Shown: positions 1 to 64,000, counted from the stretch's first letter. The stretch is DNA of 64,000 nucleotides from Blastocladiella emersonii ATCC 22665 (GCA_025594325.1 JANHCV010000006.1:1054001-1118000); one strand, 5' to 3'. Made by a program: numbers and translations. The notes: a model not told the origin generated them from the letters alone.

Positions 1-1891
1 TCAGAAGCGTTCGAGGTCCGCCGTGGGCCGCCGTTCGGGCACATCCTCACCGCCTCATCTCGCCCGCCACCCGGATCACCGATATCTATACCGCTTAGTT
101 GCAGGGAGTCGCCAGTACTCACGCCGACGCGCGGCCGTGCGGGTGCGATCGCCGTCGCGGTCAGCCCGCCACCGGCGGGTGCCCGGGGACGTGTTAGCCG
201 CCGCCGTTGCGCCTGCTGCGACAGCCGCACTCACCATGGATCGCACGAATGTGGCCCATCTCGACGAGCTGCAGTGGAGTCGGGTTGCCAGCCAGCAGGG
301 AACCCCTGCTGGCCAGCGGCCCAACGCGCGGGAACGGGCGCGCGGCGTCGATCGTGGCGGCGCCACGCGGTCCCACGCGCACGCGGCCATGAGCAACGCG
401 TCGACGCGTTGCTGTGCTCGGAACCATCGACACGCACTCGCTCGCTCCTCAGCCACTAATCCGCTGTCCCGCCGCCATGTAGCCCGAATCGACTTGATGG
501 AATCACCACGGATCGACAGCGGTAGCGTGTTTCCCGATCCTCCCCTGCCTCGTCACCGTCCCCGACCTCGTACTCCGCTCTACCCACAATCTCGCCCAGC
601 CTCCTTCACTGCTCCCTCCACTCTGCACGTCCTCCCGAGTCCCTCCCAACCCCACTCGCGACCGCGCACCCACTGGATCCTGTACCTCCGCCTCGTCGCC
701 GCGACCCACGCTCACACCGTGCTCCGCGCGAGCTCTACTGCTCTTGTAACGCGTCCGATTCCATTCTACGGTTCTCCTCCCTCGAGTCTCCCCCGCGGCC
801 TCCCCGATGCTCCACCTATACATTCGCTCGCAACCGTGCGCTTCCTTCCGCCGCCTCGACCCCGTCGAACGTCACTCAAACGTCAGGAGCGCTTTCGATC
901 TGCTTGCTCAGCACTCGGAGCAACACCGCGTGAGCAACACGCTGATCCGCTCGTATGTTCCAATCGTGAGCGCGTCCGGGTTCGGAGCGGACTGATGCCC
1001 GCTCGACGACCCAGCAGGTCGGTCACCTCAGATCGCCACGGCCTACTGAAGGGGACTCAGCCGGGCTTTCGACCACTCCACTGACGACGCCGTTGCCAGC
1101 CGTGTCTGACAGTACACGTTGCAGCTTGTTCAACGCCGTCTAGGCCATCACGTCGTGATATATTCCGTGATCCGTCGCCGCGATCAGTTCGGTCCTTGGC
1201 GACGGGTCATGTGTCTTGTGCGAGACACGCGACGAACACTGACCCTTCGCGCTCCGTTCGCTTCAAACCATGGGCGTTTGCCAACCCGTCAGTCAGTTCG
1301 CCGCCTCCCACGCTAACCTGATGCCAGCCCATGCCCATGCAACGGTCTCGCACGCCGCGGGGCTGGGCCCTCATGTGCCCGCCCGCCCTCCCCCTCCCCC
1401 ACCATCGCTCACTCGACCCTTCTCTTTCGGATCAAACTCGTAACAGTATCATATCCGACGGACCTCCGCAACGACGACCGGCTTCACGATCGTCTTCCGC
1501 ACCCGTAAGCAGACCTCGGCATCCGCACCACCGCTCACCAGCTGTGCTCCCCGTATCGACGACTCGGCCTTCCCCGCACCCCCTCGAGAGCCACCCGCAC
1601 ACGCATCCTGTGCCGTCGCCCTCGTCCCTGCTGCTAGCTGCCGACCACTTCGATCCAGCACGGCTCGACCTGATCGGATCCGCGCCTGGACCCCATCGTC
1701 ACTGCCGACCCTGCCTCCCTCTGCTTCGCCACCACCACCAAGTTTGACCGGCCTTGTTCGCGGCCAGTCTACTACCTCCGTACGCTCTCCTGCCGTGTCG
1801 CCGTGACGCGCGGCCATGCTCACCGAGTTCCTCGCGTAGACTTTGACTCGACCCACGCGCACCGCCAACCATCGCGTCCCGCATCGCCACC

Positions 1892-4331
1892 ATGACCATC
1901 CACGAGATCCCCGTCGCTGACCGCGTCACCAGCAAGATCTCGCTGTTCGAGTCGCTTTCGGCTGCTGCCGGCTCCTCGGCCAGCCTCACCTCGTCGTCGT
2001 CGTGCCGTCGCTCGGCGCCCACCAACGCCAAGACCAACGTCATGGCCCTCGTCAAGGCGTACTCGACCATGTCGCTCCACTCGGCGACGGCTTCGGTCGC
2101 TCCTGCCCCGGCCGTCTCGGGCACCACCACCAAGGCCCTCCCCGCCTCGTTGTCGTCGGCCACGTCGCCGGCTACCATCAAGGCCGGCTCCATTTCGACC
2201 CTCGGCATCACGGCCGCCATCCCGACGACGACCAACTCGCCCGCCGCGAGCACCACCACCACCATCATCCCGGCGACTACCCCCGCGCCCGCCCTCGCCT
2301 CGCTCCCGCTCGCCGCCGCCGCCCAGATCCGCGAGAAGCCGTACCACCGTCCGTATGCCGACCAAGTCGACAACGGGCCGGACGTGCCTCTCTTCCTGGC
2401 GCACGCGGCGGCGGGCCAGACCGCCGCACCGGACGCGGCCCCGCATCACGACACGCTCGCGCACGCGGTGTCGCCGTCTACCTCATCCTCGTCTTTGATT
2501 TCGGCTGCATCGCGTTCGTCGTCGTCGGCTGGCTCGCGGCTCGGCTCCCACAACGTACGTTTCCCTCGAGCCGTTGCGCTCGTCCGACTCGAGCATGCAC
2601 TGACTCTCGCGCGCTGTGTGATCGTTCAGCTCTTCGGGAGCTACATCGTCCCTCGCTCGCCATCGTCGGACTCGCACCTGTCCTCGTCGTCGGCCGGCTC
2701 GCACGTCAGCTCCAGCGAGGTACCGCTTCGTCATGACCTCGGTCCGTGCGTGTCGTGGCCCTGACCCGCTCCCTCGCCGCGACGTGTAGCCGTTTGCGAC
2801 CGATGTCGCCATTCCTTCCTCGCTGGTGTCCGCATTGTGCCTCTCGCCGCCCGCCGACCCGTTCACCTCGGCCGCACCCACTCTCCCGGCACTCGCCTCG
2901 CACAGCAGTCACTTCAAGGTGTGATCCTGATGTGGTACCCTGAGCTCGTGTGCGTTCTGACCCTCGTGGCCGTGTAGCTCTCCGCTCTTCTCGACTCGGT
3001 TTCTAAGCGCTCCCAGGAGCAGCAGCAGCTTCACCTCATCAAGGTTGCCGAGATCCCCGTCAAGGCCGCCGAGATCCCGGCCACCACTACCACCACTGTA
3101 CGTTCATTCGGAGCTTCGAGCTGGTTTGACTGGTATCTGACGCGTGTGTCTCGTCGCTTAGACTCTCCTCGCGCCCATCAATGCCGCCACGCACCACGAT
3201 ACGGTGCGCCACCCGTTCACGCTCGTCGCCGAGGACTCGGCCCCCGCGAGCTCGGTAGTCGCCACGGCGCTGCCCGCGCATCCTGACCCAGTCTCGGCAC
3301 CGGTCCAGCACGCCGAGCTGCCCAAGGCGGAGCCCGAGTCGTCCAGCGTCGAGTCGACGCGCGACTTGACGGCGGCCCGCGACGCTGCCCGCGACTCGAC
3401 CCGGTCACCAACAGCTCCAGTGCGCCAGATCGCGCAGTCGGCCAATTCGGTCATGTGCAAGTCGGTCTCGTCCATCAAGGCCGCGGCCCGCCGCGTCGTC
3501 AAGTCGGCCTCGCGCAAGATCAAGCCGAGATCGGTCGGCGACGTGCTGTCCGGCATGTCCGCCAAGGGCGACAACCTCGCCAGCCCGGACGGCATCACGG
3601 GCGTTGGTGTGCGCGACGCGTCGGCCGTCGACTAGGCCAAGGCCAGCAACAAGCACGGCTCCGGCCGCGCCATCGCCAAGAACCTCGGCGCCGGCTACTT
3701 CCAGTTCCTGCTGCGCGTCGAGCGCGACGCGCCCAACTCGCCCGTCGACTACCTCGGCAAGTACCTCATGAAGCAGCGGCGGCCGGCCATGTCGCTCGAG
3801 GCCGCGTCGCGCGTCGGCGCGCTCACCCAGGACCACCACGAGCTGCGAATCGATCTCACGACCACGTTCGACACGTCGGTCGGCACGGCGACCAAGAGCG
3901 AGAACCGCTCGTGGTACCCGTGCTCGTTCCGCGAGGCCATGGCTGCCGAGTCGGCGGTGCTCGGCGAGCAGGTCCAGGCCGTGTACCCCGAGCTGTTCAA
4001 GACCGCGGCCCACGCCGCCGAGGTTACGGCGTACCTGCAGTACATGGCGCGGCTCGAGGACACGCTCAAGCAGCAGGCCGAGGCCCACGCCCACGGCGAC
4101 GGCAGCCACGACCCGGACGCGATCATGCGCGCGGTCGCCGACGCGGCGCTGCTGCACCTTACGCAGACCAAGCTGTACGCCAAGAAGGCGCCGTCGCGCT
4201 TCCGCGTCTTCTACCCGTCCCGCCCCGAGCACCACTGCAAGTCGTGGGCCACGATCAGCAAAGGCGAGCGAGATGCGCTCATGGGCATGTACTGCCTGAT
4301 CCAGCACGTCGGCCGCGCGTCTCAAGAGTGA
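1892..4331 (+). CDS. Multi-exon hypothetical protein: S/T/A-rich N-terminus, Dpy-30-like dimerisation motif and C-terminal helical domain; interrupted by an in-frame TAG at 3633-3635
   Basis: ORFs 1892-2764, 3204-3635 and 3768-4331 have strong GC3 codon bias and are linked by splice-like sites (GTACGT at ~2554, GTACCG at ~2720, GTACGT at ~3097). ORFs 3204 and 3768 are in the same frame, separated by one TAG. KNLGAGYFQFLLRVERDAPNSPVDYLGKYLMK (3678-3773) resembles Dpy-30/DYDC motifs. Exon boundaries are approximate. Confidence 0.5.
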
Positions 4332-4721
4332 GCGCCGCGGCGACGCAGCGACGCGTAGATTGTTTGATTCGTTCGATTTGTTACTATTAGTTGTTCATGT
4401 ATAGTTTGACTCTATCATCCTCACTTGCTTACCGTTCAGGTGTCCGAAACCCGACGGCCGCCGCGAACAGCGGCCCCACGCGGCGCGCGCGTCGTGTCCC
4501 CCGTTCCGCAGCCGAGTGAAGCGGACCGCAGCGGCGATGCAGCGGCCCGCTGCCGAATCCACTGGGCGACAGCGGCGCGGGCGGAAGCGGTGCACCGCGC
4601 GCCGGTGCGGTCCGTCGCGCGAGCAGCAGCGGGGGAGCGGCGTGCGGTCAAGGCCCGGGTGATCCGAAACGCGCTAATTTTGGCGACGCGTCGCTCACGT
4701 CGCTGTGCCGTTCGCCGCCGG

Positions 4722-4727
4722 TATAAA
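4722..4727 (+). promoter_or_regulatory. TATA box (TATAAA) upstream of the Q/S-repeat gene
   Basis: GTATAAAG in a ~68% GC context, ~110 nt upstream of ATG 4836, followed by a C/A-rich 5'UTR. Confidence 0.55.
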
Positions 4728-4835
4728 GACTCGCACGCCCCCGGCCTCCTCTTCTGTTTGCTCGACACCAGTAATCGCAACGAAGCACATCGCATCGCAC
4801 ACTTGCTCAACCACCACCAACCAACCACCATCAAG

Positions 4836-5816
4836 ATGACCCACTGCGCCCCGATCCACGTCCCCGCCGTCCAGACCCAGTCGCAGTCGCAGTCGCAGGC
4901 CCAGTGGGGCGGCAACGGCGCCCAGTCGCAGTCGCAGTCGCAGACCCAGTGGGGCACCGGCAACGGCGCGCAGCAGCAATCCCAGTCCCAGTCGCAGTCG
5001 CAGTGGGGCATCCACGGCGATGCCGCGCAGCAGCAGTCGCAGGCGCAGTTCCAGTGGTCGGGCAACGGCCACCATTCGGTCGACCAGGCCCAGTCGCAGT
5101 CGCAGTCGCAGTGGGGCAGCGGCCACGGCGCTCAGCAGCAGTCGCAGTCGCAGTCGCAGTGGAGCAACGGCCACGGCGACGCCGCGCAGCAGCAGTCCCA
5201 GTCGCAGTTCCAGGGCAACTGGGGCAACCACGGCGACGCCGCGCAGCAGCAGTCGCAGTCGCAGTTCCAGGGCAACTGGGGCAACCACCACTCGGTCGAC
5301 CAGGCCCAGTCGCAGTCGCAGTCGCAGTCGCAGTGGGGCACCGGCCACGGCGCTCAGTCCCAGTCGCAGTCCCAGTCGCAGTCGCAGTGGGGCCACGGTC
5401 ACGGTGACGCCCCGCAGCAGCAGTCTCAGTCGCAGACGCAGTGGGGCTCGGGCCACGGCGACGTCGCGCAGCAGCAGTCGCAGGCGCAGACCCAGTGGTC
5501 GGACAACGGCCACCACTCGGTTGATCAGTTCCAGTCGCAGTCGCAGGCCCAGTTTGGCGGCAACGGCGCGCAGCAGCAGTCGCAGTCGCAGGGCCAGTGG
5601 TCCAACGGCCACGGCGACGCCTTCCAGTCGCAGTCGCAGTCGCAGTTCCAGGGCCACCACTCGGCCGACGGCTTCGTCGGCGGCAACCCGGCCACCTGGG
5701 GTCCCTCGGGCGACTGCGGCAACGGCGGCGACTTCCACATTCTCCCGATCAACAACCACGGCGACTGCGGCAGCGACGTCGTGACCATCCTGCCCATCAA
5801 CCACGGCTGCTGCTAA
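4836..5816 (+). CDS. Gln/Ser/Gly/His/Trp tandem-repeat protein (326 aa), prion/amyloid-like
   Basis: ATG in TCAAGATG context after a pyrimidine/A-rich leader; ~14 imperfect (Q)QQSQSQSQW-G-x-G-H-G repeats; strongly biased codons (CAG TCG); C-terminus ...ILPINNHGDC...ILPINHGCC; AT-richer 3'UTR follows. Confidence 0.85.
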   Translation: MTHCAPIHVPAVQTQSQSQSQAQWGGNGAQSQSQSQTQWGTGNGAQQQSQSQSQSQWGIHGDAAQQQSQAQFQWSGNGHHSVDQAQSQSQSQWGSGHGAQQQSQSQSQWSNGHGDAAQQQSQSQFQGNWGNHGDAAQQQSQSQFQGNWGNHHSVDQAQSQSQSQSQWGTGHGAQSQSQSQSQSQWGHGHGDAPQQQSQSQTQWGSGHGDVAQQQSQAQTQWSDNGHHSVDQFQSQSQAQFGGNGAQQQSQSQGQWSNGHGDAFQSQSQSQFQGHHSADGFVGGNPATWGPSGDCGNGGDFHILPINNHGDCGSDVVTILPINHGCC

Positions 5817-6278
5817 GCGAGCGGACGCCTACACTAGATGTTTGTCGATATCCCCTAGTCTACTATTCTCATGTAAATGTTTTCTTGCTCAACCAACCTT
5901 TCTTCCTTCGCGGTCGTCGCGTGCTCATGTATTGGGATGTATTGCCTTTATTCATGTTTGCATGGAGTTATACAGGGATCAAGCGCTGGGAGCATCGTTC
6001 ACAGCGACGTCGACTCGACTGCAGTTTCCTGCCGCTCGCGATCGGAGACCAGCTCGCCGATTCATGAGACCCGGTGCGGCAGCACTTCATGGGGAGACAT
6101 GTGTGTTAGAGTCAGCCGCGGGGTTCGCGAGGCACGGTGTCTCGCGCGATGTGGCGCAACGCGTCTTGATGGAGATGACAGGCAGGTCGGCCGAGCGATT
6201 GGCGAGGCAGGCCGATTTCCCGCGCGACCGAGGTCGGTGTTCCCTTCCTCACAAACATCCCCATTGCCAATGAATTGA

Positions 6279-6872
6279 ATGGAATATGCTTCCGAGTCCT
6301 TGCATTGTGCTGCCGCACGCGCCCCGGACCCGCTCGGCTTTGGCGCGCTCCCGTCGACCCTGATCGCGCGGGTCCTCCAGCTCGCAGCACCGCATCACTG
6401 CGTGCTGACGGCGAGTCGCGATCTCTTCGATGGAATCCAGTCGCGACAGGTCAAGCTGGCCTGGATCAACACCCTGTGCGAACTGAAAGTGCCCGACTCA
6501 GTTCGCACGCTTTATGTCGATCATCTGAACCAGAACGTCCGCACCAACCTGTGCGGCTACCTCGAGCTCGAATTTATTGCCGACGGCAAGTTCGCCGAGC
6601 TTCCCGATCGTCCCGGCCTCGATGCACTCGTCACCACTCACCACACGACCAAGCACGGGCACGGCCGGTGCGTGCGCACGAGCGACGACATGATGGCGTG
6701 GACAATTGCCGCCAACACCAAGGTGGATCGCGCGTTCCTCGACGAGCTTCGTCGCGTGGCTGGATTGCCGCTCGCTGCGAGCGACCGCTTGGTGCTGACT
6801 GAGCTGGAGCAGAAGCAGAGCATTCTGAACCGCATGCTCAACCTGGGCATTGAGCGGACGGACGCGTCGTAG
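6279..6872 (+). CDS. Hypothetical protein (197 aa) with possible F-box-like N-terminal segment
   Basis: Single ORF with globular composition; FGALPSTLIARVLQLA resembles an F-box start (L..LP.E....I); AT-rich 3'UTR follows. Confidence 0.55.
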   Translation: MEYASESLHCAAARAPDPLGFGALPSTLIARVLQLAAPHHCVLTASRDLFDGIQSRQVKLAWINTLCELKVPDSVRTLYVDHLNQNVRTNLCGYLELEFIADGKFAELPDRPGLDALVTTHHTTKHGHGRCVRTSDDMMAWTIAANTKVDRAFLDELRRVAGLPLAASDRLVLTELEQKQSILNRMLNLGIERTDAS

Positions 6873-7739
6873 GCGTGGTGGTTAAGTCGAATACATGCTT
6901 TCTTCCTGTTTGCTTCACTTTCTTCGTCATGCTAGCCGGGTGGAAGGTTCAACTTACATGTGGCGCAACACGTCGGTTGTGGCGCCGCCACTCCGGCCAA
7001 TCCCCTTCGCCTAGTGTTGAAGGAACGGCTCGTACGTAAACCATGACAAGACAGAATCTAATGGGACTGGTTTCTCACCCTTGCTTATACATGACTCGCC
7101 GCATCACTTCAGCTTCCACCTGTCGCGATGGCCCACTTTGCCTCACGTCCAAGCTTCAACGTGAGCCACAGCGGCCGCCGATCCGCCCGGCCCTCAGCCG
7201 AGGAGTGCGACTCGGCGGACGTGTGTGGCGCGAGATGGATGAGGCCACGGTTTCAATTTGGATCGGAGCAAGACGAAACGAACGTGACACCGGACCGGTG
7301 CGCCGCAAACCGTGTTTGGCAAGGCCGGGAGATCCTTTCGAGATGCGCCGATGAAGGCCTGCCGGAACACATGAAGTTGAGGGTCTAGAAGCAGGTGCTC
7401 GAATCAGGGACATGACCCTCCCTTCGGTGCTGACCGTCAATCGGTGCAGTGGGCCGCAGCCGTCGCCCGCTGCGGAGGACCGCGCTTGCAGCGTTTTGGC
7501 GGAAGCTCTTGCGGCGGGAAATGGAAGTGCATGGAAGGAAACACGAAGCTCGAGGGAGTGGCGTGCGTTCATCGCCTGACCCGGGCACAGCAAGCGGGGC
7601 GTGTTCGCGCGCGCACAGCCCCCAGCCGATCGTACAAGATCGAGGGGCTCCCACGGTCCCGGCCTGCTGCTGCTCCCTCAGTCCGCTTCGCTTCGAGTCG
7701 CCTTGCTACTTGCAACTTCCTTCCTTCACCTCATCCAAC

Positions 7740-9231
7740 ATGCCGGCCCTCTGCGTCGGACTTAACTACTGCGGCACTGATGCTGCCCTCGTCGGTACGT
7801 CGCTGAATTCCGAGCTGAACTCGCCCGGATCTCGCTGACGCCTTGCTCCCGTCCACAGGCAGCGCCACGGACGCGCAGAACATGGCCACCGTCGCCCACG
7901 GCATGGGCATCGAGGAGGTCAGCACGCTCACCGACACGGACGGGCCCGTATCGCACGCCGACATCGTGTGCGCGCTCCGCCAGATGGTCGCCAACGCGCA
8001 GCCGGGCGACGACCTGCTCTTCTCGTTTGCCGGCGCCGGTGCCGCGGGCGAGGGCAACTTCATCCAGGCGTCGGACGGCCCCGTCACTGAGGCCGAGATC
8101 CGCGACATCCTCGCGGCGCTGCCCGAGGGCGCCAAGTTCACCATGGCCGTCGACAGCAGCGCGTCGGACGTGGCCGCCGACATTGACCTGTCGTGCATCA
8201 ACGGCGCCGGCAGCGTCGTGTGCATCGCGTCGGGTACCACGGGCGAGCCCGCGTCGGTCGAGTGCGGCAGCACCTTCACGTCGTCGCTCGTTTCGGTGCT
8301 TGGCGAGAACCCGGGTATCACCTGGTCCGAGGCGGCGGCGCTCGCCGACCCGTCGGGCAACGCGACGGTCGCGGCAACGCAGACCGAGCTCATCTACTCC
8401 CCCGCGTTCTCATCGGACTCGGTTGCCGCTGACGGCGTGCACGCCGCGGTCAACTCGGACGACCTCATCGACCAGACGGTCAACCTGCGACTCAACCCGG
8501 GCACGACGACGGTGACGCGCCTCGACCGCGACGGCGACGGCGTGGCCGAGACGGTGGTGACGCGCGACACGTCGCTGGGCGTGACGATCACGGACGTGTA
8601 CGGTCGCAGCGGCCACGTTGACAACCGCGGCGTCGAGTTCGACGACGGGACGCGCATCGCGCAGGCCGACTACAACGCCGACGGCGTCATGGATGTGTCG
8701 GCGACGTACCGCAATGGCAAGCTGGTCGAAAGCCGCGCCGACAACGACCTGGACGGCAAGATCGACTACCGCATGACGACAGACGCGAACGGAACCGTGG
8801 TCAACACGACGGACATGAACGAGGACGGGTTTGCCGAGCAGACGACCATCGTCACGAACCAGGACGGCGTCACCATCAACAAGTACGACTTTGACAGCGA
8901 CGGCAAGATCAACACGGCCGTGTACCGCGACGCCAGCGGCACCGCGTACGCGGAGCACGACCTGAACGGCGACGGCGTCGCGGACGCGACCACGACGTAC
9001 CGCAACGGCCAGCTCGTGGCCGGCGAGCTCGACACGAACGGCGACGGTGTGCTCGACACGGTGGTCGTGCACAACGCCGAGGACGGGCTCTACTACGTGT
9101 CCGAGGACACGGACCTAAACGGCGACTTTGAGACGGCGCGCGGGCCTGACACGAACGGCCTGGCCAACGTGCTCGACTCGATCGGCGACAACTCGCAGGT
9201 GGACGTTGGTCAGTGGGACATGGCCGCTTAA
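7740..9231 (+). CDS. Catalytically inactive metacaspase-like (C14) domain fused to Dx[DN]xDG Ca-binding repeats (475 aa)
   Basis: Exon 1 7740-7794, intron 7795-7858 (GTACGT...CAG), exon 2 7859-9231. Spliced N-terminus MPALCVGLNYCGTDAALVGSATDAQNM matches the metacaspase AL.IGINY...L.GC.ND..M pattern; AQPGDDLLFSFAGAG (His->Ala) and AVDSSAS (Cys->Ser); C-terminal DxDGDG-type repeats. Confidence 0.8.
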
Positions 9232-9430
9232 ATAACCCGTTGATACACCGTTTCACCCCTCCATCTCCATCTTGTACCTCGATAACCATGCAGCGTGGGC
9301 ACACGCCTGCTCCACGCGAGCAATACCTGAAGCTCAAGGATACATGAGCATCGCTAGGCAACAAATCAATTGCTTTATCCGACAGCAAGGATGATTGATG
9401 TTCATGAACAACAAGCTAGCACACGACCGA

Positions 9431-9835
9431 TCAGGAGTCTTGCACGCGGAAGCCAACGAGAAGAAGAAAGATTTCAAGGATACACACGGCGATGATAAGA
9501 GTCACGTAGAGCTCCTCGGAACGGACGCTTGAGGCAGCACATATGACAAGGAAGAGAGCGACCGCCAGAACAACCAGGGTGTTCCGATTGACGGGGGCCA
9601 TGGGGAGAGTGAAAATACCCCAAGCTCGCTGCCCGCTGACCTGGGGCAGTGTGGCACTGGCCTGCTCAGGAACGTTGACCGCCGCTGGAGTTGTGACGGC
9701 ATTTTGGATCCGCTGGGGTGCAGGCGGTCTCCCAGCGCTTGAGCTCGAGGACTGGGCCAAGGACGGAGTTCCACTGTCGGGAAGTTGCACGTACCGACCC
9801 TTGCTCGCCTGCGGAACGCCAGAGTTCCCAGGCAT
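9431..9835 (-). CDS. Small putative membrane protein with two C-terminal hydrophobic helices
   Basis: 134-aa ORF ending in two hydrophobic stretches; codon bias weaker than neighbours, no recognisable domain. Confidence 0.35.
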   Translation of the reverse strand: MPGNSGVPQASKGRYVQLPDSGTPSLAQSSSSSAGRPPAPQRIQNAVTTPAAVNVPEQASATLPQVSGQRAWGIFTLPMAPVNRNTLVVLAVALFLVICAASSVRSEELYVTLIIAVCILEIFLLLVGFRVQDS

Positions 9836-10603
9836 TGATATAGCTTTTCGAAGCGGGGACTGCAGACACTGTCAGCAGTGAATGAGCTGGATTTGAGCAG
9901 GTGATTAACCAAAGTTCGCCGTCGCAAAAGACACTGACCTTACGCTCTTTGAGTGGTCCGCCGCAGTTGGACGGGGTGAGGAGAACCTTCCCTGAGGCAG
10001 CCTTTCACATTTATGGCAGCGTTCTAGTGCATATACAGTCGATGACCCACGTGTACCCTCGTGAACAGGCGCATGCGATGGTACGAGTCGTGCTTTCGAG
10101 CCGCGTTGTGGCGTTGGTGTTGCTCATAACACGTGTGTGGCGCGACGCGTACTCACCGCGGAAGCTTGCGCTATCGACTCGACGAACCAACTTTGCAAAT
10201 TTAAGTGCAGCGAGAATGCTCGGCCTACATTGTCGCGTTCTTTGGCTCGATATGACGACTGCATGAGAGGCGACAACTGTTGAGACCGTTGATGAGCTGG
10301 ACGCGTCGCGAAATCACGTTTCAGTCTCGCGGCACGCGGGTCAGCCAGCCGAAACGCGAGCTGCTCTCGTGGGCCGCGCGCGTTCGGGGGAACTGAGGCT
10401 GGGGCCCGAACGGGGAGCACTTTCCGCATTTCGCAGGTGGCCGCGCTTTGACGCGCGAAGAGAACGGCAAGTTTCGCCACCGTTCGCGTTTGCCGTCGCC
10501 GTCTTCGGTCCATCATCCGACCGCCTGGCCGGGCGTATAAGATGGGCCCGCGCCCACGCACCTCCCTTCAGACCCAACGGAACGCAAACGACCGACACCC
10601 GTC

Positions 10604-12652
10604 ATGTCATACCGCATCGAAACCAGCAACGACCAGGGCGACACCTACGTCAGCGACGGGTCCTTCTCGCGCGGCGCCGACGTCGATGTCGCTGCGGCGG
10701 CCGCCGCGGACCAGCGCAAGCTCCTCTTTTTCGGCACCGGCAACAACCCCGGCACGTCCATGACGCCCATCGACCTGACGGGCCCGGCGTGCGGCGATCG
10801 CTTCTACGGGCCGTACCTCAAGTTCGTCGACACCGACCTCGCCGCGGGCCGCTGCCGCTACTCGGTCCTTGTCGTCGCCAAGCCGGGCGTCACCGAGGCG
10901 CCGGCCATCCGCATCATGACGTCGGCGCAGGACGCGATCCCGCAGGTCGCCGGTCCGCCCGCGCTGCTCGACACCTTCGCCGACCACCGGTTCTGGCGCA
11001 TCGACGTGGCCGTGCCCATGCCTACCCGCGGCAACAACGGGCTCGCGTCGGCCGAGATGCGCTACTCGATCCCGGGCACGCGCCGCCCCGAGTCGGAGCC
11101 CTACACGTTCGCGGTGCCCGGCCGCAACGCGCAGTGGAACTGGGCCTTCACATCGTGCAACGGCTTCTCGTCCGACGTTTCTCGGGATGTCGAGCGCGAG
11201 TACGCCGGCATCGCCCCGCTGTGGCGCGACGTGCTGCGCAAGCACGCTTCCGTGAAATACCACGCGATGCTCGGCGGCGGCGACCAGGTGTACATGGACG
11301 GCGTGTGGGACCTGCCCGAGCTGCAGCCGTGGCTCGCGCTCAAGCACAAGGACGCCAAGGCGACGGCGCCGCTCACGCGCGCCATGAACGACGCCGCCCA
11401 CGGCTTCTATTTCGCGCAGTACCTCCACTATTTCGCCAAGGACGGGTTTGCGGATGCGCTCGCCTCGATCCCGTCCATGTTCGTCTGGGACGACCACGAC
11501 ATTTTTGACGGGTTCGGGTCGTACCCGGGCTACCTGCAGGCGTCGCCCGTGTTCCGCGGCCTGTTCATTGCCGCGCAGCGCTTCTACCTGCTGTTCCAGC
11601 ACCACACGACGCTCGCGCGCGCCCGCACCGCCGACGGGTATTTGGGCGTCGACCGTGGCGGCCACTCGGCGGTCCGTCAGATGGGCCCGCACAACGCGGC
11701 GCTGCTCATCGACACGCGCACCGAGCGGTCCGTCGACACGCTCGTGTCGGGCGGGTCGTGGACGCTCATCGAGGAGGCCCTGCGCACGCAGCTCGCGCCG
11801 TCAACGCGCCACCTGTTCGTGTGCGCCACGGTGCCCATGGTGTACCCGCGCCTGCACGCCGAGTCGGTCATCTCGGTCGCCGGCATCGCGGCCAACGCCG
11901 TCGGGCACGTCGCGGGCAAGATGCCGTGGTTCTCGTACCTCAAGAAGTCGGGCGCGTTCAAGACGATCGTCAACTCGCTTGGCGAGCCCGAGCTGCTTGA
12001 CGATCTGAATGATCACTGGACGTCGGCGAACCACGTCGCCGAGCGCAACGCCACGCTCGACATGCTCGGCCGCATCGCGCGCGAGCGCGGCAACCTACGC
12101 ATCACGCTCGTCTCGGGCGACGTGCACTGCGGCGGCGCGGGCCACATCTTCCCGTCGTCGGTGCCCGCGGACCAGTGGCTCACGCACCCGGCGCACATGA
12201 CGCAGATCATCTCGTCGGCGATCGGCAACATCCCTCCGCCGGGTATCGTGATCCGCGCGCTGCATGCCGTCGCCAAGCCGCTCGCCGTTTCGGGGGAGTC
12301 GGGCGACTTGCTGACCGAGGCGATGCTCGCGCCGTTCGACGTGGACGCGAGCGAGCCGACGCACAAGCTGCCGTCCGACCAGCGTGCGCTCATGGGGCGG
12401 CGCAACTGGTGCTCGGTCGAGCCGCGCGGCGCCATGGCGGGCACGCTCACGCTCGAGCTGCGTGTCGAGGTCAACAAGGGCCATCGCGACGGCCTCACGC
12501 ACGCGTACCCGGTCGCCGTCCTGCCCAAGCTCACCGACGCCGAGTTTGCCGCCGGCGGCGGCGGCGGCAAGATGCACACGTCGGCGGACGGTATGACGCA
12601 GGACGCGGGCGCGAGTCTGCGCCAGACGGCGATCCCGATCGTCGGCATGTAA
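10604..12652 (+). CDS. PhoD-like (alkaline phosphatase D family) metallophosphatase, fungal type, 682 aa
   Basis: Motifs WAFTSCNGFS, HAMLGGGDQVYMD, WDDHDIFDGFGSY, DTRTERS, LVSGDVH; no obvious signal peptide. Confidence 0.9.
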   Translation: MSYRIETSNDQGDTYVSDGSFSRGADVDVAAAAAADQRKLLFFGTGNNPGTSMTPIDLTGPACGDRFYGPYLKFVDTDLAAGRCRYSVLVVAKPGVTEAPAIRIMTSAQDAIPQVAGPPALLDTFADHRFWRIDVAVPMPTRGNNGLASAEMRYSIPGTRRPESEPYTFAVPGRNAQWNWAFTSCNGFSSDVSRDVEREYAGIAPLWRDVLRKHASVKYHAMLGGGDQVYMDGVWDLPELQPWLALKHKDAKATAPLTRAMNDAAHGFYFAQYLHYFAKDGFADALASIPSMFVWDDHDIFDGFGSYPGYLQASPVFRGLFIAAQRFYLLFQHHTTLARARTADGYLGVDRGGHSAVRQMGPHNAALLIDTRTERSVDTLVSGGSWTLIEEALRTQLAPSTRHLFVCATVPMVYPRLHAESVISVAGIAANAVGHVAGKMPWFSYLKKSGAFKTIVNSLGEPELLDDLNDHWTSANHVAERNATLDMLGRIARERGNLRITLVSGDVHCGGAGHIFPSSVPADQWLTHPAHMTQIISSAIGNIPPPGIVIRALHAVAKPLAVSGESGDLLTEAMLAPFDVDASEPTHKLPSDQRALMGRRNWCSVEPRGAMAGTLTLELRVEVNKGHRDGLTHAYPVAVLPKLTDAEFAAGGGGGKMHTSADGMTQDAGASLRQTAIPIVGM

Positions 12653-13414
12653 CCTCCCGCGTTGATTGCCGAATTTTTGTGTCATGAATGCATGCGATTG
12701 TTTATATCATGAATCACACGAGTCGGCGGAGATGAGCTTCACGTCCAACACTGAGCTCCGAAGTCAGGTCGCGGAGGGAAGACCCGGAGTGAGAGCCCAG
12801 GCAGCGGTCCGCGAGACGGCGACGTGCCGCGAGGTCTCAGCGACCCAATCTCGAGCGGCGCGGCTAGTTGCTAGTCCGCAGATTCATGACCAGCGCGTTC
12901 TCTGCCACTCTCTCACGCGATGCTAATCAGTCAACCTGCCAATGGGTGCGGCTTTTCAGCCCATTCATGAAACTAATGTGTGTTGCTCAGCCTGCATAGC
13001 ACCGGTTCCAGACAAGGCGGCCTGCTCAACACGCCGTCGCGTCGGGATCCGTTCGATGCGGTGGCGATGGGTAGAAGCGTGGTCGCGCGCGAGGCCAAGC
13101 CGGGTACCGTCGACCGGCTCGCCTTGCTCAGCGAGCCATGCCGGCAGCAGACCTTCCCTCGAGCTCATAGTTTCAGCAAGTTACTTGGTGTTTCCATGTG
13201 AACGTCAAGCTCGCCGTGGTTGGTGCGGAGAGAGCAGAGCTCTCGCTTGATCGCCCTTGTGCGGACTCCGCAGTCATGTGGGCCGCTGCCGATGAGCGAC
13301 GCGGTGCGCCAGCCGCCGTGCCCGTCCCGCCGCACCCGATTTCTCGCGAGCACTGCCATCTAATGCTTGTTCCGCGCGCTTGATTGCTTCGGCGCTTGAT
13401 GCATTCACCCATTC

Positions 13415-16319
13415 ATGTCAACGACGAACCGTTCAGCTGGTGAGGAGAACCGCGCACCACTCACTGGCCTCGACCTGTGGACCCTCGCACATTCGGACGC
13501 GCCTGGTGAACTTGCGACCAGCGATGCCGGCCGACCGTCGCTTCACGATACCGTGACCTCGGGCCCTTTCAACTGGCGCCGGTACCGCGGTCGCCCGATC
13601 GCATGGCTTGGTCGCCTCGGCCGCCGCTCCGCCCGCTCGCCGCATACGCTGCCCGCCGTCGGCATGTCCCTCGTACTGCTGATCGGCCTCGGTACCTTTG
13701 CGTGACGCTAGTCAGCAACGCGTACTCCACGCTGACCTCGCATCGCGCCGCGTATGCAGCGGCTGCTCTCGGATTGAGCCTGTGGTTCCGCTCCATCGAG
13801 CGGAAGACCTTCTTGCGCGACTTCACCAACACTTGCCAGGTCAGCGTTCGCTCATTGGAGACCGTGTTCGCCGTGCGCTCGATCCAGTACCTCACCAATC
13901 TCGCCTCGTTTGCGCATGCCACGAGTGACCTCTCTTTGGGTACGAGCGCGCTGGACTGCTCACCAGTTCGAGTAACGACTGACACTATCCTGCACGCTTT
14001 TGTAGAGCGTCTTGGCCAGTACGGCACGCGCTCTTCATTCGACCGCAACCTCTTCTACCGCATGATGCTCGCCGCGGTGATTGACAAGGCCCAGGCCGGC
14101 GAGCTCGAGCGATGGTACAACTTGACGATTTGGTCGAACCCGGATAACCTCGCCGAGAACGACACGATCATGTGTGTCGGCGTCTACCTGTACGTGATTG
14201 ATTGCACGTGTCGAGACGACCTGAGCTCACGAGTCGTTTCCCATCGCGCTCCAGGTGGGCCGGCGACGGTAGTACAAGTCGCGGTGTCGGCTGGAGCCTG
14301 CTGACCGACGATCTCCGCCGCAAGCCGATCCTCGACACCATCAACTCCAACCACTGGACGTCGAGCACGCCTATGCTGTTCCTCGATAACCACAAGCTCG
14401 GCGTCAGCTTGTACATGAACGTCGCCCCTCGCGATCCAACACCTTTGACGCCCTTCACGCGCTGGGTCGTCTCGGTCGGTCTCAACCTCCACGACTTGTT
14501 TACCAACACGCTGCTCAGCGCATTTCGCGCCAACGACGACCTGAAGCGCAACGCCTTTGCCCTACGCATGCACTATCCAGGCTACCCCGAGCCCGTATTT
14601 ATCTACGACCCGGCCAGTACGAGAGCTGGTGCCAACAACTCGACGCTCACGCCCGAGTCGCTCGCGACGCACGAGACGTACGTGCTGCCGTTCGTCGTCA
14701 AGGGCCTCGATCCGTGGCGCGTCGAGTGCATCCCGACCAAGGCCTACCGCCACCAGTACGGCACCGTGTGGCCGTGGGTGCTCTTCGCGATCGTGACCGC
14801 GGTGTCCATCGTGGCCGCCGAGCTGGCCCGCCGCGGGCTCAAGCGAGTGGTCGCGTCGCAGCAGACGCTTCGCCGCGTGCGCGCGCAGGAGCGGCTGCTC
14901 GACACGCTGCGCGACTACTCGAAGGCCATCACGCAGGCCATCCCCGACGGGATGGTCTTACTTGACAGCGACGGGCTTATCATGGGCGCCAACGACGCCG
15001 CGCTTGAGATGGCCGGCTACTCCATGGGCCAGCTCGACCGTGTTCACGTTTCCGCCGTGCTCAGCGTGCAGCCCATCAACACTGCCGAGCCGAACGAGCA
15101 TTTCTCTGCGACTTTCGATGAGGACGGCGTCGAGGCTACGGCCTCATCTGGCTCTAGCCTTCGCTCCTCGGTCTCGACGCTGCGCGGTCGCCGCTCTCAG
15201 CATTCGCTCGCTGGATCAACCTCCACAGCGTCTAGCCCACACCTTTCTGCCGCAGCCACTTCTTTTCGAAGCCCTTCTACGCTCGTGTCGGGTACGCACG
15301 ACGGCCTCGTCCTGCGCCGTGACGGTTCCACGCTCGCGATCCAGCTCTCAGTCAGCGCCGTCGAGGACAGCACCGAGCGGACCATGACCACTGCCACCAC
15401 TCCACCGCCCGGCGCCGCGCAGCCCGAGATCCCACTGCGCCGCCGACTCGCCCAGGTGGTCCTGTTCCACGATATTTCGGAGCGTGTCGAGCACATGCGC
15501 AAAGCTGCCGGCCTCCAGCGTTCCGCGGCCGAGTCGGCCCGCGCACGCCGTCGGCTGCTCCAGCTCGTCGTCGGCAGCGTGTACGAGGACGCGCAGGACA
15601 TGGTCGTCGACCTCAATTCAGCAAATGCCAAGGACGCGGCTCGTGGCGAGCTCGACGATGCGTGCGAGGCCGCGTGGCACGTCGTCGACACGCTCAACGA
15701 CGTGGCCGGGTACTCGGGCGTCGAGATGCCGTGTCCCGTTGACCGTGTAGAGGTCGGCAGTGGAACTCTGGCCGAGTTTGTGGGCCGCGTCATCGAGAGC
15801 GCGCTCGAGCTGCGGAGGAGCAAGATCAACGCCCGAGCGCTGGACGTGGCCGTCGATCTCGCCGCCCTTGGCTCGCGCCCAGTTCCTGCAGCTTCATCCA
15901 CTGCACTCCTGGCCATCGTGACCAAGGCCATCGAGGTTGCAGTCAAACTTGCCGAGCCGCAGGCGCAGTGTCGGATCGCAGCGACAACGTCACCTCCTGC
16001 CACGGCAACAACTACTCGACGTTCTTCGACAAACATGACCGAGCTCCTCAAGTTCACCGTCAGCCTCAGTCGCACAAGCTCGTCGGCGTCTGCGCTTCAA
16101 CAGCTCACCCGCGACGATGCGTCCGACCCAGGCGCTGGTCTTGATCTTACCCTCGGCTCGCGCGGGTCCGAGTTCGGTAACGTCAGTCTCACGTACGCGG
16201 CACTCGTCAAGATGGTGCAGCTCGCGGGCGGGCGTGTCGAGGTCGCGCCGCAGTCTGCAACAACTGGCTCGGGTGAAAGTGGGTGGATTGAGCTCACCGT
16301 GATTGTCCTGCTGATTTGA
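13415..16319 (+). CDS. Membrane CHASE-like sensor + PAS + degenerate histidine-kinase core (pseudokinase, no receiver); reading-frame break near 13700
   Basis: TM1 in ORF 13415 (AVGMSLVLLIGLG); frame change at ~13692-13711; intron 14190-14254 (GTACGT...CAG) joins ...GVYL/WAGDGSTSRGVGWSLLTDDLRRKPI (CHASE-like); TM2 WPWVLFAIVTAVSIVAAEL; PAS AIPDGMVLLDSDGLIMGANDAALEMAGYS; remnant HisKA/HATPase (LNDVAGYS, LVKMVQLAGGRVEV) lacking H, N and G1 boxes. Confidence 0.7.
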
Positions 16320-16424
16320 TTTTCAATCAAGACTGTTTCATAGGATTTGTACATCTTCTCTCCCAGCGCGCTCGCGAACCACACGGATCCTGATCACATC
16401 CCCAACGTATGTATTGAGCGCTGC

Positions 16425-17531
16425 TCATCGCGGCACGATCGTAGTTGCCATCCCGCCCACCGTCTGCCCAGCCGCAACCGTATCGTCAAAGTGCATCACC
16501 GCGCGGTGTCCCACTTGGCTGCTCCGCGACACCCGCGTCCGCACGATGCGCCGGAATTGCGCCTCGATCAGGATCCCGACGCAGAAGATGAGCGTGGTGA
16601 TACTCGCACGCGTGACGATAGTCATGTACGCGCCCGCGATCCCGAGAAAGATGAGAGTAATGACCCAGCCCGACACGAAGATCCATGAGAGGACGGCGTA
16701 GGTCTGGCGGATCGATGACATGAGATGTTGCCGGCGCTGCTGCGTGCCGAAGCTATCGCGGGGCCGCACGTCCTCGGCGCCGGCGCCATGCGATGAGGAT
16801 GGAGACGACGAGGTGCCGACAGCACTCCTGGTCGATGCGCTGCTCGAGCTCACTCGCTTGAAGGCAGCGACCGAGGCCGACATACGCGCACCGACTCTTT
16901 TGCCGGCGTTTGCCGTAATGGATGTGTCGGTGAAAGCGCTGTGATACGCGTAAAGCGTGCAAGTAACGTTTCACCCGGCCTGCACCGCGTTGAGCGCGAG
17001 AAGAATCCACGGCAGCTCGTACTGCGTCCACTCGACGTCGGTCCGCGCCACCGAGTCGATGTGGTAGTACGTGACAAAGTAATTGATTGGAAGCATGGCC
17101 ACAGTGATGCCGATGCTCACGGGCGTGATGGCCGAGTGGAACCACGTCCGTTTGATGCAGATCGACGTCACGCGGCGCATCATCGTGAGGTTGCTGAAGG
17201 CGGCGAGCAGCGAGGTGACGACGCAGATCAGCGTCGTGTGGTATGGATGGTAGTCGCGGATCGTGGGAAACGAAGAATGTCCCAGTGCGTAGAGGTTGGC
17301 GGCAAACCACGACGCGGCGGCGAGCGAGCTTGCGAGCATGATGTATGGCACGTAATCGAACCCGCGGCATCTGCGCCTCGACTTGGACTCCGGCGAGATG
17401 CGGTGCTTACGCAGGTGTAAATAGATCTCGGCGGCGCTCACGGACAAGGTCGCCGCACACGCAAGGGCGCCGAGCGCCGTGATCGCCACAAACAGCGGGG
17501 TTTCGGTGACTGGGAGGTGATAGTCTTTCAT
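16425..17531 (-). CDS. Putative seven-transmembrane (GPCR-like) protein with in-frame TGA at 16971-16973 or a 36-nt intron
   Basis: ORFs 16971-17618 and 16425-16883 are in the same frame; from ATG 17531 about seven hydrophobic helices with a long polar loop between TM5 and TM6; the stop can be bypassed by a weak intron 16974-16939 (GTGAAA...CAG). Confidence 0.6.
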
Positions 17532-17982
17532 TTGTGTTGCGTCCAGTGTTACATAGAAGGCGGTCTCGTTTCGGTTGCTTCCGTTTCTCTCAGGCACGAA
17601 TCGAGGGCGTTCGAACACACCGAACCGCGGTGGGCGACGCGGCCCTTTTGATGACTACCGCGAGCGCCTCCGGGTTCGGTTTACCCGAATTTCCCACCTG
17701 ATTACTCGGTGCCGCATGATAGGCAAGCAGAAGCCAAAGCCCGGGAGAGAATGTCTCCACGAACTGGGGAGACGCGTCGAACAAACACGTGAGTGGCGCC
17801 GCTCGCGTTGCGCCACTTGTGTCTTGGATTCGCCAAGTTTTGAGCTCACCTTCCTCGCTCGCTCACTTGTGAGCGCTCGGAAATTTTCGCCAGGATAGTT
17901 GGTGCAGGTATCCGAGCGTCTCGGGCAAGGTGCATGGGAGATATTGTTCAAAACTGTTGTATCTATCACACAATCGTGGCCA

Positions 17983-20863
17983 TCACCGAGGCGCGGCCGC
18001 CTCCCACTTCTCGTTGAGCTGGAGGAAGATATCCTCGAGCGTCGACATGCCGAGCCCGACAGCCGCGACGCCGAGCCCGTGCTGCGCGTTGAGCGCGTCC
18101 CAGCCGTGGAAGAACTCGGTGAACTTGGCCATGGCCGCGTCTTCGCCACCCTCGCCGCCTGCCGCGCTCGGCAGCGTGAAGGTAGCGAGTGCTGGCGACG
18201 CCTCTTGAATCGTCGCGCCCGGAAACGCCGCCTGGATCACGGCGAGGATCCGGTCCGGGTCAAACGCCCTGCCCGCGTCGCCCGGCGCGCGCTCCGCCGA
18301 GAACCGGTACCCGGACCCGAACTTGCGCTTGAAGAAGAGCGGGGACCCGACGACGCACATCTCGCCCTTGGCCATGACGGCGACCGTGTCGGACAGGGCG
18401 TCGACCTCCTCGAGCGAGTGCGACGTCATGATGATGGTTGAAAACGCGCGCATCTCGTGGATGACGCGCCAGATGTGCGTCCTTGCGTACGTGTCGACCA
18501 TGTCCGACATCTCGTCGCACACGAGCAGGGGCGGCGCGCCCAGGAGCGCGATCGCGAGCGTCAGCTTGCGCTTCATCCCGCCCGACAGCGTCGCCACGCG
18601 GTCGTGCGCGCGCGACTTGAGGTACAGGTCCTGCAGCAGCTGCAGGAGGTACGCGTCCGTATCGGTCGACGGGCCCGCCGTGATCCGCACGCCGCGGATC
18701 GCGGCAAAGATGCGCAGGTGCTCGAGACACGTCAGGTGCGGCCACAGAATGTCGTCCTGCGGACACAGGCCGATCTGCTGCTGGATCGCCGGCAGCGTCG
18801 CGTCCGTCATGGGGATTCCGAGCACCGCGATGGACCCAGAGTCGGGACGGAGCAGGCCCGTCAGCATTGACAGCGTCACCGACTTGCCCGACCCGTTCTT
18901 GGCTGCGAGTCCGAGCACGGTGCCTCGCGGCACGTCGAGCGACAGCTGGTTGACGGCCGTGAACGTCGTCGGATTGCCCTTCTTCTCCTTAGCCTTCTTT
19001 GCGGCAGCGGCATCGGGGGTGGCGCCGTCGTTGGTCGACTCGACGGTGCGCTTGAACGTCTTGATGAGCCCACGCAGCGACACGGCGAGGTCGGCGGGCG
19101 CCACGTGGTCGGCGTCGAGGCCCGGGTCGCGGATGACGGCGGGCGGCGGCGCACCGCCGCGGGTCGTGGTGGCGGAACGCGTCGAGGCAGAACTCGCAGC
19201 TGCCGCCGCGGCGGTCGCGTTGCGCGCGGCAAGCTCGGGGTCCCAGTACTCGCGGTTGAACGGGAAGCCGGCGGGGAGTCCCTGGCCGTACGATCCGGGG
19301 AACACCTTGTCGAGGTACCACGCGAGGGCGGCGTAGATGACGGCGTCGACGGCGATGAAGGCGAGGAGCAGTGGGACCTGCGTGTCCATCATGGACGCCC
19401 AGTTCGTCGGGATGGTCATGACCTCGCGCGCGGTGAGGATCGAGATGAGGCGAGCAAAGGCGACGGGCGAGACGAGGTACAGGAGCACCTCGACGGGGCT
19501 CGTGAGGCCGAACGCGGGCGACGCGCCGGCGGGGCTGAAGACCAGGATCAGGCCGACGGCGTACAGGACCAGGGCGGCGTACATGGCGAGCTGCGACGTG
19601 CTCTCGGCCTTCTTGGGGTCCTCGACGAGAACCGACAGCACGAGGCCGAGCAGCGTGCAGGTGGCGAGGAACAGCGCGAGCGCGACGAACAGCAGGATCG
19701 GGTCGGTCGACGCGAACAGGCGGCCGAGCACCGAGATGGCCGTGATCCCGACGACGGTCGGCAGGTCCGTCACGAAATACGTCGTGGACATGGCAGCGAG
19801 ATAGACGGTCGACCCGAGCCCCTGCACGGCGAGCGTCGACTTGATGCGGGCCTTTTTCTCGGAGGCGACGGCGCGCAGCACATTGGCCCACATGCCGGCG
19901 AGCATGAAGACGAAGTAGAAGGGGAACAGGCTGGTGATGGACGAGGACCGCTGCTGCAGCGTGTTGATGAAGGTGAAGCGCGGCGACCCGCCGCCCGAGC
20001 TCGTCGTGCCGTTGGCAAAGGGTGCGGCGAGCGGCGGCAGCGCGTACTGGGCGCGCACCGTGTTGATGATGGCGCGCTCGACGTAGGTCTGCGCGGTGAG
20101 GAACCGCGTGGTCACGAAGCTCGCCGCAAACGACGAGTAGTTGGTGTAGACCGTGTACTCGACGCCGGCCGGGACCTTGGGCAGCGCCGTGACCGCGTCG
20201 GCGTTGGCGTACGGGAACGAGACGGCGGCCGAGACGTTCTTGAACTCGACGGCGGCGACGATGGCGCCGGGGTGAGCGAGGAAGTAGTCGAGGATGGCGG
20301 CACGCGACGGGAAGCCGCGGATGGTCGCCGGGTTGGGCTCCGAGGCGGCAACCAGCGGGACCAGCTGGCGCAGGATCGGGCCGACGGGCGTCGAGTTGGT
20401 GTAGGCGAGGTGGACGCAGTCGTCGCGCGGAGTCACGCCGACGCAGGTGCCCTCGGTCAGCAGCGGGAAGTTGTTGACGGCGGGCGGCAGCGCCTTGCTC
20501 CCCGTCGACGCGTTGAGGACGACGAGGATGCCGAGCATGCTAGCGGGTCCAGACGCGTTAGCGGTCGAAGCAGTAGCGAGCACGCAAGTGGAAACCATAC
20601 TAGAGCGGCATGATAATGGACATGATCCACGGCATCGAGTCGCGGGCTTTGACGAGCAGGTTCTTGCGGCACAGCGCGAGAAACTGGGCCCACGCCGACC
20701 GGTGCGTCGCGAGCGTGTAGAGCGTGTGGGCGGTCGGGCGGTCGCTCCACTCGGACTCGACGCCGAGGCCAGCGGTGCCGGTGCCGGGCGGCGGCGCCTC
20801 ATCGCCCGCATCGAGCGCGGCAGTGAGCGGCACGGTGCTCCCGTGCGCTTCGGAATGATTCAT
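17983..20863 (-). CDS. Half-size ABCA-subfamily transporter (TMD-NBD), 939 aa
   Basis: Exon 1 20863-20601, intron 20600-20540 (GTATGG...TAG), exon 2 20539-17983; QFLALCRKNLLVKAR ABCA N-terminal motif, large extracellular domain, EKKARIK, AVNQLSL, Walker A variant LAAKNGSGKS, LSGGMKRKL, VCDE, FFKRKFGSGY. Confidence 0.92.
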
Positions 20864-21332
20864 GGCAGTGCGAGGCGGGCGCAGTGCAGCAAGTAGCGAG
20901 GCACGGTGCGTGTGATGGTCCGAGGGCGGAGAGAGTGGGAGGGAGCGGCGGGTCTTGAGGCCAGCCCGGAAGGTCCACGACGAAGGCTGCGGCGTGTTGG
21001 CGGCAGGGTTCGTGCCTCTCATAGCGCGAAGGACCCCGTCATAAATGCGGAAGAAAGTTCGGCCGGGGTGCACAGCTTGGCGAAGGCGAAGCGGAGGAGG
21101 GGCGTCGATTGGGCCCGATCTGGTGGCCGGGTGGCGTTGTTCGCCTGCTTCCGTCGCCGGTCCAACTCGCGCTTCTCTCCGAATGCACCCTGCCAAGGTC
21201 TTCCGCGGAAGCGCACCCCATGCAAAGCGCTCTTAAGCCGTGACCCGCGCTCCTGCCGCGCTCTTGCTATGCTCTCGACGCTGTAACACGCCCGGCCTCG
21301 ACACGACGACAACCGACCTCACTTCTCGCAAC

Positions 21333-24248
21333 ATGGCCCCGGGCAGCGCACCGCCCGCGTCGGCGCCGGCACAGAGCCAATGGCGCACGATGTTGCGCTT
21401 CCGCGTCCTGCTGTACAGCCGCAACCGCGCGCTGCTGCTGCTCGGCCTGCTGGTCCCGCTAGCCATGGTCGCCATCGCCATCGGCATGAGCGCGCTGATC
21501 CAGAGCTCGGTCCCGTCCATTGTAAAGGGCGCATCAATCACGGGCGTGCCGCTCTTCTCGCCCGTCGGCGCCGGCTTCGACGCCAACGGCATGATGGCCC
21601 CGCCCGTCCTCGTCGCGGGCGCCGACACCCCGGCCCTGCGCGCCGACCCGCGCTCGTTCGCCGCGCTGCGCGACACGGCCGGCACCTTTCTCAAGACCAC
21701 GGGGCTCCGGGACCGCGTGTACTGGCGCGAGGTCGACGGTGGCCTCGACGCCCTCAACGCCGTCCAGATCGAGATCCTGCGCCGCTACCCCGCGGGCTCG
21801 CTCGACTGGTTCGAGAGCGACCCGACCAAGTTCCAGCCGCTCGCCGGCTTCATGCTCCACAGCCCGGCCACCGCGCCCGACGTCAACTTGTCGCTCGTCA
21901 TCAACCAGGACCCCGGAATGGGCCGCGCCCTCATCCGTACGCCCACCGTCATGCTCAACGCGCTCCACCACGCGCTGCAGGGAGTCGTCGCTTCGGCGCC
22001 CGACGCGGCTTTGATCGGCGGCGCGGGCCAGGACCCGTCCGGCGCCACGGCCGTCCAGGGCGCGCCCTCGGGCCAGGCCGCGCAGCAGGTCATTGACAAG
22101 GTCATGTCGCTCCTCGCCAACGCCACCGCGTCGCCATCCGCGCCCGCCCTGCCGCCGTGGTTCCTCATGCTCAACGGGACCGTCAGCACCTTCCCCGCGC
22201 TCCAGTCGGACGTGATCGACATTTCCATCTCGATCGTCCCGCCTTTTGCCGCCTACGCGCTGTACGCTCACCCGGACTGTCTCTCGCGTCAGCGGAGGAC
22301 TAACCCCTCGCCCAACCGCGTGTGTAGCACTTTCATGATGACCCTCTTCACCGAGCAGCTCGTGCGCGAGCGCCTCGAGGGCCAGTTCGACTACCTCGTC
22401 ACCAACACGCTCGCCCCGACCACCTACTTCTCGACCTTCTGCTTCATCGCCTACGGTTTCCAGCTCCTGCCCTCGCTGACCCTGATCGTGGCCCTGTGCG
22501 CCACGTCCAAGTGGTTCGTCGCCGCCAACGTGCCCGCGCTGATCCTCATGATCCTCGTCTTCAACGTCGTGATCATCGAGATGGCGGTCCTGTTTAGCTT
22601 CCGCTTCCGGTCGCGCGAGGGCGTCGGTCCGACCATCGGGTTCGGCGCTGCCCTGTCGGTCTTCCTGCCCTACTTCATCTTCGAGTTCGCCGTCAAGGCC
22701 GAGCCCAGCACCCTCGCCCTCGTCCTGATCTCGGTCGTGCTCCCGCCGTTCGGCTTCTACCGCACGCTCGCCTCGGTCGCCGTCGCGTACGCGCAGGACC
22801 GCGCCACCTGGGCGCTCTCCTTCTCGGCGCCGCTGCTCCCCGTCCTCCTCGTCTTCATCGCCCAGTCCGTGCTCGGCGCCGTCTTCATCTCGCGCCTCGC
22901 CAACCGCGTCGAGACCGTGGCCGCGACGACCGCCGCCAACGCAGCCTCGGCGCGCGGCGGCTTCCTGGGGATGTTCTGCGGCCGCCGCACCCCGCGCACC
23001 GAGCACGCCATCGATACCGAGTCTGGCGCCGCGACGGCCGCGCACCCGAACGCGGCGATCCCGCTCGACCCAGTGCTCCTGGCCATCAAGGCGCGGCTGC
23101 ACGCGCCGCCCGTCGCGGGGACCGCCGACGACGACGACGTGGTGCGCGTGCAGGGTCTCGGCATGGATTTCGGGGCCGTGAACGGGGACGGGCAGCGCGA
23201 GACGCGCACGGTGCTCGACGACCTGTACTTTTCCGTGCCGCGCGGGACCGTGTTCGGGTTCCTGTCGCCCAACTCGGGCGGCAAGACGGTCACGCAGAAC
23301 ATTCTCAGCGGGCTGCTGCGGCCGACGCGCGGCAACGCGTACATTGGTGGGCGCAGCGTGGTCCCGTTCGACCCCAAGATCAAGCGGTTGCTTGGTGTGT
23401 GCCCGCAGTTCGACAAGGTGTTCCGCGAGCTCACGGTCCGCGAGCACCTCGAGGTGTTTGCGGACATCAAGGGGATCGCGCCGCACGAGGCCGAGGTCGC
23501 CGTCGAGCTTGCGATCGCCGATATGCAGCTCGCGCCAGTGCAGCACGTCCGGTCCAAGGAGCTCAGCGGCGGGAACCGGCGCCGGCTCTCGATCGCCATT
23601 GCGTGTCTTGGTCGACCGCTCGCGCTATTGCTCGACGAGCCGACGCATTCGGTCGATACCTCGACGAAGCGCGCGATCTGGCAGTCCATCCGCGAGCTCA
23701 AGAAGCACACGACCATTATCCTCGCCAGCCACGACATGGCCGAGTGCGACTTCCTCGCCGACAACGTGGGCGTCATGATCAACGGCTCGCTCGTGTGCTA
23801 CGGCGCGCCGCAGCGCCTCAAGTCTCTGTACGGCGCCTCGTACAAGGTGTCGCTGCGCGTCGCCAATGCGGCCAAGACGGCCGAGGTGACCGCGGCCATG
23901 GCCGCCGCGTTCCCCGCGCCCGGCACCGTCCGCGTCACGCAGAACCTCGGCCGGTCCCTCGAACTCGAGATCGACCTCGCCAAGGCCAGCGGCAACGCCG
24001 ACGCCGCCATGCACACAACCAAGCTGCCCGACGGCCGCGTCGTCCTGTCCGAGGCGGGCGTCGACGCGCGCAACCGTGGTGTCGCCACGTTTCTAGCGAG
24101 GATCTTTGACCTGTTCCGCGCGAACCGCGCGGCGTGGACCGTCGTCGACTGGTCCGTCGGGCAGTCGACGCTCGCCGAGGTGTTTGTGCTCCTCGCGCGC
24201 CACCACCGTGCGAATATCGAGGAGGAGAAGCAGGTTGGGTCGGTTTGA
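21333..24248 (+). CDS. Half-size ABCA-subfamily transporter (TMD-NBD), ~949 aa
   Basis: In-frame 66-nt intron 22262-22327 (GTACGC...CTAAC...TAG); VRERLEGQ, TM helices, Walker A variant FLSPNSGGKT, CPQFD, LSGGNRRRL, LLLDEPT, LKSLYGASY. Confidence 0.92.
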   Translation: MAPGSAPPASAPAQSQWRTMLRFRVLLYSRNRALLLLGLLVPLAMVAIAIGMSALIQSSVPSIVKGASITGVPLFSPVGAGFDANGMMAPPVLVAGADTPALRADPRSFAALRDTAGTFLKTTGLRDRVYWREVDGGLDALNAVQIEILRRYPAGSLDWFESDPTKFQPLAGFMLHSPATAPDVNLSLVINQDPGMGRALIRTPTVMLNALHHALQGVVASAPDAALIGGAGQDPSGATAVQGAPSGQAAQQVIDKVMSLLANATASPSAPALPPWFLMLNGTVSTFPALQSDVIDISISIVPPFAAYALYAHPDCLSRQRRTNPSPNRVCSTFMMTLFTEQLVRERLEGQFDYLVTNTLAPTTYFSTFCFIAYGFQLLPSLTLIVALCATSKWFVAANVPALILMILVFNVVIIEMAVLFSFRFRSREGVGPTIGFGAALSVFLPYFIFEFAVKAEPSTLALVLISVVLPPFGFYRTLASVAVAYAQDRATWALSFSAPLLPVLLVFIAQSVLGAVFISRLANRVETVAATTAANAASARGGFLGMFCGRRTPRTEHAIDTESGAATAAHPNAAIPLDPVLLAIKARLHAPPVAGTADDDDVVRVQGLGMDFGAVNGDGQRETRTVLDDLYFSVPRGTVFGFLSPNSGGKTVTQNILSGLLRPTRGNAYIGGRSVVPFDPKIKRLLGVCPQFDKVFRELTVREHLEVFADIKGIAPHEAEVAVELAIADMQLAPVQHVRSKELSGGNRRRLSIAIACLGRPLALLLDEPTHSVDTSTKRAIWQSIRELKKHTTIILASHDMAECDFLADNVGVMINGSLVCYGAPQRLKSLYGASYKVSLRVANAAKTAEVTAAMAAAFPAPGTVRVTQNLGRSLELEIDLAKASGNADAAMHTTKLPDGRVVLSEAGVDARNRGVATFLARIFDLFRANRAAWTVVDWSVGQSTLAEVFVLLARHHRANIEEEKQVGSV

Positions 24249-24670
24249 TGGTAGACGTGGCATGGAATGTGATTCCCATTTTTGTGGCTCTGGTGGGCAT
24301 TTCCTGAGAGCAGGATATTTGCCGCGACAAGCAGCTGCGCTGAGTCTGAGCAAGGGAACTATTTAGTCCCCCTGGTCTGAGGGACGCGTCGGGTAAAGGG
24401 GTGGTCCCCACGGGACGGTCGCCGGCTTGAGGTGAGACCGTGAGACATCGCCGGTCGCCGCTCCCGCTCCCGCTCCCTCGCCGAGACACTCCCCATGAAT
24501 CGCCCCTCCCATGCAGCAATGACGACGTAACCGCATGCAACGCCGCCCGACTCTTGCACACTTGCACCTTCTTGCACATTAGCACACATCGCACACACTT
24601 CTCCCTCCCCGCCTCGCACAACTCGCACAACCACCTCTCTTCTTGCACATCCGAGACCAACCAACCAACC

Positions 24671-27600
24671 ATGACATCGTCAGGGCCGCCACGCCCCAAG
24701 GTCAAGTACGGCAAACGGGCGGCGAAGAGCCCGTTGACGGCCTACAAGGCTCAGCAGAAAGCTCTTGCGTCGTCGTCCGAGTTCCGGCGCAAACTCGCCG
24801 AGGATGAGAACCGCCAAGCGCTGCGCTCGCAGCAGCCCATCGAGCCGTCGGGCCGCGCCGGTGCCGCGTTGTCGCAGCGGTGGGCGGACGGCCTCCCCGA
24901 CTCGTCGGCCAGTTCTCTCAATTCTCGGCCTTCCTCGTCCGCCTCCTCGCACCACGAGACTCTCATCAGCGTGCTCTCGGGATCGTCGTTCCAGCCCATG
25001 CTTAAGCTGCCGCAGGCGGCCGTCGTCGTCCCACCGCTCTTCCCGACAGCGGCTCGGAGCGTCGGTGGTTCGAGACGGACGTCTCTCGGGTCCGCCAAGG
25101 CCACGGCGACGCCGAAACGGCGCAATGCCAGCGAAATGCCACCGCCGGAACCCGCGGTAACCAACACGCCGCGGCTGAGACCCGCGTCAAAACTGAGACC
25201 GCCGACCCCGCTCCCCGCTCGGAAACCGCCTGCTGCGCTCGCATCATCCGCTTCCGCTTCACCGGCACCTGCCGCCGCCGCTGCTGCGGTCGTACCGTCC
25301 GCGAACCGCGCTGCGCCTGCGACACCACGCGTCGCGAGCGTCCTCTCTCCAACCCGTCGCATGTCCAACGTCTTCACTCCAATCCGCGCGACCCCTTCGC
25401 AGGCGCCTACGCAAACGTCGCGGGTTTCTGACCCGACGAGGATTCCGCGCGTCGTCGTTCCCGCCACCCCCGCCGCACCGGCCGCGACGCGTGCGACGCC
25501 CATTGCCACGCCGACCAACCTGCCTCCGCCGCGAGCCGCCGCGCCACCCGTCGCCGTCACGCCCGCCGCGCAGCTTGCGCCCGAGTTCACGCACTCGCCG
25601 GATCCGTCGCCCGAGGAGGAGGAGGAGGTAGTGCCGATGCTCGCGCGCTCGCCCATCCTGCTCTCATCGCCGAACGCACCTGCTTCTCACCGATCTCGCG
25701 CATCAAATGCTTCGACGCGGTCGCGGCTTTCGATCTCGCACCTCCCGGAGTCGCCCGCGTCGCCGCCGTCGACTGAAGATGCACCGGTTCCGCAGTCGCC
25801 GCCGGTACGACCTGCCGCCGAACCGCCCGCTGCGCACGAGCCCGTGTCGCTCAACGACGAAATGGACGTGGACTCGGTCATGGCCGTGACTCTGGATCTG
25901 CCCCGCCCGCCATCCCCCGCTCCTGTCCCGATGCCCGCGCCAGCCCCTCCATCGCCGCTGCCGCCCTCGCCTTCCTCGAGGACCAGCGACGCCATGGACG
26001 TGGATGCCGCGGCCACGTCGCCGGCTCGCGCACCGTCCCCACTGCCCGCACGCGCCCCGACGCCCGAGCTCGCGCCCGAGTCGCCGCTGCGACGCTCGCT
26101 GTCCCCGCCGACGCCTGTTCGCGCACCGTCGCTGTTGCCTGTGCGCGAGCAGATGCCCGAACCCGAACCCGAGCCACCGAGCCCGCGCCCGCCGTCCCCG
26201 CCCACCTCCTCCTCCTTCGCCCCGACCTCTCCGCCCGCCGTCGCCGCACTATCGCCCCCTGTCGTATCAGCTACTCCGGCACCCGCATCCCCACCACCCG
26301 CTGTTCCCGTCGCTGTCGAATCGCCTCCACCCGCTGCCCCCATCGCCACCGAGCCGTCGAAACCCGCTGCCCCCTCGCCCGAAGGCAGACTCACCCGTTC
26401 ACGCGTCCGCCGGCGCTCGCCCGACCCGCCGCTCTCGGCCTCCGCGCTCGCCGCGACCAAGCTGGCGCCAGCGACGGACGAGAACCGCCCGCGCGCGCGC
26501 CGCCGCACCCGCATCGTCGTCGAGATCGAGCTGACGCCCAGCCCGATGCGAAACCACCTCCTGTCGCGGCGGTCCGCGCAGACGCCCGCGACGCCGTCGG
26601 GCGGCGCTGGTCCCGCGCCGCTGTCCGCGACCCCGGTTCCCGCCGCTGCGACCAAAAAGTCGTCGCCGGAGCTGGCGGAGGCGACGACGAAGCAACAGCA
26701 GCAGCAGCAGCAGCAGCAGGAGCAACATCGGGTCCCCGTGGTGCGCGTGCCGCCCGCGCTCCCGCCGCCGCCCAGCCTCATCATGTCGCTGCCCGACATC
26801 CTAACGCCCGTGGCTCCGCGTCTTGCGGCAGCGCCCACGGTCGTCGCTGCGCCGGCACCTGCACCTGCACCCGCCGCTTCACGGCGCTCCGCTCGACTGA
26901 CAGCGACCGCACCCGCTGTCGTCGCCGCAGACGCGCGGCCCGCCCCTCGCCGCTCCGCTCGACCCACGACGACCGCGTCAGCGGTCATTGCCGCAGCTAC
27001 GCCCGCAGCTCCAGGCCGACCCGCTGCACCCATCGTGGCCGCGCCCGACGTCGTAACCGCAGACGCAGACGCGCCGGTCCCTCGACGGCGCTCCGCTCGA
27101 CCCGCGGTGACTGCGTCCGCTGTCGTCGCCGCAGTCACTCCGCCAGCAGCTGCGCGTCGCTCCGCCGCACCCACGGTGACCGCGCCCGCCGTCGCGTCTG
27201 CAGACGCACTGCCCGCCCCTCGCCGCTCCGCTCGACCCACGGCGACTGCGTCAGCAGCCGTTGCCGCACCTACGCCGGCTGCACCCGGCGTCGTCACCGC
27301 ACCTGCGCCAGCCGCTCGTCGCTTCACTCGATCCACGGTGGCTGAGCCCGCTGTCGTCGCTGTAGACGCGCCAGCAGCTCCGCGTCGCTCCGCCGCACCC
27401 ACGGCGACCGCACCTGCTGTCGCGGCTGCAGTCACGCCACCAGCAGCTCCGCGGCGCCCAGGCGAGCGCGTCGTCATCGACGTCGACTCGAGCCCCGAGA
27501 CCAGCAGCGACTCGGAGCGCATCGAGCGGCGTCTGTCGCAGGTCACCCTCGGCCGCTCGCGATCTCCGCCGCCGTCGCCGCAGTTCCTCTCCCCGGCCGC

Positions 27601-28884
27601 CCCGCCGCTCCTCGACCACGACGACCCGATCTCGCGCGCGGCCGCCGCGGACCCGTCGCTCGCGACACTCCTGGCGCAGTGCACGAGCCGGTCGCGCACG
27701 TTCGCGGGCCTCTTCGCGGACTCGCAGTGGTCGTTTGTGACGACGCGCGTGGCCAAGATCGGCGAGGCGAGCTACTCCGACGTGTTCCTGGTCGGCGGGA
27801 CCACGGTCGTCAAGGTGATGCCGTTCGCCGTCGCGCACGACCCGTTCGCGCCCGCGCCCGCGCCCGCGCCCAACGAGATCGCGCCGCCAGCCCGTACGCT
27901 GCGCCGGCTCACCCTGCGCCGCACGTCGCGCGCCGCGGGCCCCTCCGCCGTCCCCGCCCCGGCCTCGGATGGCGAGTTTGGCGACGACCGCACCGCGACC
28001 GACCTGGCCGCCGAGATCCGCCTCGCGCTGGCCGCCGGCGCGCTGCCCGGGTTCATCCGCACGACCGCGGTGCACGTCGTGCACGACACGTACCCTCCGC
28101 CCTTCCTCGCGGCGTGGCACGCGTTCCGTTCGACGGACCCGGCCGACGCGCTGAACCCGCCGCCGAGCGCGGCGCCGCGGTGGTACTGCGTGGTGCAGAT
28201 GCCGCACGGCGGGACGTCCGTCGAGCGCGCCCGCCTCCCCGCGCCCGCGCTCCTGCCCGTGCTCCGCCAGGTGGCCGGCGCGCTCGCGCGCGCCGAGCAA
28301 GAGATCGAGTTCGAGCACCGCGACCTGCACTGGGGGAACGTCCTGGTGCGGCACGGCGCGCGGTCGCGGCGGCCCGCAGACGTGGTGGCGACGGTCATCG
28401 ATTTCACGCTATCGCGCGCGACGATCAACGGGGACCGTGTCGCGAGCGTGATCCCGGACGACGTGTTCGACAACACCGACCATCCCGCGGGGTCCGACGA
28501 CGCGGACCAGTTCGACAAGTACCGCGAGATGCGCGCGGCGATCGTCGAGCAGGAGCGCAACGAGGTCGCGGCGGCTGCGGGGAACAAGAAGCCGCGCGGC
28601 CGGCCGCCGATCCGGCCGCGCGACTGGAGCGTGTACTGCCCGAGCACCAACGCTCTGGTACGTGCGCGCTGGTCGTGTGCGTTTAGTGGGAGCGAGACTG
28701 ACGAAGGAACGTCGTGTTCGTGTAGTGGCTCGCGCACTTTGCGCGGCGGTTGTGCAGCAAGGCCAAGGACGGCGACCAGGACGCGCGCGTGGTCGAGCTG
28801 CTCGACGCGCTGGCTGACGACATGGCCGAGTGCGAGTCCGCGGCCGAGGTGGTCCAGGTCATGGCGCAGCACGGCGCGGCGTGA
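24671..28884 (+). CDS. Haspin-family atypical Ser/Thr kinase (histone H3T3 kinase) with very long P/A/S/T-rich N-terminus, ~1381 aa
   Basis: KIGEASYSDVF, FEHRDLHWGNVLV, IDFTLSR, QFDKYREMR, and WSVYCPSTNAL/W across intron 28658-28725 (GTACGT...CTGAC...TAG). Confidence 0.9.
26693..26719 (+). repeat. CAG microsatellite encoding Q9 in haspin
   Basis: CAA(CAG)8. Confidence 0.9.
26880..27460 (+). repeat. Degenerate tandem coding repeat (~20-30 aa unit, RRSARPT.TA.AVVAA..PA.P) in the haspin N-terminus
   Basis: Recurrent CGCCGCTCCGCTCGACC / CGTCGCTCCGCCGCACCCACGG nucleotide blocks; about seven to eight RRS(A)R/RRSAA motifs. Confidence 0.85.
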
Positions 28885-29342
28885 GCGTCTCGCTCGGCCT
28901 CAATATATTTACTTCACTGGTTGTGCAGCACACTCTTGGCTCGGCGGGGAAGTGAGAGTCGACGGTCGCCGAAGCGTGCACGACGCCGGCGTGCAAGCAA
29001 GTCGGCCAACGTGAACTTGGTGACCGCGGCCATGGCCACGGCCAACGACGCCGCAAAGCCCGAGCTCACGGCGATCACCGCTCAAGGCGAAGACGGCCGA
29101 GATGATAAACCATGAGCACTTGGTCAGGAAGTCGGAGAAGCCAAGACGAGTCGTGTAGGTAAATAAAACAGATAGACTTTATACAGCGGCAGGCTATAAC
29201 ACAGCCGCCGGGAGGGGGGTCATACTAGTCAAAAGAGAGGGGAACACCGTCATCATCCATCCAATCCGTCCGTCCACTTGTCCGAGGTACTGATGGGTTG
29301 TTGTTGAGGACGTGGACGCGCGCGCACAGCAGCCGAGCGCAT

Positions 29343-30710
29343 CTAGTACTCGGGACGGTCACGGTCGCCACCGCGGAAGCCGCCGCGGCCGCCACGGAAA
29401 CCGCCACGAGCGCCACCGCGCCCGCCGCGGAAGCCACCGCCCGAGCGGTAGCCGCCGTCGCGGTCGCCGCCGTAGCTGCGGTCGCCACCACGGTCGCCAC
29501 CGCGGAAACCGCCACGACCGCCACCGCGACCACCGCGCGAGCCGCCCTCGCCGCGCTGGGCAGCCTTGTCGACGCGGATCGTGCGGCCGTCGAGCTCGGA
29601 GCCGTTGGTGCCCTCGATGCTATGGGATGGGGAGAGTGGACGAGGGTCAGCGAGTGGTCGTGGACGAGGGGGAGCAAGTGGAGGGAGAGAGAAACGTACG
29701 CAGCGTCGGCCTCCGACTCCTCGGCGAAGGTCACGAAGCCGAAGCCACGGGAGCGGCCTGTTGATCACGAAGGTCGAGTCGCAGTGTTGTAGTTGATGTT
29801 GACCCAGGAGGGGTAGAGCGCACAGACGGACAGACGGTAAGCACGAGCAACGGGCGGAGGGGGCAGCAGGACCTTGGCGACGAGAGCCCGAGTGGAACGA
29901 CAGGACGGGCGAGCGGACGGACGAATCGGATGGACGAGGGACAGCGACGAGGTTCGAGGGACACCAAGTCGTACACAGCGCGCGCGCAGACCCAAGGTAG
30001 GAGTGCGGCGGCATCAGAGTCAAGAAGTTGTTCGAACCCGACCGCGCGCGCACGGGGGCAGCAGCGCGGGCGGGTAAGAGGGAGTATCGGACGAGCACAC
30101 AAACACAAACCAGTCAGTTGCGCCGCCGAGGCCCCGCGAGGAGACCACCGGCGACGGAACGAGAGATGAGGAACGAGCTACGCGGGGAGGCGTCGCCGTC
30201 TCCGAGGCAAGAACGGCGAGCCACACCCCCGCGAATCCAGCATGGCCGGCATCCAGACTGGCCGCGCACCCCGAGAGATACGCGGCGCAGCGGTGCCTGG
30301 GTACAACTCACTGAGTAGCCGAGAGCGCCAGGGGGACGCAATCGGCCGGGTCAAGAGGACACACACCACGGCCCGAGCGCTGCGGCGACGACGCCGAGGG
30401 GCGACGACGGCCGAGGCTCGGGCTGATACACACACACAACAGGCAACCACAGTACGACGAGCGAGCGAGCGAGCAGGCGGACGAGGCGAGGAGAGCAGCA
30501 GGTGGGGGGCACACGGCGGAGCGAGGAGCGCTCGAGGCGAGGACAGGCACGGCAACATCGACGACTACTCCATCAAACAGAAAACATGCCAGTCTCGCGG
30601 TCGTTGATGACAACGGCGTCCTCGATCTTGCCAAACTCCTCGAAGTGGGCCTGGAGGGTGTCGTTGGTGGTGTCGTAGGAGAGACCGCCGATGAAGAGCT
30701 TGACCGACAT
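29343..30710 (-). CDS. Glycine-rich RNA-binding protein (single RRM + RGG tail; CIRBP/RBM3/GRP7-like), 151 aa
   Basis: Exons 30710-30590, 29757-29700 and 29619-29343 give [15 protein letters not shown]...[15 protein letters not shown]...[11 protein letters not shown] + RGG repeats; intron 1 30589-29758 is GC-AG (832 nt), intron 2 29699-29620 is GT-AG. Confidence 0.92.
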
Positions 30711-33609
30711 GTTGATAGCGTAGAGTGAGGGGGAATGGGTACTCGACAAGGGGAGCCGAGAGGAGGGGCGAGGGACGGGCGAGCTTTTGAGGGGCGGGCC
30801 GAGCGAGCGGACCGACCGGAAGAGAGAAAAAAAGCGAGCGAAGTGGCCCAGCAACGCGACGCGTGACCAGAATGCGAAACGCGCGCGTCACGCGTTCCTC
30901 ACCCGATCTCACCGGATGCGGGGCGGCGCCACACCCGAACCACGAGCGGGGCGCCTCGCGGCGCGAATCGCGCCTCTGCACTGCCCGCTCCGATCTGTCC
31001 CTCAGAAATGGCCTGGGATCGCAATGGACGCGCAAGTCGGTGCATCGGAGCGCCGTTCACATGGAGCAGCGACCGAGAACATCGAGGCTTGGTTCCAGGG
31101 AAATCTGCTTTGCGCGTCGTCCTCGTCCCCCTTGCTCTAACATAGGTTCTGCCGCGGAACTCTCGCGGCTGCTGCCTCGGCATCGGTGTGCGATGGCGCG
31201 CAAGGGAAGGGCCGCATGGCCAGCGCGCTCAGTGAAGCTCGCGTCAGGACCACTCGCGCAACACGACACGCGCGTGCTTGGCCAACGATGCGGATACGCG
31301 TCGAGGTCACGCCTGCGCGAGCACCCGCTCACCGTGCTCCCACAGCAGGCTACCGTGTATGACCACGTCCTCGCGTGCTGGGACGCGCTGACCAGGTGCA
31401 CGGCGCAGCTCGGTTCCATCGACTCGGCGCGCGTTCACCGCGGCAGGTCTCCATCGTAATCGCGGGAGATCCACGGAGCTGAGGCACCGGGCGGCTTCGG
31501 CGATGCGCCGCCTTTGCTGGTGCAGCGGAAGCTTTGCGGAGCGACTGCTCGACCAACTGTGAGTGCACGCCGTCTACGCGTACACCTTGCACGATCTCTG
31601 TCGCCGAGCAGTCGACCCTCTCATACTGAGGCTCTAGCATCGCGCAGCTGGCACAGCTCGCCCTCAAGCACGATATTCTCGCTCATCGAACACGGAATGA
31701 GTGACGTCGCGCTTCCGTCGCGAGGTCGGTGCAGGCGCGTCAACAACGACGCATGCGAGATTGCTCTCCTACGACTTCCGCGCAAATGCCATGCGCGCGC
31801 TCCTCTCACTAACGCGTCAACAGCGCGTTGTGACGCACGACGTCACCGCACAACGGCGTCGGAGATGATAGCACGGCGCATGAAGCGCATACTCGCTCGA
31901 TAGACGATAGAAGGGTGCGACGGTGACGCAAGACCGCCACCACGTCCTTTGCGAGGCCAGAGAGAATGGGGCGGACTCGATGGTGGCGGCGCCGGTCGAG
32001 AGCAAGTGAGCGGAATGCCGTGATGCCAGCGTGGGGCCGACGCGCTCGATCGAGGCGCAATCGGGCTCGGCCCCGCGACGCGCCACACCGCGTGAAAACT
32101 TGGCCGACTCACCACGGCACCGTGATCGACGTGGGCCGGCATGAAAACGACTTGGCGCGGATTGCCGTGCTGCAGACACAGACACGCGGGTGACGTCGCG
32201 AGCCCCCGAGCGAGTCGTCGAGGCCGAACGTGATGCATATGCTGGTTTGAGAATGGCGTCAACCTCATCTCGGGCAAAAGGAGGTTCGAGAGGGCGGCGG
32301 CGGCGACGCCCAACGCCCGACTTTCAACACGTTTGCAGACGAGCAAGCACCGGCGGCCGCGGACATGCGAGCTGATGCAAGCAGGTGCGTCGGCCCGAAT
32401 TCACGGCGCCCTAGGCCAATTTCGCGCATCTGCGGGTCGCCCGCCCTGCCGCCGTGGGCGATGGATGATCTTCGCGTCGTGCGCACGCGGTGCGCCCGCG
32501 TGCGGCGACGCCACATGGCCGAGCGTGCGAGACCCCATGACGAGACGGCAGCGCAGCGCGCCGATTGCGAGGTGCGAGTGCTCGCGGCAAGCTCGCATGG
32601 CCGCCGCGATAGCGAATCAGGTGCACCGGCCCTCGGAATCGGTCAAGTTCAGCGCGACGACGCCGTCGACGAGGATGATGACAGTGGCCGCGTGGAGTGC
32701 TCGTCACTCATGACGCGTGATACTCGTCGTCCGAGGCGACAAAACGCGCGAGGGGAGGAGGAAGAAGAATCAGCTGCGGTGAGAACTCGGCGCGACGCGA
32801 CGCGACACGTCACGTCTCAGGCTCGCTCCGATTCCCTCCGATAACAAAAAGACGCGAGCTGACTCGGTGCTGACGCAGCGGCGACGTTTTTCATGCCGCG
32901 CGACCGACTGACGGGAAGCGGCGGGGCCGGGGCCAGTGGGAGCCGAGCCCGGGAGACACGCGCCATCACCAATCAGCGCGGCCACGTTCACGGTGGCCAC
33001 GGCCGGCCGCGGCCACCGGCCACCGGCCACCGTCAGCGCTTGCGTGATCCCGCTGACTGATAACGCGTCGCCCGCGACGAGCAGGAGCGCGGCCACCGTC
33101 CCGCTCACCATGGCCATCGTGGTGAGGATTCCGACGACCCGGCTCCGCGTTGCAGTGGGGCCGCGGTGCGGTCCACTCGAGCACACCTTGGTTGTTTGTC
33201 TCGGGCGAGTCGGCAAGACTCGCGCTGGCCCCAGCGACGGTGGCGGCGACGTCACCTCGGCCGGGAGGCGGACTAAGCCACGCTGGCCGTCGCAGGATTC
33301 AATAGCGTATGCGAGCCGCGACCGGGCCGCGCGAACCACAGCCATCGATTTTCACGCGGGCGCCACCGTCGTCACCGCGCCTGGGGCCTCGGTGCTGAAA
33401 ATGGCGCGTGGTGATGCAACCGGCGCGGGGACTGACCGACCGAATTCGCGGCGCGCGGCACGCGGCCGACGTGAATCCCGGCCGCTATCGCGCGCCGGCC
33501 ACAGAGTGGTGTTCGCGCGCATCGCCATCGAGACACCACGCGCCCGCATTGCTCCGGCCCGGCCGACCGACTGACCCGCCGGCCACCCACCCCGCACCCG
33601 GAACCCACA

Positions 33610-33615
33610 TATATA
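33610..33615 (+). promoter_or_regulatory. TATA-like box upstream of the C2H2 gene
   Basis: CATATATAGC about 105 nt upstream of ATG 33720 in very GC-rich DNA. Confidence 0.45.
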
Positions 33616-33719
33616 GCCCCGCTCCCCCCGCCCCCGCCGCTCTCCAGCCAACCCATCCTCGCAGCGCTCGACCAACCTTCTTTCCCCGCACTCTGCCCGC
33701 CAGCCAGCCAGCCATCACC

Positions 33720-34532
33720 ATGTCCGCTGCATCGACTTCCACCACCACCACCTCGCCATCGTCCTCGGCCCCGTCGCGCGGCCGGTTCGCGTGCCAGCAC
33801 CCGGGCTGCCTCAAGTCCTTCTCGCGGTCGTCGCACCTCGCGCGGCACGTCCGCATCCACCTCGGCACCAAGCCCTTCACCTGCGCCGTGCCCGGCTGCA
33901 CCAAGCGCTTCAACCGCCGCGACTGCTGGCGCGAGCACCTGCGCGGCGTCCACGGCATCGCCTCGCTCGACGCCACCGAGATTGCCATCCCCGCGGCGTA
34001 CCCGGTCGCGTCCTCGGTCTCATCATCGACTATGCCGTCACCCGTCTCGCCCGCGCGCGTCCCCGCCACGCCCGAGGCCGAGCTCGCGGCGTCGCCCTTC
34101 TCCAAGCCCTCGGCCATCCTCACGGCCGCGCCCGTCTCGTCGTCGTCGTCGTGCCCGTGGCCAAGCCCGTCGCCCAGTCTCGCGGCCACCAGCGTGCACG
34201 GCTCGCCGACCCCGATACCCGTGACCATGACGCTCGCCGAGTCCATGGCCGGCCACATGCCCGCGTTCCGCTTCGACTTTGACCACCACCACCACCACGA
34301 CTCGACTTCTTTCTCCTCGTCCTCGATTGCCAAGCCCAGCTCCGAGTGGTCCATGCTCCCGCCCTCGGCCGCCCCGCTCGTCTCGCCCTACACGGTCCTG
34401 GTCCCCTCGTCGCGCATCCTGCCGCGGCCGACGAGCTCGCACCACCACCACCATCGTCGGTCTTCCTCCTCGTCGGCGGCAACCCTCGACGCACGAAGCA
34501 CCTGCCACTACCTGCCGGTGATCCGCCTGTAA
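33720..34532 (+). CDS. C2H2 zinc-finger transcription factor (two fingers, S/P-rich tail)
   Basis: FACQHPGCLKSFSRSSHLARHVRIH-LGTKPF-TCAVPGCTKRFNRRDCWREHLRGVH. Confidence 0.9.
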   Translation: MSAASTSTTTTSPSSSAPSRGRFACQHPGCLKSFSRSSHLARHVRIHLGTKPFTCAVPGCTKRFNRRDCWREHLRGVHGIASLDATEIAIPAAYPVASSVSSSTMPSPVSPARVPATPEAELAASPFSKPSAILTAAPVSSSSSCPWPSPSPSLAATSVHGSPTPIPVTMTLAESMAGHMPAFRFDFDHHHHHDSTSFSSSSIAKPSSEWSMLPPSAAPLVSPYTVLVPSSRILPRPTSSHHHHHRRSSSSSAATLDARSTCHYLPVIRL

Positions 34533-35435
34533 ACGTGATTGGCCGTGCGCTTAACGCCGACCACGTCAGCGTTGGGGACGATGCCGTCATCCCCTAAGGT
34601 TGGCGCTCGGCCGTCGCCGTCGGTGGCCACGAACGTGCCGGCGCGTCGTGCTCGAGCACGCCATCCCCACTCTCTACTGTATATATCTTCTTACCCGTGT
34701 CCCTTGTCTGGATCCCGATATCTCGATAAAAGCCTTCAACCCATGCATCCCGCCATTTCTCCGCGTTCCGGGCACCGCCGACTGAGCTGAGCCTCTGCAT
34801 GAACTTCATTTGCACCGCGCCGCGCTGTGAGCGCTGTTGATCCCCGTGTTGATGGTGACGGTGAGGACTTGGCCGCAGCCGGTGTTGATCATCGCCCAAC
34901 GACATCACTCGTCACATCACATCACAACCAACTCAAAATCTTGCTGTGGGGCGACCGCGACCGCAACCAACATTCATGCCGCGCACACAACGGTCCACGC
35001 CGCGGGCTCGATCACGGCGCGATCCGCGCCGTGGAGTGGGTTGCGTGTGATGTGATCGGCCAGCGGCTCGGGCCAACGTCGCCGTGATTACGCGTCCGCG
35101 GCCGTGATTTGGTCGCGGGCCCACGCTCGTGGCCGGCAAGGTGTGTGAGTTGAAATCTTCGCGCTCACTTGGCCGAGGGCGAGAGCACGCCATCCCGAAT
35201 TGCTGCTTCGCCACACCGACCAGCCCAACACGTTCTCCCCGTCGCTCGCGTGCACGCGCTGCGCCGCGCCCTTGAGCGTGCAGGACCCGTTGACCCGTGG
35301 CGGTGGCGGCGCGGGCGGCGCCCACTCACTTGCGCTTACGACGACTCCTGTGAGTCATGCCGTCACTCTTTCGGTGGGCAGCGGTGTGGCGACGACGGCG
35401 ACGATAGGATGAAAAAATACTCTCCCAGAGGACGT

Positions 35436-36201
35436 TTATGCGTGGCCTGCCATCATCACGGCGGTGGCGGCACCGACGTCATCGTCGGCATACTCGCGCT
35501 CGGCGTCCGGCTCCTCCTCGGCTGCTGCTGGCCGCGGTGCCCCAACGGCGTCAGCGTCACCGTCACCGTCGAGCAGGGCCAGCCCACTCGACACTCCTCC
35601 TCCTCCCGCAACACCGCCGCCGACAAACAGGCCCGGGAACGCGTGCCTCGTCGCCGGATCGCGCGCGTACCGTACGGCGGACACGTCGCACACCTCGATG
35701 AACTCCTGGTCGGCGATGCGGATCTTCTCGCCGGCGAACCGGCGGTACTCGTCAAAGATGCTGGTCATGGACCACCGCTGCAGCTTGCGCAGGCACCCGA
35801 CGACGCACCCGATGCGGTGCTTGCCCTTGTTGCAGTGGATGAGGATCGGGCGGTTGGCCGGGTCGAGCAGCCGCTCCAGGGCGCCGCGCACGTCGGCCTC
35901 GTCAATCTCCTGGAACGGTTCCTTGTTCCCCTTGACCGCGTACTGGAACACGGTGATCCCCTCGGCCGTCACAAACTCGACGTTGTCGGGGCGGTACTCT
36001 TCTGGGTCGAGGTACCTACGGGCACAGGGACGCGTGAGGCCAATGCTCTCTTTTTCGGAGAGACGCGAGCACATACACGATGCTCTTGAGCCCGAGCGTG
36101 CGCAAGAACGCAAAGTTCTTGCGGTTCGGGTACCCGCTGCGGTACACGCCGCTCGCCACCATGGCAAAGTTGAGCGGCGGGACGAGCACAGTCTTGGCCA
36201 T
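35436..36201 (-). CDS. SIW14: Siw14/Oca-family atypical dual-specificity phosphatase (inositol pyrophosphate phosphatase type), 234 aa
   Basis: VPPLNFAMVASGVYRSGYPN, intron 36076-36016 (GTATGT...TAG), catalytic loop ILIHCNKGKHRIGCVVGCLRKLQRW, SIFDEYRRFA. Confidence 0.9.
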
Positions 36202-36452
36202 TGTTTGCAACGAGTGAGTTTACAGATGCATGCGTTTCGCGTCGTTCATGTCGGGGTTCGCGTGCTCTGCGGCAAGCGGCGCAGCGAAAAAGGATGTGCG
36301 CCACCAGGGCGCCACACGGCGACGCGGTCACCTGACCGGTCGCTGTGGCGCGTCTCCTCTTCGCTTCGCTTCGTGTCCGCGGCTTCTCCCCCTCTCCCGC
36401 TTCATCGGAAGCACATATGCACTCTATACCGCAACGTAGCACACACTCAGCA

Positions 36453-37307
36453 ATGACCAACTCCCCCGTGCAGTACTTTTCGGGCCAGGTGGCCGGCCAC
36501 GACTCGCTGGTGCAGGTCTCCCCGGCAATCCTGGCCAAGCCGTGCGTGCCGCACGAGCGCCAGTTCTACGTGGACGCGGCCGCCGCGGAATCGCCCGCTC
36601 TGGCCTACCTGCCCGCGTACCTCGGCAACTACCCGGGCGCGCGGCCCGCGGGCATCGACACCAAGGGCGGCAAGCTGTCGGAGCTGATCCAGCTCGGCAA
36701 CCTGCTGGCTGGCGTACGCGCGCCGTCCGTCATGGACCTCAAGATGGGCACGCAGCTTTACGACGCGCGCGCCGACGACAAGAAGAAGCAGCACATGATC
36801 GAGCTCGCCAACGCCACCACCAACGGGTCCGCCGGCATGCGCGTCTCGGGGATGAAGCTGTACACGGGCGCCCACGGCGAGGGCGGGATCCCCGTTGACG
36901 ACGCCGCGTACGTGCCGTACGACAAGACGTTCGGCAAGTCGCTCGTCGCCGACACCGTGTACCAGGCGTTCCTCGAGTACACCAAGCACGTCGCGGCGGC
37001 CGACGTCCGGTGCGCGCTGCTCGTGTGCATCCGCGAGGAGCTCGCCAAGTTCCTCGCCGTGGCCGAGACGCTTGACGGCGTGTACGTCGGCACCTCGCTG
37101 CTCTTCATCTTCGACGCGGCGCCCGCGGCCGGGTCCATTGTCGACTCGTTCCGCCTCCACTGGATCGACTTTGCCCACTCGGACCTGTCGACGGGCACCG
37201 GCGCGCCCAACGAGCAGTTCCTGTTCGGCGTACGCAACGCCATCAAGGCCGCCGACAAGGCCATGGCCGAGTTCGCGGTCAGCGCCGTCGCGTCGATTAT
37301 GAAGTGA
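36453..37307 (+). CDS. Inositol polyphosphate kinase (IPK family; Arg82/IPMK-like), 284 aa
   Basis: QVAGH, ERQFY, PSVMDLKMG (PxxxDxKxG), SLLFIFD (SLL), HWIDFAH (IDF); LYD..A..KK..M...TT region looks more IPMK than Kcs1/IP6K by eye. Confidence 0.9.
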   Translation: MTNSPVQYFSGQVAGHDSLVQVSPAILAKPCVPHERQFYVDAAAAESPALAYLPAYLGNYPGARPAGIDTKGGKLSELIQLGNLLAGVRAPSVMDLKMGTQLYDARADDKKKQHMIELANATTNGSAGMRVSGMKLYTGAHGEGGIPVDDAAYVPYDKTFGKSLVADTVYQAFLEYTKHVAAADVRCALLVCIREELAKFLAVAETLDGVYVGTSLLFIFDAAPAAGSIVDSFRLHWIDFAHSDLSTGTGAPNEQFLFGVRNAIKAADKAMAEFAVSAVASIMK

Positions 37308-37323
37308 CTTGCTCGCACAAACC

Positions 37324-40300
37324 ATGGAAACTATACAAACCTCAGTTGATGCAAAGACTCCCAAAACACCCGCGTCGTGCATCCGCGAGCATTTCGGGGC
37401 CGCCCGGACGTCGACGCTGAGGGACCTCCTCGTCGCGAACCTGCAGCTGCCGCCCGGCTCGTGCATCGACCCGGCCACGGTCGTTCTTCGACCCGATGAC
37501 CCGCCGGCGTACCGGTCGCTCCTCGAGACCACGCTCGTCGGCCTGCGCACCACGGCAGGCACGGACTCACCGCCGCCTCCGCCGCCCATCGTCCTCGACG
37601 TGTGCCCCGCCGCATCGGGCCAGTGGCTGCACGACTCGCTCAGCGCGTCGGGCGTTCTGCACAACCTGCAGGTGCTATCGCCGGGCCGGCTCGGGCAGGA
37701 GAGCTCGCTGCGCGATGTATGCGTACTGCTGAGATGCGTGAGGCCCTTCCATCACTGACGACCAGTGCGAGTAGGTTGTCGACCGCGCCATCGAATGGCT
37801 CATGGCAACCGGCCGGCAGTCGGACGTCCTGACGCTCGGCTTCCGACTTGCCCCGCAGGATCGCTCGCTCAACCTCGCGCGGCTCAAAGGCATCGAGACC
37901 GTGTACCCGAACCACATCCTCGACTACGCGATGCGGCCCGAGTTTGGCACGCTACTCTCGCGGTCCGTCTCTTCTCAGATCCTGTCGTTTCCGTCACTTG
38001 ACTGATGGAGCCCGTACGTAGGGTCGGCGACGCCTTCTTCACTTTCCTCCTGACGCACACGTCCATGTTCGTCGCCGTGCGCGAGTCCGGGTCGTACATG
38101 CAGGTTTCGGGCCCGCAGTTCTCGACCGTGCTCCGCGGCCTCGTTTCCAGCGGCGCGACCCCATCCTCCTCTGCGTCCTCCTCGGCGGCGCGGAAACGCC
38201 TCAACTCGGCCGCATCCGCGGGCACGGGCAGGGACACGGGCTCCAACAAGCGCCTGCGCGCGGCCAAGCCGTCCGAAATCACCTTCACCCGCGCCGCGAC
38301 CCTGCACGCGCGCCCGCGCATCGGCGCAGATAACCGCGTCGTGTACAAGCTGCCCGAGTCGCGTACGTCGTGCCCCTCAACTCTGCATCGCCAGCTCACC
38401 CCCGATGGCCGCGCTCGTAGACCCGCTCAACCAGCCCGCGACGCTCGACGCCCTGAAACCCATCCTGCCGAGCGAGTTCGAGTCGAAGCGCGGCCGCGGC
38501 CGTGCGCGTCTGACCGCGGGGTTCTTGCCGCTGTGGTCCGTCGCTGTCGATAACTGGGCGCGGTGCCGCCCGCACCGGCTCCTCGCCGCCATCGCCCCAC
38601 CGCCCCCGCGCGCTCCCACCCTCGCTCGCCACATCCCGTCGTCGCGTGTATCGCGGTGGCTCGCGCGCCACGTCCCGCCGGCGTGCGTCGCACGGTGGCT
38701 CGTCGCTGTCTCGCGCGCCGTGTTTCCGCTCGAGGTGTGGGGGTCGGTGGGGAACCGCGCGACGGTCGAGGCGGTGGTGCACCGGTTCGTCGAGCTCGGC
38801 GCCGGCGAGGAGATGGCGCTGCACGAGGCTGTGGCCGGGATCATGACGAGCGAGATCGCGTGGCTCGGCAGCAAGACGGGTGGCGGGAAGGCCGACGGCG
38901 AGCGGCGCGCCGAGCTTGTTCGGAGCTGGGTCGCGTGGTATCTCGGCAAGTTTGTCGTGCCGCTGATCAAGGTACGGATCACACGACGCAGCGATGAGGA
39001 ACAACGCTAACCGCGACGCGACAGACCTACTTCTATGTGACCGCGACCCAGCCGTACCGCAAATCCGTCTTCTACTTCCCGCACCCTGTCTGGCGCCGTC
39101 TCGAACAATCCTCTGTGTCGCACCACCTGCGACGCCTCTTCACCCCCACCCCCACCCCTGCCGGCCAGCGCGCGCCGCAGTGGTGGCACCCACTCCGCGT
39201 CCTACCCAAACTCGCGTCGACGCGCGTCCTCGTCAGCCACGCGCGCCGGCTCAAGCTCATGCCCGCGGCGCGGGGCCGCACGCGCGTCCATGGCACGCGG
39301 TTCCACGTCCGCCAGGTGCGCGACGCCGTGTTCCCGCTCCAGCGGATCGCCGTGCAGCGCGGCATGTACGGCGCCGGCATACCGAGTGTTGCCTCAGTGC
39401 ACAAGAGGATCAAACGGTGGTTTCGCGACGCGGTCGGGGGTGGGCGGCGGGACGGGTACGTGTTGATGGTGGCGGAGGGGGATGGTGGTTGGATGCTTAC
39501 GTGCGGCTGCTGTGGTGTAGCGTCACGATCCACGCGGTCAAGGTCGACGTGGTCCGCGCGTACGACTCGATTGACCCGGAGCGCGCGTTGCAGGTCGCGG
39601 GCGAGATCATGGAAGCGGTACGCTTCACGATGCGTATCGTCCCAACCTCGCTGATGGCCTCGCGTTCTAGGACACGTACGTTACGCGCACCCACGACGTC
39701 GTGTTTCCGTCGGGCAAGGTCGCAACGCACCGCTCCATTACCCCGTTGAGTACGCCTTCCTCCACCACTGCCCGAGCCATGCGATGACTGACCGCGGCTC
39801 TGTAGGTAAACTGTCCAAGTTCCACAAGTACGCCGCGCAGCAAAATGACCAGTCCGCGGCGGCAGGGGACGCCGTGTACGTCGACAACGTGGTGCACGCG
39901 CAGGTCCGCCGCGACACGGCGGCGCGCGTGATGCACGAGATGGTCGCGACGAACGCGGTGCGCGTCGGCAAGCAGTATTTTATGCAGAAGCACGGGATCC
40001 CGCAGGGCGCGCCGGGGTCGGCGATGCTGTGCAAGTACGCGAGATGCCGCAGGTTCAAGCAAGGCGGTACTCACCCCTGGGTCCCGCGTGTAGCGTCTTC
40101 TACGGCGAGATGGAGCAGAAGCACCTCGGCTTCATCGCCGAGAGCGGCGCAGGCACGTCGCTGCTGGTACGGTTCATTGACGACTTCCTCCTCCTGACGC
40201 GCGACGCGGCCGTCTCGACCCGGTTCCTCGACACCATGGCGCGCGGGATCCCCGAGTACGGGTGCACGATCGCGCTGCCGAAATCGGTCGCCACGTTCGC

Positions 40301-41098
40301 GCACCCGGGCGGCGTGCTCGTGCGCGACGTCGTCCCATGGTGCGGGCTGCTCGTCGATACCACGCGACGGGTCGTGGTTAACGACTACGAGCGGTTTGTC
40401 GGGCAGGGTACGGAATTTGGCGCTTTCGCGCACGAGTGCGAGTCTGACGGTGCGCGCGGGTAGACCTCTCGTCAACGATGCAGATCGACACGCGCAAACC
40501 CGGCGCAAAGCTCGCGTCGCGCGCGTCGTGGTTCCTCACGTCCAAGCTGCACTCGGTGCTGTTCGACCTCGACGTCAACGACGCGGCGACCGTGCTGCTC
40601 AACGCGTACCAGCTCGCGCGGTTCGCCGCGCTCAAGCTCACGGCGTACCTCGTGCAGCTGTCGAGGCGCGGGGTCGTGGTTCGGTCCGCGGTGGTCCTGC
40701 GTACGTCAACGTTACAAGGAAGACGCACGAAGGGGTCCTCACTCGGTGGGTGTAGGCGCGGTCAAGGAGCTGGTCACCGCCTTCCCTAAGCTGCTCGCGC
40801 GGTGCACCCGCAGGTACCACTTGACGACGCAGAGGAAGTTCTTCAAGAACAAGTCGGTCGCGATCAAGTGGTGCGTCTGACTCTGCCCACGCAATCCCCG
40901 CCCAACTGACAGCTGCAATGTAGGCTCGCAATGACGGCGTACGCCGAGTCCCTCTCTCTGCGGCGGGAACACGCCAAGGTGTGCCAAGAGCTCCACAAGG
41001 TGCGGCGGCGGGTGCAGCACGTTGTCCCCGCGGCCGACCGCGCCGTGGCGAGCGACCCGCGGAACGCCGTCTTTGCGCAGATCCGGCTGCACCCATAG
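37324..41098 (+). CDS. TERT: Telomerase reverse transcriptase, multi-exon
   Basis: TEN domain (DVLTLGF; LLSR/VGD..FTFLLTHTSMF...YMQVSGP), introns including 37717-37774 and 38363-38420, T motif YFYVTA..YRK..FYFPHPVW, LRVLPK, motif A VKVDVVRAYDSID, B' GIPQG, C LLVRFIDDFLLLT, E PWCGLLVD. Confidence 0.95.
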
Positions 41099-41312
41099 AG
41101 TAATGCATGGAGATTCATCGTGTTCATCGTCACCATCGTGTACAGAGCGGGAGAGGAGGAGAAGTGCGTACTCGCAACGCATCACATGATGGACCCGACC
41201 CTCGCTCGACCTTTTGCAGCGGCCTCCTCCCCTCCAACGATGCCCGCAACCATACTGAGGGAGGCCCATCCACGCCGCCCGTACCCGACTTCTTGCAACG
41301 TAATCAACCACC

Positions 41313-42192
41313 ATGTCATCTCGAGGAGGCGCAGCAGCGGCCGGCGGCGCGCGCGGCGGTGGTCGCGGCGGTTTCCGCGGACGGGGCCGTGGGCGCGGCG
41401 GGTCCAAGTTTGCGCACATCCCCGGCGCGGACCGCGATGCATTTGACCCCAACAACAAGCCCAAGGCGACCGAGCTGTACCCGGACGTGGCCCTCGAAGC
41501 GCCCACCGGGCCGTCCGAGGACGAGGAGCTGCTGTTCGAGATCGGCAACGTGTTCCTCCAGCAGGTGCAGGAGTCGCCGTACTACCTCAAGGTCGCGGAC
41601 CGCGCGGATAAGAAGAGCGCGGAACCAAGTGCGTACCGTTGCGGACGTTGTTTGGAGGTAGCGTGCTGACTGCGACTGCGAGTGTAGCCGTGTTGCGGTA
41701 CTCTGAGCTGCAGAAGAAAAAGGGCGCGGGCGAGGACGACGTCGTCGATCCACGGCAACAGTTGACGGCACTTGGACTCGGTGCGTCTCATCTCGCTCGA
41801 CCTGTCGTGCCCAACGCAACCTAATGAGCATGCACGTCCAGACCTGAGTTTCTTCCCCGACGAGCTCGCCATCGCCATCGACCCGACGCGCACGGTGCGG
41901 CGCAAGGTGGTCAAGCGGAAGCTTGATTTTTCGCGGCTCGCCGACGAGGCCGCCGTGTCGGGCGACGAGGACGACGAGGAGAAGAACGACGAGGACGAGG
42001 AGGTCGAGGAGGACGACAACTACGACGACGTCGAGGATGACGGCGACTACAACGCCGAGCAGTACTTTGACGCCGACGAGAATGACGCCGGCGACGACGG
42101 CGGTGACGGGGGTACGTTCCGGAGTGCTCGGGCGAGGGCGGAGCGGCGGCTGACGTACGCGTGCGCGGACACTTGTAGAAGCGGCGTTCTGA
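41313..42192 (+). CDS. RPC31: RNA polymerase III subunit C31 (RPC7/POLR3G family), multi-exon
   Basis: RGG-rich N-terminus, LYPDV..P, ESPYYL, FFPDEL, acidic tail with DYNAEQYFDA; canonical introns. Confidence 0.8.
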
Positions 42193-42591
42193 GCGTGATC
42201 GGAGCGTGGTGTGCGACTGGATACATAGGCTTGTTACCTCATTGCAAAACTGGCTCTGGCAGGGTGAGGGTGCACCGGTTCGTGGCTCCGCGTCCCTGCG
42301 ATCGGCCGCGGCGCGAGACAGACGCGCTGCGAGACGTTGAGAGGCAAACGGTCAGGTGATGTGGCGGAGCTCGCGCCGCCTCCACGTCGCGCGCCGCCTC
42401 CGGCCTCTGCCCGCCCGCCCCCGCCCCCACCCGCGGCGTTGCTCGAGCACCGTTTGGGCGGCGCCCCTGCTCTCGCAAACCGCACTCGAAGCCCATGTAA
42501 ACTCCGTGCGACTCCCGGCAACCCCCACGCGACGCCCGATCGACCCCCATCAGCCAACCCTCGCGACCCCGCCGCCCCCGCCTCTGCCGCC

Positions 42592-45500
42592 ATGTCGACG
42601 CCGGACCTGTTTGCCGCCATGGCCGAGGCCGACAAGGGTGCGCACGATGCATCGAGTGAGTCTGGTCTGCTTGCTGCAGCGCTGACGCCACGCCGCACCC
42701 ACGACGCGTCGTTCATATCGTTCCGCCTCGCATCAGCCGAGGGCATGCGCAACCCGCGGTACCGCAAGTACATCCAGGCGCTCGAGAAGGTGCTCGTGTC
42801 GTTCGACACCATCGCCGAGTGGCCCGACATCATCACGTTCCTGTCGCGCCTCGGCAAGACGATCCAGGCCCACGCCGAGTTCCCCGTTATCCCGGGCAAG
42901 CTCGTCATCTCCAAGCGCCTCGCCCAGTGCCTCAACCCGGCGCTCCCCGCCGGCGTGCACCAGAAGGCGCTCGAGACGTATGTCATCGTGTTCGAGACCA
43001 TCGGGGTACGTGGATCGCTGTGCGAGTTGATCGCACGCTACTCGCTGACACTCACGAATCTCTAGCCAGGCAATCTCGCAAGGGACTCGGCGTTCTGGAC
43101 GTTTGGCCTGTTCCCCTACTTTGCCAACGCGCCCATGTCCGTCAAGGTACGCCCGCTCCTGCCCGCAACACGCTGCGCTGGAAGCTAACCTGTCGGTGAC
43201 CAAGTAGCCGCTGCTCCTGTCGCTCGTCGAGATCCACTTCCTCCCATTACGGCTGCAGCTGCACCCGATCCTTCGCAGCCTCGTCATGGCGCTGCTGCCC
43301 GGTCTCGAGGAAGAGGATAACGAGCACTTTGAAGGCGTACGTCCACCTCGTCCATCATACTCGCACCCGCATGCTCACCGTCGCCCCGTATGTGTAGCAC
43401 CTCCTCCTGCTCGATCGCTTGCAAAAGCAGGTCGACGCCGACTTCTTCTTCCAGACCATGTGGTCGATCGTTGCCTCATCCCCACTCGTGCGCCGCACTG
43501 CGCTGCTTTACCTCAACAAGCGGCTGGCCATGGTGCGCGGCGTTCCCGCGCAGGTCTCGCGCGCCATCTGCGGGTGCTTTGTCGACAAGAACATTCTCGT
43601 GCAGCGTTCCGCGCTCGACCTGATCGTGACGCGGTACCCGCTGCACCGCGCGGCGGCCGAGTTTGCCGAGACCGACCTCGTCTTCATGATGGCCGAGGCC
43701 CTCAAGGTCGTCCTGCGCCGCGACATGTCGCTCAACCGCCGCCTCTACTCGTGGATCCTGGGCGACGAGGAACACTACTTCCAGTCGGTCGCGCGCCCGC
43801 TCCTCTCCAGCTGCTTTCGCCGCGGGTTCGCGTCCAGCGATCCTTCTGTGATTGTCCGCAACATCAAGATCCTCATCTCGCTCCTCGACAAGGACGAGGT
43901 CGGCCGCGGGATCACCGAGGACGTGATCGCGCACGTCCTCGACGCGTGCTGGACCCACGCCCGCGTCGCGTCCACCGCATCGGCAGCCGCTGCCGCGGCG
44001 TCCGAGGACGAGCTCAAGGCCACCGTCACCATGTTCTTCGACATGCTGGACCCGGTCGTCGTGTGGCGCGAGCTCAACCTGCGCCTCGAGCGCACGGGTC
44101 TCGACGCGCTCGATTTCGTGGCCTTCGCCACGCGCTGGCTCGAGCTCGCCGACGACGACGTGCCCAAACTCCACCTCCCGCTCACCGTCATCCACCTCCT
44201 CGGCCTCGTCCACGCGTCCGAGCCCGCGCAGCGCAGTGCCGCGGCCAAGGTGCTCGCGTTCGTCTCCGAGATCATCGCGTCGACGAACCTGCGCCGCGAC
44301 GGCGAGGAGGAGGCCGCGCCCGGCGCGGGCGAGGGCGCCGCGGCACCCGCCCCACTCGCCGCCATAACGCTCGCGAGCGTGCGCACCTTTTTCCAGACGA
44401 GCGGCACCGCCGAGCTGACCGACTGGGTCCCGCTCGCCGCCGTGTTGCGCCCGCTCGAGGACCTGCTCCTGCACCTGTCCCAGCGCGGGAGCGACCCCGC
44501 CGACGTCCCGCTCGTCGCCACGTGCGTCGCATTGCTCCTCTCGCTCAAGTCGCCGCCGCACGACGCCCCCCGCCTCCTCGCGCGGATCCACGACGTGGCC
44601 GACATCGAGCTGATGGTCCCGCTCGTCCGGTTCGCGCTGCAGCTTCCGCGCGACGTGATCGCGCCGCACCACACGGCGCTGATCCGCGAGCTCCTGGCGA
44701 GCCTGCGCACGGGCGCGCCGAACGCGGCGACGGACGCGGAAGCCGTGGAGCTGATCTGGGTGCTGGTCGACACGTTCCCGTCGTCGCTCGCGTCGCTCGT
44801 CGCCGCGGTCCACGCCGGGCTGCGGTCCGAGCCCGGGTTCCACGCATTCGGCGTGCTGTGGAAGCACTCGCAGGCGCGGCCGCGCGTCGGGCGCGTGTTC
44901 AGCGAGCCGCTGCTCGCGGTGCTGACGGCGTACGGCGGACCCTCGCGCGCGCTGTGGCGCGTCGCCGACCGGTGGATCGCGCGGTACCTCCTGTCGTACA
45001 CGCACCTGCTCGACCCGCTGGTTCTGATCCTGGCTGATCCGCTGGTCGAGCGGCGCGCGGTCGCGCACCCGATGGGCGGCGGCGCCGAGTACTACGAGTA
45101 CGCGCGGCCCGTCGACTTTGCGCTCGTCGAGTTCGCGTTCCACCAGCTCGGCGTGCTCGGCGAGATCGCCGGGTCGCAGCTGCCCAAGGCCCTGCGCCAC
45201 CCGATGCCGAGTCCCGCCACCACCACCTACTTTCAGTACCTCCTCGACGCCGCCATCACGTACCTCGCGTCTTTCACGGCGCCCGGGACCAACGCGACCC
45301 TGGTCGAGGCCAACGAGGGCGTACAGACGGCCGCGTGCGATTTTCTCGTGCACCTCCTGCAGACGCCCGGCCACGCGACGGCCGCGCTGCACGCGCGCGT
45401 CCGACAGACGCTCGCGGTCGTCCTCCACGTCTGCCAGTCGCGCCAGTCGCTCGAGTTGCAGGTCAAGGTCCTACACCCGCTGCGTCTCGCGCTCGCGGGC

Positions 45501-48014
45501 GTCCCCGTCCCGACCTCGGGCCTGCGCCGCGGTACCGTGCTCGGGTCCAACCTCGCGCTGAGTTCTGTCGAGAACGAGGGGTCCACCCGCCACCTCGCCG
45601 TCGACACGGCCTCCGCGCAGCCCGCCCCGCTCGGCGGCGCCATGGCCGAGCTCGTCGACGCGGTCCTGGTCGGCGCGCTGACGCAGGCGACGAACCGGCC
45701 GGTGCTCGCGAGCTACGTCGACTTTATCGTCGATGCGACGCACCACCTGACGGACCTGCTGCCGGCGCTGCTCAACGTGCTGGTTCAGTCGCTCGTGGCG
45801 GCAGCCGCGCGCAACCGCGACGAGAACACAATCGTCGCGTACCTCCGCGGCGTCCAGCACCTGTACTCGCTCGCGCTTGGCCAGGCCATGCCGCCGGTGC
45901 TTTCGGCGATTGACGGGCCGGGCGACGCGGCGTCGGTTGCGTCCGAGAGCGCGTCCGGGCTGTCCCAGATCTCGCAGTACATGACGGGCGTCTTCTCGCC
46001 CAACTCGGGCAACAACGCGGCAGCGGCGGCGGCGAGTGCAAGGACAACGCACTGGCTGTTCAAGCACGCGGTGCAGACGTTCCCGCAGCTCGTCGATCTG
46101 CTGGTCGCGACGCACGCGCGGCTCGCGGCGCACGCCGCGGACAGCAGCACCCGCGGCCAGCCCCCTTCGGCGGCGCGCGTGCACGTCCTGCGCGCGACCA
46201 AGCGGCGGCTCGACCGGCTCGTCGAGTACGTGGCGCTGGCGTGTCCGAACGCGTGGGTCGACGCGGTGCTCCTCGACCGCGCGCTCAACGGGCGGTCGCT
46301 CGACGCGTCGCTCGTCGCGTGCCACATGGAGACCGAGGACTTCCAGGCGGCCGCCATGACCAACGTGCTGCGGCGGCTGACGCCCGGCGCGCCCGAGGTG
46401 CTCCTCCCCGAGCTCGGCGAGGACCAGGCGCTCGCGACCATCGTCGACATTGCGCGGTCCGGCGACACCATGTACGTCAGCACGTGGCCGCAGGTGCAGC
46501 TGTTTGTCCGCGACTACCTCACGCTGCACCACGGGTGGGTCGGCCCGCCGATCCTCGAGCTCGTGATCCTGTACACGGGGCATATCGTCGACCTCCACCA
46601 CCAGCAGGCGCTCGGCGACCGGCGTATGGCCAAGGAGGCGCTCGACTTGTTCATGCGCGCGCTGGACTCGCTCAACACGACGCTCGTCGGGTACGTGTTC
46701 CAGTCGCAGCAGCCACCGCAGCAGCAGCAGTCGCCCGAGGCGGGTGTCACGGCGTCGCCGATGCGCAAGTCGGGCAGTCGCGCACGGCTCTCGGCGGGGT
46801 CGGTCAAGGCGCTGCCAGGCGGCAGCGCAGCGGACGCGCTACTGCGTGCGACGCACGAGATGGTGGTCCCCGCGGTGCGCCGGATCGTGCGCGACCAGGA
46901 CCGCGCGTCGGCCGTGTACTCGAACATGGTGCACTACCTGGTTCAGCCGAGCCTCAAGCAGCCGGCTCACCCGACGTACCGCGCGGTGCTGCGGGTCATG
47001 GAGGAGATTGCGCTGATCCCGTTCGCGGCGCGCGCGTGGAAGCGCGAGCTGTGGGACCACTTTCTCGACCACCGCTTCTTCCCGCTGCCCGTGGTCGCCT
47101 TCGAGCCGTGGGCGCACCTCATGACGCGGTACTCGCACGAGACGGACCGGTTCGTCGAGGTTGTGAACCGGATCGCGCCCGCCGCGTCGACGGCGCTGTT
47201 CGGGTCCCGCGAGGTCGAGCTGTTCACGCGGTGCCAGCTGCTGCGCCGGATCAGCTTCCTGCTGTGGTCGTGCGACGTCGACCGCCACGTCCCCTCGCTC
47301 CCCGTGCTCCAGGAGAAGGTGATCGACCTGCTCACGCTGCAGAACGGCGACATGGTCGCCGAGGTGTTCCTCCTCGCCCGCGTCATGGTCCTTAGGTTCT
47401 CGCCCGCGCACATGGTCAACCTGTGGCCGATCCTCGTCTCGGAAATGATGCGCATCGTCGATTCGGCCGCGAGCGCGGCGGTTGCGGCTGCGGCTGCGGC
47501 GGGCGAGGTCAATGGACCGTCCCCCGTCCTCGGGTCCAGCTCGTCCGTGTCGCCCGCGCCGAGCCACGGTAGCGACGCGGGCGGCAGCGGCGGCGGGCTC
47601 AAGCGCGACGACCTCCTCGCGACGCTCGCCGTCGGCAAATTCCTCGACCTGCTCCTGACGCTGCAGCTGCCCGAGTTCCAGATCTACCAGCCCGTGTTTG
47701 CCGGCGAGGGCGCGGCGCCCGGCCTGCTGCACGCGCTGCTCGGGTCCCCGCCCATGGGACTTGGTGGTGGCGGTCGCGCCCTCGGCTCGCAGAGTTCATT
47801 GCGCGACGCGAGCGGGCGCGCCAAGCCGCCACCGACGCGGCGGCGACCGTCCCTGCACCTCGGCACGCTCCCGTCGCTGGCCGACCTCGCGCCGTTTATC
47901 CACGAGTACTCGGCGCTCGCGCGGCAGGTCGACTACGGGCTCGCCGACGTCGACGGCGCCGCGGTCGAGGCGGTCATGATGCAGGACCTGATTGCGGGGA
48001 TCCCGCGGAAATAG
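42592..48014 (+). CDS. DOP1: Dopey (Dop1/Pad-1) membrane-trafficking protein, multi-exon
   Basis: Dopey N-terminal signature RYRKYIQALEKVLVSFDTIAEWPDIITFLSRL...ISKRLAQCLNPALPAGVHQKALETY; RRDMSLNRRLYSW; C-terminal AWKRELWD, LRRISF, LWPILVSE. Confidence 0.93.
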
Positions 48015-48250
48015 TAGAGGAGTCGAGTGTATTTTGATGCCCACAATAGACGCACCCTCGAGTTTGGCGTGATGGAAGCAGTGATCGGAGGTCCGGGGCG
48101 GCGATGGGTGTGGCAGGCGCCGCTCGGCCCTCTGCCAAATCTCGACGATCAACGTTGCACCCGCACCACCTCTACGACGGCGTACGGCCACCACGAAGCA
48201 CATCTGCGCCGCGCCACCTACTGCAACGCATCGACGCCGCCAAGCCCGCC

Positions 48251-48613
48251 ATGAGCTTCCTGCTGTCCGCCGTCCGCGGCGCCGCCATCTCGCGGTCGCC
48301 CTTTGCCGCCCTGCGCGCTACCGCCGCTGCCACCACGCCGACGCCGCTTCTGTCGTCCGTCACGCCATTGGCGTCGCCCGCTCTGAACCCCGCCGGGTCG
48401 CTGCTCGGCCGCTGGGGCGTGAACGGCGCCGGCGCCGGCGCTGGCGCCATGCCCGTGCAGGCGCGGTTCATGGGCAAGTTCGGCACCGAGTACCAGCCGT
48501 CCATCATCCGCCGCAAGCGCAAGTGGGGGTTCCTCGCCCGCATCAAGTCGCGCCTCGGCCGCAACATTGTCGCGCGCCGGATCCTCAAGGGCCGCAAGTA
48601 CGTGAGCCACTAG
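48251..48613 (+). CDS. MRPL34: Mitochondrial ribosomal protein bL34m
   Basis: Presequence-like N-terminus plus GTEYQPSIIRRKRKWGFLARIKSRLGRNIVARRILKGRKYVSH. Confidence 0.92.
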   Translation: MSFLLSAVRGAAISRSPFAALRATAAATTPTPLLSSVTPLASPALNPAGSLLGRWGVNGAGAGAGAMPVQARFMGKFGTEYQPSIIRRKRKWGFLARIKSRLGRNIVARRILKGRKYVSH

Positions 48614-48687
48614 AGGTTGTTGCTCCTGCTACCGTTTTGTATTTCCACACACCTCCCCACCAAACATAGTTGCCCCTTTCCGTATTG

Positions 48688-49368
48688 CTACACGCCGCCC
48701 ACGATCGCCGCCGCCACCGCGACCATCGCTGCCCCCGCGCCGCTCATGGCGAGCGCGCCCGCGCCAGACGACGGCTGGAACACCTGGACGCCCTCGGCCG
48801 GTGTCGTCGCCTCGAGACTGTTCTTTTTCGCGGACGTCGGCGCGTCCTGGTCGACCCACCGCTCGTCGGGGTCGACCCACACGGTATCGATCCCCGCCGC
48901 GACGGCCGCGCGGCACGACGCCGACACCTGCATGCCGAGCGACAGCTTGAACTGGCGGATCGCGGGGATCGCCCCGTTCGTGATCCCGTCCGCGGCGAGC
49001 GTTGCGCCAGCGTCGGGCTTGAGCTTGCTGACGTCCGCCGCCGTGTTCTCGGCGGCCGTCGCCGTGACCGTCGGACCGTGGCACCCGGGCCGGTTCGTGC
49101 AGATGTAGCTGCGGTGCGCGAAATCGCAGTTGCACTTGTGGAACTGCGCCTGCGTCGCGGCCGTGTTGAGGCGCGGGCAGTTGGACCCGCGGTCGCTCGC
49201 GCGCAGCAGCAGGCAGGTGTTGATGGCCGAGATGACGGGGACGGGGCACGATGGGACCGTCGACGGCTGGATCAGGAGGACCGTCGGGTCGGTGACGGGG
49301 CCCGACGCCGCCGTGGCCAGCGTGATGACCAAGGCGAGGAGTGTGCTGAGTGTCGCGAGGAGCTTCAT
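48688..49368 (-). CDS. Secreted, Cys-containing, probably GPI-anchored protein (226 aa)
   Basis: Signal peptide MKLLATLSTLLALVITLATA; eight Cys; small-residue omega-like site (SSGAGA) followed by a hydrophobic C-terminus. Confidence 0.75.
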   Translation of the reverse strand: MKLLATLSTLLALVITLATAASGPVTDPTVLLIQPSTVPSCPVPVISAINTCLLLRASDRGSNCPRLNTAATQAQFHKCNCDFAHRSYICTNRPGCHGPTVTATAAENTAADVSKLKPDAGATLAADGITNGAIPAIRQFKLSLGMQVSASCRAAVAAGIDTVWVDPDERWVDQDAPTSAKKNSLEATTPAEGVQVFQPSSGAGALAMSGAGAAMVAVAAAIVGGV

Positions 49369-49544
49369 CGTATCTGTGCATCGTCTAGGGAGAGAGAGGA
49401 GCGAGAAGGAAGGCCACAAAGTTGAAGAGAGCGGACCGACTTTAGTGGGAGACATTTGGAGGGTCGGGAGACAGTGATACACAAGAACGAATCTATACAC
49501 AACGCTCTTCTGATGGAACAGAATATCAACCAACCAACCAATCA

Positions 49545-52500
49545 TCAATGCGTCGTCGACGCCGTGGCCACCGACGACCCTGCCGCCAGCGACGAGCTGG
49601 ACCCGGACCGCGACCTACTTGCTGCCCTGGCCGCGACCGCCGCGGCATGCCCGTTCGGCGGCGTCCGCCTTCCCCCACTACCCGTCCGCCTTGCGCCGCC
49701 CGACCGCGTGCGCGCGGGGACCTCGGTGATCCGGAGGAGGTAGTTGGACGCGATGATAGCCGAGGCGGTGCGCGAGCGGACGACGGGGTGCGCGGCGAGG
49801 TGTGGCGGGAGCGCCGTGTTGTGGGTGAGGACGTGGGTGACGGCGTCCGGGTTGGCGTCGGGGTCCCACGAGTGCACGAGGCTCGCGCCGCCGGCAATCA
49901 ACAAATTGCGGTACGACGACAGCATCTTGGCGCTGTCGGCGAGCATCCACACGCGCCAGTCCTGGAACGCGCCGCGGTGGAACTGCGGGAACGAGTGGAC
50001 CCGCTCGAACCAGTGTCGCCACCCTTGGATCAGGTCGCGCGCCTTCTTTGGGTCTACGTCGCGACGCGAGTGTGTTGTCAGTGCCGCGGTCACCACGGTA
50101 GCGACGAGGCGACGGACGTACCGAAGCCGAGCGTCACCCGCCCGTGCCGCTCGAAGATGGCCGTGAGCTGGTCGGGCGGGAGCGCGGCCCACGAGTAGTC
50201 GGCCTCGTCGAGGAACCGGCCCGCGGCGTACGACGCGTCGAGGTACTCTGGCCGAAGGAGCCACGCGCCCGACGCGATCGCGCACATGCACTTTTCGCAG
50301 GTGATCGGGATCGAGATGACCAGGTGCGTCGTGCCGGGCACCCACTGCGACTGCATGTTCCCGTCGAGCATGAACTCGCCGCCGAGCTGCTGGATCAGTA
50401 CACGGGGAGGCGAATACGGCAGTGTCAGTTTGGCGTGAATGTGCATGTGCAGCGAGCTCGAGGAGAAAGTACGTATCATTCTCGTAATGCTGGCGCTGCG
50501 GCGTCAGCCCAGAGATGGCGATCCGGAACCCGCGCGGCCGCGGCTGCTGCTCGGCCTGGTACGTGGTCGCGCGCTTTTCGATGACCGGGTTGGCCGGCGC
50601 GCCGTTCGGAAGCTGCGGGTACCCGCCGCCGTTGGCCCCCGCCGGGTCGCCGCCGCCAACTGCGGCCGCGATCCCGTCGCGCCGCACGAGCGGCTGGTCG
50701 ACGGCGGCAACGTACGCGGACGACGTGTCGGACTGCATCGACTCTGCGCCACCGCCGACACCAGGGTTTGCGCGCGTGGCGGGGTCGACGGCGGGACCCG
50801 CGACCGAGGTGGTGTCCGACCGCGACCGGCGCTGGCGGAGCGGAACCGAGACGGACGTCGTGGTGGTCGTCGAGGCCGATCCGTCGCCGCCGGCGCCAGC
50901 AGCTGCACTGTCGCTGCGCAGCTCCGCATCCATTTCCGCGATCGACCGTTTCCGCCGCTTTGACCGGCCCGTCGCCGCGCTGCCGACCGACGACGGCCCA
51001 CTGGCCGCTGTGCCCGTCTCGAGAATCGACGTCGTGACGCCCGCGGGAGACGAGACGGCGGACGCGGACGCAGCCGTGGGCAGGACGACAGTCGGCGGTC
51101 CCGACGCGCTGTCATCGACGGCGCCGCGGGCGCCCGCCGACGGCAGCGTCATGGACGGCGGCGAGGATCGGGGCGGTTGATGCGCGGCACCGGCGACAGC
51201 GGGCGACGAGCTCGCGGAACTCGACGACGCCTCGTCGATGAGCGCGAGCAGCCGGCGCTTGTTGCGCTCGGCCTCGGGGTCGTCGTAGTAGACGCGGATC
51301 TGCGGCGGAGGCGACGGCGGCTGCGAGTACAGCGGGGTCTGGTCGGCGAGCGGCGCCGTGAGGTACGTCGGCGACGGGAGGAGCGTCGACCAGTCGTACT
51401 TGCGCGATGGGTCCGACGCAGCGGCGGCCGCAGCAGCAGCATCGACCGCGACGGCGTCAGGAGACCCGACGGCAGCGGCGGGGGACGCAGCGGTCCCCGG
51501 CACGACCGGCAGCTGCGCGAGAATGGCCTCGAGCTCACGTTGGACGCGGTCGTGCATCGCCGCGTGCTCGCGCTCGGCCTGCGCGCGTTCCGCTTCGGTG
51601 CGCACCTGCGCCTCGGCTCGCGCTCGCTCCTCGTCGTGAGCGCGTGCGGAAGCGGGGAACGAGTCGTCGGCTCCCGCGACGTACGCAGCGCGAGCCGGCG
51701 TATGGTCGGGTTGAGAAACACGCGACGGCGGTGGTGGAGGCACGCGCGCGGGCGAGGACGACGCGGCGACGGGCGGCTGGTGCGCAGGAAGCTCGTCGTA
51801 CTCTGCGTGTGGATCAGATGGTCGCGCCGGCGAGACATGCTCGTCGCCCGCATACGCGTTCTGCTGAGGCGGTGGTGGTGCTGGCGGAGATGGCGGGGGC
51901 GGCGGGAGGGGGTCCTGGTGCTGCTGCTCGTGGAACTCGGCGGCGCCATAGTCGACGGGCGCAGCAGCCGCGAACATCGAGTGGCCGGGCCACGCGTCGC
52001 GCGCAAACGAGCTTGCATCGATCGGTGCTGGCCGCGACGGCGTGTCGACGAGCCGACCACCGCCGGGCTGCTGGTAACGTCGCGCCGGCGTGACGGACCC
52101 GGCGACCGTTGAGCGGCTCGACTGTACGGCCGCGCCGGCCGAGCGGCTACGCGCTGGCGCCGACGGCGTGGTGAAGGGCGTCGCGGCAGCCGAGGCAGGC
52201 ACGGACCCCTTCGTGCGCGCGCGCTTGGTCGCGGACGCGCGTGCGGCGGGCACCACCTCGGTGCGCCACTGCAGCATGGCCTCGGCGCCGGCGGGGCCGA
52301 AATCGAGCTCGGCGGCGCCGCGTTTCTGCGACCGCGTGGTGCTGGGCGTCGTGACGCCGCTGCCGGCCGAGTGCGGGTGGCCCGTGGTGTAGACACGCGC
52401 GGGCGTCTCGGTCGCGACGCGGTACACTTCGAGCGGGCGTACGCCGCGCGTCAGGCGCAGTTGCCGCGACGGGTCGTAGTTGGGCGGGTACTCGGCTTCG

Positions 52501-54805
52501 GGGAGGCGGCGGTGCGCTTGCGCACACTAGATAGGCGAGAGTACGGGTCAGCCGCGGGTGGCGGAGCGGTGAGAGTCGCGCGAGTACCTCGACGACCCAC
52601 CACGGCGAGACAATGTGCTTGCCGTTCTGGCGGCCGAGCTTGACCTCGCGGTCGCCGCTGTTGTGAGCGTTCGACGCGGCCTTGCCGTCACCCTGGCTCC
52701 CGCCGAACTTGCCGTTGGAGCCGCTCGAAGGAATGTGCGGTGTCGGATGGCCCGAGCTGTTGATGGCTGTAGTACCAGGTCGGGAGCACATGTTTGGTGC
52801 TGGCGATCCGGGCGCAATATCGACGACGTGGGTGCACTGTTGAGCGAACGCGAGCAGGACCTTGGCGCCGAGCAGGGAGGCCGAGTGGCGCAGCTGCCCG
52901 AGCGACGGATGCGCCTACCGATGAACCAGCAGAGTGAGATTCGCGTCGCATGATGAGCGATGACAGCGCAAACTTACCTTGGTCCGCGCCGAGATAACGA
53001 GCACCGTGCCGTCGAGTACTGGTGGTGGCCGCAGCGTGTACGGGTCGGGGCGAAGGTAAAGGCCCTATGCGATTCCGTCGTCAGTCCGCAAACCAAGTCC
53101 ATCAAGCAGCACACAAGCGTACCGATTTAATCATTTCCGCGATCCACTTGTGCTTGACGGCGGGCACGCTCCACTCGACGGCCTTCTCGAACTTGGACCC
53201 GCGCGCCGCGGCGCACACGAGGTACGACTGCTTGCGGCTGAACTTTTCGCTGACGGCGATACCGAGCGCGCGCATGGCCTCCATGTAGCCGTCGCGCTCC
53301 TTGCCCTCGAGGCCCGTGAGCGACATGGACACGTTGGCGAGTTCTACACGAACGCAGCGAGGTCGCGTTAGTCGCGACAATCGGAATCGCGATGGGTAAG
53401 CCGCATTCGTGCCTGGAATCGGCTTGATGTGCCTTGGCCGGTACAGGATGCTGCTGGCCTCGTCGAGCATCTTCTCGTCCTGGAAATCGCGCACGGATCA
53501 GCCAGACGTACAACTCGCAGCGTGCACGAGAGTCAACGTACGACGAGCACGTCGTTGAGCCAGTACTCGGTGACGAGCCGCGTCGTCTTGGCGTCGTACT
53601 TTTTCGTGAACACGTCGAGGTCGGCGCTGTTGCGAGGCAAGTGAGCAAACCAAACCCCGCTCACGCAAACGTCACAAGAACGCGTACCAGTTGAGCGGAA
53701 GCACGAGAAACCACTCGCGCGCCGTGTACACGCTGCGACTCGCGGGGCCCGACGGCAGAAGGTCGAGGAAGGTGCCGCCGTAGCTTTCGACGAGGGACCG
53801 CATCAGGTTGACGCGGTCGGGCGGGAAGAACTCGGCAGCGAACGCGCAGTGGTTGAGAAAGTGCGGCAGGTTCGGGTCGCCCGCGGGCGGGCCGATCTTG
53901 GGCAGCGCCGGGATCGCGAGCAGCTGCGCGGGCGAAGTCACGGCGGACGACACGGCCGAGTGCGCTCCTCCTGGTGCCGGGTTGCGCGGCGTCTCGGCCT
54001 CGGCGAGGTTGCGAGACAGTTGCGCGACGGGTGGCGTTCTCGCGGATGGAACGCGCGGTGCAGGCTCTGCCGCAGACTGCGGAGCTGGCGGAAGTGCTGG
54101 CGGGGCAGCAGCAGCAGCGGACGGCGGTCGTAGCGCGACCACGTCGCCATCGTCCGTGTCCGAGCCCGACGAGGTGGACGAAATGACTCGGAATCGTGAC
54201 CGAGCCGAGTTCTGCCCGACTCCATTCCCAACGCGCGGCGCCGGTGCAGGTGCAGGTGCAGGTGCAGCTCGCGCCACGTCGGCAGGCGACGAGGAGCGCG
54301 TTTTCTCGCCGATGTGCGGCAGGACGGGCGGCGGCGGGAGCGACGAGACGACCGACGCGACCGAGGATCCCGAGAGCGTGGCGGCGGACGCAGAGACGCG
54401 GGCCGCCGCGATAGACGACGCGGCCTCGCGGCGCCACACGCGGAACTCGGGGTCGTCGTTGGGCACGTTGAACCACGGCGGCGTGTAGGCCGCCAAGTCG
54501 AGGCGAGTGCCGGTGCGCACGCAGTCCTGGAGCCACGCCGTGGTGACGACGGGCGTGCGCCACTTGTGCGCGGCAATGACCTTGGCGCGCTGCGGGGCGG
54601 GGATGATGTTGCGCGAGGCGAGCCACGCGATGGGGACGAGCAGCACGTTGACCTTGCGGTCCATGGACTTGCGGTACTCGCCGCCGAGCGAGTGCACCGT
54701 GTCGCTGGTCCGCTCGCGCTCGGCCTCTTCGAGGCCCGTCGAGCACACGCTGAGACCGTCGAGGACCGAGCTGCGCGTGGCGGCCGCGAGCGAGATGGTG
54801 GTCAT
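49545..54805 (-). CDS. TOPBP1: Multi-BRCT DNA replication/checkpoint scaffold, TOPBP1-like, multi-exon
   Basis: BRCTs: SVCSTGL...HSLGG...W.TPVVTTAWLQDC; SLTGLEG...SKFEKAVEW...WIAE; BRCT6-like KHIVSPWWVVE/C...LPEAEYPPNYDP; AAD-like QIRVYYDDP; BRCT7/8-like THLVISIPITCEK...IASGAWLLRPEYL...DEADYSW and RGAFQDWRV...LLIAGGA. Confidence 0.88.
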
Positions 54806-55213
54806 GGCGAGGGCGCGGCGATGAGGCACAGATTGAGTTGCAGCAAGTCAAGAGTCGATGCGTTGTGTTTTCGTTGCCATTCGTGGTGGTGTGGAGAGGC
54901 TGAGCTGGAGGGCAAGTATCATGTAGACGGTGTGACTCAGTCGCCGCTGTATCACTCCCACGTGCGGCTCCACCGACGCGTCGCGCCATCTTTCGCTCCT
55001 CGCTCCCTCACACGCGCCGACTCAATCCCATCCGGCCATGGAGACTTGCCGCAATGGATGGACTGATGAAGGAAGCTCACGATGCACTCAAATGAAGTTC
55101 GAAAGGGAGAGATAAGGAGAGATTTCATCAACTCTATATTTTGTACATGATCCGGTCGAGATCCGATGAGAAATCAAGCGTCACTATGCCATGCGCGCGC
55201 ACACACACACCCC

Positions 55214-56593
55214 TTAGTTGTACTTGGGGGTGGAGGTCTCGCAGGGGGTGGGCTCGGGCTTCGCGGTGGCGGTCTTGGTCTCGGAGCAGGGGGTCGAGGC
55301 GGGGACCTCAGTGGCGACCTTGGTCTCGCACGGGGTGGTGGCGACGGGGACCTCGGTGGCGACCTTGGTCTCGCACGGGACGGTGGCAGTGGTCTCCTTG
55401 GGGGTGTCGGTCTTGGTCGACGTGCCGGTGCAGGGGGTGGAGGTCTCCTTGGGCGTGTCGGTCTTGGTCGAGGTACCGGTGCAGGGGGTCGAGACGGGGA
55501 CCTCAGTGGCAGTCTTGGTCGACGAGTCGGTGGTGCAGGGGACGGTGGCGGTGGTCTCCTTGGGGGTGTCGGTGACCTTGGTCTCGCACGGGACGGTGGC
55601 GGTCGTCTCCTTGGGCGTGTCGGTCTTGGTCTCGCAGGGAGTGGTGGTCTCCTTGGGGATGTCGGTGGCCTTGGTCTCGCACGGGGTCGGGGCGGGCTTC
55701 TCCGAGTAGACGGGCTTGGGCTCCTCGGTGTAGCCGGCGGGGGTGGTCTCGACGGGCTTGTCGGCGTCCTTGCCGTAGCCGTAGCCGTAGTCGCCGGTGG
55801 CGGGGGTGGTCTCCTTGGGGGTGTCCTTGTACTCGCCGCCGTAGCCCGCGGGGGTGGTCTCCTTGGGGGTGTCGGTCTTCTTGTGGTGCTTCTTGCACTT
55901 CTTCTTCTTCTTCTTGGGCTCCTCGCCGCCGTAGCCGGCGGGGGTGGTGGCCTCGGGCTTGTCAGCGTCCTTGCCGTAGCCGTAGTCGCCGGCGGGGGTG
56001 GTCTCGACGGGCTTGTCGGCATCCTTGCCGTAGCCGTAGCCGTAGTCGCCGCCCGCGGGGGTGGTCTCCTTGGGGGTCTCGTAGCCGCCGTAGCCGGGCG
56101 TGGTCTCCTTGGGCGTGTCGATGTAGGTCTTGGTCGACGAGTCGGTGGTGGCGCAGGGGGTCGAGACAGGGACCTCGGTGGCGGTCTTGGTCAACGAGTC
56201 GGTGGTGCAGGGGACGGTGGTCTCCTTGGGGGTGTCGGTCTTGGTGGTCTTGGTCTCGCACGGGGTGGTGGTCTCCTTGGGGGTGTCGGTCTTGGTCGAG
56301 GTGCCGGTGGTGCAGGGGGTGGTGGTCTCCTTGGGCGTATCGGTCTTGGTCTTGGTCTCGCACGGGGTGGTGGTCGACGACACCTCGGTGGCGGTGTGGG
56401 TGGTGGTGACGGTGACGCAGGGCGTGGTGGTGGCCGTGGCGGTGGTCGAGGTCTCGCACGGGGTGGTGGCGACGGTGGTGGTGGTGGTGGTTGTGGTCGA
56501 CTTCCGGCCGTAGGCGGCGTTGGGGGCGGGGAGCGCGACGACGGCGGCGGCCATCGAGGCGACGGCGAAGAGGGAGAGCGACACCTTAACCAT
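55214..56593 (-). CDS. Secreted Thr/Pro/Cys/Lys-rich repeat protein (mucin/cell-wall-like), 459 aa
   Basis: Signal peptide MVKVSLSLFAVASMAAAVVA; many KETTTPCETKT-type repeats, three DYGYG..KDADKP repeats and a KKKKKKCKKHHKK patch. Confidence 0.88.
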   Translation of the reverse strand: MVKVSLSLFAVASMAAAVVALPAPNAAYGRKSTTTTTTTTVATTPCETSTTATATTTPCVTVTTTHTATEVSSTTTPCETKTKTDTPKETTTPCTTGTSTKTDTPKETTTPCETKTTKTDTPKETTVPCTTDSLTKTATEVPVSTPCATTDSSTKTYIDTPKETTPGYGGYETPKETTPAGGDYGYGYGKDADKPVETTPAGDYGYGKDADKPEATTPAGYGGEEPKKKKKKCKKHHKKTDTPKETTPAGYGGEYKDTPKETTPATGDYGYGYGKDADKPVETTPAGYTEEPKPVYSEKPAPTPCETKATDIPKETTTPCETKTDTPKETTATVPCETKVTDTPKETTATVPCTTDSSTKTATEVPVSTPCTGTSTKTDTPKETSTPCTGTSTKTDTPKETTATVPCETKVATEVPVATTPCETKVATEVPASTPCSETKTATAKPEPTPCETSTPKYN

Positions 56594-56680
56594 GTTGATG
56601 ATGCGTTGCGTTGGCCGTCTATAGTCTATAAAGGAGGCTGGCTACCGAGAGCAGTCAGGGATCGCGGGGAGCGCGCCGGC

Positions 56681-56686
56681 TTTATA
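56681..56686 (-). promoter_or_regulatory. TATA box upstream of the secreted repeat gene
   Basis: GTATAAAG on the minus strand ~90 nt upstream of ATG 56593, same GTATAAAG context as at 4722. Confidence 0.5.
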
Positions 56687-57872
56687 CGCTCGCGGCGGCG
56701 GCGGCGGGCGGCCAGGGACGAGGGCAAGATGGCGCCGGCCGGTGGCGGCGGCAGAGGCGGCGGTGATCCGCAGCGGTGCGCGCGCGCGTCGGGTGGATGC
56801 GCCCATATTGCGTGGGCGTCGGCGGGCGAAACAAGGCGATCCGAGGCGGGGGTGAAGCGCGGCGAAAGGTTGCGCCTCGGCCGCCGCGTGGGCCAGGGCG
56901 TCGGCCCGGATCCCTGGACCACGCGCGCGGCCGCTGGCCAATCACGCGCGGCCAGCCAGCCCTCGACGTTTTCGAGTCGCCCGGTGCACGATCGCTCGCT
57001 GCGGGCGTCGTCATCCCTGCCCGCCCGCTCCGTCCACCACGATCCACGCCTGCCGGGGCCGCGCTGAGAGCTCTCTCCGCCGTCGACACCGTCGTCACGG
57101 CGGCTGTCCTCGCGAGACGCATTCAACCGCGGCAGCAGCAGCAGCGGGGGCGGGCGATCACGACGATTTGCGGCGGCGTGGGCCCCGTCCACGCTGTTTC
57201 AGACGCTGCGCGTGATGCCGGTGGGCGCCGCCCACCTCGTCGCCACCCGCCGCCACAATCACCTTGTGTCTGAAACGCGGGGCCCACACGTTCTCGTCGC
57301 GGCGACGCGTCATCGCACAGGTCTCGTGGGTCGGCGTCGTCGACACCGTCGCCGCGACGTCGTCGTGGATGGCGACGCATGAGCGAGGGGAGCGAGGGGG
57401 AACGAGAGTCGTGGTCGCCGCGAGGCGCGACGCGACTGCGTTCGTGGCGGCGCCATGCTCAGCGTCCGAAACCGAGCGCGGCAGTCGGAATGCTGGGGCC
57501 GTCAGGGACGACGTGCGCGGCGGCGCCGCCGAGTTCAGGGACGTGGAGGCGCCACAGCACTCATGAGGCCGCCTGGCGACGGTGCAGGACGCGAGCACGG
57601 CGTGTGCGTTAGGTCTTGCATGAGCTGCATGGATGGCGCCGCCGCTGGCGCCGCCGCGAGTGGCGGAGGTGGCGGCGGCGGCGGCGGTCGGGGCGGGCTG
57701 CTCTGGAGCCGAGCGCGTCGTTCAGGGTGACGCACGGCGATCAGCTGCCGCACGCGACGACGCGACGCGCTGCTCAACGCGTCGCACGATGAGCGGACGT
57801 TGCTCCTCTGTGCGTGCTGCGACACCTCGATGGAACCTCCAGTCTAGCGCCTGCAACGCATCGAGTACGACC

Positions 57873-59411
57873 ATGTCAACGAGCGACCCGACCCTGACGA
57901 GCGCCGCGGCGCGCCTGCCCAAGCACGACGCGTACATGTGGCTCGCGCTCTGGCTCGAGCACGCGCCGTGGGCGCAGCCCGTGGTCCCGATGCTGACGGG
58001 GAGCGGGACCGTGTCGGCGGCGCACCAGCTGCCGCACGGGCCGACGTCGCCCGCCATCGCGATCCCCGGCGGGACCCTCGGCGTGCGGACGGGCGCCGTG
58101 GTCGTGGACGCGCAGGGCCGGATCGCGGCGCTCGAGTGTTCGGGGCACAGCCACGCGGTTGCGCGGGCGGTGCTGCGGACGTCGGGGGCCGCGGCGGCCG
58201 ACCTGCGCGGCGCCGACGTGTACGTGTCGCGGTTCCCGTCGCCGCTGTGCACCAAGCTGATGGTCCAGGTCGGCGTGCGCCGGTGCTTCTACTTCCCCGC
58301 GTCGCTGCACCAGAGCGCCGTGGGGGAAGACTGCGCGGTGGCCGAGCGCCGCGACGTCGAGTACGCGTCGGTTCACCGCATGGTCATGAACTCGGCCTTC
58401 GCCCTGACGCTGTACCTGCCCGAGTGGGTCTCGCTCGCCGACGCGCCCGCCGTCGCGCCGGTGCCACCGTCCTCGGCCCAGCCGTACCCGACGTGGACCG
58501 TCGACGCGTTCTATCTCGAGCGCAGCGGCGGCGAGTGGGCGCGGCAGAGCGGCGCGGCGCTCGCGCGGTTCGCGGGCGTCACGGTGCCCGCGTTCCACCA
58601 CGTCGTGCACCGGTACGCGTCGCCGGCGCTCGCCTCGCGCGGCAAGCACGCGGCCCCCGCGCTCACGCCGGCGCAGGAGGCCGAGGCGCGGCACGCGCTG
58701 GTCCTCGCGCACATTGCGGCGCGGCGGACAGACGATCCCAAGGTTGGTGTGGGTGCCGTGGTCGTGTACCCGGACCACGGCGACCCGGCCACGTTCGTCG
58801 CTGCATCGGCCGACGGTGCCGGCTCGCCGGCGCGCGGCCGGTACGTGAGCGTCGGGTGGAACGGGTTCCCGCGTCGGTCGCAGCGCAACGACTACTCGCG
58901 GGTCGGCGCCGACGAGGCCGCGGACGCGCGCGACGAGCTCAAGTACGCGTACGTGCTCCACGCCGAGCAGAACGCGCTGCTGTTCCGCACTCCGTGGCCC
59001 GGCGGCCACCCGCTTGTCCACCCGCTCGGCGTGCGCATGTACAGCACCAAGTACCCGTGCGACGAGTGCGCGCCGCTCATTGCCGACGCCGGGATCCACG
59101 TCCTGTTCAGCGTCCCGCCGTCGTCGTGGACGGTGCCCACGGCGGCGGTGCCGGTCAGCCAGAACGTGCTCCTGTCGCCCGCCTCGACCGCTGCTGCCGC
59201 GTACCGCGGGCTCACGTACACGCGGCTCCGCGAGCTCGTGCCGTACATCTACCTGCTCGACGCTGCGAGTCTGAGTCGCGGGGCCTCGTTTAACTGCATC
59301 GAAACGACCCCGCCGCCCCCACCACCATCCGCGAAATCAGCGCGTCCCGCGTCGCGCGAGCCATCGCCGCGTCGGTCGCCGCAGAAACGGCCGCGGCCAG
59401 ACGAGGACTAA
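57873..59411 (+). CDS. CDADC1: Tandem cytidine/dCMP deaminase-domain protein (CDADC1-like), 512 aa
   Basis: N-terminal YMWLALWLE and degenerate domain (HAV; PSPLC); intact second domain DPKVGVGAVV, GWNGFP, HAEQNAL, PCDECAPLI. Confidence 0.82.
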   Translation: MSTSDPTLTSAAARLPKHDAYMWLALWLEHAPWAQPVVPMLTGSGTVSAAHQLPHGPTSPAIAIPGGTLGVRTGAVVVDAQGRIAALECSGHSHAVARAVLRTSGAAAADLRGADVYVSRFPSPLCTKLMVQVGVRRCFYFPASLHQSAVGEDCAVAERRDVEYASVHRMVMNSAFALTLYLPEWVSLADAPAVAPVPPSSAQPYPTWTVDAFYLERSGGEWARQSGAALARFAGVTVPAFHHVVHRYASPALASRGKHAAPALTPAQEAEARHALVLAHIAARRTDDPKVGVGAVVVYPDHGDPATFVAASADGAGSPARGRYVSVGWNGFPRRSQRNDYSRVGADEAADARDELKYAYVLHAEQNALLFRTPWPGGHPLVHPLGVRMYSTKYPCDECAPLIADAGIHVLFSVPPSSWTVPTAAVPVSQNVLLSPASTAAAAYRGLTYTRLRELVPYIYLLDAASLSRGASFNCIETTPPPPPPSAKSARPASREPSPRRSPQKRPRPDED

Positions 59412-59461
59412 CGTCTCGCAGCCGCAGAGTGATAATACATCGAGCTAAGACTATGATATAT

Positions 59462-61336
59462 CTAAGAGTGGAACCGCCGCATCACTTTGTCGAGCTCCTC
59501 AACGACCTTGAGGATGCCCGCGACGACCTCAGCCTCGGTCTTGGCGACGCGCATGGCGCCGCCGCCGCGGCCGGTGTCCGCGTCGAGCCCGACCATGAGC
59601 CCGCGCTGCTGGTTGAGCAGCTCGGCGGGAAGGGCAGCGTCGGCGCCCTCGCCGCGGCACGCGGCGGCAATGAGCGGGACAAAGACCTTGAGGAATCGGC
59701 GCTGGTGCGGCGAGAGGCGGGTCGGGTCGAGGACGCGGAGGACGGCGACGGGGAGCGCCGTGGACCGGATGAGGTGCGAGTACAGGCGTGCGGTATGCTG
59801 GAGGCGGCGGGAGTACTTGGCGGGGACCGCGGCATCGTCCTCCTCTTCGGCGTCGGCCGACGTGTCCTTGAGGTAGTCCCACAGGGTGAACTGGAACGTG
59901 ATCTTGTACGCGTGCTTGGTGACGCAGAGCTTCTGGGCGAGCACGGCGTAGTACGGGTTGTAGGCCTTCTCCTGGCCGATGCAGTGGACGAGGACGCGGA
60001 CAATCTCGCGCTCCTGCTTCTCGGTGAGCCCGAGCTTGCACAGGCGCTCGTACGCGTCCATGTAGTCCTCGGCGGTCATGACGACGACGAAGATGGCGCG
60101 GCGCACGTCCGTGTTCATGTGGTGTTTGCGCGCAAGCTTGAGCAGCGCCGACTCGTTGACCTTGGCCTTCTGCTGCGCGGCCTTGATGGCGGCCGAGTCG
60201 TGGCCGACCCACGCCGACCCGATGCGCCACCACATGCCGCGGGTCTTGGCGTGCATGATGTCGTCGAGCGACGGGCGCAGCGGCTCGAGCTTGACGGCGC
60301 CGGGCCGGCGGCGGTGCGCGTTGGCGGCCATGCGGGCGAGCGGGTGGTCGGCGATGGAGAAAAACGCGTGGCGGTGCGCCTGCTTGCCGGCGGCGAGGTC
60401 GCCGAGCGTCTCGAGCATGAACTTGACGCGGAACGGGGCCGCGTCGCCGAGCACGGCGGCGGCGCGCGACTGGATGAGCCCGACGATATCCTTGAGCGCG
60501 GTCGGGTCGTCGTTGCGCAGCTGCAGGCCGCACAGTTTCACGAGCTTGAGGACGAGCTCGATGCGGTCCTCGGACACCTCGTCGACGAGGCGCCTCACCA
60601 TGTCGTAGACGAGCGCGCACGAGATGATCTGGAAGTTGTACATGTGGCCGATCAGGACGAGCACGTTGCACGCCTCGCGCAGCGTGGCCGGGTTCGCGAG
60701 GAGCTCGAGCCACCGGGTCACGGCGGCTTGCACAAAGCTCGCCACGACCTCGACGCCCATGGTCGACCCGATGCACGCGAGCAGGGCGGCGTAGGTCATG
60801 ACGAAGCCATCGAGCAGGTGCACCTTCTCGGCGACGGAGGCCAGCGTCTGCGCCGTCAGGGCCGAGGTCACGGCCATGCGCGGGAACGTGTCGTACATGG
60901 CCTCGAGCTCGGTCGCCATGGCGTCGAGGTTGCCCTCGGACAGCTTGTTGGCCAGGGCGGCCATCTGGCGCACGAGTTTTGGGTCCAGGTCGGCCAGGTC
61001 GAGGCGGATTGCGAGCGGGTTCGCCGGCGCGGGTGCCGATTCGGGCTCTCCTTCCTGCTGCGTCGGCGACTCATCGTCGCTGTCGACGGCGCTGGACGCG
61101 TCCGCCTCCTCTTCGGGCTCCTCCTCATCGTCACTCGACGAGAGGGGCGGGGTAGGCTCGCGGCGCGCGCGCTTTGCGGGTTTGGCGGGCGCGTCGGGCG
61201 CGGGCCGCTTCTCGCCCTTACCCTTGGCCGCGATAGCGGCGGCGGGCTTCGCGGCGGCCTTGGCGGGTTTCCGCGCGGCCGCAGCGGCGGCGGGTTTCCG
61301 CTTTGCAGCGGGTGCAGACTTCATGGGCTTCGGCAT
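59462..61336 (-). CDS. NOM1: Nucleolar MIF4G + MA3 protein (NOM1/Sgd1), 624 aa
   Basis: NKLSEGNL, LYNFQIIS-like segment, IELVLKLVKLCGLQLRNDDP, RVKFMLETL, MNTDVRRAIFVVVMTAEDYMDAYERL, QEREIVRVLVHC.GQEK.YNPYY. Confidence 0.9.
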   Translation of the reverse strand: MPKPMKSAPAAKRKPAAAAAARKPAKAAAKPAAAIAAKGKGEKRPAPDAPAKPAKRARREPTPPLSSSDDEEEPEEEADASSAVDSDDESPTQQEGEPESAPAPANPLAIRLDLADLDPKLVRQMAALANKLSEGNLDAMATELEAMYDTFPRMAVTSALTAQTLASVAEKVHLLDGFVMTYAALLACIGSTMGVEVVASFVQAAVTRWLELLANPATLREACNVLVLIGHMYNFQIISCALVYDMVRRLVDEVSEDRIELVLKLVKLCGLQLRNDDPTALKDIVGLIQSRAAAVLGDAAPFRVKFMLETLGDLAAGKQAHRHAFFSIADHPLARMAANAHRRRPGAVKLEPLRPSLDDIMHAKTRGMWWRIGSAWVGHDSAAIKAAQQKAKVNESALLKLARKHHMNTDVRRAIFVVVMTAEDYMDAYERLCKLGLTEKQEREIVRVLVHCIGQEKAYNPYYAVLAQKLCVTKHAYKITFQFTLWDYLKDTSADAEEEDDAAVPAKYSRRLQHTARLYSHLIRSTALPVAVLRVLDPTRLSPHQRRFLKVFVPLIAAACRGEGADAALPAELLNQQRGLMVGLDADTGRGGGAMRVAKTEAEVVAGILKVVEELDKVMRRFHS

Positions 61337-62307
61337 GGCTTCACTAGGTGTTTGGGGATCCGATCCACAGATGCGCGGCGATCACAAGGCGACTGCGAGG
61401 CGCGACCGCGACGGCGTCGCGTCCCCACACCTGCGCCCACGTGCGCCGTTGCGCAGGGCAGGCGGTGACTCCCACGCGGCGTCCGCGTCGGATCATGAGG
61501 GCTGCGCCACAAGCCTTCTCCTTCTCGGCCCTGGAATCCCACAAGCAGAGCCCCGATGTGGACGCTTTCGCCGGCATCGACCCACGCCCGCCCGCGCGCG
61601 GCCCACGCTGGAGAGAGCCTCGTTGCGGGATCTGCGCTGTGAGAGCGCGTCGCGGCGGAAACGGGCCGATGTAATGCCGGCGCTGTTCCGACGCGAGGCG
61701 CGGGCACGGAACACTTGTCGGAGCACAGCACGCACGCAGTGAGGCGGCGGCGGCGCCAGTCCGCAACGCTAAGGTTGCGCCAAGGGCAAGCTTGTGGCGG
61801 CGGCCGCGGCCGCAGCGCTGCATGGCGACGGGCGGCCGGCGTCGTCATCGTGGCGACGGCCATGGTCACAGTCGCGGCCGTTGTGGCACGGCAGCCGGTC
61901 CATCGAGATCCTGCAGGCCGGGCCTGAGGCCGGGCAGCTGCCCTCGTGCACGCGGAGCGGGCCGCGGGCGGTCAAACATGGCGAAATCGCAATCGAGGCG
62001 GGCGCGCACGAGCGCGTGTCGGAGGCGAGCAGGCAGGTTCCGTCGTTGAGCACCATGGCCGTGGCCGTGACCATGGCCGCGGCCGGCGCCGCGCATTGCG
62101 GTGCGTGAGGCGCCGCACGCCAGCCGGCGCCGCCTCCTCCCCACTCTCGTTCCCCCTCCGCCTGCCTACTTGAACCAGGCTCCCCCCGCCTCGCCCCACA
62201 GCCTGCTCCGGCTACCCGCAACGCGCAACGCATCAACGCCCTCCACGCAGCTGCTCCCGCTCCCCTCTGCACCCACCGCGACACCCGACCCGGACCCACC
62301 AGCAACC

Positions 62308-64000
62308 ATGGGGGCCCGCCGCACGGCCATCGCGCCCATCGTCAACAGCAAGCAGCGCCGCGTCACCTTCGCCAAGCGCAAGAACGGCCTGATGAAGAAG
62401 GCGTGGGAGCTGTCGGTGCTGTGCAGCGCAGAGTGTCTGATCGTGCTCCGCGACGTGCGCGGCCGCGTCTTCCGCTTCTCGGCCTCCTTCAAGCCAGAGA
62501 CGCTCGCCGCCTGCACCAGCGCCGCCGGCGGCGCCCGCCTCGCCCGCACCCGCGAGCCCACGCTGCTCGCGCCGCGCCCGCACGACGGCGACCCCGACGA
62601 GTTCATTGCCCGCATCGCCGCCGGCCGCGCCGGGCCCATTGCCGAGTCGCGCCTACCCGCCTACGTACGTTGCACGCCGTGCTGCGCGTTGCGCGCTGGG
62701 CGCCGTGCCTTCGGTGTGAAACGGAACGGGGTCCGCTAACGCGCGTTCGCGTTGAAACGCTCGCTGTGATCACACCCGTCTAGTACGACCGTGGGAACCC
62801 GCCCACCGCCAACCCCGCCGACGTCGCCGCCGCCGTCGCACGCGGCCTCGGCGCCGAGGAGGAGCACGAGGAGGAAGAGGAGGACGAGGAACCCGAGGAG
62901 GATGACGACGACGACGAGTTTGACGACGAGGAGGACGACGAGGCCGCGCCGCCCGCCGCAAAGAGCACTCGCGCTGCCGCCGCTGCGGGCAAGAAGCGCG
63001 CCGCGCCCGCTGCCCGTGCTGCCGCCGCCCCCGCCAAGGGCCGGAAACGGAAATCGTCGGGCACCGGTGCCGGCGCCGCACCCATTACGGCGTCCGCGCC
63101 GATGCTGCCGACGCTCACCGTGACGGCCCCGCCACCCGTCGCCACCGCCGACCTGCCCCTCTCGCACTCCATCTTCGCCTCCAACGTGCCGCTCACGCGC
63201 TCGGGCTCGCTCGCCCGTCGCCGCGCTGCTGCTGCCGCCGCTGCTGCTGCGGCGGCGTCCGCGGCGGCCGCCAACGCGCACGCTGGATCGCCGTCGTTCC
63301 ACCCGAGCGCGGCCAACCTCTCGCTCGCACACGCCATCCCGGGCCTCGCTCCGCCCATCAAGCACAACATCTCGCGCGTCGGCCGCCGCAAGGTGAGTCT
63401 GCGCCGCCGCACTAGTGCGCGGACTGCCGCTGCCATGGCCCAGATGCACCAGCAGCAGCAGTACGCGCTCCACCACCACCAGCAGCAACAGCAGCAACAT
63501 CACCAGCAGCCCTTCTACCCGGGCTCGTACCAGGGCAACGGCGGCGCCCCCGGGTTCGGCATAAACCCGCTCCCCGCCATGACGCCCGATGGCCTCGGCC
63601 TCGTCTCGCAACCGTCCTCGCAGGAGCACCAGATCGACTCGATGCTCGCCCTGCCCAACGTGTTCGGGTCCGCGCCGACCACCTCGGTCCCGCAGATCGT
63701 GACCTCGGCGCCCGCCGCCGAACCGCGCCGCCCGCAGTTCGACGAGGCCAACCTGCGCGCCGAGGCCCAGCTCGTCGCCAATTACTACGCCAACCAGTCC
63801 GGGTCCGCGCCCGTGGTCCGCGGCGACCAGCCCGCCGCGACGGGCGCGCAGGGGCTCGGGCGCCGCGGTACCATTCGGTCCGCGAGCGGCCCGCTCGACC
63901 GCCGCCCGTCCAAGCGCCCGCGCACCTCCACCGTGCCGCCCGCCGCCTCGACCTCGGGCAGCGGCAGCGGCGGTAGCGGCGACCATATGCTCGGGTCCTC
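62308..64000 (+). CDS. MEF2-type MADS-box transcription factor (3' end runs off the window)
   Basis: RRVTFAKRKNGLMKKAWELSVLCSAEC; intron 62665-62783 (GTACGT...CTAAC...TAG) continues into acidic and Q/H-rich regions. Confidence 0.88.

Follow-up and report, generated by a model that had tools for sequence, protein, structure and literature searches.

Caspase-fold proteins with a substituted catalytic dyad are already known. Pseudo-proteases of the caspase superfamily such as cFLIP, Trypanosoma brucei MCA4 (TbMCA4) and the pseudo-orthocaspases are known regulators, and few of them, to our knowledge, are understood outside animals. Metacaspases of the TbMCA4 type, in which the catalytic Cys is exchanged for Ser, are described as pseudopeptidases. 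From cyanobacteria, pseudo-orthocaspases with Tyr/Ser at the dyad have been described (PMC6426788). The type I metacaspases (PF00656) include Yca1 (4F6O/4F6P), C. glabrata MCA1 (7QP0) and T. brucei MCA2 (TbMCA2; 4AF8/4AFP). Canonical metacaspases are 8-stranded monomers with two extra strands; in TbMCA2, the Ca2+ site consists of D173, D189, D190 and D220, and D95 and D211 have been proposed as an acidic S1 pocket (PMC4357240).

Several groups of beta-rich repeat and loop structures are of equal relevance to the locus described here. Bacterial DUF6802 (PF20615) repeat proteins carry a ~24-residue repeat, D-x-[DN]-x-D-G-x-x-D....Y-x-n-G-k-l-v; proteins of this type have signal- or lipoprotein-like N-termini, 15-20 repeats and no caspase domain. 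MORN arrays (MORN1, 6T4R/6T4D; junctophilin, 7RXE) and the TCP10 G-box of CPAP/SAS-4 (4BXP) form an elongated single-layer antiparallel hairpin sheet with ~23-24 residues per hairpin, and they are devoid of Dx[DN]xDG loops. This motif binds Ca2+ in a near-identical manner in at least 12 fold contexts, including the inter-strand loops of integrin/FG-GAP "calcium blades", where a nine-residue DxDxDGxxD loop lies between two beta-strands (PMC3123361).

Here, we present a gene of Blastocladiella emersonii in which a metacaspase-fold domain lacking both catalytic residues is joined to an array of such loops. The gene is located at positions 7740-9231 on the plus strand of the analysed stretch of 64,000 nucleotides (the window) and consists of two exons with an intact reading frame. 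In the literature, no paper linking Blastocladiella with metacaspases in substance and none on a dead metacaspase-array fusion or its radiation was found, and the Blastocladiella genome paper does not mention caspases. The overall organization is as follows.

7740-7794, plus strand: exon 1, beginning with the start codon and holding 18 full codons and 1 nt of the next (MPALCVGLNYCGTDAALV-G); it codes for beta-strand 1 of the caspase fold
7795-7858, plus strand: intron of 64 nt with GTACGT donor and CAG acceptor, read directly
7859-9231, plus strand: exon 2, including the stop codon (9229-9231)
7740-8403, plus strand: metacaspase-like domain (Peptidase_C14) of compact form, aa 1-200, with no prodomain
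8404-8505, plus strand: linker, aa 201-234; pLDDT is low where the N-domain model ends and where the C-domain model begins
8506-9147, plus strand: hairpin array, aa 235-448, of 18 beta-strands in nine hairpins, which form one antiparallel layer in the model; DUF6802-like, with a MORN/G-box/OspA-like fold
9160-9204, plus strand: aa 453-467, a capping helix at the C-terminus, which DSSP places at 239-253 in the C-domain model

The sequence-level description of this gene is solid. A branch-like site, CTGAC, lies 19 nt ahead of the acceptor. The splice has comparative support: removal of the intron restores a conserved G-[CS]-x-x-D-A motif, which paralogues without the intron, for example L009, have in unbroken form, and the intron lies at a conserved position. 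The spliced protein of 475 aa postulated in the earlier note is 100% identical to the database protein P0001, for which NCBI gives the same splice, and P0001 was taken as the spliced product. The expectation that annotation could easily miss exon 1 was not borne out, as the NCBI model already includes it. The N-terminus "MP..A.C.G." is common to P0001, its paralogues and relatives from Catenaria. A longer N-terminus starting from an in-frame ATG near 7522 was considered and rejected, since every paralogue begins at the conserved "MP". No signal peptide is evident in the 475-aa product, which is therefore probably cytosolic. NCBIfam contains no family for P0001 or for P0012, its closest paralogue.

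The N-terminal domain belongs to the metacaspases by sequence as well as by predicted structure. The Pfam profile PF00656 matches full-length P0001 at aa 3-169 with 27.0 bits, above the gathering score of 21.4, and exon 2 alone reaches only 16.7 bits and stays below this threshold. Searching PDB sequences with phmmer yielded metacaspases of yeast, Candida, trypanosomes and plants (E ~2e-6 to 6e-5). An AlphaFold2 model of aa 1-214, calculated with 30 relatives as input, has a pLDDT of 89.4 and a pTM of 0.87; with this model, Foldseek ranks 7qp0, 4f6p, 4afp and 3bij (bacterial GSU0716) first and caspases next. The metacaspase matches have E-values of ~1e-11 to 5e-10 and TMq values of 0.71-0.76, and the TM to Yca1, CgMCA and TbMCA2 is 0.73-0.76. 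The metacaspase-fold domain read from the DNA in the earlier note is thus confirmed, and so is the caspase-hemoglobinase fold, whose absence from a structural model had been named there as a finding that would speak against it. Besides the fold, P0001 and the type I metacaspases have in common the landmarks G.NY...G...DA, F.[FY][SA]G.G and D-S-x ending strand 4, as well as the S1 aspartates. In contrast to these enzymes, P0001 has neither the His, the Cys nor a prodomain, its acidic Ca2+ loop is deleted, and a hairpin array is added at the C-terminus. Six core strands are present in the model of aa 1-214, with ~18 residues between strand 4 and the next strand (DSSP); the additional pair of strands that brings canonical metacaspases to eight therefore seems to be absent, and this applies to the whole compact family beyond the single gene.

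The following positions distinguish the domain from an active enzyme.

8035-8037, plus strand: Ala78 at the catalytic His position (FSFAG-A-G), from phmmer alignments and alignment A3
8038-8055, plus strand: shortened segment GAAGEG in place of a ~13-residue-longer acidic loop, from alignment A3 and the His-region table
8158-8160, plus strand: Ser119 at the catalytic Cys position (VDS-S-AS), with the preceding Asp117 kept, from phmmer alignments and alignment A3

In the phmmer alignments to 4f6o and 7qp0, FSFAGAG stands opposite HYSGHGG and DSSAS(D) opposite DSCHSG, which verifies the claim that both catalytic residues are replaced in FSFAGAG and DSSAS (codons 8035-8037 and 8158-8160): there is no catalytic His after strand 3 and no catalytic Cys after strand 4. 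Judged by these residues, the metacaspase-fold domain is unable to work as a Cys-His protease. It does not represent the Tyr/Ser pseudo-orthocaspase type either, as it reads Ala/Ser. In dyad-bearing paralogues, the His position is followed by an acidic loop reading GQxxDxxGDExDGxDE, and its deletion is common only to P0001, P0012 (L038) and L034 (P0068). If residues are matched between the two proteins by motif context, P0001 has Gly, Glu, Ala and Asp at the positions of the four Ca2+-site aspartates of TbMCA2, and the equivalents of TbMCA2 Cys92 and Ser156 read Ser and Ala. The two S1 aspartates are kept as Asp23 (GSATD) and Asp117 (VDSS). The earlier note had carried the Ca2+ activation of metacaspases over to this domain; since its own Ca2+-site region is degraded as well, this property does not transfer. 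NCBI names P0001 "Ca(2+)-dependent cysteine protease", which is misleading for a protein that has lost the cysteine, the histidine and most of the metacaspase Ca2+ site.

The Ser at the Cys position raises the question of a hydrolase working through other residues, for example with Ser119 as nucleophile, and the Lys/Ser found at the dyad of the closest paralogue recalls Ser-Lys dyad enzymes. This explanation is nevertheless highly improbable: the base position of P0001 is occupied by Ala, neither Lys nor His, metacaspases of the TbMCA4 type with the same Cys-to-Ser exchange are described as pseudopeptidases, and the dyad residues vary within the clade (A/S, K/S, S/S), unlike a conserved alternative active site.

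The C-terminal half is built around eight loops.

8524-8550, plus strand: loop 1, DRDGDGVAE, between strands 21-26 and 36-41 of the C-domain model
8668-8694, plus strand: loop 2, DYNADGVMD
8740-8766, plus strand: loop 3, DNDLDGKID
8812-8838, plus strand: loop 4, DMNEDGFAE
8887-8913, plus strand: loop 5, DFDSDGKIN, also a weak EF-hand_1 loop match
8959-8985, plus strand: loop 6, DLNGDGVAD
9031-9057, plus strand: loop 7, DTNGDGVLD
9106-9132, plus strand: loop 8, variant DTDLNGDFE; the ending "D.D.NGDFET" recurs in P0006 and P0002, two relatives from bacteria

The seven strict Dx[DN]xDG loops and the variant counted in the earlier note are all in place: D.[DN].DG motifs start at aa 241, 289, 313, 337, 362, 386 and 410 (nt 8524 to 9048), and the variant DTDLNG at aa 435 (nt 9106-9123). 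The first gap between motifs is 48 aa, the following ones are 24-25 aa. When the C-terminal 261 residues were shuffled with their composition kept, the mean number of motifs was 0.16 and the maximum 3, and none of 20,000 shuffles reached 7. Extended to nine residues, all eight loops read D-x-[DN]-x-[DN]-G-x-x-[DEN], so that positions 1, 3, 5, 6 and 9 are kept in 8/8 repeats. Position 12 is V, A, M or T, and the Glu of EF-hands at this position is missing.

An AlphaFold2 model of aa 215-475 with 38 sequences as input (pLDDT 89, pTM 0.82) is all-beta and consists of nine hairpins and the capping helix. Each motif fills a long connection between successive hairpins, and the other connections are tight turns (RNGK, ANGT, QDGV etc.). 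Given a simple meander, one edge of the sheet would carry all eight motif loops. Among PDB structures, Foldseek returned engineered OspA single-layer sheets, MORN1, junctophilin, teneurin and Rhs repeats for the array model. VIA-align, which is independent of Foldseek, gave OspA and the CPAP TCP10 G-box (Z 11.7), MORN1 (Z 10.9), junctophilin-2 (Z 10.8) and axonemal MORN proteins (Z 8-10); the likeness of the P0001 array to the MORN and G-box sheets amounts to Z 10.3-11.7. It is a likeness of fold only: the MORN profiles PF02493 and PF07661 have no match in P0001 at E up to 10, and a MORN_2 match (E 0.08) is found in one bacterial array relative only. According to the model, the array is a MORN-like sheet with the Dx[DN]xDG motif in the inter-hairpin loops.

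Other folds known for this motif were considered and rejected. For an EF-hand, the model is all-beta rather than helix-loop-helix, EF-hand_1 reaches 18.9 bits versus a threshold of 25.4 and covers the loop only, and position 12 is not Glu. An FG-GAP or calcium-blade propeller disagrees with profiles far below threshold, with the open sheet and with top structural matches that include no propeller. The GGxGxDxUx nonapeptide of RTX beta-rolls is absent from the sequence, and HCBP_related matches only with E 0.37. Individual loops of P0001 do give weak FG-GAP, FG-GAP_3 and EF-hand_1 matches, and the Excalibur profile a sub-threshold match to the loop only. Of the earlier comparison with bacterial Ca-binding repeats, the bacterial-type, beta-rich nature of the repeats has therefore stood, and their placement has changed: the motifs belong to the long inter-hairpin loops of a MORN-like sheet, and neither an RTX-like roll nor an EF-hand is present. 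As in calcium blades, a nine-residue loop connects two beta-strands, but loops following each other every 24 residues along the edge of an open sheet are a context missing from the list of the motif survey (PMC3123361).

The nearest relatives of the array are bacterial. On aa 220-475 alone, DUF6802 (PF20615) scores 27.9 bits versus a gathering score of 27.0, and on full-length P0001 17.3 bits. A word search and an exhaustive phmmer search (931 matches at E up to 1e-3) revealed hundreds of proteins sharing the ~24-residue repeat with 25-36% identity over 150-250 residues and E-values down to 1e-24, the nearest being bacterial DUF6802-type proteins; among all these matches, no eukaryotic protein from outside Blastocladiella was found. 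A locus search with the bacterial alignment A4 led to named genomes of Desulfobacterales, Thermodesulfobacteriota and Myxococcota. In the ESM atlas, the array model matches bacterial clusters labelled DUF6802, EF-hand or FG-GAP_3 (TM 0.63-0.69 over >200 residues); clusters with DUF6802 in 52-62% of their members have a TM of 0.64, and the leads of a feature search in the atlas were all <0.9 and all bacterial. Two bacterial array relatives weakly match the Leptospira Lsa25.6 adhesin family, and one is labelled "YwqK antitoxin component" by JGI. In comparison to the bacterial proteins, with which it shares the repeat and the predicted fold, the P0001 array is shorter and is fused within an intron-bearing eukaryotic gene. 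A bacterial origin of the array module is plausible on these grounds but not demonstrated, because the repeats, at 25-35% identity, give no reliable tree.

The dead metacaspase-array gene is real, but it is one of at least 34 paralogues rather than a lone oddity. A six-frame search of the genome detected at least 34 copies of the protease-like domain, of which 16 keep both His and Cys and 18 do not, the latter reading A/S, K/S, S/S, M/G, R/T, L/S, H/S, H/D and others at the dyad. Eighteen loci carry an array with 3-12 DxDxDG motifs downstream, and in seven of these the dyad is intact; the fusion is therefore older than the loss of activity in the P0001 lineage. One of the dyad-bearing array proteins is encoded by the intronless L009, in which TDDE and VDLD motifs are retained along with the acidic loop. 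Most array-bearing paralogues end in a -CC tail, which may serve as a lipid or membrane anchor; P0001 has none (tails table). Catenaria anguillulae possesses live and dead members of the same compact domain without array, and Dinochytrium live members, again without array.

In a maximum-likelihood tree, P0001, P0012 and L034 form a clade with 100/100 support. P0012, a protein of 845 aa encoded ~100 kb off on the same contig, has K/S at the dyad and two arrays in tandem. L034 is broken by frameshifts and a stop, which means that the clade does decay. The clade lies inside a weakly supported group of 12 members, none of which has the dyad, and two to four changes account for the distribution of dyad loss over the tree. 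As read from these sequences, the dead state is old and persistent, and the dead clade of 12, to which most of the 18 paralogues without the dyad belong, kept diversifying. Like TbMCA4, the pseudo-orthocaspases and cFLIP, P0001 thus retains a caspase-fold domain with a substituted dyad beside active paralogues. What sets it apart, as far as comparison of sequences can tell, is its partner domain, namely a hairpin array of the DUF6802 type with Ca loops that has otherwise been seen in bacteria only, the additional loss of the metacaspase's own Ca2+ region, and the size of a radiation in which about half of the at least 34 paralogues (18/34) are dead.

Selective constraint was compared between P0001 and P0012. 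The dead domain has a dN/dS of 0.31 and the array one of 0.80; within the array, the value is 0.42 for the nine-residue loops and 0.96 elsewhere. As a GC3 of 0.93 compresses dS, absolute values are unreliable and only the contrasts are meaningful. They indicate that selection maintains the dead domain and the loops and that the strand faces change freely. A strand dN/dS of ~1 is compatible with a variable binding surface as well as with relaxed constraint.

Relaxed constraint would be expected if the gene, having lost its activity, were drifting without function towards a pseudogene. The loss of both catalytic residues and of the activation loop, the dN/dS of 0.8-0.96 in the array and the already broken clade member L034 agree with such a fate, and a search for sequencing runs listed none with RNA. 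It is nonetheless quite improbable, as all 475 codons stand in an unbroken frame and the intron lies at a conserved position, the dN/dS values of the dead domain and the loops are low (0.31 and 0.42), both domains are modelled with high confidence, and the dead clade has persisted and radiated.

Taken together, P0001 is on balance likely to be a non-proteolytic, Ca2+-responsive protein of two modules, a probably Ca2+-binding adaptor or decoy. The analysis establishes the structure of the gene, the two folds, the loss of the dyad, the motif array, the family context and the contrasts in conservation; Ca2+ binding, partner binding, regulatory role and location are the inferred parts of this reading. 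Judged by the motif, the array loops are probably Ca2+-binding. Ca2+ would fill the row of loops and stiffen the sheet, whose variable faces would bind a partner, and the dead domain with its S1 aspartates would hold an Arg/Lys-containing partner without cutting it. Alternatively, the dead domain could compete with the dyad-bearing paralogues of the same architecture. Seven such paralogues have the same domain-plus-array layout, so that active proteins exist which P0001 could mimic. When a complex between aa 1-214 of P0001 and the L009 N-domain was predicted, the score was 0.00, which is no verdict and counts neither for nor against this pairing. The strand dN/dS of ~1 is a point against the adaptor or decoy, since relaxed constraint would have the same outcome.

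Free Ca2+ in the cytosol is low, and as the loops are without the position-12 Glu of EF-hands, their affinity may be too low for cytosolic Ca2+. The array could hence be a MORN-like sheet binding proteins or membranes, with loops that are structural turns and carry no Ca2+ in cells, which would make P0001 a Ca2+-independent adaptor. In favour of this, the fold resembles those of MORN1, junctophilin and the CPAP G-box, all of which work without Ca2+, and the protein appears to be cytosolic. We regard it as unlikely, given that loop positions 1, 3, 5, 6 and 9 are invariably kept, that the loops evolve more slowly than the strands, and that all solved contexts of the motif covered by PMC3123361 show Ca2+ binding.

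Conserved loops next to fast-evolving strands in at least 18 array-bearing paralogues can also be read as a diversified recognition surface, the paralogues forming a lineage-specific repertoire for adhesion or of a self/non-self-like kind with the live or dead caspase-like domain as output or assembly module. The tandem arrays of P0012, the weak matches of bacterial relatives to the Lsa25.6 adhesin family and the -CC tails of most array-bearing paralogues, which could anchor them to membranes, would be in line with it. Yet the dN/dS is ~1 and not >1, with dS compressed, and a signal peptide is absent; such a repertoire is rather improbable. More speculative still, and with little probability, Blastocladiella may have acquired a Ca2+-hairpin array of the DUF6802 type from bacteria and joined it to a compact metacaspase. 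The fusion would then have expanded to at least 18 genes, a repertoire specific to the lineage and with -CC tails on many members, in which the fast-evolving sheet faces would recognise diverse ligands and the live and dead domains would act as effectors and decoys. If true, this would be an innate-recognition or Ca2+-signalling system without a described counterpart in fungi.

Returning to the favoured adaptor or decoy, the array would add a structural context for the Dx[DN]xDG motif, namely a single-layer MORN-like sheet with the predicted sites in a row on one edge. One genome holds a natural series of live and dead metacaspase domains in the same layout, including a probable bacterial-type Ca2+ module, and what a dead metacaspase is kept for can therefore be asked directly in this organism.

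The paralogue closest to the query, the 475-aa product of the two-exon gene with a dead metacaspase-fold domain and a C-terminal array of calcium-loop hairpin repeats, lies on the same contig at a distance of about 100 kb. Together with a second locus of the same clade and an isolated array fragment, it is located as follows.

Related loci in the Blastocladiella genome
G000:C18:1163069-1165498, minus strand, L038 (protein P0012), closest paralogue of the query
G000:C19:1691857-1692346, L034, Ser/Ser at the dyad positions, same clade as the query and P0012
G000:C2:1077307-1077549, L037, isolated stretch matching the end of the query array and the C-terminal cap helix

P0012 reads Lys/Ser at the positions of the catalytic His/Cys dyad and carries a Pro-rich linker as well as two complete tandem arrays. 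About 100 kb beyond it an array-only gene (P0013) was found. The coding sequence of L034 is spread across three frames with an in-frame TGA and is annotated as a 96-aa fragment (P0068); this locus is probably a pseudogene. L037 shows 83-85% identity to query residues 390-468 (the last 79-81 residues of array and cap) and lies within an open frame of 222 aa, in whose vicinity no protease domain was found.

Most array-bearing paralogues end in -CC (e.g. GDVCC, GDMCC, DDACC), a terminus which may represent a lineage-wide tail for lipidation or sorting.

Paralogue loci with a -CC tail
L009
L007/L008
L022/L023
L024
L010 (first gene)
L017
L019
L012
L035

The query and P0012 are without this ending. 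Just upstream of the query gene (window 4836-5816), an unrelated QSQSQW/GxGHG repeat protein terminates in -CC as well (...NHGCC). In the interval 7522-7739, an upstream ATG in frame with the query gene would lengthen the N-terminus by about 73 residues; its use is unlikely because all paralogues start at a conserved MP.

Three pairs of paralogue loci are identical or near-identical. The members of L007/L008 and L022/L023 share one contig, separated by tens to hundreds of kb, and those of L031/L032 are on two contigs; the pairs reflect either segmental duplication in the recent past or haplotigs that were left uncollapsed. One paralogue with the dyad, P0017 (KAI9150920.1), bears the NCBI name “B-1 B cell differentiation”, evidently a spurious transfer.

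The bacterial repeat proteins (L039-L118), which are about 530-630 aa long, constitute a family that is conserved among MAGs of Desulfobacterales and Myxococcota, and the Lsa25.6 adhesin model matched two of them weakly.

In Catenaria anguillulae, three members of the compact metacaspase family (P0036, P0038 and P0081) are without the dyad, the positions reading Y/Q, R/E and S/D. These sequences thus indicate that recurrent dyad loss in this family predates or parallels Blastocladiella.
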